DNA from: Mytilus californianus
Lineage: Eukaryota
Direction: 5' to 3'
Length of the DNA stretch: 64,000 nt
NCBI RefSeq assembly: GCF_021869535.1
Contig: NW_026262604.1
Coordinates: 56,482,001-56,546,000 of the forward strand
Position 1 is the first letter of the stretch. Every line of letters begins with the position of its first letter. The notes under the pieces are model-generated. The model worked only from the letters and a program-made list of their open reading frames with translations. It ran no database searches and was not told where the DNA came from. Both the position numbers and the translations under genes were made by a program. Below are positions 1 through 64,000 of this stretch, one piece after another.

Positions 1-1724
1 TATGAAATCTACAAACAGAACAATAAACATATGTGTAGGTTTTACGTACACAAAATAATTTTGTTATTGAATTTTATCATTATTTGTCTACTTTCAGCTC
101 AAATATTGAAAAAACGTATTGGAATTTCACTTGGTGAACCTGGCCAGCATACATCCAACTGAGTTCTTATCATTGATTGGTAATGGTGGTATTTATGCAC
201 GAAATTATATTGAATTTGAATTGATTTCGAATAAAGCCGTAATAAGTCTAAGGATTTACATTCAGCTTTCTTTTTTGCAGACGCAAATCAAAAGACATTT
301 TTCTGAAAGACTGTCTTTGCCGTTACTATTTAGTATTTTACACATATAATAATTGAACCTTCATACTGAAGACGAACCTTGCTGACTTCAAAGATGTATG
401 ATATTGTCAAGCGATTTCCATATTTTATTTCGATTATGCATCTGTCGGCATATTTGTTCCTAGACACATCATGAGATCAGAACTTTGATATGAATACTTT
501 GTTTAAAAAAGAATAGAAATAATCAAATGATTTCAATTATGAAATGAGTTCGTGCCGATCAATCTATTTGTATGTGTAATAAAAAGATTCTAGAAATTCC
601 TAATGTATATAAGAGTGCCCGATTGTGAAGGATTAATTTAACTAAATAAGATTTTCGTACTATTCTATTTTTCAATCAACAACTTTGAAAAGTGGCTAAT
701 AAGAATCAAAGTGCCTTTGTCGGTAATGATTTTTCGTCCAATCAAAACATACGTTAGCCTGTTGTAGAGGATCGTCTATTCACTATTCATTTTAATTTTG
801 GTTACAACTGTCTGAGCGGTTTTGAGATGTGAGAAGATAAAAATCTGATTTCATAAAAGAATCAAATATGAAATTTGTGCCACCATTGCCGTCACATTAA
901 AAAGAAGATCTCTATAGAATATCTCAGATCATCAATCATGTAAAGTTATTGCATTCTAGTTGCATAGATTTCCTTTTCAATTGGCCAATCAGAATTAAAG
1001 ATTTAATCAGGCGGCCATATGCTTTGTTCTATTGGAACAATAAGGACCTGTTGTAGAAGAAAGTTGAGTAATAATTCCGGCTAGTAAGTTTAATGAAAAT
1101 TGGCAGAGTTGTTTCATGGACAAAGATGACATGTGTGATGAAGAGGAGATGAACATTTAATTTTCCATAATATTTCAATGAGAACGTAGTGCCTCCGATA
1201 AAATGATGATCGTTTGCAGAAGGTCCCCAAATCATTAAATCAGTAAATTTGAAAAAAAATATTTCGTCTTGTAGTTTCAAAGAATTTGTGTTAAACTGCA
1301 ATGTGAATCAGAGATTGACGCTGGCGGTCGATAATTTTTTTTATTTTGTCAAGTCAATACAGGTAAATATATAAAAAGCCTAAAATAACATTTGAATGTA
1401 ATATCCACGAACAAAAGAAATATTAAATCAAATTGATCGACGAAAAAGAAGAGGATGAAAGTTATATGGGAAGTTCACCTACAACTTTTGCCAAATACTT
1501 ATATATATAATATTAAACAATCAGTAAATCTGTACAACAACACATAAAACAGTGTTTTGTAATAGCTTACAGATAACGTATTAAATATAATCTTTTGAAG
1601 CAACAGTTGTTTAAATTAGCCACCTGGATTAATGATAAAGTTATATCCGGTAGTAAAGAGGATTAGGGATAATCTGAAAAGTAAAGTGTTATAATTCAAT
1701 CAGATAATTAGGAAATGCGTACAT

Positions 1725-1945
1725 GATATACCAAAGGGACATTCAAACTCACAAGTCGAAAATAAACTGACACCGCCATTGCTAAAAATGAAAAAGACAA
1801 ACAGACAAACAACAAAACATAAAACACAAAATAGAAAAACAAAGACTGAGCAACACGAACCCCAACAAAAACCAGTGGTGATCTCAGGTACTCCGGAAGG
1901 GTAAGTAGATTCTGCTTCATATGTGGCACCCGTCAACATGATATG
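1725..1945. repeat. Interspersed repeat, probably a PLE 3' tail (gataccaaagggacattcaaactc...ctccggaagggtaag family)
   Basis: Copies at about 17480-17648, 28060-28285, 29265-29480, 36820-36930 and 39100-39300. The PLE link is inferred from the similar tail after the RT remnant at 6530. Confidence 0.65.
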
Positions 1946-2207
1946 TTGCAACGGCTTTATATAATTACATGTTGAATATAGAGTTATTATTCGTTATCTA
2001 AGTATAATCTAACACTTATAATATGCTCATTGTGAGGCATATTTGTCAAGTTAAGTCTAAAACAAAAAAAAATGTTTTGTGTTTTTTAAGAGATTTACAA
2101 TGAGATCAAATGCATGTATTTATAGTTGCTATATTTACTACAGTAATGATATAACGACAATGATTATTTGCAAAGTCGTACTACGTAAACTAAGTTAATC
2201 TAACAAT

Positions 2208-2522
2208 AGATATAAGAAGATGTGGTATGAGTGCCAATGAGACAACTCTCCATCCAAGTCAAAATTTATAAAAGTAAACCATTATAGGTCACAGTACGGT
2301 CTTCAACACGGAGCCTTGGCTCACACCGAACAGTAAGCTATAAAGGGCCCCAAAATATTACTAGTGTAAAACCATTCAAACGGGAAAACCAACGGTCTAA
2401 TCTATATAAAAAACGAGAAACGAGAAACACTTATGAACCACATCAACAAACGACAACTACTGAACATCAGATTCCTAACTTAGGACAGGTGCAAACAAAT
2501 GCAGCGGGTTTAAACGTTTTAA
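2208..2522 (+). repeat. Abundant interspersed repeat (agatataagaagatgtggtatgagtgccaatgagacaac family)
   Basis: Further copies at 20446-20600 and 33293-33722; reverse terminal fragments near 23075, 29620 and 31080. Class not determined. Confidence 0.8.
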
Positions 2523-5489
2523 TGTCTTTCTATAACATTCAAAAGCGTCCCATCTTAAACCTGGTTTACATGCCTTTGCACTAACCTAAACTAACTAAAA
2601 TACGCATTCCAATGCACAGGTATTCATGAAATTACCTGAACTTGATGTTCTGAAGAACAAAGATTTTGGAAATAAACATACGGGTTTAGAGTATTTAAAC
2701 GTAGCCACAACAGCCAAACCTTATTAGTTCAATATTAAATACAGAAGTTCCGTTAATTTAGGTCGTGATACAGTTGTAGCAGTTATAATCTAAGAAGTTT
2801 AATGTTATTGTTCATCTAGCACCATTGAGTTACTTTATATATTATAATCAACTTGGTATTTTATGTTTTGTCTCGTGCGGAACTATCCGTACTAATTTAC
2901 AGAAGCTTGTAAAATGTTTTTATTATGACACCAAAGATGAGTCTTATTTAGAAGAAACGCGCAAGTTATACTCCTTGTACTGTGGTTAAATTATACAATC
3001 ACTAGGTTGATATCACTGATGGTGGAGGTTTCATTCATTTCACTGCTGGTTTTAAAACATTACTCGCATATTATAATAAACTATTCTAATTTGGTTATTT
3101 TTTTATTTGCCTAAATGTGTATCAAAGGTATGCGGTGGATCTACATGATACATTTATTTCCAATGACCGAAATCAGTGATGGTTTAATGTGACTATAACA
3201 CCAAGTGCCATTCACAATTCATTTCTTATAACTATGTATTATAAGTGCAATAATTATTTTGTCAAATGATTTTTATCAATTATCAAAACACCCTTTGTGA
3301 TGTTAATCATGTTAGTCCTAATGACCATAAGATGCATGTAATGTATTTTTTGTGTAATACGTATTACCATAGGCTAAAGATTGCCGCCTCAGCTGACATA
3401 TCACTACTTTATGTGAGCAGCAATATTTAAAACTTTTGCAGTATAATCGGAAATTAAAATTCTTTACTAAGTTTTAAAGAAATAGTATCGAAAGAAGATG
3501 GCATGACAAGGCCACATTTTGATCCCTTAATTTCGAAAAGTATAATAATTCTATTAAGTGACATGCTTCAGTGTTTTCGAAGACATAAGTATATCACCAT
3601 CAATATTTATGATTTTGAATTGGATCTTATATCTTTTGGTCACGTCATCATTCATGCTTTTCTGATTTTTATAAAACCTGGTTTAAACCATACATAAGTA
3701 ACTGCATATACTAAGTCTGGAATAAGACAGTTGTTTTCTATTCGTTTAATGTGTTTGAGCTGTTTATTTTGCCATTTTATAAAGGAATTTCCGTTTTGAA
3801 TTTCGCTTGGAGTTCGGTATTTTTGTTATTTTACTTTTTTCTACAAAAAAGCAAAACAAAAAACCAATCAACGTATTTCTTAGAGATGTCATATACAACG
3901 TGGATTACATTTGTCAATTTTAACATGTCTATGACGCCACAGTGACATAATAACCGGCATTTTGCACTAAATATCAAGATTGTATCATGCTTTTCATTTA
4001 TGAATGAACGCAATTTTGAAAAGATTAAAAATTTTACAATTTTTGTTCTATACCAGGGGTGCAATAATGTCTCTTATCACAGCTTATTCTTTGAGACGTA
4101 TAACCAACGGAATTTGAAAGGATTTATTATAACATCTTTTGGTTTTCTGTTATGAGGATAATGCGCCAAATAAGTAGTAGTAAGGTAATGATATCCTTAT
4201 TATGTACTCCTGTGAATAGATCGCTGGAATACTTTCTTTCTAAATGAATTATAACAGAACTGACATAACAATAAGTCTGCATCCATTTGGGATTCGCCAC
4301 TCGTGTGAGAAACTCTTCCAGTACAGTATAATTTTCATTAATCTGAATGCTTCTCAAATTTTACATTCAGTTTCTTTGCATGGTAGAATGCCACGTGTTT
4401 TTTTTCTGAGAATGAAGTCTGTCCTGCTTTTGAAACAAAAATTAGCATTTCAAAACAAAATACTTAATATTTCTATAGGGAATACAAATGATGATTTTCC
4501 ATTAAACACACATCATAAACAAAATAACTGAATGTTTTAAGCCCTTCCTTCCCCCAAAAGATAGGAAACAGTTAAGGTTAATTGATATGAGTATTCTTTA
4601 TATTCATAAAAGCATCAAGACAGAACAATCCTTAGTTATGAACTTTAGGCGTTGGATTTATTTTTTTGATAAAGATACAACTACAAATTATTCTTTATAT
4701 CTATAAAAGCATAAAAAAACAGAACAATCCCGAGTTATGCACTTTTAGGCATTGGATTGCCTTTTTTGTTATAAAGGTAATAAAAGATGATAAATATATA
4801 GCTACACATGTAAATAAAATACCCAAAATAAATTAAATATGAACAACAGGTCACAAGCGGCATGATAAAGATCGTAGATAAATAAATGTAGTCTGAATTC
4901 AATATATCTTCTGAATTAAATGGCTGATTAAAAAACTACTTCTTAAAAATTTGAAACCTCGTTTGATCAATATGTTAACCCACATTGTCCACTGGAAGAC
5001 ACAGTATTAATAAGATTTATAAACCATGAACATGAATCATTTTTTAATTTTTCTAGTTATTTTCATAACTTTATCTTAAAAAAAAGAAGCCCAAAACAAA
5101 TTTGCACAAAAGCAAGCAAACAAACAAACATAACACATAACACATACCCCCCCCCCCCCCCCCCCCCCCGGAAAAAAACAAACTACCAAACAACCAAACG
5201 ATATTAGTTATTAATTTAATATTGTGTAGTGTCATACACATTTTATTTCCCGTTAGAAATAAAAATTCTTGAGGACGAAATGTTTGCAGCGATTCCAAGT
5301 TAAGGAAAATCAATAATTATAGGCTATAGGTTGTAAGCAAATTCAAATCATCGTCAAAATTTATACAGACAATGAATATCATTAAAAAATCCAATTGAAG
5401 TCATATCGTGATCTTTTCAACAGATAACGACTTTAACTAGAATCCATGACAGACGTAATGATTTCATAAAAAAAGAAAACTATACGTTA

Positions 5490-5990
5490 TAAATTTTACG
5501 CGTCCGAAGCCCTTTTCTGGATTTACCTTCATCAGGAATGCTCAAAGCCCAATATTTGGAACCAAGGATGTTATAAAGACCGAAAACATTGAAGAGCTAT
5601 AATCCAAAAAGGACCTAAAAAAATATCCAAATCCATCTAAGGCCAACTTTACCTGAGGGAGTTGAAACCTTACTTTCTGCATGATTTCAAAACTTATTAA
5701 CGTGCAATTTTAGATAGTTCATCTTTCCATTTGTTCACTTTCTATTTCCTATTCCTATCATCACCTGCCGTATGGTGTATACATATCTCCAACCGGTGCA
5801 TTACATGTGCGCGGATTTGCATATAAGATATTACGATGTCTCTGCTGGTGGACATGTTGTCCCCGAGGACATCATCCGCACAGTAGCATTTATGCATGAA
5901 TTTACAAAGATCAGTCTTTTTCTTTTTTAGCCATGGCGTTGTCAGTTTAAATGTCACTCTGGTATCCTTCGCCTCTCATTTACATTTGCG
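5490..5990. mobile_element. Composite PLE/retrozyme debris
   Basis: AAGCGCTT-family hammerhead repeat on - (5500-5720), SPAYGVYIS-like RT fragment on + (about 5760-5795), monomer 5' fragment (5840-5885) and tail fragment (5900-5990). Confidence 0.55.
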
Positions 5991-6030
5991 CCAAAAATGT
6001 CATTACGTTTGCGCGGATTTAAAAAAAAAA

Positions 6031-6078
6031 GTAATTTACGAGCTGTTTCGTCCCTGCCAAGCATACTCGTCAGATGGC
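6031..6078 (-). ncRNA. Hammerhead remnant (ACAGCTGT-like family)
   Basis: Reverse complement: CTGACGA GT...AC GAA A cagctcg T A. Core intact, stem I not formed. Confidence 0.5.
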
Positions 6079-6529
6079 TTTATATAACAGATGATGTATA
6101 TATCTAGCGAAACCTCTCACTTGTATGACAATCATATATATTCCATTATATCAATTTATCCAATTCAATTATTTTCTTTGTATAAGTTTTGCCTTACACG
6201 ACTTTTATTTGTTAGCGATAGTTTTACTTCTTATTCCTTAAAAAACGTTCTTATGGACAAAATTACACCAACCAATTGGATGGATATTTTCTCAGTATAA
6301 AAAAGATAATAAGGCATAATAGTGAGTTGAATTTACTAGCATGTTAAATATCCAGGTAGATCTATAGGTTAAAGTCGCCCAATTGTAATATTTTTTTTGT
6401 TCATATGTAATGATCGTGGATCCCCAAATCCGCGCAACGTAACACGCTCTCTCAATTAAACACTTTACTTTCGTGCATGTTATTAATATACAGACTTCAT
6501 TAGCTCTACACAAAAAACTTCACCATCAG

Positions 6530-6815
6530 AGGTATGAGGAAAAATGACTTAAATAGATCTTTCACAAGTTTAACGGTCACCATCCCAAACGTGTTGATCG
6601 ATACGATGTGTCTGTGTTTCCACTCGCTAGCGACCTGTTTTCGTAGTCTTCGATCTTTAGAAAACAGAAGTGTTGTCTGATCTCTAAATTTACCGATTCT
6701 TTCATATTCCTGATTGTGACATTTTGAGTAAGTGTTAATATGCATGGCATGTGATGCGTGCATGCAGAAGACGCTTAACCTGTGGACGAATCTGGTATCG
6801 CCCCTTTTGGTGTTT
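6530..6815 (+). pseudogene. Penelope-like RT C-terminal remnant plus 3' tail
   Basis: YEEK*LK*IFHKFNGHHPKRVDRYDVSVFPLASDLFS* with in-frame stops, followed by a tail resembling the gcag..gctta.cct repeat family. Confidence 0.55.
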
Positions 6816-7997
6816 AGGAGATTAAATTGTTTTACCTTGACTTATATCTTCTTAAGAAATTTATGAGATTTGAGCAACTATAATATACTGTTGCTTCTAA
6901 CTGATGCAGAAGAAATGGACATTAAGCGTCAAACTAAGAGATAAATATAGCAATAGAACTCTTTTGGAACGTGATTTGTTCGGCATACCAAAGTTAAGAA
7001 AATACAATGATTTACGTTCAAGGCTTTCGTTTAAATAAAAGAATCTTCAAAACAAGAAACTTGTCACATTTATAAATTATATTTCACGCAAAAGAAAAAA
7101 ATCGACATAAAAGCGTCAACGGACGATACAAAATATTTGAAATCTATTCAAATATAGTATTGGTTATTTATATTAAAACAAATTAGTATCTCCTGAATAT
7201 GTGTGAAATATTTGCCACTCGACATTAAGCGACTTAAAAATTATAAAAATTCAAATTAAAAATTAATAAACATATTTTGACTTACAATTATAAATGCGAT
7301 TATCACTCGAACTATACAAGGCCTTTTACTTGTGGTAGGTAAACAATACAGAAAGTAATATAGACTATTCAATTATTTTCTTTATATAACAATCTGCATT
7401 TAAAGGAACGACTGGTTTTTTTCTGAATATCTATTCGAGATGTTAAATGGGAGTAAATCTGATAATGGGAACACAAATTAGACAAAATGTTAAAAAAATA
7501 TAACTTAGCTCTACATGTAGTATGTTTGCATAGGTTTTCATCCATTTTTGCTTTAAGTTGGCTTTTCGCAAAACAAGATGAAGATTTTAGAATAGATCGA
7601 CATAAGTCAGAATGAGGTTAACGCATTTTATGTTTAAACTAAAGTAAAAACCATAATTACATGTAGCTTATTCTTTGAACGGTATCATAGCACCTTTATT
7701 TTTTAGAAAAGAGCAAACAAAAACATAATCGCATAAGACTTAGAGAGTTAAATAAAAAAGAAATGAGGTAGACGATCCCCTCAACAAATTAACCGAACAA
7801 ATCTAAACAACACAAAAGAAAAGAAATCAAAAGAAGATTGAACAAACAAATAAACCAACAAAACACTAAAAACAAGAAGAAAACCGAACACATATTTTTT
7901 TGTTCGAACTGTCATTGTTAATTATAGAATAACTAATCGAAGAACTTAAATAGAGTAAAATATTCAACGAGTGACTTAATGATGAAAATTATAATGG

Positions 7998-8312
7998 GTG
8001 GCTGCTTAACGTTCAGCGGCAAATAATATGCATATTCAGTTACTGTAATAGGAATATATATCCTGCTTTGCACTAGACCGACACTCTAAGCCGGAATTTT
8101 AACGTGCTAGTTCCAAAGGTAACAGTTCGCAGGAACACATGTCACCCTACCCGGACACATTATTCTGATTCTGACTACGAGCCGACCGGTCTTACTCCTT
8201 AATGCCGCGTGTTTAGCAGAGAAGCAGCAAATACCAATTTTAAAGTCTTTGGTTTGACCCGGCGGGGGTTCGAAGTGAGGCGAACATGCTACCACTACAC
8301 CAAAGAGGCGGT
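7998..8312 (-). mobile_element. tRNA-derived SINE (Meta-domain-like)
   Basis: Reverse complement begins accgcctctttggtgtagtggtagc (A box), with a partly deleted B box, then taaaattggtatttgctgcttctc...gcattaaggagtaag as recalled for MetaSINE cores. Confidence 0.7.
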
Positions 8313-10428
8313 ATAAAGATTTAAACATCGGTAGACAACATTTGCCTTAATTTATAACACTGATTCGTTATGACTGACTTGATTGTTTTAAGACACTCGC
8401 TATTCAGTTTTTTCCATGACTGAATTTGTTTGACCAAATACTTTTATTTATTCAAATCAAAGAAAAAAAGGGAAATTCTTAAAAAAAAACGGATTTTGAT
8501 GTTGATGCGATTTGGGTTTTTTTTTAAAGTTAAGTTGCAGTGTCATGGACGTGTACCCCCATTTTCTTTTATTCATAAAAATGTTAAAAGTCACTAATAT
8601 ATCGTACTTTCGTAAACCCGTCATTGCGTAATTTCCAATATGTATCACGACCGTCTCGTTGATTCATAAGTACAATTAAGCTTTCTGTTATCACTTATCT
8701 GCCATCACACGAATTGACTTAACAATTAAGCATTTCTTTTTTTCGAGGCACTTCATCAACGTCTATAGCGCTAATAAACTATCATTACAAAGACGAGGAA
8801 AAAAACTGTAGAAATCCAATTTGTTGTATTACGCTGAGCTGTTCACATAACATTGTCTACAATTAGAAATATACAAACGCTGAGTAGTATACTGAATGTT
8901 CATTCAATAAAATACCCCACGCAATGATGATGTGAAAAAATATATAACGCCCCCGATAAGCTCAGAGGTAAAATGATTAGCTATGCTTAATAGTCTCATT
9001 ATACTATGAATATTCATCAACTGTATATAAACACAACATGTGTTATGTTTTCTAAATTTGTTTTTGCATTTGACGGAACATTATTTCGAAGTTTGTAAAC
9101 TTCAGCATTGAGAAAGGTAAGTACTCACTTTAATTAAATAAGAAATACATAAAAATTATTACGGCGTTACAACTGTTTGCTTCTTCCACTTTACAAATTG
9201 AGTTCTATATTTCAGATGCGTTACTAATAGAAATTATATTTTAACATTCTAGTAAATATAAATATGCAGAAATATGATATATTAGACAAATATCATTGGG
9301 ATGATATTTAATACTTCAAATAATACATGTACATCCGAAATGTTAGTTTATAAATGATACTCTTTCATATCTTCTGAATGCATAATAATTGTATAAAAGA
9401 CAACCAAAAAACTACTTATATGTTATAGATGTGTTATTGTTAATGATGTGTTTGAGCTTTTGATTTTGTCATTTTATAAGGGACTTGCCGATTTGATTTT
9501 TTCCTTGGCGTTCGGATTTTTTGTTAATTTACTTTTTATGCAATCTATGCCATTAAACATTGACAGAGGCAAAGTAATGAGGATACAATTAAATAAAATG
9601 GCACTCCATGTATATTACCTTAAGGAAATGTAATAATTCTAAGTTAAATATATCAAATTATCAAATTAACGAACTAGCATAATGTAAATATTTTGTAAAA
9701 ATGTCCAATTATAATGTTCAAATCGTAACCGAAGTTTCTTGTCTCCATTGCATGTAACAATTTGCAGATGTACACTTTTGTATACATATTTCTTTGTAGA
9801 AACACTGTTTCCGAAATGTTAGCTTATAAATGATAAATGAAACATTTTATTCCTACTTATGATGACTTCACAACGTACATGAAAATCCAAAAGCAACTAA
9901 GATTTATTTTTAAGCCATCGATGCCATCAGTGAATCCCCTTATAACAAACATTGTTAAAAACAGACGACTAATGTTATGATAAAAGTATTTTAAAAGACA
10001 CTAAATGAACATGATTCTGAGAAATCTAGTATTTTGCTAATACATTTTGAGAAAGTTAAAATAATAAGCTGCGTTTGTAATATTTTGTTAAAATTTTTGT
10101 CGATAATTCGCCGTTTCACGGTTTCCATTATGGGTAATATTTTGAAAAGCGCTAACTAAAACGTTGTGATTGGCTTACGTTTTAAACAATGAATACTCAA
10201 CCGAAGACGTGACAATGTTGTGACGTTAATTCATTTTGGAGTACTAATGACAGTTTGAACTGTTCTAAAGATTTTGAAAAGGTGAATTACCTGCTGGGTG
10301 AATAATTGGTAAGGTCCGAGACTTTTGTATTCATTTCGTGTAAGAATTTCAAATTACACTTTCTTTATTTCACAACACGTATCACAACGAACATAAAAAA
10401 ATGAAAACAACACGTTTAGTAATTTAAT

Positions 10429-10470
10429 GCGTCCGAAGCGCTTTTCTGGATTTACCTTCATCAGGAACGC
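10429..10470 (-). ncRNA. Hammerhead-like motif (AAGCGCTT family)
   Basis: Reverse complement: gcgttc CTGATGA aggtaaatcca GAA A agcgct T C / ggacgc. 6-bp stem I and palindromic stem III, but stem II is non-canonical (A.A closing pair). Confidence 0.65.
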
Positions 10471-13400
10471 TCAATGCCAAACATTTGAAATCCGAGGGAC
10501 GTATAAGTATCGAAACAATTATACGTGAAATTATAGTTTACAAAATAGATGCGAAAGATACAAAAGGAATAGTCAAACTCATCAGTCGACAACAAACTGA
10601 CAATGCCATGGAAAAAAACGAAAAACTACCAAAAGACAAATAACAGTATATAAAAATATATAAAATTCCTTGATAAGTTATATCAAGCGACCCTCATCCT
10701 GAGTTAGAAATGGTAGGTCTTTTGTTTCTGCTGTTCTGGTAATTCGAGAAATCTCTAGATAACTTTTGGTTAGAATGATAGCAAATTACAGAGTTATCTC
10801 CCTTTAATTGTTAATTTCTAGTGCATTTCAACCAAATTATATCTTGAATTACCAGAACAGGACAAGGAAACGAATGTTATATTCATGCACCATGATACAA
10901 TTTGAACATAAATTAATGTCAACTTGAGTGGGATTTTTTTGTCATGTTTTCACCACTGCCTGATTCTTAGGCAGATTGTCACTTAAGACACTAAGGTTTC
11001 AAATCCCTTAGGCAAAGTTGACCTTAAACGGATTTGGCTATTATTTTAGGTCGTTTTGGTCATATAGCTCTTCAACTGTTTCGGTTCTTATACATTCTTG
11101 GCTTTCAAATAATCGGCTTTGAGGGTTGCTGAAGCATCTAAGGTAAATCTTCAAAAGCGCTTCGAACGCATGAACTTATAAAGTGTTGTTTTCATTTGTT
11201 TAAAGATATTTTACAGACTATTAAACATAGACATTGCAATAGAATTCAATTAAGAACATGTAAGTACAGTATTAAGGGGAATTGTGCTATATTTTTATAC
11301 ACTATATGATAATAGAACGCTTATACGTACAAAATGAAGAAAAATATAAAAATTGTCTATCCTTTGTCCTAAAGATAACATGTACTTACACATTCTTATA
11401 CGAAAATAATATATACTATATATAGGACTGTAAAAACGTCCGTCAAGTAATGACATTGAATATTTGTAGTATGTACTATGGTCTATCAAATACAAAAAAA
11501 AGCTTACGACTAGAATTTACCTCATTATGTGACAAAAAGCTTATAACGACCAGCTTTACGTCACGCATATGCGCAGACGAAATGAATTTAGTTTGTAAGC
11601 CGGTCTTTCAAGAGAATACGATGAAAATTGTGTATAAAACTGGTTTTAGCTGTTAAACGCTATATATTTCTCTAGCGTTGTCTGGAGTTTGCATATGCAT
11701 ATTGTAAGTTAGACTCCGTTTTTTTAAGGTGAATTGGTTTGGTTTTGTCTTTTTGGATCATCGTTTATTTTTTAATGTTTCCTTGTAACATCCAATATTG
11801 ATGACATATCTTTGTTTGTTAACTTCTGTGATACAAGGCGCGAGGCTTCCAATGCGTATCTGAACATCTAAATTTAAAACCACAGGGTCAAGGTAAAATA
11901 ATTTAAATAAATTTGAATGAGAGGACACGTGCTTAAATCTGTTCTACACAAGATGGAGCTTTTCTGTATGATATCTGTAGTTTGAAAAATAAGTTTCAAA
12001 AAGACCTGCTGTTCATGAATTATATTTCTAATTTTCTAATGCTTACAATTTAGTCAAATATCAATAAAATGTTTTCGAGCTTCTGATTTATTATGCCAAA
12101 TCTCAGTATACAAAATCAACAATTCATAAATTTCGTTGGTCCGATGCTCTTTTATGGATTTACCTTCATTAGTCATACTCAAACCCCATATATTGAAAGC
12201 CAAGAAAGCATAAAAAAGTCAAAGAAATGAAAAAAAATCACTTTATTAATTTCATGCGTCCGATTCGCCAGAAACGTTAGCACGCTATTTCTGAAATTTG
12301 ATTTTATAGATAAAAATGTTTGGTTCATATCGACAAAGGCATATTTATATATAAGACAATCCAGCTACCTAGATTTTTTTATGGTAAACTAAGCCATTTT
12401 TGAATGCGACTATGATAAAACTGATAAAACTTTACCGAGGCGTAAGAACCGAATGGTTTTCAAAGACACTCAATGTAATCCATTCTAGCAATTTGTTAAA
12501 ACATAACCATAATGAAAATACAAACATTTGAGAGCTCATTTAGATACAAATACGAAGGACTAATTTTTTATGTTAACCTTTATTTTGTCTTTCGTTTAAA
12601 CTAAAACTATCATATTTTGCCCAGGGAATCCTTTTGCCAAATGGTGTCACCAAAAATTATATCTACTTATTTGATTAATAGATTGATCACACTTTACGTT
12701 CAGCGGCAAACAGTTGACGCATATTCAGCACGAAAACAAATTAAATTCAAAAGATAAGATCTGCAAAGTATTTGACAGAGTGAGGGGCAAAAGATTTAAA
12801 CTTAAATTTATAAAAAAAAGGAACATTGGCCGGATGCAGAAAATGTGCCTTCAAATAGACCATATACGGACACTTCGTCGAAGAGTTTGTGAAGTGTTCA
12901 ATAAAGTAATGAGATTAATGTACTTTCCGTATACAGGAAACCATAGAGCCAAACAGTGGCCCCTCTTTAGCATTGACTTCACTGCCAGAAAGGATAAGGT
13001 AATCATGTAAAATTATATATTTGGGGTAACAGTGTTTTGAATTAATGCATATAATTGTAATTGTTTTAAATTATTTTGACTTTTTAAAATTAACATTCTC
13101 CAAGGTTCATTAACTGTTCTTTTTTTGCCTTGCTTGTGAACAAAACAGGACACATTTCATTTATTTCTATCACTACGTTTACACAACTCAGTAAAGATTC
13201 TAATGCATCAAAGGAGGTCATCATACATATATCTTTAGTGTAATTAAAAGGTTTCCATGTACTTTAACATTCTTACACGAAATTTACATTGGACTGTAAA
13301 AACGTCAGTCAAGAAATAAAAATGATTAGTTGTAGTAATTTTCTGTCGATAACATTCAAACTACCTTAACCAATGTACTTTTACAGCCAAACAATTTCAA

Positions 13401-14349
13401 GAGCTTCGTATCGCTATGAAAGTGACCGCTAGTCGGCTCTCTGGTTGTCAGTCATAATCTTTTTTGCGAAAGATTGTCGACAGCCGATTCTACAACTTAA
13501 TATATTTTTCAATTTTAAGCCATTTATAGCTAACGTTTTTCAACTGCCACGCATTTACATATTACAAATGTTTTCTCAGATTATTGTGTTTTGACTTTTT
13601 TTGGTTTGCATTACAAAAACCATTGTTTAAGTTCTTTCAGAGTTTACTGATGTATTTATTATTTAAAAACGAAAATCCCTAAGGCAAAACTGACTTAAGA
13701 CTATATGGCTAACCCCTGTAATCCTGTTTGATTTTTATGCTGTTAAATGTTTAATTAACTTCACAAACTTTTGGTCTTAAGCGGTTATTCTAAAATCTTG
13801 TTTCTAGTGCATTTTAAGAAATATCAATTGTTCATATTATTTGTGTAACATGTTATAAAATGTTTTAAACGAAACCAAACAAAACGTAGTTGCATTTTTA
13901 ATAAGTTTTGGATTAAATTTCCTCAATAGTAATATTATTAATTTGAAGTCATTGTCGTCACAAAGGATATTCTATCCTATATAAGACTTATTAAAGTTCC
14001 CTGAAACAATCATTTTGACAATGCCTTTTTTTTTAGATTTGCAATATGTTTTTACTTCCTTGGTACATTTTATTTTCTCCCTTGTCTGATATCATACTAC
14101 TGTGAACTGTATAGAAAAGGGAGTTTCGTTTCGAAAACAGATAAGTGGATATATTTAAACATTGATATTGAAGTGTTTAAAAAAAAAATGTATTCAAAAA
14201 TTAAAAAAATAATTTTGAAATTAAAAAAAAAAAAAAAAAAATAAAAAAAAAAATAAAAATAAAAAAAATAAAAAAAAAATTGAGAAACATAAATTAAAAT
14301 TAAGACACATTTAATTTGAAGTTAAAAAAATAGAAATCAAAATTAAACC

Positions 14350-14780
14350 TTATTTCTTTTATTCGAGCGTCCTTTATAAATATGTTGTAGACGAAACGCG
14401 CGTCTGGCGTACAAACTTCAATCCTGGTATATATTATGAGTTAATTTACAACCACTGGGTCGATGCCACTGTTGGTGGAGTTTTCTTCCCCGAGGGTTTC
14501 ACCAGCCCAGTAGTCAGCACTTCTGTGTTGACATGAACTATCATTGATATGGTCATAATTAGAAATGAACTGTTTACAAAACTTTGATTTTTCTCGAAAT
14601 ACTAAGAAATTTCTACCCATGGAATAGACTACCTTATCTGTATTTGGCGCGTCAATGCTCCTCAATTTTATTTTATTTGGCCGTTTTAAATTCTTTGATT
14701 CGAGCGTCACTATTGATTTTTTTAAATGAAACGCGCGTCTGACGTACAAAATTTCAATCCTGGTATCTATAATGAGTTAT
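14350..14780 (+). mobile_element. Degenerate ~335-bp retrozyme-like monomer between two hammerhead remnants (ACGCGCGT family)
   Basis: ttcgagcgtc...gaaacgcgcgtctg.cgtacaaa...caatcctggtat occurs at about 14362 and 14699; the CTGATGA core is decayed in both. Confidence 0.75.
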
Positions 14781-15276
14781 TTAAACTGCTTCAATCAAGT
14801 CTATTATAATATCTGATAAGGTGTGTACACAAAACTTTATTTCCGTTCCTAAATGAGGCCCTGGTGGTGAATGGTATGGATGGACAAGATATTGTCACTG
14901 TACAAAAATATCACTTTGTATATACATTTAGGGAAAACAGATCAGGTTTTCGGAAACAATACTAACAACACATGCTAGATGATATAACCAATTTCAGTAT
15001 GAAAAAGTTTTTTTGAATATTTTTAGTATTTCATTGTTGTAACATATATGATTTAGCTGTATTTATTATTATTATTTATATTGTAACTACTATATAATAT
15101 ACGGATGTTTAAGAGAAGACAGCCCGGTTCTTCTGATATTAACAAACAAGGATCTTGCACTTGAATACATAATTGGTGTATTGCTGGAGATACAAGTACT
15201 TGAATAGTGTTGTTTTACGAATTTTTACCAAACGCTTATGAACAGCGGTATGTTACTGTTGCATTTATTTAAAGAC

Positions 15277-15482
15277 TGTCATACAAGTGAGAGATTTAGT
15301 TAGCTATAAAACCGGTTTTAATCCACCATTTTCTACATAAGTAAATGCCTGTACCAAATCAGGAATATGACAGTTGTTTTCAATTCGTTTGATGTGCTTG
15401 AGCTTTTGATTTTGCCATTTGATAAGAGACTTTCCGTTTTGAATTTTCCTTGGAGTTCGGTTTTTTTGTTATTTTACTTTTT
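15277..15482. repeat. Interspersed repeat (gtcatacaagtgagag...ggagttcggtttttttgttattttac family)
   Basis: Copies or fragments at about 3680-3842, 9430-9535, 45230-45325 and, inverted, 46000-46330. Confidence 0.7.
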
Positions 15483-15802
15483 ATAGCAAATTTGTCGGTT
15501 GAACATTCAAATTTGAATTTGACAGTTAAGAACTTAATCTTAACCCCTACATAATAATGAATTCAAAGTATTTTATGATACCTAATTATTCCTTTATGAC
15601 CCCTAGAATGATCTTAAGTAACTACCACTTCAATGAGGTTAATTTGAAAATAAAAATATAAACATTAGCTGACATGTTATAATATAGATAATAGATTTCA
15701 GCAGGAATAGTATAGCACATCTGGATGTTTGAATAAATATTGTCACTTTATTTTTAACACGTACTGGTTTATTGTAGAGCTGATTCCCACCAATCAATCA
15801 TT

Positions 15803-16075
15803 ATTGATTGATTTATTGATTTATTGATTGGTGTAAAACACCTCTTTCAGCACTATTGCGCTATTTCATGGATGTTAGTTTTTTTTCTGGGAAGGAAGCA
15901 AGAGTGCCCGCAAAGAACCATTGACCTTCGGTAGGAAAAGAGAATATCCTAATTAAGATTGGAGTCGAGCGTACCTGCCACATGCGGGATTCGAACTCAC
16001 AACCTCAATGTTGATAGGCTAGTGATATAGTACTACTTTTCTCTTTATACTTAATCTACTCGGCTACCGAGGCCC
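15803..16075 (-). mobile_element. tRNA-derived SINE with (CAAT)n-like tail
   Basis: Reverse complement gggcctcggtagccgagtag (A box) ... gagttcgaatccc (B box). Homologous to 37372-37623. Confidence 0.75.
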
Positions 16076-16226
16076 ATACATTTGGTAGATATATCAAGGA
16101 CATACACCGTCTACAATCTTCCATCTGATGCTTTAAAGGTATTGAATGCAGGCTGATAAAAAGATAAAAAAAAAAAAAACCATACAAAGTGATACCCCGC
16201 ACTCCACTCTTAAGTAACTGTATTAT

Positions 16227-17197
16227 AACAAAGTCCATGTAGGACTTTCTTTGAGATATAATTGTGTCTGGGAGACACAAATTATGCCTCCGCAGATGCA
16301 AAGTGATATTTTAAAATACACGAAGTTGAGCATGGGAACACATAGGTCTATGGTTCACTGTAGGAGGAGTTATCTGGAAACGCTATTCACCTCTTATGCA
16401 AGTAAATACTCCAAAAATGACAAAGTTCAACTATCTCCCAAAAGAGCATATATTAATAAAAATCAAAACCCTGATCACATGCACACTTTCAATATATGTA
16501 CAAAAAGACAGCAAAGTGAAAACTTCCTAGCATTCAAACTGTAGGGGGAGTTATGCGGAATACCTATAACGTTATGCACATCTTATACTCCAAAAATGAC
16601 AAAGTTCAACTATCTCCCAAAAGAGCAAATATTAATAAAAATCAAAATCTTGACCACATGCACAGCTTCAATATATGTACAAACAGACAGCAAAGTGAAA
16701 ACTTCCTAGCATTCAAACTGTAGGATGAGTTATCTGGAAACGCTATGAACCTGTTACGCAAGTAAATACTCCTAAAATGACAAATTTCAAATATCTCCTA
16801 AAAGAGCAAATAGTAATAAAAATCAAAACCTTGACCACATGCACACCTTCAATATATGTACAAACAGACAGCAAATTGAAAAGTTCCTAGCATTTAAACT
16901 GTAGGATGAGTTATCTGGAAACGCTATGAACCTGTTACGCAAGTAAATACTCCAAAAATGACAAAAAATGACAAAGTTCAAATATCTCCCAAAAGAGCAA
17001 ATATTAAAAAAAATCAAAACCCTGACCACATGCACACATTAATATGTACAAACAGACAGCAACGTGAAAACTTCCTATCATTCAGACTGTGGGAGGAGTT
17101 ATCTGAAATAACTATAAACCCATGATAGGACGGACGGACGGACAGAAGGACGGACAGACAGGGGTAAAACAATATGCCCTCCGGGGGCATTAAAAAA
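16227..17197 (+). mobile_element. Non-autonomous Helentron/HINE-type element with about 4 internal ~180-bp repeats
   Basis: Units recur at about 16413, 16592, 16773 and 16954, followed by a (GGAC)n microsatellite and terminal hairpin acaatatgccctccgggggcattaaaa. The 5' tatgcctcc is inverted relative to the 3' gggggcat. Confidence 0.75.
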
Positions 17198-19391
17198 GAT
17201 AATTTGAATGTATATACCATAACATTCAATACGCGTGTCGTATATTTCTGAACATTGTCCAACGATTTGCAGGCAAATAAACAACAATACATGTAATTGA
17301 TTATACATTAACAACCAGTGGGAAATATATTCCATAACATCCCCCCCACCCCAAAAAATAAAAGATCCGGAGTTGTATTAACCGGGAACATACATTTGAG
17401 TAATGTACAATATGCAGATGACCCGCCCGTTATTGTAATAGCCAAAGGAATAGTAAATACATAAACTGTATAAACTGTATAAGAGAGGCGTGGGATACCA
17501 AAGGCACATTCAAGTTTAATAGTCGAAAATAAACTGACAACACCATAGCTAAAAAAGAAAAAGACAAACAGACAAACAACAGTACACAAAACACAACATA
17601 GAAAACCAAAGACTGAGCAACACGAAGCCCACGAAAAACTGGGGGTTTTATTTATTTTTTCTTTTTGCTATTTATAATAACAAAAACGCAAAATCGGGGA
17701 TTCTTATTGTTGAAACAGCTCAATGAGAAACTAAATGTATAGCAACAATAACTTTGCAACATATTACATTTATTTTACATCATTTGTATCGGATTGTTAA
17801 GGCTAAGTACGTTGAGGTTGATCATTAATTCTTTCAGCTATCAGGTGGCATTATTTACATCATGTAATAATCGATAAAGAAGTAGAAAAGATAATTGTAG
17901 GTATGCACTCACTGAAAGGTCTCGCCTGGTTTATTGAGATTCGAACAGCGGTTAACTACTATTGCCTAAATGTACTGATTATGATTAAACTTTATGTTGA
18001 TCAATTCTTACTACATGTCTAGATGGTAGGTCCTTCATTTCTGTAAATTAAATATGTAGGTAATTTTTCTCTATTCTTTATATTTTTTTGTCCATTATTC
18101 TCTATTCTTTATATTTTTTTGTCCATTATTCTCTATTCTTTATATTTTAGCAACCCATTATTCTGTAAACCCCATGAAGACCCTCATAAAACTTCTGTCC
18201 ATTATTGGATTGATTGTTTGATTGTAATGGAATGTTAAAGTTTGAAGAAAAAAAATGTTTTAAATGCCTAAGTATATCTTACTACACGTCGTTTAGAAAA
18301 TATATACCAGCTTGATTTTTTATAGTTGTTATTTAAAATATATTCAGTGGAAAGTGCTTTTCCTCTTATGTAACGTTATATGTGAGATTACCCATTTAGG
18401 ATGAATGTATGGTGCTTCGACCTCAAAGTGGCTTAATGTCCGACAGGAAGACTTAACTCAATTAAAATAAGAATAATTGACCAATCAAACATTGTAATAA
18501 ATGACAGCAATCCAACATTTATAGATTAACTCAAGACTGAGGTAATAGAATTATAAAACGGTCAAGGAATCATATGCATAATAACAAAAATATGCGCACG
18601 CATAAACAACAGAAAGATAAAAACAAAGCCTGTTAAATACAGTAATAACAGAATGATAGCTGATGCATTCGAATAATTGAACATAATTTACCTTGCAAAA
18701 TAAATTGCATATTAATTAATTTACTTTATATTGACTATAATTTTCTTCTTTGTAGGTCTTATTTACAAAAGGACTACTGATCATCTATTACATACGAACT
18801 AAATGTTTCGCGGAATGTGATCCACAAAAATGTGCGTGTCTTACAAAATTGTGCATTGACCATACTATTCATATATCTTTTTTTTAAATAGATTTGTGTC
18901 TTTATACAATAGTTGATAATTCGGTTAGATTTAGAATGTACACTCGGTCATACTTACTTTTTATCATGAAGAATAGATAATATTTCTTTAATATAACTCA
19001 ATTACAGATCTTTTACCGATACATTTCATTATACAATTTTTTTAATTATCGATGCGTTTGCAAGATTAAATAGTCAACATATTTCATTGCATTAATTGGT
19101 TAAAATTAACAGTTTACACGAACGTTACGCTGTGTTATTTATATTGCTTAGTGTTGTGACTTAAATTAAAAGATCTATGGACAGTGAAAAAACGTAAGCA
19201 CTATTTACTCTTAAAGTTCAAGGAACGCAAGTAAAGTGCAACTGTCAGAGGATAATCGTTAATCGATCCTGCATTTTGACTTTTTTGGGGCTTAAAAACC
19301 AAGGATATTCAGGAAGGAATTAAATATTTTCTGGACATTGTTTCTTTTAAAAAAAAACTGTGCAGTTTAATTTGGCGAAAGGCTTATTTTG

Positions 19392-19486
19392 ATGTCACCA
19401 AGTAGTACCGATCTGCAACAACCAATTTTATCAATGGATATCCTTGCAATTACTGCCATTGTTTTACTGATTATATACATATATAG
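19392..19486 (+). CDS. CYP exon 1 (membrane anchor, MSPSSTDLQQPILSMDILAITAIVLLIIYIYR)
   Basis: Hydrophobic stretch ending at donor AG|gtaaga in phase 2, matching exon 2. A second in-frame ATG at 19434 is an alternative start. Confidence 0.8.
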
Positions 19487-22400
19487 GTAAGAGCATATTT
19501 GTTTAAAAAAAAATTGAAGCAATGACATTTTACTGGATTAGGACATTGAACTTCTCAACAGACATATCGCATGCTTTTTAGTCAAATTCATATTATAAAG
19601 CTGAGTTTTTTCTGCATAAAAATAATAGAAATTAAGGATATACAGTATGATTGCGAAGCCTATTCATTGCCAAATATGTATTCATCAAAGATCAAAGCAT
19701 GGCAAATCTGAAACTTTATAGATGTTATGGTCAGATAACAGAATAATATGATCAGTAAATATACCAAGTGTGTCATATCCTCTATTTTGACTAAGGGAGC
19801 TACAATTTGATTTTTATGGGGAAGGGGGGGGGGGGGGGGGGGGGTCTAGGATGAAAAATGTTGTCCTGCCTTTTTATTTTTCCCTCTATTCGGTCCTGCC
19901 TTTTTATTTTTCACTCTATTCGATCCTGCCTTTTATTTTTTAATTTATCCTGACTTTTTTATTTAACTAAATTGTCATCCTGCCTTTTTATTTGCAAATA
20001 ATCTCATCCTGCCTTTCTTTTTAACTCAAAACTCCTGTCCTGCCTATTTTTTTCAAATTTCATCCTAGCCCCCCATAAAAATCAAATGGTAGCTCCCTAA
20101 GTAGATTAGCATGACGGGTGATGCATGCATAGCAGGATACATTTGCCTGATACATTAATCTGCAATTTACATCTTGGTATCATGGCGATACAAGAACATA
20201 TAAACAAGTAAACAGGAAATTCAAATAAATGAGAAACAAACCACTTTATTGCGTGCGTTTGAAGCCTTTTTCTTGATTTATGTAAGAACAACAAACACAC
20301 ACATACACATAACAATAAAACACCTCACGTGATCACATTGAAAAAATTATATCTTTGAACGTACAGTTAAATTGAACTTTTTGGAGTATAATATTATTGA
20401 TTGATTAATTGTTGTTTTGCTTAAGTGTAGTGAGCAGATATAAGAAGATGTGGTATGGGTGCCAATGAGACAACTCTCCATCCAAGTCACAATTTGTAAA
20501 AGTAAACCATTATAGGTCAAAGTTCGGCCTTCAACACGGAGCCTTGGCTCACATCGAACAGCATGATATAAAGGGCACCAAAAATGACTAGTGTTAAACC
20601 ATGAGGACTACTTATCGTTTGGAATATCTTGGCATTGATTGTTATAACCAATATGTACATGATCGTGTACCATTCATTTAGTTCAATCTGGTCGACTTAA
20701 TAATAAAAACAATACTTGACTATTTGTCAGAGAAATACATTTTAAAGGGATTCATTCGAGTTATACAACTGTTATTTATCACGAAAGAAAGAGATCAAGC
20801 ATGTTTCCACAGATCAAAACGTTATTTCAATTTAAAAGGTTAAGATAATAATTATCCATGAAGCCATAACCATTTAGCAATTAAATATTCATAGATGAAA
20901 TTAAAGTTTTAAAAATGTCAGCAAACAGTATATATAAATTTTGTATGATTTACTTTACAGGAAAATGCACAGGACTTATAGTATATTTCAGACGCTTAAA
21001 ATTCCCGGACCAAAACCGGTATGGATTCTGGGAAACATTCATGAATTTAAAGAAGAGGTAAATTGAACTGTTAGTAGTACTTCAAATTGTATAATTATCA
21101 GTGAAATATTATTAACAGTACCTATTTTACTGAACAAATTGTGCATTGTGCCAATTAATGTCACGTCCGTAATTCTGGAGGCTAAAATATTTAAAAAGCA
21201 AAAACTTATTAAAAATATGAAGAATTTATTAAATACAAACAGACAAAAGCCGCGCAAAGAATCAAGGACCGTTAGAATCCCCTCAATAATGTAGGTTTTA
21301 TTAAAACCGCGGGAAATTTGTCATGAAAAGACTATATCCACGTGTGCTGAATCGTTCCGAATGTTTACAAACAAATAAATGGTATATATCTCGTTACATC
21401 TGCTCTAATCCATCTATTGTAATACGTAAAATCTTCTTAACCTACTCTGTTATAACTTATTTTATGAGGTCAAGGACATGATACGCCCCAAAGCTTTGTA
21501 TTCAATACAATAATTGGATTTTAGATACGTCTGTTTATATTTCAAAGATATCTCATCTTAATTGACTATTAGCACGCGATAAGTCTGTAGTGCATTACGT
21601 GCATTGCAACTTAAATAGTTATTTGCCTTACTCGTAAGACAAATTAGAATAAACCTATTTATAAAGGGTCCTGAAAAACTTTAAAGAATTCGAAAAATGA
21701 CGATTATCATTTGATATAATAATAAAATCAGGAGACAAACAAAGGATGAGAAAACAACGCAAAAAGTCAACTATAAACTCGATGGAGGCACCATGAAAAT
21801 TTATAGAGTGTTAAATTTTTACTGCATCGGGTCGATACCGCTTCTGGCTCACTTTGGTACTGACATGATTTGTAATCAATCTTTCTAAAATTGTTCGTTT
21901 ATGAATTTATAATTTTTTTAGAAACTAAGGTTTCACATCCCTCAGGTAAAGCTGACCTTAGATAGATTTGACTATTCAGGTCTTTTCTGGTCATATAGCT
22001 CTTCAATTGTTTTGGTTCTTATATACTATTGGCTTTCACATGTTCGGCTTTGAACGTTACGGATCATGATGAAGGTAAATTCAGAATAGCGCTTCTGATG
22101 CATGAACATCATAAAGTAATGTTTCATTTTTTTTTAACGAACCGAACTTCCCTTTTGATAATTTTTAGAAGTGTAAACAGTCTCTATTCCACCAGTATGA
22201 ACTGTAGAGTTTGATAAACAATCTTGATTATCAAAGGCGAAGGAACCTTTTGTATTGATATCGAGCCGATAAATGCATTAACTATTTGGAATGATCATGT
22301 TTATAGAAAGATAAGAGTTAAAGATCAATAAGAAAGACAGCATCCCAACGATACAAATAACCAAGATACATTTAGAGGTCAACATACGGTATTAAAAACG

Positions 22401-25400
22401 ACAGGTTTTTACGCAAAATGTCAAGCTCTAGGCCGTTTCAATAGTAGGAAACCTGTGAATACATTGAACATAGACCATTAACGATCTATTAACAATAGCA
22501 AGTGCCCGACATCAATTATTTATTAAGTTTTATCTTAAGACATCAAGGTATGAGCTTCATGGATTTAAACAGGAGTATACATATGTTGCAACACCCGCAC
22601 CCGTCGGTGTGTTATACGAAAAGAAAACCCTTAAAGTATGCATTATCTATAACATAATTGCGAATTTGCCTCTCAAATTTCAGGACAAACTGTCAATGTT
22701 TAAAGTCTGGAGAAAAAAATATGGTGATGTTTACGGGTAAGTATCCTTTTAATGCAGGAACAGGAGAGTGAAAGCAATTTTAAAAAAATATTTCATGCCG
22801 GCTTACATTTATATTTATATTTAAAAAATCTTACTTTATTTACGAAAATTGTCTCTCAACAAATTCGTATCATCGTCTGTTTATGTTTATGTATTTTCAA
22901 CAAGTATAATGCTACGAAATAGATTTATTTGTTTTTTCAAATATTTCCTTTGTCAGTATTTTTTTTATGAATTGTGAAATGGGTTTGCTCATTGTTGAAG
23001 GCTGTACAGTCACCTATTAATGTTAATTTCTATGTCATTTGTTCTCTGGGGATAGTTGTCTCATTGGCAGTCATACCACATCCTTTTTTATAACGTAGTC
23101 TTAACAATATGAGTAGCTAAAACGCAGATATTTGAAACACAATATTCTACCTAATGACCTAATAGTATACAGCCAGACAAAAGAAATTATAGAATATATG
23201 ATATAATGAAATACTTAATAGCATTATATATTCATTAGATCCAGTGTTGTTTAAATCAGGATATTCACAATCAGTTCGGTCGTTGAACTTGGCAGGTACA
23301 ATATTATTGGGTTAATAAGTCATTATATCTACTTAGTTATGAGTTATAAATAGATAAACATTAACTCAGATTTTCCCAACAGAGATATTGCAAGGAATCA
23401 ACTGTTTGACATAGTACATGTAGTATGAAGCTATTGAGCTCTGTCTTGGTCTCTGAGCTCAGTTGTTGATGAACCTGACTATTGTGACTCTCATCTGATA
23501 GTCTACAAAAATCAATATGCATAAATGGTACTAATATAGAATAAAATTATTTCATGCATGTGTGGTACATATACAATAAGTTTTTCACATAATGATTTTG
23601 TAGGTTCTACGAAGGATTCAAACCTAGTGTTGTTGTTTGCGATCCTGAAATGTCAAGACTAATTCTGGTGAAACACTTTGAAAAGTTTCATATAAGACCA
23701 GTATGTATTTAAATATGTAGTTTGATATATGTATTAACAAACTTCAACCACACAGCAATACAATGACGTGAAACATACACTTTTCTTGATCGGAATACTA
23801 ATGTAGTAAAAACAATGATGGAGGTTTGCATTTAAATTTTTGGAATTTGTACAATCAAAAATTGTTTGAAAATTTCCATTCTAACAAAAATGTTGAATTT
23901 CCATTTACATTCAAATATAATATGTTTAACTTACATGGCAAATACTAAGGACATAAATTAAATTAGGACGACAGTAATTTACCGATGTTCAAATCTCGTT
24001 AATCGATTAGGAAGAGACAAATCAAGGTAACAAACAAAATCAGGAGATTCACCTGAATTTCAAAGGGAGCGACACAGGATACATCTACAGGAAAAGCGTC
24101 TCCTATTATGCATGCATGATCCGCATTACAAATGGACTCATTTATGATACTGATTTCACTGAACGTGACACGCGTTATTTTTCTCCTAGATGTCCTTAAT
24201 AAAGAACCTTCGTAATTAATACAATCACCGTATTTACAAACTGAAAATTTGAGTAAAACATTTATGATTTTGATCATGTAAATACAAAAGCATCCATAAC
24301 CGGACGCGTGGTATCCTCTTGAAGATAATTCTATTGTAGTTTCTGCTGGAAGTTCTACTGTCGGAAATGTAATTCATCTTAGTGACACCAGGCACCAGGA
24401 CATTTCGACAGAAACACCAAGTTAACACGACAATACGGTCATTCCGATTCAAATGCAAAATAACATAATCAAGAAAAAATTGCGTTTTAATTATTTTTTA
24501 GGTAAAAATTTTGTAAACAGTACATTCCTTAAATAAATATTCACTTAATACATTTCGTGAGTCCGAAACGCCTTAATTGATTGTAGTTCATCAAGAATGA
24601 TCACGCCTAATTATTTGAAAGCCTGTGATGTATCAATACTTAGAGATGTCAGGAAGAGACAGAAAAGAAACAAATATAATTGTAATATTTATAAAGTCAA
24701 TTATGTCTGAGAGAAATGGAACCTTAATCTTTTTTTAAAATAATTTCTTAATTTCTAACGGGGAGAGTTTTAGAAGTGTGTGTTTTAAATCACTTACTAC
24801 TGAAAAAATGTATAACACAAATAACGAACTCCAAGGTAAATTGAAAAATGGAAAGTCAATTTAAAATGCTGGACCATATCAAACAACGGAACAACTGGTA
24901 AACAAAATGTAATTTTTCTGACTCGGTACAGACATTTTCCGACCTAAATTGTGGGTAAAATGGATGATAAACTCGGGTAATAAAAGGCCACCAGCAGTGA
25001 TATTGATCAAGTGCTAATTACAAAAATACCAATTTTAAAATGTCGTCCGTTCGACCGATCTCGACTGACGTCAACGATACGTAAACACTGGACGTTTAAT
25101 TGGCTATATGTGTGGCTTTCAGTACTTATATCGAGTGTTTCTTGATCCCTTTTGATCGTGGGGCCCTTTCATAATGAGTGTCGTGGTATTTAATGTTATA
25201 TATATATATATATAAACATGTATATATATTAGTCTAAATTGAAAACAACGCTCAAACCTATGATTGCGTTGGATAAAAACCGCAATTTTTATACGTGTGC
25301 ATGCAAAACAAATTTCTTGGTAGAGGGATCTAAATACAGCACAAACAACATTTTCCAAAAGATCAAAAAAGTGAAAAAGTATATTTAAAAAAAACCGCAT

Positions 25401-28400
25401 TTGACTAACAGGTTGAACAACGGATGTTCTTAAATCCTGCTGACTGCCATTGGCGATTGCCAAATAAAAGGATCACAAGATGTAACAAAATGGATCTTTA
25501 TTATTAATTTAATACCAAACAGAAAACAATAAACTTGCGGAAAAGATGGTATACCGCAAACATGAGGTGCAAAAATTAGTACACCATATCCAGATTTGGA
25601 CAATTAATGTCTCTTCGGTGATGTTAGGAATCGAAACGGTATTGGAAGGCCATATAATTTACCTCAATTTAGGATAGACTCTTGAATTTTGAAGAGTCGA
25701 AATAGGATGAACGGATCATATAAACCCGAAGGTACATATAATACAAGCCCAAACGATAAAATATAAATAAGTCTAAATTGAAAACAACGTTCAAACCTAT
25801 GATTGCGTTGGATAAAAACTGCAATTTTTATACGTGTGCATGCAAAACAAATTTATTGGTAGAGGGATCTAAATACAGCACAAACAGCATTTTCCAAAAG
25901 ACCAATAATGAAAAAGTATATTTAAACAAAACGCATTTGACTAACAGGTCGTACAACGGATGTTCTTAAATCCTGCTGACTGCCATTGGTGATTGCCAAA
26001 TAAACGGGTCACAAGATGTAACAAAATGGATCTTTATTATTAATTTAATACCAAACAAAAAACAATAAACTTGTGGAACAGATGGTATACCGCAAACATG
26101 AGGTGCAAAATTGTGTACACCATATCCGGATTTGGACAATTAATGCCTCTTCAGTGATTTTAGGAATCGAAACGGTATTTGGAAGGCCATATAATTTATC
26201 TCAATTTAGGATAGATTCTTGAATTTTGAAGAGTCGAAATAGGATGAACGGATCATATAAACCCGAAGGCAAATATTATACAAGCCCAAACGACAAATTA
26301 ATTGTGTTAAGCATTTCAAACTGTTTTTTTGACGTCTGATTTTCGTTATGGCGCTATGCCGTCATTTGTTTGAAAAATAATGAATCTAAGTATTGTACAT
26401 TTATGATATAATCGATATTTAATATTTGAAGTTTGTTTTATTTTGTCTAGAAAACTTTCCTTGCCATTGTCTAACGAGAGACATATGTTCCTAGCGCGGT
26501 CTGTCGACAAGGTTCATATATGCATGTTTAGCGCAGTCAAATGGTTTAATGGCCTTTAGAAGTTAAGAACAATACCGTACCGTGAATAAGATAAATTGAT
26601 TCAAAGTTTGTTTGCAAATAAAAGAGAAAATAAATCCAACAAAGCGAAATTCAATAAAAAAAAATCAAATAACTCTTCTATTTACATATTGCTTTATTTT
26701 TCAACTGAAATGACAAAGGCTCATATTTGTAATACTTAATTCAAAATAACAAGCTTCCCAAATGAAAAAAACTTCAAGAAGGTTTTTTTGCACAGAATGA
26801 CGAAACAATTAACACTGCTACTATAATAACTTAAAAGTTCTGCCTTTCCGCCTACATCCACAACCCTATTAAAAGAAGGCTATTATAATGCAATGTATGC
26901 ACAGGATATCTCTGCTTTTGTGTAAAAGTTATAGTCTATTACAATACAATCTATTACGTGTTTATTTCTTTAAACTCATTATCTATCATCAAAACTCATT
27001 GATCCGCCAAAGACTCTCATATGATATCTTGGGTTTTATTACGTACATCATCATCGTAAACACTAAAAATAGAAATCCACATTTCCTTTTACTTTATCTC
27101 ATGTTGAATTATCTATTTTTCGATGTATAATCTTTTAAGGTCCTAACTCTGAGCGATTTGATTTGAATGTATCGTGCAAAATATCCTTAGCCGGTATCTT
27201 GAATGGTATTTGTAAATAGATATAGGAAATATCCGATGATGCCAACCAGCACAAAAAAAAACGCTAATAGTTTATTAAGTATCTCATATTTTCCATTTAT
27301 GGCTCAACTATGTTCCTTAAATAACAAATCTATTTTCATGACTGATTGAAGAATAACTTTTAAAGCTATCTTCATAATTTAAAAAACAAAATACTTGGGG
27401 TGTTCATTATTTTTGAGCGATACAATTTGTTAACAGTGAAATAAGAAAACCTTTTTGATTTTCAGTTCGTTTATATACTGTCACCAATTAATACGATTGC
27501 CTAAAATTGCCTATGCAAAACTATGAATTATGAATATGCAATTGCCCTTCAGAAATTGTATGGTTCCATTTCCCTGTAATCAATGCACTAAATTATGAAA
27601 ATAACACCTCTGGAGCATCCCACGCAATTTTCTAGACTACCATCATCAGAAACGTCTCAAATCCTAAATCTGATAACCAAGGATGCATTTTACTCGAAAA
27701 CTTGGTATATTTCTACCTTTAACATTGCAATCTTATGACACGAGGTTGAATTGTAATTTATAAGAATGTTGATTATTCATAGAGAGATCTGAATTCCTTA
27801 ATTTGCATCAATAAAATAAAATGATTATTTAGCCTTACAGTATATTGAAATTCTTGAAAAAACCTTTAAAGGAGTGTACCAAATTATACATTAAAGGCAT
27901 TAATTATCAAATATTAAGTTCCACTGCACTCATGAAACGTGTAAATGTTTACCTTATATTGATAGGTAGATTTGGTTACTATGTCACGTACTTTTTGGAT
28001 AAAATAGATCCTCAACTATGAACTAGATTTATCCCTGGGTTTGTACTTTCATGAGTAAGAAGACGGGTGCCGCCTTTGAAGCAGGAACTGCTGAACCTTG
28101 CGGAGCACCTCGGATCATCCCCGGCTATTAGGTGGGGTTCGTGTTGTCCAATCTTTAGTTTTCTGCGTTTTGTTTTGTTAAGTGTTGTTTGTCCTTTGGT
28201 CGTTTTTCATTTGTTGCCATGGCATTGTCAATTTGATTTTGTCTTATGGGTTTGAAAGTCCCTTTGGTATCTTTCGTTTGTCTTTTACACACATATATCT
28301 CATATGTCTGTAATGCATATTAACTCACATGTTTGACATATGATTGCAATGCATATTTACATACATGTATGCCACATTATGTCAATGCACATTTATCATT

Positions 28401-31400
28401 ACGAAGAGGCGACGAAATGAGCATCTGATAAGATAAGATGCCTCCTCAAAACTATTACCATGTAATGAAATATGAAACAATCTGACAGAAATGTCATACG
28501 TATACAGCGGACAAGTTGTGCTATTAATTTTTATCTAAATATTTGTTTAAATCATCCTGTTATTTTTCTGTCTCAGTGACGTTTTCCTTAATTGATTCCT
28601 TGTCACAAAAAAATAAACCCACTTTAAATTGAAAATCAGAGGTGTTAAATTGGCAAAAGCAGAGATTTTTTATTCTTTGAATAGAAGATGTGGAGAATAC
28701 GTTAATGCGGCTTCAAATTTGAGTTAACATTTCGTCTACTAAAAACTCTTCAATGACGCTCGAATGATAAAAGTAAAAAGGCATTAATGAAGTACGAAGT
28801 TGAAATATTTCTATATTACAGATATATCATCTATTTCTATATTTACAGATATATTATCAATTTCTATTTTTAGATACATATATCATCAATTTCTATTTTT
28901 AGATATATATGTTATCAACTTCTATTTTTACAGATAAAGTATCAACTTCTATTTTTACAGATAAAGTATCAATTTCTATTTTTACAGATACATAATCAAT
29001 TTAATTTCTATTTTTACAGATATATAATCAATTTAATTTCTATTTTTACAGATATATATAATCAATTTAATTTCTATTTTTACAGATATATAATCCTTTT
29101 CTCTATTATCCTGATGAGTACAGTTTATTAAATGCACACGGTACTAAGTGGAAAACACAGAGGAGGGCAGTAGTTGCTGCATTTAATTCCTTACCAATAC
29201 ATGTTGTGAGTATTTGTATATTTTAAGCATGATAAGAATAAATTAATATTTCCGGAAGTACAAACAAAGTAGAAGACACCTTAGGGAAAACAGCAAAATC
29301 ATTAATAGAGGAAAAACACACAAGACTACGGCCAAAGACGAAAAACGAAAAACGACTGAAAGATAAACAATAGTCTTCAAACAGAAAACAGAAAACTGGA
29401 GACTGAACAGCATGAACCTCACAAAAACGAATAAGGGTTGATCTGGTGTGCTTCGGAAGGTTAAGCAAAACCTGCGTCACTACATGCGTTTATATAAAAT
29501 AGCATTTCACTGGGCTTATAATAGACTAATTTGAAACATGTATTATAATAATTATGGAATTTTGATAATATTTATAACACACATTGCTTACATCCACTTT
29601 ATTTGAACTTTGGTGGATAGTTGTCTCATTGGCAATCATACCACATCTCCTTATTTTTATATTGATTATATATTTTGGTGTAGTGTCTTAATGCAAAGTG
29701 TGCTGATTACGATAATTTGAACGATTGAGTTACAGTAACATTTTGATCGGAGATAATGAAGCCATGAGAATATGCCGTATAAGACATAACAAATCACGGT
29801 TCTTTAGAGTCAATACAATTATTCATTGAATGCCGTTTTTCTGAAGTATTTGGTCTCAAATACCATACAAACAGTCAGAAATTTAAAGAATGACGTCTTT
29901 GGAATTTGAAACTTGTATATCATTCTTCAAATTGCTGGAATAATTGAATATAAGTACTCGGTAAAGAATTATCCAAAATCCAAAAATACAAGTTGTATTA
30001 AAACATAATATTTACTGCACTACATTGTGTTTTGTTCTTCATATACTTTTGTCGTGATCTTGTACAACATTGAATAGCATTCTTCGAAAAATATTGTAAA
30101 AGTAAATTATGAGATGAACATTTCATTTTAAAGTGAATAAATAATTAGTACATATGTATAAATTAAAAACTATGATACGTTCATATGATTTTATCATTCT
30201 TTTGTTCAAATAGGTGTCAGAACGATTATGCAAGACAACAACTGAACTCACAAATATATTGTCCGATGCTGCATTCCAGTATAAGGAAGGGTTCGATATT
30301 GGCAGGTACAATTGGATGTAATCATTAATAGACTATATGTATTTACCCAGTCGACGCACCCAGTCTCGTTCTTTTTGAGTTCATGGGATTTCCTCAGATT
30401 TTTAGCTGTTACCTTGATTTGTCTTTTCTTAATTGATTTACGATATTTGAACATTGGTTAATTAATGTCGCCTTAATTTATATGTTCTTTTACACATTTA
30501 TGCTGTCATTTTTTTTAATTGTTCATTAAATTGTAGAATCATTTAAAACAATAACATGTGTCTACTTCATGCATTGATAGCATAACTAGATTGGGCACAA
30601 CATTTTGAAAATGTAGGATTTTCAACTTTGTAACACATTTGGCCTTCCATATATTTTGATACGCCGCTGATTAGTCTTTAGACGAATATCGCGTTTTTGG
30701 TGTCATATATGCTTATTTAGAAGCCTGCTGTGTTTTATAACTTTTTAAAATTTAATTTCATCATACAAAACACACACTAAGCTAAAGAGCGTCTTAAGTT
30801 ATGTAACTAATTTACAATGAAAAACAGAAACTACACATGTATGGTGAAAAATCTTTCCAAATCGTATACATCTAGAGAAAGAATTTAATAAAACAGGCCA
30901 CTCAAAAGCAGTTGATTTTGTCTAATCTTGAATTTGAACAATAACAATAAATTGGTAACCTTCAATATTGTGAAGCCTATTCACATAGGGGAGCATTGTA
31001 TTAAATCCTCAAGTCTTAGAATATACAAAATGTTTCATGCAATTGTTAATTTCTGTGTCATTTGTCCTCTTGTGGAGAGTTGTCTCATTGACAATCATTC
31101 AACATCTTCTTTTTCATATATGACCTATTAAACATGTTGAAAGCCATAATTATAGAATTTCACAAGCGGGTTTAAATGTACGATTTTAACAACTGAGAGT
31201 CCCTTTCTAAAACAAGATGTCTATCAACAGGGATCCTATCACAAGTTAGCGAAGTAATAATACCATGCTCGGATCATAAAGCCTACGACAAAAATGTTCA
31301 TCACCAGTCTGAGTGCATCTAGCGCCATATAGAATAATATGCAATTATTGTACTTTGTAATAATAATAATAACAAAAGTGCTGTTTTTGCAATCAAAAAT

Positions 31401-34400
31401 AATATACAAAGGAAGGACTAGGTCAACAATTTAGTTGTTAACAGTCTGAATGCATGATTGTATGTTTTCTCTGTTAATTTAGGCATAGTAATTTTTATGT
31501 ATTTTTTCATTCCAGAATCATTGACCGATATACACTTGACGCTTTTGCAAATGCAGCATTTGATTACAAAGTTAATAGCATGAGAGATGAAAATACAACA
31601 TTGTATCAATTTATGAAAGTTTTTAACGAGTCTTCCTCGGCAGACAATCCTGTTGCAGGACTAGCAAGTAAATATTAATATCAATTAAATAAGCAAAGCA
31701 TGATAAGAGAGCACACAAATTAATTCCGATTTCAAGAATAGTTGAAAAAATGAAACAAATTACTTGAAAAAACAGATCTTGATTTTTTTCTTTGGCTACC
31801 ATCAGATAAGACAAACTGCTTTGTCTTTCGAATCGGCAATGGCACTAGGTAGTGCCAAACTTGACTTTAAGAAACCCACTTCGAATTCATAAAAATCAGA
31901 TGATAAGAGAAGAGTGATAAAGACAGAAATATCTGGTGCTGACAAATAAAACTTATATTTTCGCAGTTTCTTTTTTATAAGCAAATATACATTAGAGAAG
32001 AGAGGCGAAAGATACCAAAGGAACATTCCAACTCTTTAATGGTTAACAAAGTGATAATGCCATGGCAAAAAACGAAAAAACGTTTAATAAAAAAGAGTGA
32101 TGATCAAATAGTTCCATTCATTGTCCTGCAGCAGCGCAGACAAAAATGGCCTCATTTATATGTTATACAAAATGGAAGAATGATTGATCTTTGATGATTT
32201 AATCGATACAATTATGAAAAAATGTTGCAAAATGTATAATATTTGTGGACTTAAAAATTTGAAAAAGTAAGAAAATATAACATAATTTTTTTTTAAACTT
32301 TGCAAATATAAACAAATCTTCTTATTGTATATTCCCAGGAGTTTATGATTCATTAGTACCATTTCTACAGTTATTTGATACAAAGCATAAAAGTACACAT
32401 ATACAGCATATTCACGAACTAAGAGAACTTATCGAGAAAAGACAAGAACAGGTATATCATCATTACTTAAATCAAATTTCTTTACAATGAAAAAGTATTG
32501 AAATCGAAGAAAGCTTTTAAATCAAATGTAATGCTGATGAGTATAAATGAAACAACTTCTTATGTGTCACCGACAGCTAAAATGATTTTGTTCAGATCCC
32601 TGTCTACATCAAATACTACGGATCCACTGACTATAGACCACTTAACGCTAATAAAATACTGATAAGAACACGTGTTACAAAAAAAACCAAGTTAGTTCAT
32701 TGCTGTTATTCATGTTGACAGTTGCTTTGAAAACATCAACAATAAGCTTGTGAGACTACACCCTACATCAATATCAAGACAAACCATTTATATAATCGAT
32801 CACATGAATGACAGGAACTATCGGGAGAATATCATAATTTAACAGATAAGAATAAATAATTTTTTGACAAAAAGGTTGACGTTCTACACAAAGCACTATC
32901 GTTAAATGTGTAAATAAAGTCCAATCATGGTGTAGATACATTAAAACAATATGATAACCTTTACACTTTTAGATAAAGTCTGTGAACATATATATATTGC
33001 AAAAACCTTTGTTTTTTACCAAAGGGTCAACAACCTGTCATTGATAATGTCATAGATTATCTACTCTATACTAAGATACCAGATAGCAATAATAGGAACC
33101 AACCGCGAAATTTAACAGTAGAAGAAATCGTAGCTCATTTGAATAGTATAACTGGTGGCGGATTTGGAACAACGAATGCTGCCCTTTCATTTGTACTCCA
33201 TCAATTAACAGTTAATCAAGATGTTCAAGAAAAATTATTTCAAGAGATAAAACACCATTGTGGTTTATTTGTAAGTACTTGCAATGTTAATAGATATACG
33301 AAGATGTGGTATGAGTGCAAATGAGACAACTCTCCATGCAAGTCACAATTTGTAAAAGTAAATCTTTATAGGTCAAAATACGGCCTTCAACACGGAGCCT
33401 TGGCTCACACCGAACAGCAAGCTATAAACGGTCACAAAAATGACTAGTGTAAAACCATTCAAACAAGAAAAACAACGATCTAATCTATATAAAAAACGAG
33501 AAACGAGAAAACACTTATGAACAACATCAACAAACGACAACCACTAAACATCAGGTTCCTGATTTAGGTCAGGTGCAAACAAACGCAGTGGGTTTTAACG
33601 TTTTAATAGGCGCCAACCTTTACCCTACCTGAAACAATAGTGTCATCACAACATAGAAAGACACACTATAAAATATCAATTGAAATGGCTTAATTCAGTC
33701 TAAAGACATATTAACAAAAACAAGTGAACAAGACCAAAAATAATCGGTGTGACATTAACAATAGTAACACCATAGACTTTCATTCAAAAGTTCTGACCTT
33801 TTATTTTAGACGAAAAATCAATACAAAGAACTTTTTATACATTTGGTCATCCGAAGCGCTTTTCCTGAAAAAGTTTCACCAGGAGTGATCAAAACCAAAA
33901 CATTTGAATTTCAAGAAAATATGAATACTTCAAAACTTTAGGAGCTCAAACGGGGCTTGAGAAGAATAGCCAGGTCCACATTAGTTACATTTAAGGTGGT
34001 ACCCAACACCTTGACTAATATTAATTTGGCTCGTTTAATTTTCATAAAATTTTGACAAAATGTTTACTTTGACCCTTTGACAAAAATATAAAAATTTCAA
34101 AAAATTTGAACCAACCACTTTATCAGAAAAATTTCTTTGGTTATATAGCAGTTTGACAAACACTAATTTTGATCATTGAGAAGCTTAATATTTCCTTAAC
34201 AATACAACGTAATTAAAACGTTTAGCTGATTTTTACAGAGTTATCTCCCTGTAGTGTTAGGTACCACCTTAAAAGAAACATACATACTTAGATCAGGAAA
34301 TAAAGATACTCAAAGGAAAATGAAACGAAAACTCATCAAATGAAGCACTAGTCCTGTTATCGAAAATACAGAAAAGCCATTAAACATGTTAAATGCAACA

Positions 34401-37400
34401 AAAGCAAATATACCTTTTTATAATGTATATGATGACTTATTTATTCAATGTTCTCCAAATTAGTATTCCAAACTTTAATCATGATCAGAGTGTTTGTTCA
34501 ATTGTATAGGTTTAATACATATATGTTTTCAAATATTTTAGGATAACCCAGATGTGGAAATTATTCATAAAATGAAATATTTAGACAATGTGATAAACGA
34601 AACGTTGCGAATATTACCTTGTGCACCAGGGTATGTATTTTATAAGAAAAAATGTCATATAAGATTATATAGTTGAAAAAACGGATAATTACTCTAAATA
34701 TATATATCTTGTTGCCAAAAAATCAAAAATTTCAATCTCAATTGATTTTTGCCTGGTTATTAACGGAAATATTTCGTTCTTTTTATGATTTGGTAAGAAC
34801 TTATAAGAATCACCTTGATAATAATGCAACCATGTGAAGACTGCCACTGCGCGAAAAGGCTGTATTCGATTAGGTTGCCTTGAACAGATCACCTTTATAC
34901 ATCTTCGTACAACCTTTTTCTTTATTTATACACTCAGAAAGGTTTATTCTTCACAAATTTACTTGAATTTAACGTCCAAAGTCATTAAATGTGGCTTTAC
35001 TAATACTTGATGTAATAGGTATAGCCGTGCTTATATATCCTAGCTACATTGTGGGTGGTCTGACTAAAGTTCAAACTATAATAAGTTCATTAGGCTTCAG
35101 AAAAATATTCAAGCAACTATTTGATTTATAGTTACTAGTACATTAAAACATTTTTTTTATCAACGCAACCGTCGTTTTGTGTTGCCGAAAGAAGAAAGAC
35201 GTGTCTGGCGAACCAAATTGTTAGGCTGGTATTTTTGTGAATTTGTATGTACCAATATATTATAAAGTGTTTATTTAGTTTCGATATTGGTGGTCCCCCG
35301 GAATTGAAAGAAGGCAGGATTTCAGCCTATTCTTGTTTTAGATGATACTTTGTAATTAAACGTGCTTTACATATTAAGCTTTGTAGTTTTAAATTAAATC
35401 AACTTTGAAAGTCATTTCAGTACAGTTGCTCTAGACTAGGTCTGCTGGTCTGTATAGTTCCCATATGATGTCATACTTCAACACATTTTATAAACTATGG
35501 AATTAATATTATTTATAGGATATTATTTTTTCTTGATTTCGTAGGAATAGGTGACCCGTGATTGTCGGTCTTCAACAAAATATAAATTACATATAGACTT
35601 GTATTAAATCTTTGCCAAATCCATTAAACGAAATAAAGGCAACAGAAGTATACCGCTGTTCAATAGGTATAAATCGATTTAACTGAAACAAATTCGGGTC
35701 TCAAACCAAACCCGAGGGAAACACATTAACTATAAGAGGAAAACAACGGAACAACATAAACACTGAACTGCTACAAAAACAAACGCCAACATACATAGAA
35801 ACGGACTATTTGAAAATATAGGAAAATAAATTTTGTTTCTAAATCCTAGAAACAGGTCCTTACGAAAACAGATGAATCAACAGTATTTGTCACGTATATT
35901 CACCAATAAAAATATTGTATACAGTACATGTAGCTTTCGTGTGATTTTTTTAATTTCGAATCAGCATTGCTTTATAGGATGATACATACATTTATTAGTC
36001 CTGCTTTATTTTTCCCTTGCATATTTCTGTGTATGCCATTACTTCTAGAGTAGGTTTTCAATTCATACAAATGCTGAAGTTCTATTGGCACGAAAACAAC
36101 ACATGATTGTAGAATTATCTACTCCCCCGAACTAATAAATCAATACTATTTGTATATACATCGTTCGTTCTCCGTGTACACTTTTGTTTTTCAACAATCC
36201 CATTTTTTAAATTCAACAATTAGTAATTCACATTATTAAGTTTTCGTATAAATAAAAACAAATAAGCATTCAATTCTATAATCACGGATGAATTTTAACA
36301 ATTCGCTGTTTCATAATATAAAGAACCATGGGTAATATCATTGTTCGTACCCCAAATGGAAACAACGTCACGTCATTGGTTGAATTTTAATTGTTTTGGA
36401 CATTAAAAGCCATTCACAGCGTTTTGATGCACGATTTTGAGAATATTTTGAGAATGCATTAGATTTTGAAACGGCGTATTCACAGTGCACAATATCGTTG
36501 AACGACTCAATCGTTATTAGATAAATTATACAAACTGCTTCAAGTCAATGCAATGAACCTTGTTTTGCAGGGTGGCAAGGACGTGTACAGAAGACTGTAC
36601 AATAAATGGAGTTGAATTTCGAAAGGGAATGGTTTTGAGAATAATGTTATGTCCGTTATATGCTGACGACACTATATATCCTGAACCGGAAACGTTTAAA
36701 CCAGAGAGGTAAATAAACATGTTTGACATTTAGATGTACTTTTTGAAGTTGCTTTATAAATTGATACATAATAATGAAGGTTCTTGAAATTTTGACGCTA
36801 CAAATTTCTTTTTAATGTTGCTCAGTCTTTAGTTTTCTATACTATGTTTTGTCTTTTGGTCTTTTTTTCTGGCGTTTTCAGTTTATTTTCAACTTGAGTT
36901 TGAATAACCCCTTTGTATCTTTCGCCTTTTTTTTACTAAACTACCAATGACTTCACTGTGCATTTTCAACAGCTCTTTTCGGAAACCACAGGAATTTACA
37001 ACTAAATAATGCTGCATCGTGATTTGTTTAACTTGACACAGCAACCTACATAAGTAAAGCAGTGCATTATTATGATATTGTACACTGACGTAGTAAAGTA
37101 AAGTGGTGTTCTTGCCATTGCGTAAATGACAAACATAATTGTCACCATATTTAATTTTCGTGTACTACTAGTTGTTGATTGTCATATATTAATGTTTTTG
37201 TTGTTATTTTTTAAATGTGGTTATAATGGAATATCTTTGATTTTTTCTGTTAAATATTTTCACTTTTACTCGGAACTATTTATAGCTTGACAAAAGTCCT
37301 GTCTATTGATGAACACTGTATATTGCCCTCTAAATTAGCTTAATGTTATCGTTGTCTGGAGTTGCTGTCTCATTGATTGATTGATTGATTGGTAATTAAT

Positions 37401-40400
37401 GACACTTCCAGAACTATTGTGTTTTTTCGTGGTTGTCAGCTTTTATTGGTGGAGGAAATCTGAAAGAACCCCCGACCTTCGGCAAGAAAACTACCCAATA
37501 CTAGTCAGTTAATATTAGAGTCGAGCGCACTTGCCACGTGCAGGATTCGAACTCACGACCTTGGTGTTGACAGGATAGTGATACAGTAGTTCGACTACTT
37601 AGACGACTTGGCCACCAAGGTCCCTTTGTCTCATTGACTTTTCCATGTAAATACTTTTATTCATTTAAATATTTACAAAACTGAATTTTTCGTAATACAA
37701 AGGATTTTCTACTCCAGGAGTAGAGGAGTAGATTAGCTGTATTTGTCAAACCTTTCTGAATTTCCAAACTCTAGTGCTCTTCAACATTTTTTATTCGGGC
37801 GTCACTGGTGAGTCGTATTGAGGCGAAACGCGTGTCTAGCGTACACAGCTTTATGCCTTGTATCTATGCTGAGTTTATCTTAAGTTTGAGATATAGCATA
37901 CTGTGTTTCGTCGTTCTGTCTAGATAACAGATCTGTGCTATATCATACTGTGTTTCGTCGCTTTGTCTAGATGGCAGATCTGAGCAATATCATACTGTGC
38001 TTCGTCATTTTTGTCTAGATGGCAGATCTGAGCAATATCATACTGTGTTTCGTTGTTTTGTCTAGATGGCAGATCTGAACTATATCACACTGTGTTTCGT
38101 CGTTCTGTCTAGATGACAGATCTGAACTATATCATACTGTGTTTCGTCGATTTGTCTAGATGGCAGATCTGAGCAATATCATACTGTGTTTCGTCATTTT
38201 TGTCTAGATGGCAGATCTGAGCAATATCATACTGTGTTTCGTTGTTTTGTCTAGATGGCAGATCTGAACTATATCAAACTGTGTTTCGTCGTTCTGTCTA
38301 GATGGCAGATCTGAACTATATCATACTGTGTTTCGTCGTTTTGTCTAGATAGCAGATCTGAATTATATCATACTGTGTATCGTGGTTTTGTCTAGATGGC
38401 ATATCTGAGCAATATCATACTGTGTTTCGTCATTTTTGTCTAGATGGCAGATCTGAATTATATCATACTGTGTATCGTCGTTTTGTCTAGATGGCAGATC
38501 TGAACTATATCATACTGTGTATCGTCGTTTTGTCTAGATAGCAGATCTGAATTATATCATACTGTGTATCGTCGTTTTGTCTAGATGGCATATCTGAACT
38601 ATATCATACTGTGTATCGTCGTTTTGTCTAGATGGCAGATCTGAACTATATCATACTGTGTTTCGTCGTTTTGTCTAGATAGCAGATCTGAACAATATCA
38701 TACTGTGTTTCGTCGTTTTGTCTAGATAGCATATCTAAACTATATCATACTGTGTTTCGTCGTTCTGTCTAGATGGGATTTTTTTGTAGTATCGTTGTTA
38801 AGACTTGAAAGAGCTTGACATTGTATGTTTGGGACTGGTCTATGGTTTTTAAAATATTATGTTAACGTTTTGATGTCATTTGATTGGTTTGTTGTGTCTT
38901 TGTTTTGTTTGCCTTCTGATTAAATAAAGTATACCCTACATTTCCGTTTTCTCATACTTCTCACTATTTAGGTGTCTAATCTAGAAACTTACTGAAGTGA
39001 TTGTATTGGTTTTTTTTTATGTCTTTTGTTTTGCTTATTCTGTTACAGTTGTACATAGCATGTTAATGTAAAGATTATAAAACGACAAGAATAAATGTAG
39101 AAGATGCCACATGGGGAATAGTATCTGTGTTCCTATCCGGAGCCCCTGCGATCGGCCCCGGGTTTTAGTGGGGTTCGTGTAACTAAGTCTTCTTTGTTGT
39201 GTTTTGTGAACTGTTGTTTTTCTTTTCATATGTTTTTGTTTTGTTTTGTGCCATGGCATTGTCAGTTTGATTTCCTTTGGTATCTTTCGTCTGTCTTCTT
39301 AGAGATAAGATGATTTATTACAATTGATTCATGTATGTTAAAAATAAGAATAATGAGTTTAAAGTTGGTATATATATTGCCTTGGATATTGGAGAGAAAA
39401 GATTCAGATTTCTCTTCCTACATGTAATTTTTACAAACAGCAGATTGCATTCCATTGTTAAATTTTAGATAATTATAATGACATATTGTATGTCTTTTTT
39501 AAACATTAATCCCGTATCAACCCGTGACACCATATTCACACGTGAGCTCTGTTGCAGGGATAATATTGATAGAGGAATAATAGAGTGTGTAATATATGTA
39601 CACTTTATCATATGCCTAGACCAAATATTTTTTTTTTCTTTTGTGGTAAGATAAAGCTTGTGCAATCGTGACTCATATCGATAGCGTCATGGATGGCTGA
39701 TAAGGAAAGATTATCATTGGTTGTATAACACATATAATTTTCTTTTATTTTCTCCTACGTTTATTATAAATCTTTTTATTAACGTATCTGCGTCGAAATA
39801 TGTGTACATGTATTTACCTTTAAATGATATTCTTTTCTTTTAAGATTTGATGACGAAGAAAAAAACTCGCGCCATCCGAACAGTTTTCTACCGTTTGGAC
39901 AAGGACCGCGGATCTGTCCTGGTTACAGAATAGCTTTAACTCTGATGAAAATTGCTATTGTTTTTATTTTAAGACAGTTCATACTGAAACCATGTGATAA
40001 AACTAAGGTAAAATCATGCTTACTTTTTTTATTTAAAGGTTCATTTGAGTGTCGAAATTGTCAAATATGTAAATAAATTTTACTTGTAATATTTTTTTCA
40101 ATATCGGTCCAAATAAGGTATCAAGAATTCGATAGTAAACCAACTTATTTTTGACAAAAATGTAATACACACGGCTTAATAAAAAAGTAAATCACTATCA
40201 CTAACAAAAGACGAGCAGACATACTCTAACATTATATAGAAAAATTACAGACAAAGCTTTTTGAATACACCCCCCCCCCCTCCCCACCAAAAATAAAACG
40301 AATAGCAATTATGTAAATACTACGATCTAGTACATAAACCAATTCTAAATACAATGAATACAGTTGTACTAATGTATATGAAAAACTCATACACGACTGG

Positions 40401-40610
40401 GGTCTATTGAAAGTCATTAAGTACCACGTTCATACAATATTTTCTTAAGAATATTTATTTCATCTTTTTCTATGTTTTAAAATACAATTAACAGACAAAT
40501 GTTTTTAATTTCAGGACCCGTTGCCGACAGCGCTGCGACCAATGCTTGTACCAAGAGATGCTGTTTATGTCAAATTGCAACTCCGAAACAATAATATGTT
40601 GTCAACCTGA
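19392..40610 (+). CDS. Cytochrome P450, clan 3 (CYP3-like), 13 coding exons, 516 aa
   Basis: Manual splice model with GT-AG introns and consistent phases: 19392-19486, 20961-21057, 22684-22736, 23604-23700, 29086-29205, 30214-30305, 31516-31667, 32339-32451, 33025-33270, 34542-34630, 36571-36708, 39845-40007, 40515-40610 (1551 nt including stop). Motifs: TM anchor, IPGPKP, WKTQR (WxxxR), I-helix GGFGTT, ETLR (ExxR), FKPERF, heme motif FGQGPRICPG. Confidence 0.95.
19795..20097. mobile_element. PIF/Harbinger-type MITE in CYP intron 1
   Basis: TAA flanks on both sides; TIRs gggagctac.atttgattttt / aaaaatcaaatggtagctccc; internal tcctgccttt repeats. A truncated inverted copy lies at about 55955-56067. 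Confidence 0.8.
20961..21057 (+). CDS. CYP exon 2 (KMHRTYSIFQTLKIPGPKPVWILGNIHEFKEE)
   Basis: tttacag acceptor and gtaaat donor; proline-rich hinge IPGPKP..GN. Confidence 0.92.
22684..22736 (+). CDS. CYP exon 3 (DKLSMFKVWRKKYGDVYG)
   Basis: 53-nt exon between tttcag and gtaagt; KKYG motif. Confidence 0.92.
23604..23700 (+). CDS. CYP exon 4 (FYEGFKPSVVVCDPEMSRLILVKHFEKFHIRP)
   Basis: tttgtag acceptor and gtatgt donor; typical clan-3 beta1/B-helix sequence. Confidence 0.92.
25198..26293 (-). mobile_element. Second array of the ~537-bp retrozyme-like family (about 2 units), antisense in CYP intron 4
   Basis: Reverse-complement homolog of the 47-48 kb unit (agtctaaattg at 25231 and 25770). Hammerheads at 25581-25624 and 26117-26160 both read GTC-CAAA instead of GTC-GAAA. 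(TA)n lies at the same unit end. Confidence 0.9.
28806..29095 (+). repeat. Tandem repeat of the exon-5 splice acceptor (about 10 units of 26-34 bp)
   Basis: Unit tttctatttttacagatatataatcaa; the last unit is the real acceptor. Confidence 0.9.
29086..29205 (+). CDS. CYP exon 5 (IYNPFLYYPDEYSLLNAHGTKWKTQRRAVVAAFNSLPIHV)
   Basis: C-helix WxxxR; donor gtgagt. The acceptor is the last of about 10 tandem acceptor-like units. Confidence 0.88.
30214..30305 (+). CDS. CYP exon 6 (VSERLCKTTTELTNILSDAAFQYKEGFDIG)
   Basis: caaatag acceptor and gtacaa donor; phases 0 and 2 fit the neighbouring exons. Confidence 0.85.
31516..31667 (+). CDS. CYP exon 7 (IIDRYTLDAFANAAFDYKVNSMRDENTTLYQFMKVFNESSSADNPVAGLA)
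   Basis: ttccag acceptor and gtaaat donor; E-helix YTLD..A.AAF motif. Confidence 0.92.
32339..32451 (+). CDS. CYP exon 8 (VYDSLVPFLQLFDTKHKSTHIQHIHELRELIEKRQEQ)
   Basis: ttcccag acceptor and gtatat donor; phases 1 and 0 fit; G-helix I.KR pattern. Confidence 0.85.
33025..33270 (+). CDS. CYP exon 9 (H and I helices, ...RNLTVEEIVAHLNSITGGGFGTTNAALSFVLHQLTVNQDVQEKLFQEI...)
   Basis: Open frame from the ccaaag acceptor to the gtaagt donor; I/J-helix pattern QDVQEKLFQEI. Confidence 0.9.
33293..33722 (+). repeat. Longest copy of the same interspersed repeat (CYP intron 9)
   Basis: Collinear with 2208-2522 and extends further 3'. Confidence 0.8.
33995..34268. mobile_element. TTAA-flanked MITE (Kolobok-type GG termini)
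   Basis: TTAA on both sides; 15-bp TIR ggtggtacccaacac / gtgttaggtaccacc with one mismatch. Confidence 0.8.
34542..34630 (+). CDS. CYP exon 10 (DNPDVEIIHKMKYLDNVINETLRILPCAPG)
   Basis: K-helix ETLR; ttttag acceptor and gtatgt donor. Confidence 0.95.
36571..36708 (+). CDS. CYP exon 11 (VARTCTEDCTINGVEFRKGMVLRIMLCPLYADDTIYPEPETFKPER)
   Basis: PERF meander motif; ttgcag acceptor and gtaaat donor. Confidence 0.95.
37372..37623 (-). mobile_element. tRNA-derived SINE, second copy (CYP intron 11)
   Basis: Reverse complement gggaccttggtggccaagt ... gagttcgaatcc, with a (TGAT)n tail on the + strand. Confidence 0.75.
37896..38776. repeat. 47-bp minisatellite, 19 copies (CYP intron 11)
   Basis: Unit tatcatactgtgtttcgtcgttttgtctagatggcagatctgaacta; tctagat counted 19 times at 47-48 bp spacing. 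Confidence 0.95.
39845..40007 (+). CDS. CYP exon 12 (heme-binding FLPFGQGPRICPG)
   Basis: FxxGxRxCxG motif; tttaag acceptor and gtaaaa donor; 163 nt. Confidence 0.97.
40515..40610 (+). CDS. CYP exon 13 (DPLPTALRPMLVPRDAVYVKLQLRNNNMLST*)
   Basis: tttcag acceptor; 96 nt to TGA; typical clan-3 C-terminal beta strand. Confidence 0.9.
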   Translation, partial: DPLPTALRPMLVPRDAVYVKLQLRNNNMLST

Positions 40611-43407
40611 AGTGGTCCTAGCTACCACATAATGTGTAGAAAATCAATATTATTGTTCAATCCCTTTGAACCTAGTCAGTAAAGTCGCTGTGTTTCTACC
40701 ACATTGTGCATTCGATGATCAACACATATTGAACAACGAAACACCCCAAAAAAAACCAATTGTTAACCTTATTAAGTAGAAACAACAAGATCTGAGTTCA
40801 ATGAAATACGAACCACAATCCTGTTACAGTTTCGATAGTAGTCTAAGTGAATTACTACAATTTGTATGAATCTGCCGAATTAATGTGATACATTTTTACT
40901 GAACTGTGCATGTGTTTTTACAAGGAAATCAACATACTTATCGAGATTATTCATATATGCTTACATGAATCATTTTGTGTTTGTCATACATGACCTAACC
41001 AAGACCAGTTTACATAGTGTCTAATTTTTCATAACATTTAAAAACAATATTTCATCACAATTAATAGGTTACTCTTGTGACGTAATAACACATGATTTGA
41101 TCACGTCCTCTTAAATACACACGTGTAAAGTATGGAATAATCGGGAGGAGTTTATTTCTAGCATTTTACGAGATCAAGAGAAAATTCACAAAATGTTTTT
41201 CGCATAAATTCAATCTTTAAAGAAGATCACAATCAGGAGCATTAAACCGCGAACACATTTCACCCTAAAAATTGCAACTTTTAAACTCCTGAAAAAAGAC
41301 TTGTTTACAGTAACTAATGAAAATACTGTTTGGTTATTACATGTGATATTATTATGCTTTAAGATTTGTATTTGAATAATTAATGAGACTGTTCATTAGT
41401 CTTTTGTACTCTTTATTAAATGCCAATATATTTCCTTCGAAGCGCTTTCATATTCATCAAACAGTCATTGGCTGGTCTTTAAATGTGTGGCATTCCCATC
41501 AATCACTTCGAAATTAGTCCTTCGATCTGTTTAATCCTAGTAAATCAGTTCTGGATTGGCTTTAATATGTGTGATAATTATCAAACAGTCCCAATCATAA
41601 TGTTATTTTGATCTCTGTACACAAGTTTGTGTATGACGGAAACTATTAATCCGGGTTTTATCTTTAATAGACTATTTTTATATTACAAACGGTACAATTT
41701 GGGGGGAAAATTAACTGTTTCATGTTTTTGTAAACGACAAAATCGACGGAAAACAGTAAATTTTCCCCTCAAATTTCACCGAATATATGCTTGATTGTAC
41801 TTCTTTTGGTTGCTCTTACTTGACTTGGTACATTCTGGATATCTAAACATTATATAATTTGGAGTCATAAGTCGGTAAAATGAAAAAGTCTATTACATTG
41901 TGTGTATGCGTGAAAATCATAAATCTGTCCCGAATCCATGTTTGGTTTTGATCGCAGTTTAACTTTTGATCGTTTTGACACCCATTTATCAGTCCCGAAT
42001 TGTCTGATATAGTCATGGGTTAATCTTAAGAAGTTGAGACACCAAACAATCAGTCCAGGGATTCACTTTTAGATCTGTCTGATCCCCATCAATATGTCAG
42101 GACATGATATGAAAATTTGTATACTACATTGTACCTATCGTGAAAGTCTTCACCCATTTACCACTACTGGGTCGGGTTTTTAATGTTAATGATCTGTATC
42201 ATTTAGTTCCCTCAATCCAGCACTAACTTTCAGATATGTAATATTCACAGCACTACCGAAATAATCGTTTTAGATCTGTGTAGTACCGATTGTTTAGTCC
42301 TAGGTCAAGCTTTTGACAGTTAACACACCAATTTATAGTTCATAGATTGACCTTGCGATCATTATGACACCAATGTATTAGTTTTGTATACTCGGCTCAG
42401 TAGTCACTGCTTGGGTACTGACATGATCAAAAAAAAAAAAAAACCTAAATTTCCTCGTTGATCAATTAAAAAAATAATTACCAACTCCCATATGCAAATT
42501 TTACTTTAGATGAATTAAACTCTCCTTTTAATGTCTCTTTAAGTCAGATAGCTACTATCTTTTTTACGTAATTTTACATCCTTGTCTTTCAAATGTTTAG
42601 GTTCGACCGTTTCAGATGAAGGTAAATTTAGAAAATCGATTCGCACGCAAAAACATTATAAAGTATTATTTTTATTTCCTGGGTTGGTATTTGTATCTTT
42701 ATTATCCTAATCATGTATTGAGGTATGAGTTTGACTGTCAATTTTTATTACATCCTCCAGATCTTACGTGTAGACGAAACGAAGGCTCTATGTACTTTTG
42801 TTTTTTTCTTATGTATTAGTTTTTTTGTACTGTATGTTTGTGTCTTTTTATTTTATTTGTATGTCTTATTTCTGTAACATTATAACACTTATGCTTCATC
42901 TGATATCATAAAGTTTATGATATTTTGAAATAACTTTCATCTTTGACCTTGCAAATTGTAATAACGATATGATATAAACCGTGTACTTTCTTGCGTTTCA
43001 ATGCTTTAATTTATAGATAACCTTTGACCTAAGAGTATTTGTAATGTCGGTATGTGTATTCTGTCAGTTAATATTCTTCCTTTTGTCTTTTTATAAAGTT
43101 TTTTTCGTTATGTTTTTGTTTATATTTTAGCGATAACATGTTCTGTTGAAATAAATGTACATCTTTTTCTTTAAGGGCCGAGAGGGAGGGCGGATTTGTT
43201 ATGTTACGTTTATGAACATTTAATTGTTGTTTATTAAAAATTAAATTATTTAAACTTTTACCAGTTGTTTGTACTTACTATATGACTATTCATTACGCTT
43301 AACAGCATGTGTATATTAGTCATATTCTGAGTGATCGTTCTTTCTACACAACTTCATTAAAAAACATACAATATCAATAAAGAAAATGATAGCATGTCCA
43401 ATACTAT

Positions 43408-43548
43408 GATATTATTACGTGAGTATTTCTGTATTGGCCTTGTTATTGGTCCGAGGCTTCCTGTATTGGCCTGAGGCGAAGCCGAAGGCCAATACAGCTG
43501 GCCGAGGACCAATAACAAGGCCAATACAGAAATACACGTAATAGTATC
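43408..43548. repeat. Long foldback palindrome
   Basis: Arms tattacgtgagtatttctgtattggccttgttattggtcc / ggaccaataacaaggccaatacagaaatacacgtaata, with a nested loop gaggcgaagccga. Confidence 0.9.
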
Positions 43549-44569
43549 TTTATTAATAAACTACAGTCACTGTGTTACAATATATTTTTTATTTCATTTC
43601 ACAAGAGAGAACATTTTTACCTTGAAGTGGAACTATCCAAATCTCAGTTTCTTTTTATAAGATGCTCTATCTAAAGATCTGGTGTCGTTTCCAGGTGTCT
43701 TCAGCATTTTCTCATCTGATGAATTTTTCTACCCTTTCCAGTCACTATAAAGTGTTACAATTTAAATTTAGACACAACACATAAATAGTAATTGGAAAGG
43801 TACTGCCATTGCATGTGTTATGCAGAAACAAACTGAAAAAATAATGTAGGAGTTGAAAATGATACAACTATCCATAAGCCAACTGACCAAAGAACGAAGA
43901 TTTGCACAATTACAGGTCACCCTTCCAGAATGCATATGCCTGGTTCGGGTTTAAAAATAAATGACAGTTTACAAAACATGAGAAGCGAAAGTAAACAGTA
44001 AATCGATTTGTACCATCGTGAAATTATGAGGTCGACAAGAAATGAACTTTGTGATAATCTACTCGTTTCCCAAACCTGAAATAGTTCCATCGTCTGCTTT
44101 CAAAATGCTTTTTAAATGAATGTGACCGTCTTAAGCCTGAAATATATGCCATACTGAACGTTTCAGCATGTTTATGGTGAGTAAATAAAAACTGCGTCTT
44201 CCAAACAACTGTTTACTTTCAGTTTGTGTTTATCGTGACTTTCGATCTAAAAACTAGGGACGTTCCGAAATCCTGTATTGGCCGGATCAGAACTCGGCCA
44301 ATACAGAAAAAAAATCTATATTGGCCGAGTTATTCTGTATTGGCCGAGTTGACACCTTTATATTGCATAGGCAGTTTTCATCATATTAAGTCCAATAACA
44401 GTGTAGTTAATTAATAATGTTTCATATTCAGTTTCGAGGTCTGCGAATCTTATTAGAGATTACTGTATAAAAAAACTTTTCAGCTGTTGGTTTACCGTCT
44501 CGTCGTCATTTATCTGCTTATCTTCTAATTTTTATAGGTATGCTAAATATGAAAACAACACTCTAAAAT

Positions 44570-44925
44570 TTGCATGTGTCCAAAGCGTTTCTCTGGATTT
44601 TCCTTCATCGGGAACGCTATAAGCAGAATATTTGGAAGCCAAGGATATATAAAAACTCAAGCAGTTGACGAGCTATATGACCAAAAAATGACCTACACAT
44701 AATAGAGCCTAATACATCTAAGGTCAAACTTAGTTTCTTAATATTTGTTTTACTTTTTAAATAGACAATTTACTGAGCTAATGATACCCTCGGGGACTGA
44801 CAGTCCACCAGCAGCGGTACCGACCTGTTGCTGTAAAATACAAAAACAACACTTTATACATTCCATGCGTCTAACCGCTTTTCTGGTTTTACTTTCATCA
44901 GGAACGCTCAAAGCCAAATATTGTA
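44570..44925 (-). mobile_element. Degenerate monomer of the AAGCGCTT hammerhead repeat family with two ribozyme remnants
   Basis: Direct repeats ...ccttcatcgggaacgct (about 44600) and ...ctttcatcaggaacgctc (about 44895) flank the reverse complement of the monomer 5' part (gataccctcgggg...ccaccagcag). Confidence 0.65.
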
Positions 44926-46589
44926 TGTAAGTAAGTAAATTTCATTTAAATTCGGCACGTATAGATTTCAAAATTGTTACGATCATTTTATTCTTGCGCA
45001 ATTTCCATGAAATAGATTCCAGAATAAACAAAAAATCACATTTGAAATGTAAAAGCATTAGTTTGAAGATATAGCATTGATTTATTTCGTATTTGTATCA
45101 CTTATTAAATAATAATAATAAAAAGACTCATTGACGATACAAAGTTTATAATTTTGTACGCCAGACGCGCCACTGACTCTCAAATCAAAAAAGATTGAAG
45201 GCCATATCAAGTACGAAGTTAAAGAGAATTGGTGTGTTTGAGCTTTTGATTTTGCTATTTGGTAATGGACTTTCCGTTTTGAATTTTCCTGGGAGTTCGA
45301 TATTTTTGTTATTTTACTTTTATGGACTCAAAATCCAAAAGTATGGCAAACACCAGCTAAGGTAATTTATACCTGGGGCAGAAAATCTTTAGTATTTCGA
45401 ACAATTCAATGTAAACGAATCATTTATAAATAAGGCCATATCAATGATATGTATACACGTGAACATTCTGAATGATAGAATTCAGCATGAGCTGCAAGGA
45501 ACTCTTACAATCGACTATAACTAGTACTTAGTAATTAATAATAATAACTTATGCTTATGGAGGACTTCAGCTATCTGTCATGTACTTTATCCGTTGCTAG
45601 TCAAGTAATATCTTGAACAATGTTATTATACCTTACAAATACCTCTATGTTACAATCGTTTGGTAGTTTCCCATCAAAAATAATCATTCAACCTGCCTTT
45701 TCAAAATTGTATGCGCACTGTTTGCTCACGCATATGATATTTGATAAAACTTGATCATATTCCGTAAAATATTTAGCATGTTCCGGAATCAGATACATGT
45801 TTGTAAGTTACCACCATTCACGCACTACTTGTACTCTTCCAAATTAAAAATGATGAAAAAACATATAGCAGAACGCATGTTTGTTGTTGTTTTTTATAAG
45901 TTCACAAACAAAACTCCGTAAATGTGCTAGGGTCTGCATTTATTTATTCAAATATATTTTACTCAAATCTAGTAGTTTACGTCTACCAAAAAGTTATATC
46001 ACAAAAATACTGAACACCGAGGAAAATTCAAAACGGAAAGTCCCTCGTCAAATGGCAAAATCAAAGCACAAATACATCAAATGAATGGACAACAACTGTC
46101 AAATCCTGACTTGGTATAGTCCTTTTCTAATGTAGAAAATGGTGAATTGAACCTGGTTTTATAGCGCTTAACCTCTCATTTGTATGACGGTCGCATCAAA
46201 TTCTACTATATTGACAACGATGCGTGAATAAAACAAACAGACATAATAGGTGAAAATGTCAAAATAGGATAAAGCAGTCAACACCGTGTCACAATCTTAA
46301 TCACAACAAAAACAAACAAATATTTAACAAAGAAGCACAAAAACTCAACTTACTTTTGTCTTCATGATTAAAATATTCAAGAAATGATTTTTAACTCCAA
46401 TATAAATTTCAACAATAACTTGTCATATAGTTTTTAAGATTTATGAAGGAAAAAGAGCAGGGTTGATAAAATGAAAATAACACTTTATACATTTGTTGCG
46501 TCCGAAGCCCTTTTCTTGATCTATTGCCACATGTGAGGAATGCTCATTCCCCAAACAAACTAAAGCCATAGATGTATAAATACCAACAC

Positions 46590-46735
46590 ATATGAAGAGC
46601 TTCAAAGGATACTTCTTAAACAAACACTTTCGAGTTACGACAAAGAACGGCTGAAATCGACACGTCATGCGTTTTCCAGTTACCACCACGAATTGGTTGA
46701 ACAATACGATATGTCTGTGTCTCAAATTAATTAGG
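46590..46735 (+). pseudogene. Penelope-like element RT C-terminal remnant
   Basis: Translates as LLKQTLSSYDKERLKSTRHAFSSYHHELVEQYDMSVSQIN*, resembling the Y..RLKS.L.KF...HH.LV..Y..SVSQ tail recalled for PLE-type RTs. Confidence 0.55.
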
Positions 46736-47118
46736 TCCATATTTGATTCCAAAATAAATATTTAATAGGGTATTTTACCGATTTTTTTTTTCTATTCCGG
46801 ATTGTGACATTTTGATTGAGTTTGTATTGACGCGGCGGGTGACGCTTACACTGTCCCCCAAAAAAACCCATAGCATTCAAATGAGTATTAATTATTCTAG
46901 TGTTCTCTAAATGGCCGATAATCTTGCGCTCAATCGGGTTATACTTTGGCATTTAAACGTCCAATTGCTCTCACTAAAATGTCCTAAGGTAGTTGGCATG
47001 GGCTATATGCCTTCGGGTTTATATGATCCGTTCATCCTATTTCGACTCTTCAAAATTAAAGAGTCAATCCCAAATTGAGGTAAATTATATGGCCTTCCAA
47101 ATACCGTTTCGATTCCTA

Positions 47119-47162
47119 GCATCACTGAAGAGACATTAATTGTCGAAATCCGGATATGGTGT
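47119..47162 (+). ncRNA. Type I hammerhead ribozyme, copy 1
   Basis: gcatca CTGAAGA GAC attaatt GTC GAA A tccgga T A / tggtgt. Full core, stems I and II, palindromic stem III. Predicted cleavage after 47156. Confidence 0.9.
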
Positions 47163-47657
47163 ACAAATTTGTGCACCTCATGTTTGCGGAATACCATCTT
47201 TTCCGCAAGTTTTTTTGTGTTTTCTATTTGGTATTAGATCAAAATTCAGATCCATTTTGTTACATCTGTGATCCGTTTATTTGGCAATCGCCATGGCAGT
47301 CAGCAGGGTTTAAGAACATCCGTTGTTCTACCTTCTAGTCAAATGCGTTTTGTTAAAATATACTTTTTCACTTTTTGGTCTTTTTGAAAATGTTGTTTGT
47401 GCTGTATTTAGACCCCTCTACCAAGAAATTTGTTTTTGCATGCACACGTATAAAAATTGCGGTTTTTATCCAACGCAATCATAGGTTTGAACTTTGTTTT
47501 CAATTTAGACTTGTTTATATTTTTTTCGTTTGGGCTTGTATTATATTTGCCTTCGGGTTTATGTGATCCGTTCATCCTATTTCGACTCTTCAAAATTAAA
47601 GAGTCAATCCCAAATTGAGGTAAATTATATGGCCTTCCAATACCGTTTCGATTCCTA

Positions 47658-47701
47658 ACATCACTGAAGAGACATTAATTGTCGAAATCCGGATATGATG
47701 T
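47658..47701 (+). ncRNA. Type I hammerhead ribozyme, copy 2
   Basis: Same core; stem I acatca/tgatgt is fully Watson-Crick. Predicted cleavage after 47695. Confidence 0.9.
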
Positions 47702-48193
47702 ACAAATCTTTGCACCTCATGTTTGCGGTATACCATCTTTTCCGCAAGTTTTTGTTTTTTCTATTTGGTATTAGATTAAAATTAAGATCCATTTTGTTAC
47801 ATCTGTGATCCGTTTATTTGGCAATCGCCATGGCAGTCAGCAGGGTTTAAGAACATCCGTTGTTCGACCTGCTAGTCAAATGCGTTTTGTTAAAATATAC
47901 TTTTTCACTTTTTGGTCTTTTTGAAAATGTTGTTTGTGCTGTATTTAACCCCTCTACCAAGAAATTTGTTTTTGCATGCACACGTATAAAAATTGCGGTT
48001 TTTATCCAACGCAATCATAGGTTTGAACGTTGTTTTCAATTTAGACTTGTTTATATTTTTTCGTTTGGGCTTGTATTATATTTGCCTTCGGGTTTATATG
48101 ATCCGTTCATCCTATTTCGACTCTTCAAAATTAAAGAGTCAATCCCAAATTTAGTTAAATTATATGGCCTTCCAAATACCGTTTCGATTCCTA

Positions 48194-48237
48194 GCATCAC
48201 TGAAGAGACATTAATTGTCGAAATCCGGATATGGTGT
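48194..48237 (+). ncRNA. Type I hammerhead ribozyme, copy 3
   Basis: Identical to copy 1. Predicted cleavage after 48231. Confidence 0.9.
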
Positions 48238-48593
48238 ACAAATTTTTGCACATCATGTTTGCGGTATACCATCTTTTCCGCAAGTTTTTTGTTTTTTCTA
48301 TTTGGTATTAGATTAAAATTAAGATCCATTTTGTTACATCTGTGATCCGTTTATTTAGCAATCGCCATGGCATGCAGCAGGGTTTAAGAACATCCGTTGT
48401 TCGACCTGCAAGTCAAATGCGTTTTGTTAAAATATACTTTTTCACTTTTTGGTCTTTTTGAAAATGTTGTTTGTGCTGTATTTAGACCCCTCTACCAAGA
48501 AATTTGTTTTGCATGCACACGTATAAAAATTGCGGTTTGTATCCAACGCAATCATAGGTTTGAACGTTGTTTTCAATTTAGACTTGTTTATAT

Positions 48594-48636
<43 letters not shown>

Positions 48637-50902
48637 TAAACGTTTAAAATCATGGATAGGTCGACGAGATTGCGTTCTTTTTTAGAGATCATGTGATGAC
48701 CTCAGTTTTTGTTTGAAACATGATTATGCTTTTTTTATCGATTGTTGAAATTCAAACATCGTGAACTACTATCTTTCGAATTGAAGAAACCAATTGAAAG
48801 TCCAATTCCAGAATTTCCATACAAATAATCCATGAAAAATGTACCAGTTTAGTGTTTTATGGCTCGGATTAAAATGAAAAAAAAAACTTACAATTCTAAC
48901 TACTATAATCGGTATCAAACATATACATCATTGTATACTCCAATTACATATAGTTGTTCAATACTTTGTCTCACTTCCGCACGTTTGTTTGTCTATTTAT
49001 CTGTAAATTGGTTTTACAGGTACGATGGAATGATAGAGTGCTCACAAACATGTTTAAACCTGCCTAATTCTCTATGTGCCTTACCCAAGTCGAGAGCCTG
49101 TTATCCAGTGGTTGCATAGGTTGTTGTCTGCCATAAATGATTTTCTTTTATTGCGTTTAGCATAAATCAGGCCGTTGGATTTGAATTGTCTTCATATTTT
49201 GTCATTCCGAGGACTTGGTATGGAACGTACGGCGAATTGTTACACAATATTTGTTTATATCCTCGTAACGTAGTCTCTGATCATTGACAAGAATATCACA
49301 TCTCAGTGTTTTTTATAAAGTAAGCAACTTCACTAGGTTATGTTCAAAAGATTTTTTGATATAGTGAGTTTTAACTTTGTTTACATTAAGTGTAGTTAAA
49401 GTTTTTGTTAAATATATAGAAGAGGACATATTAACATAAACATACCATAAAATGATTCTATACACCAAAAACCATAGACATTGTTTCAAGCGTTGAATGT
49501 GAAAGAGTACGTTATACCTTTTAAATCGTTAACCTTCAAAGTACAACATAATTAAAATATAAATGTAATTTTGTTTAAAAATAGAAGTTGAACTTAAATG
49601 TGGACACCGTGCAGATCGCCACATCCAGGGTGTTGGCTATGCTTGACACGGGTTGGCGGTTTTGAAGCGCAGAAAAAACGACCAAGGTAAGTAAAAGTAT
49701 CAATATTTCGTTTTGGAGAATTGTTAACACTATATGATATATTGCACGGAAGCAACCGAACCATAATATAATTCCAGCAATCAGGAGTAGACGTTTCCAG
49801 TGAACTGTTTTGTCAAACACCTCTCCCAAGTTGTCTGTGTTGCAGATTTTGGACTTCATATGCAAGTTTCCGGATAAAAAACTACTTTCGGCGATTTTTT
49901 CCCGTATGATTTGTATAGAAATGAATTCCTATTATTGAATTTTACCAAATGCCAGCTTCTTAATCAAAATTTATTGGTTTTAAAGTTACTTGTTGATCAA
50001 AATGTAATGTGTCGCTCGGGATGTCATATTTTGCGTCTCACGAGGGTCGAACTTTTATTTGAACAAGGATAGATTTGCCTATAATTCGGTCGTTATCTGA
50101 TAGTTTGTAATTCAAGCACACCTTCTCTATTATGACGAATCATTACAAACTTAATGTTAATGACCCTTTCTGTAGCACAGACAGTTGTCTCTGAAAAAGA
50201 ATTACCCAATATACTTCAATAAAAGTATATAGGTAAAATAAATTCAGAGACAACTGCCTTTGTTCTGCGTATTATGAAATGTTCAAAGTGCTGCAATATC
50301 AAAACAGCATAAATACAGAATAAAAGTGACTTGCCATTTAGTACGCATAACAAAGGAAAACGTTGTCCAAAGCAATACTATTTATTGTTTCATTGTATTT
50401 TATAGTAAATGGGGATTTTGTGGCAAATAAAGCAATGATGTTTGCAGAAAATCCACAGACTTCATCATTGTTCATTACAGAGATTTTCGATATAAGATTT
50501 TAATTAAAGATTACAGTATTCACTTGTTTGTCCTTGCTGTGCTAAAAAAGTCATAAACAACCTTTACAATCCAAAAACCCTCGTGTTGAGTCACTAAAGT
50601 CGATCGCACCCTAAAATATCTACTTGAAGAAGTCCATGTGTGTTCTTGTTTTAAATAATATCTTTATTTATGTACTTGTTTTAGGAAAAACATTGCTAGC
50701 ACTGCATGCAATAATCCTCTATCTAGTAAGCACCGAATTGTCAAATATAGAACAAGGGGAAAGGCTGCGGATTTTTTTGGATAAAATTTCTTAATGTTAA
50801 TCAAACATAGCCAACACCCCGCATCTTTTATCAATTTTTGTCGAAATTTTTAAACTGGTCGGAATAAAAACTCATCAACGATACCAAGCTTATAGTTTGG
50901 TA

Positions 50903-50940
50903 TGTCAGACATGCGTTTCGTCCACATTAGACTCATCAGC
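50903..50940 (-). ncRNA. Hammerhead remnant with intact core (ACGCGCGT family variant)
   Basis: Reverse complement: CTGATGA GTCT aatgt GGAC GAA A cgcatg T C. Stem I and the stem III palindrome are degraded. Confidence 0.6.
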
Positions 50941-51723
50941 TCCTCTTCGAAAAAAAATAGTTAGAATGCCAAATCATAACATTAAAAATTGAAAACTTCG
51001 AAAGATTGTGCAAATACAGTTAAGGCAATCTATGCCTGGGGTAGAAAAACCTTAGTGTTTCGAATAATTCAACATTTATAACAGTAAATAATAAAAAAAG
51101 GAAGATATCAATAATATTTCATGTGAACACAAAAGTTTTGACTACACCACCGGTGATAAAATGCATTAAGTGCTTTCAGAAATGAACTAGAATTGCAATA
51201 ACCTATTTCTCAAAATTGTCACAAAGAAATAGTCAATTACATTTTCATTATGACATGCTTTTGTTATTTTTTCACGATTTTATGACAGGATTGGTAGTTC
51301 CATTGTATACAACACAATGTAGCCATTTTCATTCTTACTTAATCAATATGAAAAAAAAGCTTAACAGCTTGTTCATTAATTCAATTGTGTCATGATTATG
51401 AATGAAATTCTGTTTACTGTCATAATCATGAATGAAGTTACGTCTTTGTATACGCATGTTTTTATGAATGAAGTATTGAAAAGCTGACACAGTAGAGGAA
51501 ACAGATGTGGTTGTCGAATAAATACATGTAGTACATGGAAAATTGATTGCCATGCACTGGTCAAGGTAGAAAAACATGTACTTTTCTAAGTAACACACCT
51601 TTGGGTCGATTTCTTGAACTGTATAAAACATTACAATTTTATCCAAGACACATGATTAGAATGTTAGACACATGATAGTTAAATTGTAAATCTTACAAGA
51701 TTATGACCTTTCTTAAGAAATAA

Positions 51724-51872
51724 TTCTGTCATGCCATGCTATATGCTCATTTGAACATGGGTAGGCATTATATTTGTCAATATCTTTATACCGAGCGTTA
51801 GAGAGGTGTTAAATGTTGACAAATATAATGCCTACCCATATTAAAATGAGCATAGAGCATGGCATGATAGAA
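51724..51872. repeat. Long foldback palindrome
   Basis: About 65-bp arms (catgccatgct...ggtaggcattatatttgtcaa / ttgacaaatataatgcctacc...agcatggcatg); loop ccgagcgttagagagg. Confidence 0.9.
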
Positions 51873-52921
51873 GTATTTCGATTCTAATAGGAACATTTTG
51901 AACTTTTGTTCTTCGAAGCGGACCTATAATACACCCTCGAAAGGCAACCATTTGATTTGATGAACCAAAAACGTTATAGAAGATCTACAGTTTAACGATA
52001 AAAAATGAACAGATACATTTGAACTTACTTTTAGAATGATTTTATTTAATTTCCTAGCGAGCAACACCAACACATGTGTTCATTTTGTTCTCCGGTGTTG
52101 TTCAAAATACAACTGACGTCGCATTTTCAATTGTGACGTCAATCACGTGCAGCCCATGTTTTATTGGAATTAGAACATGGCTTTGTTTCCAATGCGAAAG
52201 AAGAACGTCATGTTAGAATTTAAAATAAATATCGAATATTTAGGAATATGATTAATTTCCTTTTCAGTTCACATATTTAAGTTTATTTTTTGCATAATTT
52301 GTTTATTACTGTAATTTCCATTTGTAAAGTTTGTTTCTACTCAAGAGAAGGGATGACCTCAGGGTAATTTTTCATAAAGTTTTCAGAATATTTGGTATTT
52401 GAAGCTTTTGATGTTTGTTTATAATTTGGCCTTCAATCTGTTTTGATTAAAGCGTCATTGATGAGCAATATGTAGAGGAAACACGTATCTAGCGTAATTA
52501 GTTATGATGATGAAATTTTACAGCTACTGGGTCGATGCCACAGCTAATGAAAGTTTCGTTGCAGATGGTATCACCAGTACCATAGTCAGTGTCCCTGTGC
52601 TGACATATCATATCATATCAATGATTCGGTCAATTATCCGTGCCTGTTTTAATTAAACTGTGTTTTATATCTTGCTTGCTGAAGCAATTCATGTTCTTTC
52701 CTTTTAGTATAGTTTTCAATATCATAGTGATTATATCGTAAATTGGTCAAAAGTCGTCATTTCTGTGCTTTTACTCAGTCGTTTGATGGTTTCAACCTTA
52801 TTAGTATTTTTGAAGATCCTGTGTTGATGGTTTTTTTTTGTACTATTTACAGTTTCTTTTTGTCTATTATTAAAAATAAATTTGAAAAGTAAAATTCCTA
52901 AATCGTATTTCAGGCCAATAA

Positions 52922-53180
52922 GGGACGACATCAAAAGATCAATGTAGGATAGAAAACTTAAATCAAATAGTTTGGGGGTGGGGGGGGGCGGGGGGGGGGG
53001 GGTTAAAATTGCTGCAAGTTTTGTTTATCCAAAATCGATTTTACATATATCCATATTGGTCAATCAATTTTTCCCAAATTAAGTTTAGAGGGGGGGGGGG
53101 GGGGGGGGGAGGGGGGGGGTCAGTGAAAAAACTATGTGAATTAAGTTTTTTATCCTACATTGAACTTTTGATGTCGTCCT
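52922..53180. mobile_element. PIF/Harbinger-type MITE, copy 1
   Basis: TAA flanks; long TIRs gggacgacatcaaaag.tcaatgtaggata; internal poly-G runs. Confidence 0.8.
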
Positions 53181-53567
53181 TAACTCATATAAGGAGGCAA
53201 TTGATTGTTTCAGTCAAACTGACACTTGTTTGAAGATACTGTAATGCTGGACATTGTTTTCGTTTTACAGTTTCTGTCTGTCTGTTATAGTTTTCCAAAA
53301 AGATAGGTAAACACATAACAATTGGCCAAAAACCATCATTATAGGCAATAAGGAGACAATAAATGGTGTCAATCTTATTGCATTTTAGATCTAGTTATCT
53401 TCTATTACTGTTTTCAAATCTATAGGCAAGTCAAACAATTTCTTCCTGGTCTTCTCACTTTCTTTCATTGGTCCACTCACTTTCTTTTTGGGCTACTCAA
53501 TTTTCTGATTCTAATGTGGTATGATCGACATCCATCAAAGACCAATTGACAAAGTTGTGATCAATAA

Positions 53568-53807
53568 GGGACGACATCAAAAGTTCAATGTAGGATAAAA
53601 AACTTAATTCACATAGTTTTTTTCACTGACCCCCCCCCCCCCCCCTCTTAAATTAATTTGGGAAAAAATGATTGACCAATATGGATATATGTAAAATCGA
53701 TTTTGGATAAACAAAACTTGCAGCAATTTTAACCCCCCCCCCCCCCCCCCCCCCCAAACTATTTGATTTAATTTTTTTATCCTACATTGATCTTCTGATG
53801 TCGTCCC
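53568..53807. mobile_element. Same MITE, copy 2, in inverted orientation
   Basis: TAA flanks; internal sequence is the reverse complement of copy 1 (poly-C runs). Confidence 0.8.
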
Positions 53808-53867
53808 TAACAGCTTACCGTATGGATTGCCACAATATATAAAACCCATACCTCATAGTAAGCCTTA

Positions 53868-54250
53868 GGATGTTCGCTACTCTTGTTTATGACTTTTTGC
53901 CAGATATTCGGAATTCTCTGGTTTTATCCATGTAGTGTAATTAAAAAATTACCCGCTTACCTCTTCTTTTCTTTTAATAATTTTATTACATATAGTTTAA
54001 AATGCCATATTTAAAAATATATAATCCTTGTTATTTTTTTCAGTTTTTGAAAAAAAAAAGGTGCCAATGTTAAATGAATGAAAAACCTAGAGGGAATCAT
54101 TTCCCGCCAAATTTTCAATGGCTTATATCTCGAAAACAAGCACACGACCCCTTCATTTTTTCTGCTTTTTTATTTGTTTAATTTATATACTTTCAATTTA
54201 TATCAGTCTTTTTAAAAGCCTATTATTTTGAAACAGAGTAGCGAACATCC
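53868..54250. mobile_element. Kolobok-type MITE
   Basis: TIR ggatgttcgctactc / gagtagcgaacatcc; TTAA on the right and CTTA on the left. Confidence 0.65.
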
Positions 54251-54974
54251 TTAAGGGTGTCCGGTAGTAGAAATTGTGAAACAATTCAAAGAGATAACCA
54301 GAGTATTGACTTATACTACAACTACATAATCAACGGTCTAGTTTATACAATACCAATAAACGAAAAAACTATGGCCGAAGTAACCAATGGCAACCACAGA
54401 ATTAGCGACTCCTGGATTGGAACATAAGGTGCCCAGATTAAACATGTCTTTGATTGCTCAACCATTCTCTTTACCTAACACAGTGGTGTAAATGTGAAAC
54501 AACAAAACATTAAAATTCATTTGGAAAGAGCATGACTAACCTGATCGGTACTAATCATACATATTTTTGGTGGTTTGTCCAGATTTCACCAGTAAGTTTA
54601 CATTAGTGTTTAAGATATTTAACGGAGGTACACATATATTTGTCGTTTCCTATAGCTAATTGTAAGCAGTAGAAATGTTATTACCACGTAAGGATTATAA
54701 TTTTTTTCAGAATCCAAGCCAAACAATATTACTCCTACATGCCAAGTAACTTATGGAAAAGCAACAAATATTGATTTCCAACTGTATGGTTTTATGTGGC
54801 CGAGGACCAATCTACAGCACTCGATTTGGATGTAACGTAATTTAAAAAATCGAACTCACTTTCTCGCGCAAATAAAAATAAGCAGTGGCTTTCCATATTA
54901 ATAGTATTTGGTTTTCTAATAAAACGGCAATAAGCAACATATTCTAGATTAAATCATTCCAATGGCAAAAAAAT

Positions 54975-55090
54975 ATCGACGAAAGAGACGATTATTCGTT
55001 CCAATATGTTATTTGTTTTGGTTGGTGATATTCCTTTGGCCCTACTTATGGTGTGTGTATTTTTATCTCGTTCGCTATGCTCATATCGCT
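54975..55090 (+). pseudogene. Penelope-like RT remnant (RDD...GDIPLAPTYGV...VRYA)
   Basis: Frameshifted match to the YDKRDDF.F.IVNFP.L.GDIP..PSYGVYISQL.RYA motif of PLE-type RTs. Confidence 0.55.
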
Positions 55091-57631
55091 TGTTAATTTT
55101 TATATTTAATTTCTATCGTTGTGAACTTCCTTTTCTCTGTAGATACATTCAAGTAGAACTTGTGTTAGATGGGCGGGTTAATATTTGTATTGGTGCATGC
55201 TGCCCAATCTTTAGTTATGTACAGTAAGTAAGTAAGTAGATCATTTATTATAGTGACATGTGTAGCATAAATAATATTACATATTAATAATACAATAGTT
55301 ATTTTAAATTACACCCGGCCCGTTGGAACTATAAGTCACTTTAAACTTAATGTTCATATTTTCAATAAGCAATGTGTATTAACTGTAACAGTTATGTTTC
55401 TTGTCATCAATTATCTCTTTGGTCATGTGTTTATCTGATTCTACAACTTATGGCTTTGATTTTTCTTTTGTTATCTTCTCTTTCTATTATCTAAATTTTA
55501 AATAAAAAAAAACAGTATTTCAGATTAATATGCTAACGATACACGTGGAAAAGATTAGTACATTTGTTTATGGTGCGCATGCTCGCAATATGTAGTTGTT
55601 GTGGTAACGAATTGTTTGCATTTCCCGAAATAAAAAATAAATATGACTCACGTATTTGCTGAGAATTAAAACAGTTGATGCACGATTTTTCCATTTATTC
55701 TTGATTACTAGTACTCCATATAATGTAAATGTAGGTAAATCAAAATTGTCAGAATACTGTGTTTACAATGTAATAATTTGCTTGCGGCAAGCTTAAAAGA
55801 AAATACTACTATAGAGTAAATCTGAACTAACCCATGAACAAAATTTGAAAAAGTAAAGACACACATTAAGGGAAATCAAATGTATGTTTAAGCCGAAACA
55901 AATGACGACAAAAGTCAAACATTTATAATCTTCAGCTTCATTTGACTTAAAAAAACAGGACTGTATAGAGTGAAAAATAAAAAGGCAGGACCGAATAGAG
56001 GGAAAAATAAAAAGGCAGGACAAAATTTTTCATCCTAGCCCCCCCATAAATCAAATGGTAGCTCCCTTTAAACGTTACCTGGAGAGTGTAAGTGAGAGAT
56101 AACAGTCAACACGGTGGACATGCGCACTGTCTAACTATATAAAATCCAAGATATCATATTACAAAATGTAACTATGAAGATTGTCATCGCTGTCCTGGGT
56201 AACATTGTGTACCAGTAATAAAACATGCTGAATTGGAACGGCCAATTTGATCTGATCAGCTCTGAAAAGACTAAACAATAAATCAAAATTATTTTCATCT
56301 TATATTTATAACAAAAATACATGTTGTACCTCATTCATTTTGTTGTTTTATTATTTCTTAATTTCAAAATAATTTGCTACATTTAATTCAAGTTATTGAT
56401 ATTACTAGTAACTATAACTCTTGGTTCAAGATACTTTCATCGAAAGACAATACTCACTTTCTATCAACAAATTAAAAGTATTTTACTTAGCGGAGTCACG
56501 GTCGTCATTTTGGTAAACCGAGAAAAGCAATTGTAAAATAAGTTACGGCGGTTAAGTGCATATATATGTCAATCATATCGGATTGGGGAAGACATTTCAT
56601 CGCACGCCAAGTACGTATTCCGTCCATGGTTTGAATTAAAGAACAAAAACTGAGGATGTCTGTTAAAATGGTTTACATCATGAACAGTATCTGAGAGAAA
56701 TCAATGTTAAAACAATCACCGTTTTAACAAAACTACAAAAATCCATTTTAATGACAAACACAATGTACATGTACACAAACATAGATTTTTTTTCTTTATA
56801 TCAATGACAGAGTATATTTCTCTTGTCAATAAGGTTCTATATTAATTAAATATTCCAAATGTTCTTAAATTTGTTTTGCAGTGGCTTACATACATTCACA
56901 CTGTTGATAAAAAGTAGAATATGTAAATACATCTAATATTTCTGTTCTTGAAAGATTATATATATATACCGCTTTTTATGACATGGAAAGTATTTATATG
57001 GTAATTTATCCGTGTAATTGGTATAAGTGAGGACTGGCCTGGACTTACATGACTTCATTTACGTTGTGTTATGAGCTACAAAGGTTCAACGTCCAATGAA
57101 CTTGCTCTGTGTTCTATTTAGGAAATTTATATAAAAACAACCCCCAGACAACACCCAATTTGGCAAACTTAATTCGTATACTTGGCCTAGTCGTTGTTAT
57201 AGATTCATCTAATAAATGTATTTATTATTGATTCTCCGATTATTTTAATATTTGCAGTGATTGTTTTATTGATTGCCCAAGTGCGAGCGGAAACCCGTGA
57301 TGAAAGAATGTAAACAAACGTGCACTGGAAGGTAAATAGTAAAAACGGATTCTTAAAGAACAAATTTATTACAACAAATCATTTAACAACTGTTAAGGAA
57401 ATGTTTAATTAACAAATGGGAAAGCATGGAAATAACAAAAAACAATATTCAAGGCTCTATCAATTTACTTATATGTCAGATGCTACACGTGCTATTTGTT
57501 GATTGTTTATCAATGTTAGTAATCTTCGGCAACAAACTCGAAAGTTAATTAGCTTGCGATCAATAATCACTTAATGAAATATTATGTGTCGATAATACGT
57601 AATACATCTGTAATAAATACCAAGTCTAGGT

Positions 57632-57721
57632 TAGTCTATAAAAAGGTATATACTATGAAATTTAGAGCGAGGGGCTTGCCCCGAGCTCTTAATTTCATAG
57701 TATATACCTTTTCATAGACTA
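57632..57721. repeat. Long foldback palindrome
   Basis: Arms tagtctat.aaaaggtatatactatgaaatt.agagc / gctcttaatttcatagtatataccttttcatagacta; loop gaggggcttgccccga. Confidence 0.9.
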
Positions 57722-58574
57722 TCCAATTTAGCACATATTTACAACTCGAGTAATCTTTTAATTGGTCTATTGATAGTTTATTTTGGCTGACTACTTATAT
57801 CACAGGTGTTTGTAAAACGGAGCTCATTAACGAAGTTTTGTAAATCTACTCACTAGTATCATTGTAAAATATGTTATTCCAAAAGGCCCTTGACTCCAGA
57901 ATGAAAAGATGGTAGCTGCTGGTGTAAGTATGTATATTGATATAAAGCGGTGTTTTACTATACATGTTCTTCTTACATGGTAAGATGACCAAATAAATTG
58001 ACCAAAAGCAGGCAATAATTAAATTGCAGTGGAAGCTTTACATGTTTTGAAAACATTTTTTAATTTCACAGTAAAACTAAAGCTATAATAAATTTGAAAC
58101 ATATAGATAGTTTGTCCCCATAGATATAGTCTAGCAGATAGGCATTAAAAAGCAACTACCAATAGATCACAGATTATAGGTTTTGTGTTTTTTTTTTTTT
58201 TTATTATTTCAAAGTAAAAACTAAAAGATTTATCAGAATATGTTTATATATATATATATATATATATAATTGGCACATTATCTTCAGACATAATCACAGT
58301 TTTTCAATTCATGACATCGTCCTGAAATGCATGAAATATTTGCCACTGGAAATTAAGCAACCGATAATCAATAAATCAATCAATTCATGACGAAATAAAT
58401 CACCTTCCTTAAGAAAGTTTAAAAAATTATCACCAAGTTGCTTTAATTTCCCCTTCACAAGGTTTCATAGTATTCACTTTTTGTGTACAAAGTAATTGCA
58501 TGGATGATACATTATCATAATTTTAAGATATCGTTGTACTCTAATCAAGGTATAAAGAACCATATGTATTACCC

Positions 58575-58677
58575 TTTATGTTCTTATTCAATACTTCAAA
58601 CGAACATAAAGCATTTACAAAGTAAAAACTCAACACAGTTTTTGGTTATCAGCTCGCCCCGACAGCACAGAAAGCTT
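58575..58677 (-). repeat. Split direct repeat B2 (103 bp)
   Basis: Identical to 59113-59215. Confidence 0.95.
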
Positions 58678-58885
58678 ATTTTTATTATAAACAATAAACA
58701 AATGTCCAATTTGCTGTCATCGACCGCTGCCATCACATATAAACACAATCTACAATAGAAAAATGTTCTATAAGTTGAAGAAAAAATCATTTCGATTTAC
58801 ATACATGTATTTTATCAACTATTTTCTACATAACATACTGATTCACATTCCTATGAAGTCTTAATAAAAGGGGTGGGTGGGTGGG

Positions 58886-59215
58886 AAAACGAACCTTTCT
58901 GTCGGATAGGCGAACCTCGAATGACAATTCTAGATATCTTATTATAATTTTAGCGCTAAAATTCTAGCATGAAGTTATCATGATTGATATAACTTAAACC
59001 GGTAATAACTTACTGATGGTCCAATCAAATTAAACATAAACATGTTTTGATTTAAACACACGTGTTAAAAGTAAACAAATACACGTGTTCCCGAGTAACC
59101 TTTATAAATACATTTATGTTCTTATTCAATACTTCAAACGAACATAAAGCATTTACAAAGTAAAAACTCAACACAGTTTTTGGTTATCAGCTCGCCCCGA
59201 CAGCACAGAAAGCTT
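58886..59215 (-). repeat. Internal B1-A2 junction (circle-junction template)
   Basis: B1 (59113-59215) and A2 (58886-59117) overlap by the 5-nt core TTTAT. Confidence 0.93.
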
Positions 59216-59266
59216 CGATTGATAAAGAAAGGGACATAAAGAAAAAGGGGGGACAAACAATATAAA

Positions 59267-60282
59267 TTACAATCCTAAATTCTTAGATACTGACAATCTG
59301 TTGAGTATACTCTCTTTAACATAACCATCTTTGGCTTTATCACTTTTCCATCTCCCGTGTTTCTTAAACAACCGGTCATCTATTCCAGCTTCTGCCGCGG
59401 CAGTAGCTCCTCCTGACCTCAAACTATGTAAGCCAAACTGTTTTTTATCAAGACCTAAACTGTCAAGTGCAGATAACAATAACTCTCTGGCTCTGGTGTA
59501 AGAAATATGACTACTCTTTCTAAGTTTGTATATATTCAAAGATTTACAATAACAAATAGATCTAAAAATAAAATCATTCGATTCTTCAGGAATGTTAGCT
59601 AACTTTAGATAACGCTGAAGTACATCTACCGGGCATGTAATATTCCCTGTTTTTGAAATGACAACATCTTTCCCTTCCCTATATATATCAGTTTTACTCT
59701 TGACTAAATGAAGTGTAAGGTAAGTAGGGGAAAACTGTATATCAGACCTTCTCAAGTTAGCTAACTCGGAGAATCTTAAAAAGCCAGCATAGGCTAATAA
59801 ACACATACATGCTATTCTTACATCTTTTAAATTACAAGTATTATTAGCATATTTACATACAATATTTTTCAAAATATGCGGTGTGATAGGTTCTTTTTTG
59901 ACAACTGAATGACCTATTTTTCTATGAGCCCCTTCAAGAACAGATGCAACTAGATTATTTTCACTGGGATCAGCAACGCCAGCTAATTTATGTGCCCATT
60001 TTATGGCGTAAAAAGCATCATTTAATTTTGAAACCGATTTTGCAGTTTCAGACAAATGAATTAAATATAAAGAAATATGTAAATGAGATGCTGGCAATGG
60101 TGAAAAAGAATATTGACTAGTCCACTTACACCATGAATTGAAGGCATATCTATATTTCTTCTGAGTACTCGCAGCCTTGGACGAAAGAAGGAATTCTGGT
60201 AACTGTTTGAACAAACTGCTGAGATCATTATTAGAGGCAACTTGTGAATTAAAGTCTGACCAATGTCCTACTGAAAAAATAT
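59267..60282 (-). CDS. Tyrosine recombinase (YR) ORF, probably a spliced 3' exon
   Basis: Catalytic residues present: GFLRFSEL (R), KSKTD (K), HSLRSGG (HxxR), HGRW, DGY (Y). The track start at 60214 is TTG, not ATG. The frame is open up to a stop at 60311-60313, with splice acceptors at 60283/60282 and 60271/60270. Confidence 0.93.
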
Positions 60283-60400
60283 CTGAAAAACGTAAAATTG
60301 CAATAACATTTTATATACATATACAGAGGACGAATTATTAGCATATTTCAGATTTCTATACACAGTAAAATATAATATATATTCAAATATTTCAACGCCA

Positions 60401-60697
60401 GCTACAATATCTTTATAGATACTAGGGCCGTAAACTGTAAAACAAATTACCATGCCTGCTAAAATATCATTATAGATACTAGGGCCATGTCAAATAAAAA
60501 ACCAAGCCTGCTACAATATCATTACCGATACTAGGGCCATGTCAACATAAACACCCATGCCTGCTACAATATACATATACTAGGGCCATGTCACAAACAG
60601 ACCATGACTGCTACAATATATCTATATATATATTAGGGCCATGTCACAAACAGACCATGCCTGCTAAAATATATCTATATATATTAGGGCCATGTCT
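60401..60697. repeat. Degenerate minisatellite inside the retrotransposon (6 copies, about 47-57 bp)
   Basis: Unit gctacaatat...atactagggccatgtc...accatgcct repeated between the RT stop and the YR acceptor. Confidence 0.9.
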
Positions 60698-63131
60698 AAG
60701 ATGCATCTAGCAAAACAGCCAAAACTGGCGAACCAAACGGTTCAATTCCGAATATCGTATTCTTATTCGAACCTTGCTTATAAATACCATCAGTATTTTT
60801 AAACACAATAACATCTTTTACGTAATCTTGATAAATCAGATGTTTATCGAATATCAAAGGCCAGAATGCAGCAGAAATCCACTTAGGCACAACTAACGTG
60901 CCTCGAGCTTTACAAGCTATAGTGTGTTTAATCGATCGTATCACAAGATTAATTGGTGGAACTAGCCAATTATTTTCATTGGTCCAAACTTGAGAAAATG
61001 CATCAACTGCTTCAGAATCAGGTTGCCAAAATAAGGAGTTAAATCTCATAACTTTTCTATTTTCGACACTTGCAAACCTGTCAATCGAATAAGGACCCCA
61101 CATATCATTTAAAAAATTGAAAAATATATGTGTGACTCCCCAGTCCTCGAAATCAACCATTTTGCTGATATAATCAGCCTTTTCATTTTCTTTTCTGGGA
61201 ATCCATTGAATGTCAATTGATATTCCTTTTTGAATGCAAAATGAAAAAATAGATTTTGCTATAACATGAAGATTTTCTTTCATACTTCCCGAATTAACAA
61301 TTTTGACACAATTTTGATTGTCAGTAAACCACTTTATAGTTTTTCCTGTGAAACTATTCTTAAAAGAAAAAAGGGCCAACTCTATAGCTTTCAGCTCTCT
61401 CCATGTGGAGCTTTGTACCGTTTCACTACATGTCCACATCTTATGGAAAATCTTATTTTCTAATTCAACGGTGTATGCACCAGCGGCAATATTACTAGCA
61501 TCTGAGTATATGACAACAGAAGATTTACTGTAATGACATAAATTACGATAGTTAATCATGGTGACATTTTCTAACCAGAACTTTAACTCTGATAAAACCT
61601 CGACGGGTTTGTACCCTGTAATGGGAATATCCCACCCAATTCTACTTTCAATTTCCATGTAACAGAACTTTGACATAATTCTAGCCACATTTCCGATTAC
61701 GGGAGTCATAGAAATAATTCTACCTACAACCTGAGCTAAAGATCTAGCTGTAACATAGGGTAATTTAGCCAAAATTACATTCAATGAGAAAATCAAATCG
61801 TCAACTCGACGTTGAGTAATAGATAATTTGTATTCTTTCGAGTTCCAAACTATTCCCAACCATTCTAACTCGGTAACAGGTTTAAAAACAGACTTCTCCT
61901 CGTTAATAAGGAAACCAGCATCAATCAAAGACCTTTTTACGAAGGACGATTGCTCATTACATGTATTTTCATCTGGACTCATGCCAAATCCATCATCTAA
62001 ATACAAAACAACTTTTATACCGTTTCCACGCCAAAATTTTACTAGTGGCCTCAAACATTTAGTAAAAATGTACGGACCGGTAGTAATTCCGAAAGCTAAA
62101 ACAGTATAGCAATAAAATTGACCTTCCCACTGAAAACCTAAGAAAATCTGTTGCTGTGAGCATATGTCTAAGTGAAAATAACCAGATTTTAAATCAAACT
62201 TAAACAGATACATATCTTTGTCAAAATATTGTATAGCTAACTTCCAATCCTCAAATTTTATTTTTTCGCGCTTTATGTGTTTATTCAATTGACTCATATC
62301 TAAAATAAGTCGTTTCTTACCGGACTTTTGAGTAGCAACACTCAATGGATTTACCACATATGGTTGAAAAGGCACTTTAATTACGCAACCTATTTGAACT
62401 AAATCTTCAATTGACTTTGTGACAAATTCAGTATTCTGCCGTGCTGATCTATTATTTCTGTGGTACATTTTAAAAGGTGTATCTATAAATGGAATAACAT
62501 AACCATTTTTTATTGTATCAAGCACAAAAGGACAAGCACCTATATTTTCCCAATACTTTACATGACAAGCTAATCTACCTTTCACCCCTTTAAATTTATC
62601 ATATGACTGACAATTTTCAAAATATTGAACTTGATCTAAAAAAGATTCTATATAATCGTTATCAACAAAACATGTAGAAAATTGGTCATTAATAGTGTCT
62701 AAATACTTATCATTCACAATGACTGGAGAGTGACGTTCAGGCCCTACTTTACTACTTCTGGTAGGTTGTGGAGTTGCTGTTGGATGACCTGAGACTGGCG
62801 AGAAGAGGACAGTTTTTTCTCCAGTGGCCTTGTTGCTTGCAGTAGTGGCACGTGTCGATTGAGCAAGGCTCACGCCTTGCGAAGCTCCCACGAAAGGGCT
62901 GTTGCTGATTACGTTGATAATGCTGAGCGTAAGCAGGGTTACCATAAGATTCCGCAGGTTGTTGACGAGGCGGATTTTTTGGGTAAGGTTGCTGGCGAGA
63001 TTTTGACTTCTCCTTGGAGGTACGGATAGCTCTGGTCTCAGCTTGTCGTATCTTTCTCTCATCTTCAGAATCTGAAGCCACGGCATTGGATTCGTATTCC
63101 CTAACGGTTCCCCAACCAGCAGGGGAAGCAT
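60696..63131 (-). CDS. Reverse transcriptase / RNase H / DAM-like methyltransferase polyprotein (DIRS-type)
   Basis: 811 aa. RT: DLKSGYFHL, LAFGITTGP, YLDDG. RNase H: YSDAS, STWRELKAI, FTDNQN, WIPRKENEKAD. C-terminal MT-like region: IDRFAS...RFNS...DAF...NNWLVPP...GTLVVPKW. Confidence 0.95.
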   Translation of the reverse strand: MLPLLVGEPLGNTNPMPWLQILKMRERYDKLRPELSVPPRRSQNLASNLTQKIRLVNNLRNLMVTLLTLSIINVISNSPFVGASQGVSLAQSTRATTASNKATGEKTVLFSPVSGHPTATPQPTRSSKVGPERHSPVIVNDKYLDTINDQFSTCFVDNDYIESFLDQVQYFENCQSYDKFKGVKGRLACHVKYWENIGACPFVLDTIKNGYVIPFIDTPFKMYHRNNRSARQNTEFVTKSIEDLVQIGCVIKVPFQPYVVNPLSVATQKSGKKRLILDMSQLNKHIKREKIKFEDWKLAIQYFDKDMYLFKFDLKSGYFHLDICSQQQIFLGFQWEGQFYCYTVLAFGITTGPYIFTKCLRPLVKFWRGNGIKVVLYLDDGFGMSPDENTCNEQSSFVKRSLIDAGFLINEEKSVFKPVTELEWLGIVWNSKEYKLSITQRRVDDLIFSLNVILAKLPYVTARSLAQVVGRIISMTPVIGNVARIMSKFCYMEIESRIGWDIPITGYKPVEVLSELKFWLENVTMINYRNLCHYSKSSVVIYSDASNIAAGAYTVELENKIFHKMWTCSETVQSSTWRELKAIELALFSFKNSFTGKTIKWFTDNQNCVKIVNSGSMKENLHVIAKSIFSFCIQKGISIDIQWIPRKENEKADYISKMVDFEDWGVTHIFFNFLNDMWGPYSIDRFASVENRKVMRFNSLFWQPDSEAVDAFSQVWTNENNWLVPPINLVIRSIKHTIACKARGTLVVPKWISAAFWPLIFDKHLIYQDYVKDVIVFKNTDGIYKQGSNKNTIFGIEPFGSPVLAVLLDAS

Positions 63132-63528
63132 CAGCTATGCGTATTTTCTTATTACGGCTTTTGATCTTATCAGTTATGTCAAGAACTAATCTATAGGCTT
63201 GAGTATTGGAGTTAGGGATGAATTTTGAAAGTTTATTAACAGTGTCTAATAATTCCTCGTTAAAGGTGTACTGAATTCTGTTTCCTTCCCCCTTAAATTT
63301 TAGAGTGACGTCCTCCTTAATTTTTCTCTTAAGGCAATCTTGTTCTTGTATGAGTTCAGATTTCAACTCACCTAACTTGCTGTCTAAAATTGTCTTAAAA
63401 AGCTCTACAGTATCTACCAAATCAGACGACTTATCAGCTGCTTTATGAATATTAGGTGGCGGTAAACTATTGTCTCCTTCGAGTAGTATGTCTTCATTCA
63501 ATTCCAGACGTGGAGAAGATTCGGACAT
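62752..63528 (-). CDS. Gag-like protein with CCHC zinc knuckle
   Basis: 258-aa ATG-initiated ORF; CHYCKQQGHWRKNC fits CX2CX4HX4C. Overlaps the RT ORF by 380 nt in another frame. Confidence 0.92.
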   Translation of the reverse strand: MSESSPRLELNEDILLEGDNSLPPPNIHKAADKSSDLVDTVELFKTILDSKLGELKSELIQEQDCLKRKIKEDVTLKFKGEGNRIQYTFNEELLDTVNKLSKFIPNSNTQAYRLVLDITDKIKSRNKKIRIADASPAGWGTVREYESNAVASDSEDERKIRQAETRAIRTSKEKSKSRQQPYPKNPPRQQPAESYGNPAYAQHYQRNQQQPFRGSFARREPCSIDTCHYCKQQGHWRKNCPLLASLRSSNSNSTTYQK

Positions 63529-63551
63529 TTTACCAAGTGGCGATTTAAGAA

Positions 63552-63783
63552 AAAACGAACCTTTCTGTCGGATAGGCGAACCTCGAATGTCAATTCTAGA
63601 TATCTTATTATAATTTTAGCGCTAAAATTCTAGCATGAAGTTATCATGATTGATATAACTTAAACCGGTAATAACTTACTGATGGTCCAATCAAATTAAA
63701 CATAAACATGTTTTGATTTAAACACACGTGTTAAAAGTAAACAAATACACGTGTTCCCGAGTAACCTTTATAAATACATTTAT
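63552..63783 (-). repeat. Split direct repeat A1 (232 bp)
   Basis: Matches 58886-59117 with one substitution (atgtcaa vs atgacaa). Confidence 0.95.
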
Positions 63784-64000
63784 TTAAATGAAAGAAATTT
63801 GCAATTGTCAAAAACATTTTTTAGATCCAAAGATTTTAATAGGAGGATATTTAAAAATCAACGTGAAAACTAATTACAAACTATTTAATTTAATTTGGAA
63901 CACAGCATTTTATTTCAAAATAGCCAGTGGCAATTTTTGTTTTAAATATCTTGATTACGATACAATGAAATCTTACCCTTGTGGTCATTCATGCGTAGTT

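Follow-up and report, generated by a model that had tools for sequence, protein, structure and literature searches.

Splice sites and a predicted +1 frameshift site as candidate routes to the recombinase of a PAT-group retrotransposon in Mytilus californianus

How is a recombinase made from a reading frame that has nowhere to start? The question is raised by a retrotransposon in a 64,000-nt stretch of Mytilus californianus DNA (the window). Its tyrosine recombinase (YR) frame opens after a TAA stop at 60313-60311, as an earlier sequence-only reading had noted, and contains no usable start codon. The first Met is residue 169 of the 347 in the stop-to-stop frame and not about residue 134 as that reading had it, a figure that fits only when counting from a later non-ATG start. 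Because the recombinase gene lacks a start codon, splicing was proposed. The literature searched leaves unexplained how DIRS-order elements translate enzyme frames that lack a start codon, and we here propose exact sites for both Pol and YR.

The element and its reading frames

The element is a young, intact PAT-group (Pat1-like) retrotransposon of the DIRS order with split direct repeats and a methyltransferase, an assignment that rests on features (our tree covers only the 19 families surveyed here). The family has about 46 near-identical copies. The repeats are arranged A1-B1-A2-B2, and both repeat pairs are also seen in 11 other of the 18 family representatives. Only direct repeats bound the element, and not the inverted terminal repeats with an internal complementary region that characterize Dirs1-like elements. 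YR lies on the same strand as the other ORFs (PF00589) and Gag carries a zinc finger (PF00098), which are both PAT-group features. In pol, RVT_1 was matched with E 1e-15 and an RNase H-like profile with E 0.002, the latter below its cut-off. Dam (PF05869) was the sole match in 6/6 pol C-termini, with E-values from 2e-5 to 0.036 that are all below the curated cut-off. Ngaro elements are described as having no methyltransferase domain (PMC4157794, PMC3783388), unlike the window element with its Dam-like domain. The features are collected in Table 1.

Table 1. Positions of element features in the window; a slash marks an exon-intron boundary.
Feature	Position	Strand	Remarks
Split direct repeat A1	63552..63783	-	232 nt; matches A2, 99.6%
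gag ORF	62752..63528	-	258 aa, ATG at 63528; C-terminal zinc knuckle PF00098, E 1.8e-4, over cut-off
GT donor in gag	63366..63372	-	Exon ends at 63372 in phase 1; may serve as a second route to AG acceptor
pol frame (RT, RNase H, Dam-like methyltransferase)	60696..63134	-	+1 relative to gag
CCC TTT CGT, predicted +1 ribosomal frameshift site	62890..62898	-	gag frame
+1-frame linker	62711..62894	-	About 61 codons; common to predicted Gag-Pol and Gag-YR
AT donor G/ATAAGTAT	62703..62711	-	Last exon base 62711; 41 nt past gag stop; phase 1; conserved
GT donor inside RT	62315..62321	-	Intron starts at 62320; one NCBI model (P0113) uses it
Degenerate repeat array	60379..60692	.	About 52-nt units, inside intron
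AC acceptor TTTTAC/	60291..60297	-	Intron ends at 60292 and exon starts at 60291, phase 1
AG acceptor, partner of GT donors	60282..60290	-	9 nt downstream of AC, exon start 60282, same phase
Tyrosine recombinase (YR) exon	59267..60291	-	PF00589 E 4e-13; no Met before catalytic half
GT donor inside YR	60124..60130	-	Last exon base 60130; loose ends to 58749 in 6 reads of X21 and one contig of X1
Split direct repeat B1	59113..59215	-	Repeat comparison
Split direct repeat A2	58886..59117	-	Repeat comparison
A2-B2 spacer	58678..58760	-	AG acceptor (exon start 58749), then AATAAA at 58686
Split direct repeat B2	58575..58677	-	Repeat comparison

Splice sites between gag and the recombinase

The sequence-only reading had joined a donor within gag, TTAG/GTGAGT, to an acceptor just inside the YR frame with an exon starting at 60282 (written 63372^60282 after the last and first exon bases). 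The parts of this joint are present: the donor follows 52 codons plus 1 nt, the AG before 60282 and a second one before an exon at 60270 are both in phase 1 in the YR frame, and the joint removes an intron of 3,089 nt and gives a 390-aa product. A further donor in RT, CCG/GTAAGA, also exists, at the position given in Table 1 and not near 62260. That reading had overlooked three sites, namely the conserved AT donor (62710), the AC acceptor (60292/60291) and TTT CGT (62895-62890).

The two ends of the joint differ in their conservation. In all nine families of the window clade the intron ends invariantly in CAG, with an equally invariant AC nine bases upstream, while the 49 columns further upstream are common to 3-8 of the nine. 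The 63372 donor was found at the homologous codon in a single family and was absent from the other 18. Thus, conservation of the acceptor exceeds chance, whereas that of the 63372 donor by position does not.

A donor-like site is instead located 2-41 nt past the gag stop in each of the 19 scorable families (19 of 32 clusters). The families are not independent, as a tree of the 19 resolves three supported clades and three unplaced rows. Where the donor is AT, an in-phase AC precedes YR (10/10 families); where it is GT, an in-phase AG does so in 7/8 families with data. In family 13 the nearest AG is out of phase with the donor. In the window element, the AT and AC sites delimit an intron of 2,419 nt (62710-60292), which excises RT/RH/MT. 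The donor hexamer ATAAGT is invariant in 9/9 clade families and its Lys codon is always AAG, compared with 26% of the Lys codons in pol; the constraint on the donor therefore looks nucleotide-level.

The intron has AT..AC ends and an otherwise U2-type donor, and is probably of the U2 type. As the genome also carries U12 snRNA (3 matches), the type of spliceosome is judged from sequence alone. U12-type AT-AC introns have a donor of the ATATCC type. We rejected U12-type splicing, as the clade donor is not of this type and no conserved block is seen upstream of the AC; the U12-type branch site lies 8-14 nt from the intron 3′ end (PMC1557818).

The same sites are found in stored proteins. Of the 14 NCBI proteins whose YR part starts as in this family, eleven share one junction, 62711^60291, and none carries the N-terminal part of Gag that the 63372 donor would give. 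For P0122, 62711^60291 is the sole fitting boundary, with AT..AC ends and without letters repeated between the two ends. In other families, too, NCBI models match the sites predicted for them, in the AT class (P0142) and in the GT classes (P0183 and P0313). All of these are NCBI models, and what they rest on is not given. The fit of P0142 is less clean, two letters being common to both ends.

Contigs L072 and L073, which belong to a distant family and whose library type is unstated, have gag directly before YR, with the pol segment missing. The +1 frame of L072, read from TTT CGG, stays open for 396 codons up to the YR stop. Unspliced relatives, which are not copies from the same family, contain the matching donor (L067) and the matching acceptor (L067 and L071). 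No intron-less DNA copies were found: in 40/40 scored cases, out of 59 candidates, the gag-exon match lies 2,987-4,216 nt from the YR match. An apparent join of the 5′ part of gag to YR in L078 was discarded, as it is out of frame and L071 has no GT there.

Four runs were examined for RNA. A search for sequencing runs containing the element gave none on record as RNA. No raw read was seen across 62711^60291: X21 gave 41 reads, which leave the bins at the AT donor empty, and could test neither this joint nor 63372^60282. The contig runs display unspliced sequence, and assembly contigs drop rare forms; the X1 contig is continuous through both the AT donor and its acceptor. One splice was observed, 60130^58749, which takes out the larger part of YR together with the B1-A2 repeats. 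Its donor is not generally conserved among families, and its acceptor passes the filter in 9/12 family spacers. A search for the corresponding 1,380-nt deletion in DNA showed the acceptor intact in 40/40 scored spacers, of 99 candidates. We regard splicing in the RNA of this organism as highly probable.

A predicted +1 frameshift and the alternatives

The AT donor lies beyond the gag stop, in the +1 frame. A TTT CGN in the gag frame precedes that stop by 123-210 nt in 18/19 families (TTT C in 19/19), while other in-frame F-R pairs use TTT CGN 1/11 times. The pol frame is +1 to gag in 19/20 loci. From the shift site to the donor the +1 frame is free of stops in 17/19 representatives. In the other two the donor is out of step with the shift site, which we read as an indel. 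A shuffle test gave 0 stops downstream of the shift site compared with 6.9 expected, but was poorly calibrated, as controls were also depleted: the 150 nt upstream had 8 compared with 17.8 and a control frame 32 compared with 68. From these sequence patterns we consider it quite likely that both enzymes are reached by a +1 slip from gag, which predicts Gag-Pol and Gag-YR fusions.

The explanation that we prefer, with fair confidence, combines the AT-AC splice for YR with this slip as the entry to both enzyme frames. Translation would mostly yield the 258-aa Gag; at TTT CGT, shortly before gag ends, a few ribosomes would shift to the +1 frame and go on through the 61-codon linker. On unspliced RNA these would continue into Pol and produce a Gag-Pol of 943 aa; on RNA without the intron 62710-60292 they would continue into YR and produce a Gag-linker-YR of 613 aa. 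As Gag would be fused to both enzymes, both could be incorporated into the particle. Probably the odd donor is kept weak, which would leave most RNA unspliced as template and Pol message. A low shift rate and a low splice rate in series would yield very little YR, which counts against this explanation.

YR could instead derive from the 63372 donor and the AG at 60282, as a 390-aa protein with 52 Gag residues and no frameshift, either as the main source or by a second route. This joint is in frame and its acceptor is the invariant AG. Phase-1 GT donors scoring at least 8 of 9 are also in excess in gag codons 1-100, being found in 5/8 related families against 0.6 expected (0/1000 shuffles), although the threshold of 8 was picked after viewing the data and the excess fades at 7 (P 0.08). 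Pol and YR have no such excess. NCBI models of other families do join short gag exons to the AG (P0019/P0135/P0136, P0164/P0173 and P0186). However, the early gag donors are not homologous (codons 13, 18, 45, 53 and 80) and are missing in 3/8 families, the stored proteins of this family do not use the route, and no 63372^60282 joint is listed in the four runs despite five X21 reads covering 63376, a coverage too thin to exclude the joint. We find this route unlikely. What stands of the sequence-only reading is splicing onto the conserved acceptor region with RT/RH/MT skipped; its particular joint is unsupported as the main route. Two related candidates were rejected: a splice from 63372 to an in-frame AG at 62794 as a general route to Pol, such an acceptor missing in most families, and a donor in the A repeat (63679), which is out of phase and not conserved.

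It is also conceivable that the AT-AC splice is real and that the pol frame is entered at an internal ATG, placed at 63131 in NCBI models, so that the enzymes carry no Gag. An in-frame ATG is available upstream of the shift site in 17/18 representatives, and in these 17 the +1 frame is open there for 28-220 codons. Yet no ATG is common to the families (in the close relative L053 the open stretch does not include 63131), families 5, 8 and 11 have stops in the 150 nt that precede the shift site, and the conserved TTT CGN would be left without explanation; we judge internal entry to be rather improbable. We give very little credence to the view that the conserved motifs serve as signals in protein or otherwise in RNA, that the database junctions are annotation artefacts or reflect cryptic host splicing which silences the element, and that YR is made from unspliced RNA in some other way. 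Database models do join many different donors to the YR acceptor, the one splice seen in RNA here deletes most of YR, and in a few relatives an in-frame Met lies a short way upstream of YR. Against it are the fixed synonymous codons, the switch between AT/AC and GT/AG jointly with phase, the position of the first Met in the YR of the window and the in-frame reading of the intron-less contigs.

Extending the preferred explanation, that of the AT-AC splice with the +1 slip, to a widespread group of PAT-type retrotransposons, we lean slightly towards a two-step switch, in which a PA-X-type +1 shift makes a Gag-linker fusion and a single alternative intron, containing the entire RT/RH/MT gene, selects Pol or recombinase as its end. 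On the same slight balance, the clades would weaken the same donor in three ways (AT/AC, GTACA-type and GTTGAG-type), and one clade would therefore bear a multi-copy, mobile U2-type AT-AC intron.

Comparison with known systems

Our literature search found no paper on splicing or frameshifting as a route to DIRS/PAT enzymes, and the two-step switch is not described for any retroelement in the literature searched; Poulter and Butler (2015), Goodwin and Poulter (2004) and Repbase may say more. The PAT group as described in PMC4157794 shares with the window element the A1-B1-A2-B2 repeats, RT/RH with a methyltransferase-like domain, a same-strand YR and the Gag zinc finger. The consulted part of that source gives no splicing or frameshift route for the ORFs, whereas the window element has a conserved pol-removing intron preceded by a conserved +1 shift motif. 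On our reading, many gene models annotated in bivalves as 'xerD homolog' represent transcripts of retrotransposons, and their start codons have probably been placed wrongly.

U2-type AT-AC introns such as those of SCN4A and SCN5A are alike in their AT..AC ends and otherwise U2-type donor (PMC1557818). They make up 24 of 608,562 U2-type introns in five species and occur in mammals mostly in sodium-channel genes (PMC1557818). Unlike the SCN cases, the intron in the window is 2.4 kb long, encloses an entire enzyme gene, is necessarily alternative and resides in a mobile element. If our reading is true, a very rare class of introns gains an example that occurs naturally in many copies and can be compared with the GT-AG introns of sister clades.

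The +1 shifts of Ty1 and Ty3 occur at other sites. The predicted site resembles the PA-X type, with an in-frame TTT followed by a CGN codon and an open +1 frame thereafter (PMC3498833, PMC5009743). UUU_CGN shifts are described in influenza A, fijiviruses, amalgaviruses and bee viruses (PMC3498833, PMC5009743), and +1 slippage at UCC_UUU_CGU is about 1% efficient (Firth 2012, PMC3498833). The codon before the shift site is mostly CCC in these elements, compared with UCC in the PA-X type. If true, our reading means that the UUU_CGN frameshift is used by retrotransposons as well as by RNA viruses.

Retroviruses express Gag and Gag-Pol from unspliced RNA and env from a spliced mRNA, with one promoter and weak splice sites. 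The window element as we interpret it resembles them in its one promoter, in the unspliced RNA that would encode Gag and Gag-Pol, in the spliced RNA for a downstream gene and in a weak splice site. Unlike in the case of retroviral env, the spliced RNA would retain all of gag and swap the fused enzyme, the shift would be +1, and the downstream gene encodes the integration enzyme.

The element and its relatives

A complete retrotransposon is present on the minus strand of the window (see table). By the definition in the available parts of PMC4157794, its repeats, methyltransferase and zinc finger would fit a Pat1-like member of the PAT group. Among 119 matches, ~46 full-length copies of its tyrosine recombinase (YR) at 99–100% identity were scored in its own genome, which indicates that the element family is young.

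Features of the retrotransposon in the window
Feature	Position	Strand	Place or content
Repeat A1	63783-63552	minus	
gag	63528-62752	minus	zinc knuckle
pol frame	to 60696	minus	RT, RNase H and Dam-like domain; precedes tandem array
Degenerate tandem array	60379-60692		unit ~52 nt; between pol stop and YR acceptor
YR frame	60310-59267	minus	after array
B1, A2, spacer, B2 (in that order)		minus	downstream of YR frame

The relative L061 has a repeat at the place matching the array (2888–3071), and two loci carry tandem duplications of the 3′ part, L048 (6072–7722, pol end plus YR) and L017 (6503–7301, YR end). Elsewhere in the window, direct and inverted repeats that contain long stretches of G and of C cluster at 52916–53811 and resemble nested small fold-back elements, and two hairpin-like inverted repeats have arms of 47 and 67 nt (57629–57724 and 51717–51879).

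For comparison we used 60 stretches around YR matches (44–100% identity), chosen from the 119, and 21 metagenome contigs. Together with the window they formed 32 clusters (families), of which we scored the 19 that include the end of gag and the start of pol; the other 13 lack these. In the pol tree, clades of 9, 4 and 3 families are supported and three rows stay unplaced, so that it offers few independent contrasts. The window belongs to the nine-family clade.

Probable splice sites ahead of the recombinase

YR lacks a normal start, as the sequence-only reading had observed: its 347-residue frame has no Met before residue 169, which already lies in the catalytic half. All the sites which that reading named are found in the window and in phase. 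Its proposal that gag is spliced to YR from a donor in codon 53 to an AG acceptor (63372^60282) is partly supported. In the window's clade the letters preceding YR read A-C-R-T-W-T-T-W-C-A-G, with both AC and CAG in 9/9 families, while the 49 columns upstream of these are common to 3–8/9; conservation thus bears out the acceptor, but not the donor, as AG|GTGAGT occurs at that gag codon in the window's family only (1/19).

A different junction is seen in NCBI proteins labelled Mytilus californianus that are 99–100% identical to the window's YR. They start with 140 pol-frame residues, followed by G-F-S-D into YR. For one, P0122, the sole fitting single-intron boundary has 62711 as the last base and 60291 as the first, giving AT..AC ends with no letters repeated. 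With 15 of the 16 main-cluster members listed, the junction 62711^60291 is found in 11 of the 14 stored proteins with the window-family YR start, none of the 14 has the gag N-terminus, and of the remaining three, one uses the RT donor at 62320, one has a three-residue start and one is a partial unspliced model. The NCBI annotation pipeline in general uses RNA alignments, which may underlie these models. Two further NCBI models, P0002 (with a PF00147 domain) and P0113, fuse the YR part to unrelated sequence, possibly by splicing into host genes.

The donor, G|ATAAGT, lies 2–41 nt past the gag stop in all nine clade families, followed by A at +7 in eight and T at +8 in nine. Its Lys codon is always AAG, versus 26% of Lys codons in pol. 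At the same place other families have AG|GTACA, AG|GTATA or AG|GTAAT (five families), A|GTTGAG or A|GTTAAG (four) or G|ATGAGT (one unplaced family). A phase-1 AC precedes YR in 10/10 AT families, matching their phase-1 donor, and of the 8 GT families whose acceptor region is covered, 7 have an in-phase AG, in six at phase 0 and in one at phase 1; in family 13 the nearest AG is out of the donor's phase, and an in-phase AG is present further upstream. In three further families the predicted joins agree with database models: P0142 (AT class), P0183 and P0313 (GT classes). We infer that donors of all three classes are weak, and that selection keeps them so. Directly past the gag stop, L041, L044, L047 and L079 have GTTGAGTAT or GTTAAGTAT, a putative class of donor that would presumably fit the U2 consensus with one T bulged out.

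Contigs L072 and L073 have YR directly after gag. Their join aligns with sites in unspliced relatives of 65–78% nucleotide identity, namely the post-gag-stop donor of L067 and the acceptors of both L067 and L071; the set holds no unspliced copy of L072/L073's own family. Whether these contigs are transcripts or retro-copies, a splice is implied. In L071 (~940) and L075 (~390) the zinc knuckle of gag leads directly into RT at ~270 codons into pol, through a splice or a deletion. In L078 (1–60), 34 nt resembling the gag 5′ part stand out of frame directly before the YR acceptor position, and L071 has no GT donor matching this join.

Neither 62711^60291 nor 63372^60282 is listed in the RNA runs examined, where coverage is thin (41 reads from the 6% of raw run X21 that was read, 0 of them in bins at the AT donor). 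A contig of run X1 is unbroken from 60130 to 63783. These data speak neither for nor against the two introns. A third splice leads from a GT donor in YR at 60130 to 58749, where an AG in the A2-B2 spacer precedes the exon. It is supported by six X21 reads and by one X1 contig whose depth is 13.6, versus 13.4 for the unspliced continuation. It drops most of YR plus B1 and A2, and is absent among the loose ends listed for X16 and X7. An acceptor passes the filter in 9/12 family spacers, and a T-rich GTAG acceptor is present in 8/12; the donor is not generally conserved. This splice may supply the terminal exon of a gag-pol RNA that serves translation only, or may be host cryptic splicing.

Ribosome entry into the pol and YR frames

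As the gag stop is retained in the spliced RNA, YR needs the same ribosome entry as Pol. The pol frame is +1 relative to gag in 19/20 loci. A TTT CGN in the gag frame, mostly preceded by CCC, stands 123–210 nt ahead of the stop in 18/19 families (TTT CGT, 62895–62890, in the window), and the nineteenth has CCC TTT CTT. Phe is encoded by TTT in 52% of cases there, and Arg by CGN in 50%; TTT CGN encodes 1/11 of the other in-frame F-R pairs. From the proposed shift site to the donor the +1 frame has no stops in 17/19 representatives. Stops are scarce in the control frame too, which makes the shuffle test of this openness weak. Internal ATGs are present, none common to all families. In L072 the frame starting one base into TTT CGG is open for 396 codons, to the YR stop. 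The predicted products would be Gag (258 aa), Gag-Pol (943 aa) and Gag-linker-YR (613 aa).

Weighing the routes and comparison with known systems

That 63372^60282 is the main route to YR appears unlikely, though this splice could well serve as a minor path. Within gag codons 1–100, donors matching at least 8/9 consensus positions occur in 5/8 clade families (family 7, without a gag start, left out), all phase 1, where 0.6 are expected; pol and YR have no excess of such donors, and models in other families use early-gag donors of this kind. At threshold 7, however, the gag excess is not significant. We consider an AT-AC splice removing pol, combined with a +1 shift at TTT CGT, the probable route. 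A U12-type intron was rejected, as the donor does not resemble those of U12-type introns, although the genome has U12 snRNA.

Neither splicing nor frameshifting is described as a way to express DIRS or PAT enzymes in the available parts of the literature searched, including PMC9341512, PMC7192593, PMC6681497, PMC13465315, PMC3266345, PMC3783388, PMC9210276 and PMC8226300. Both steps of the AT-AC route resemble known systems, as far as the available texts describe them. Slippage to +1 was mapped to UCC_UUU_CGU at ~1%, with CGN preferred in related viral shift sites (Firth 2012, PMC3498833), and UUU_CGN-type slippage is also reviewed in Atkins 2016 (PMC5009743). The element's donor fits the U2 type except at +1, and U2-type AT-AC introns, 24 of 608,562 in five species, have a U2-type donor apart from +1 (Sheth 2006, PMC1557818).
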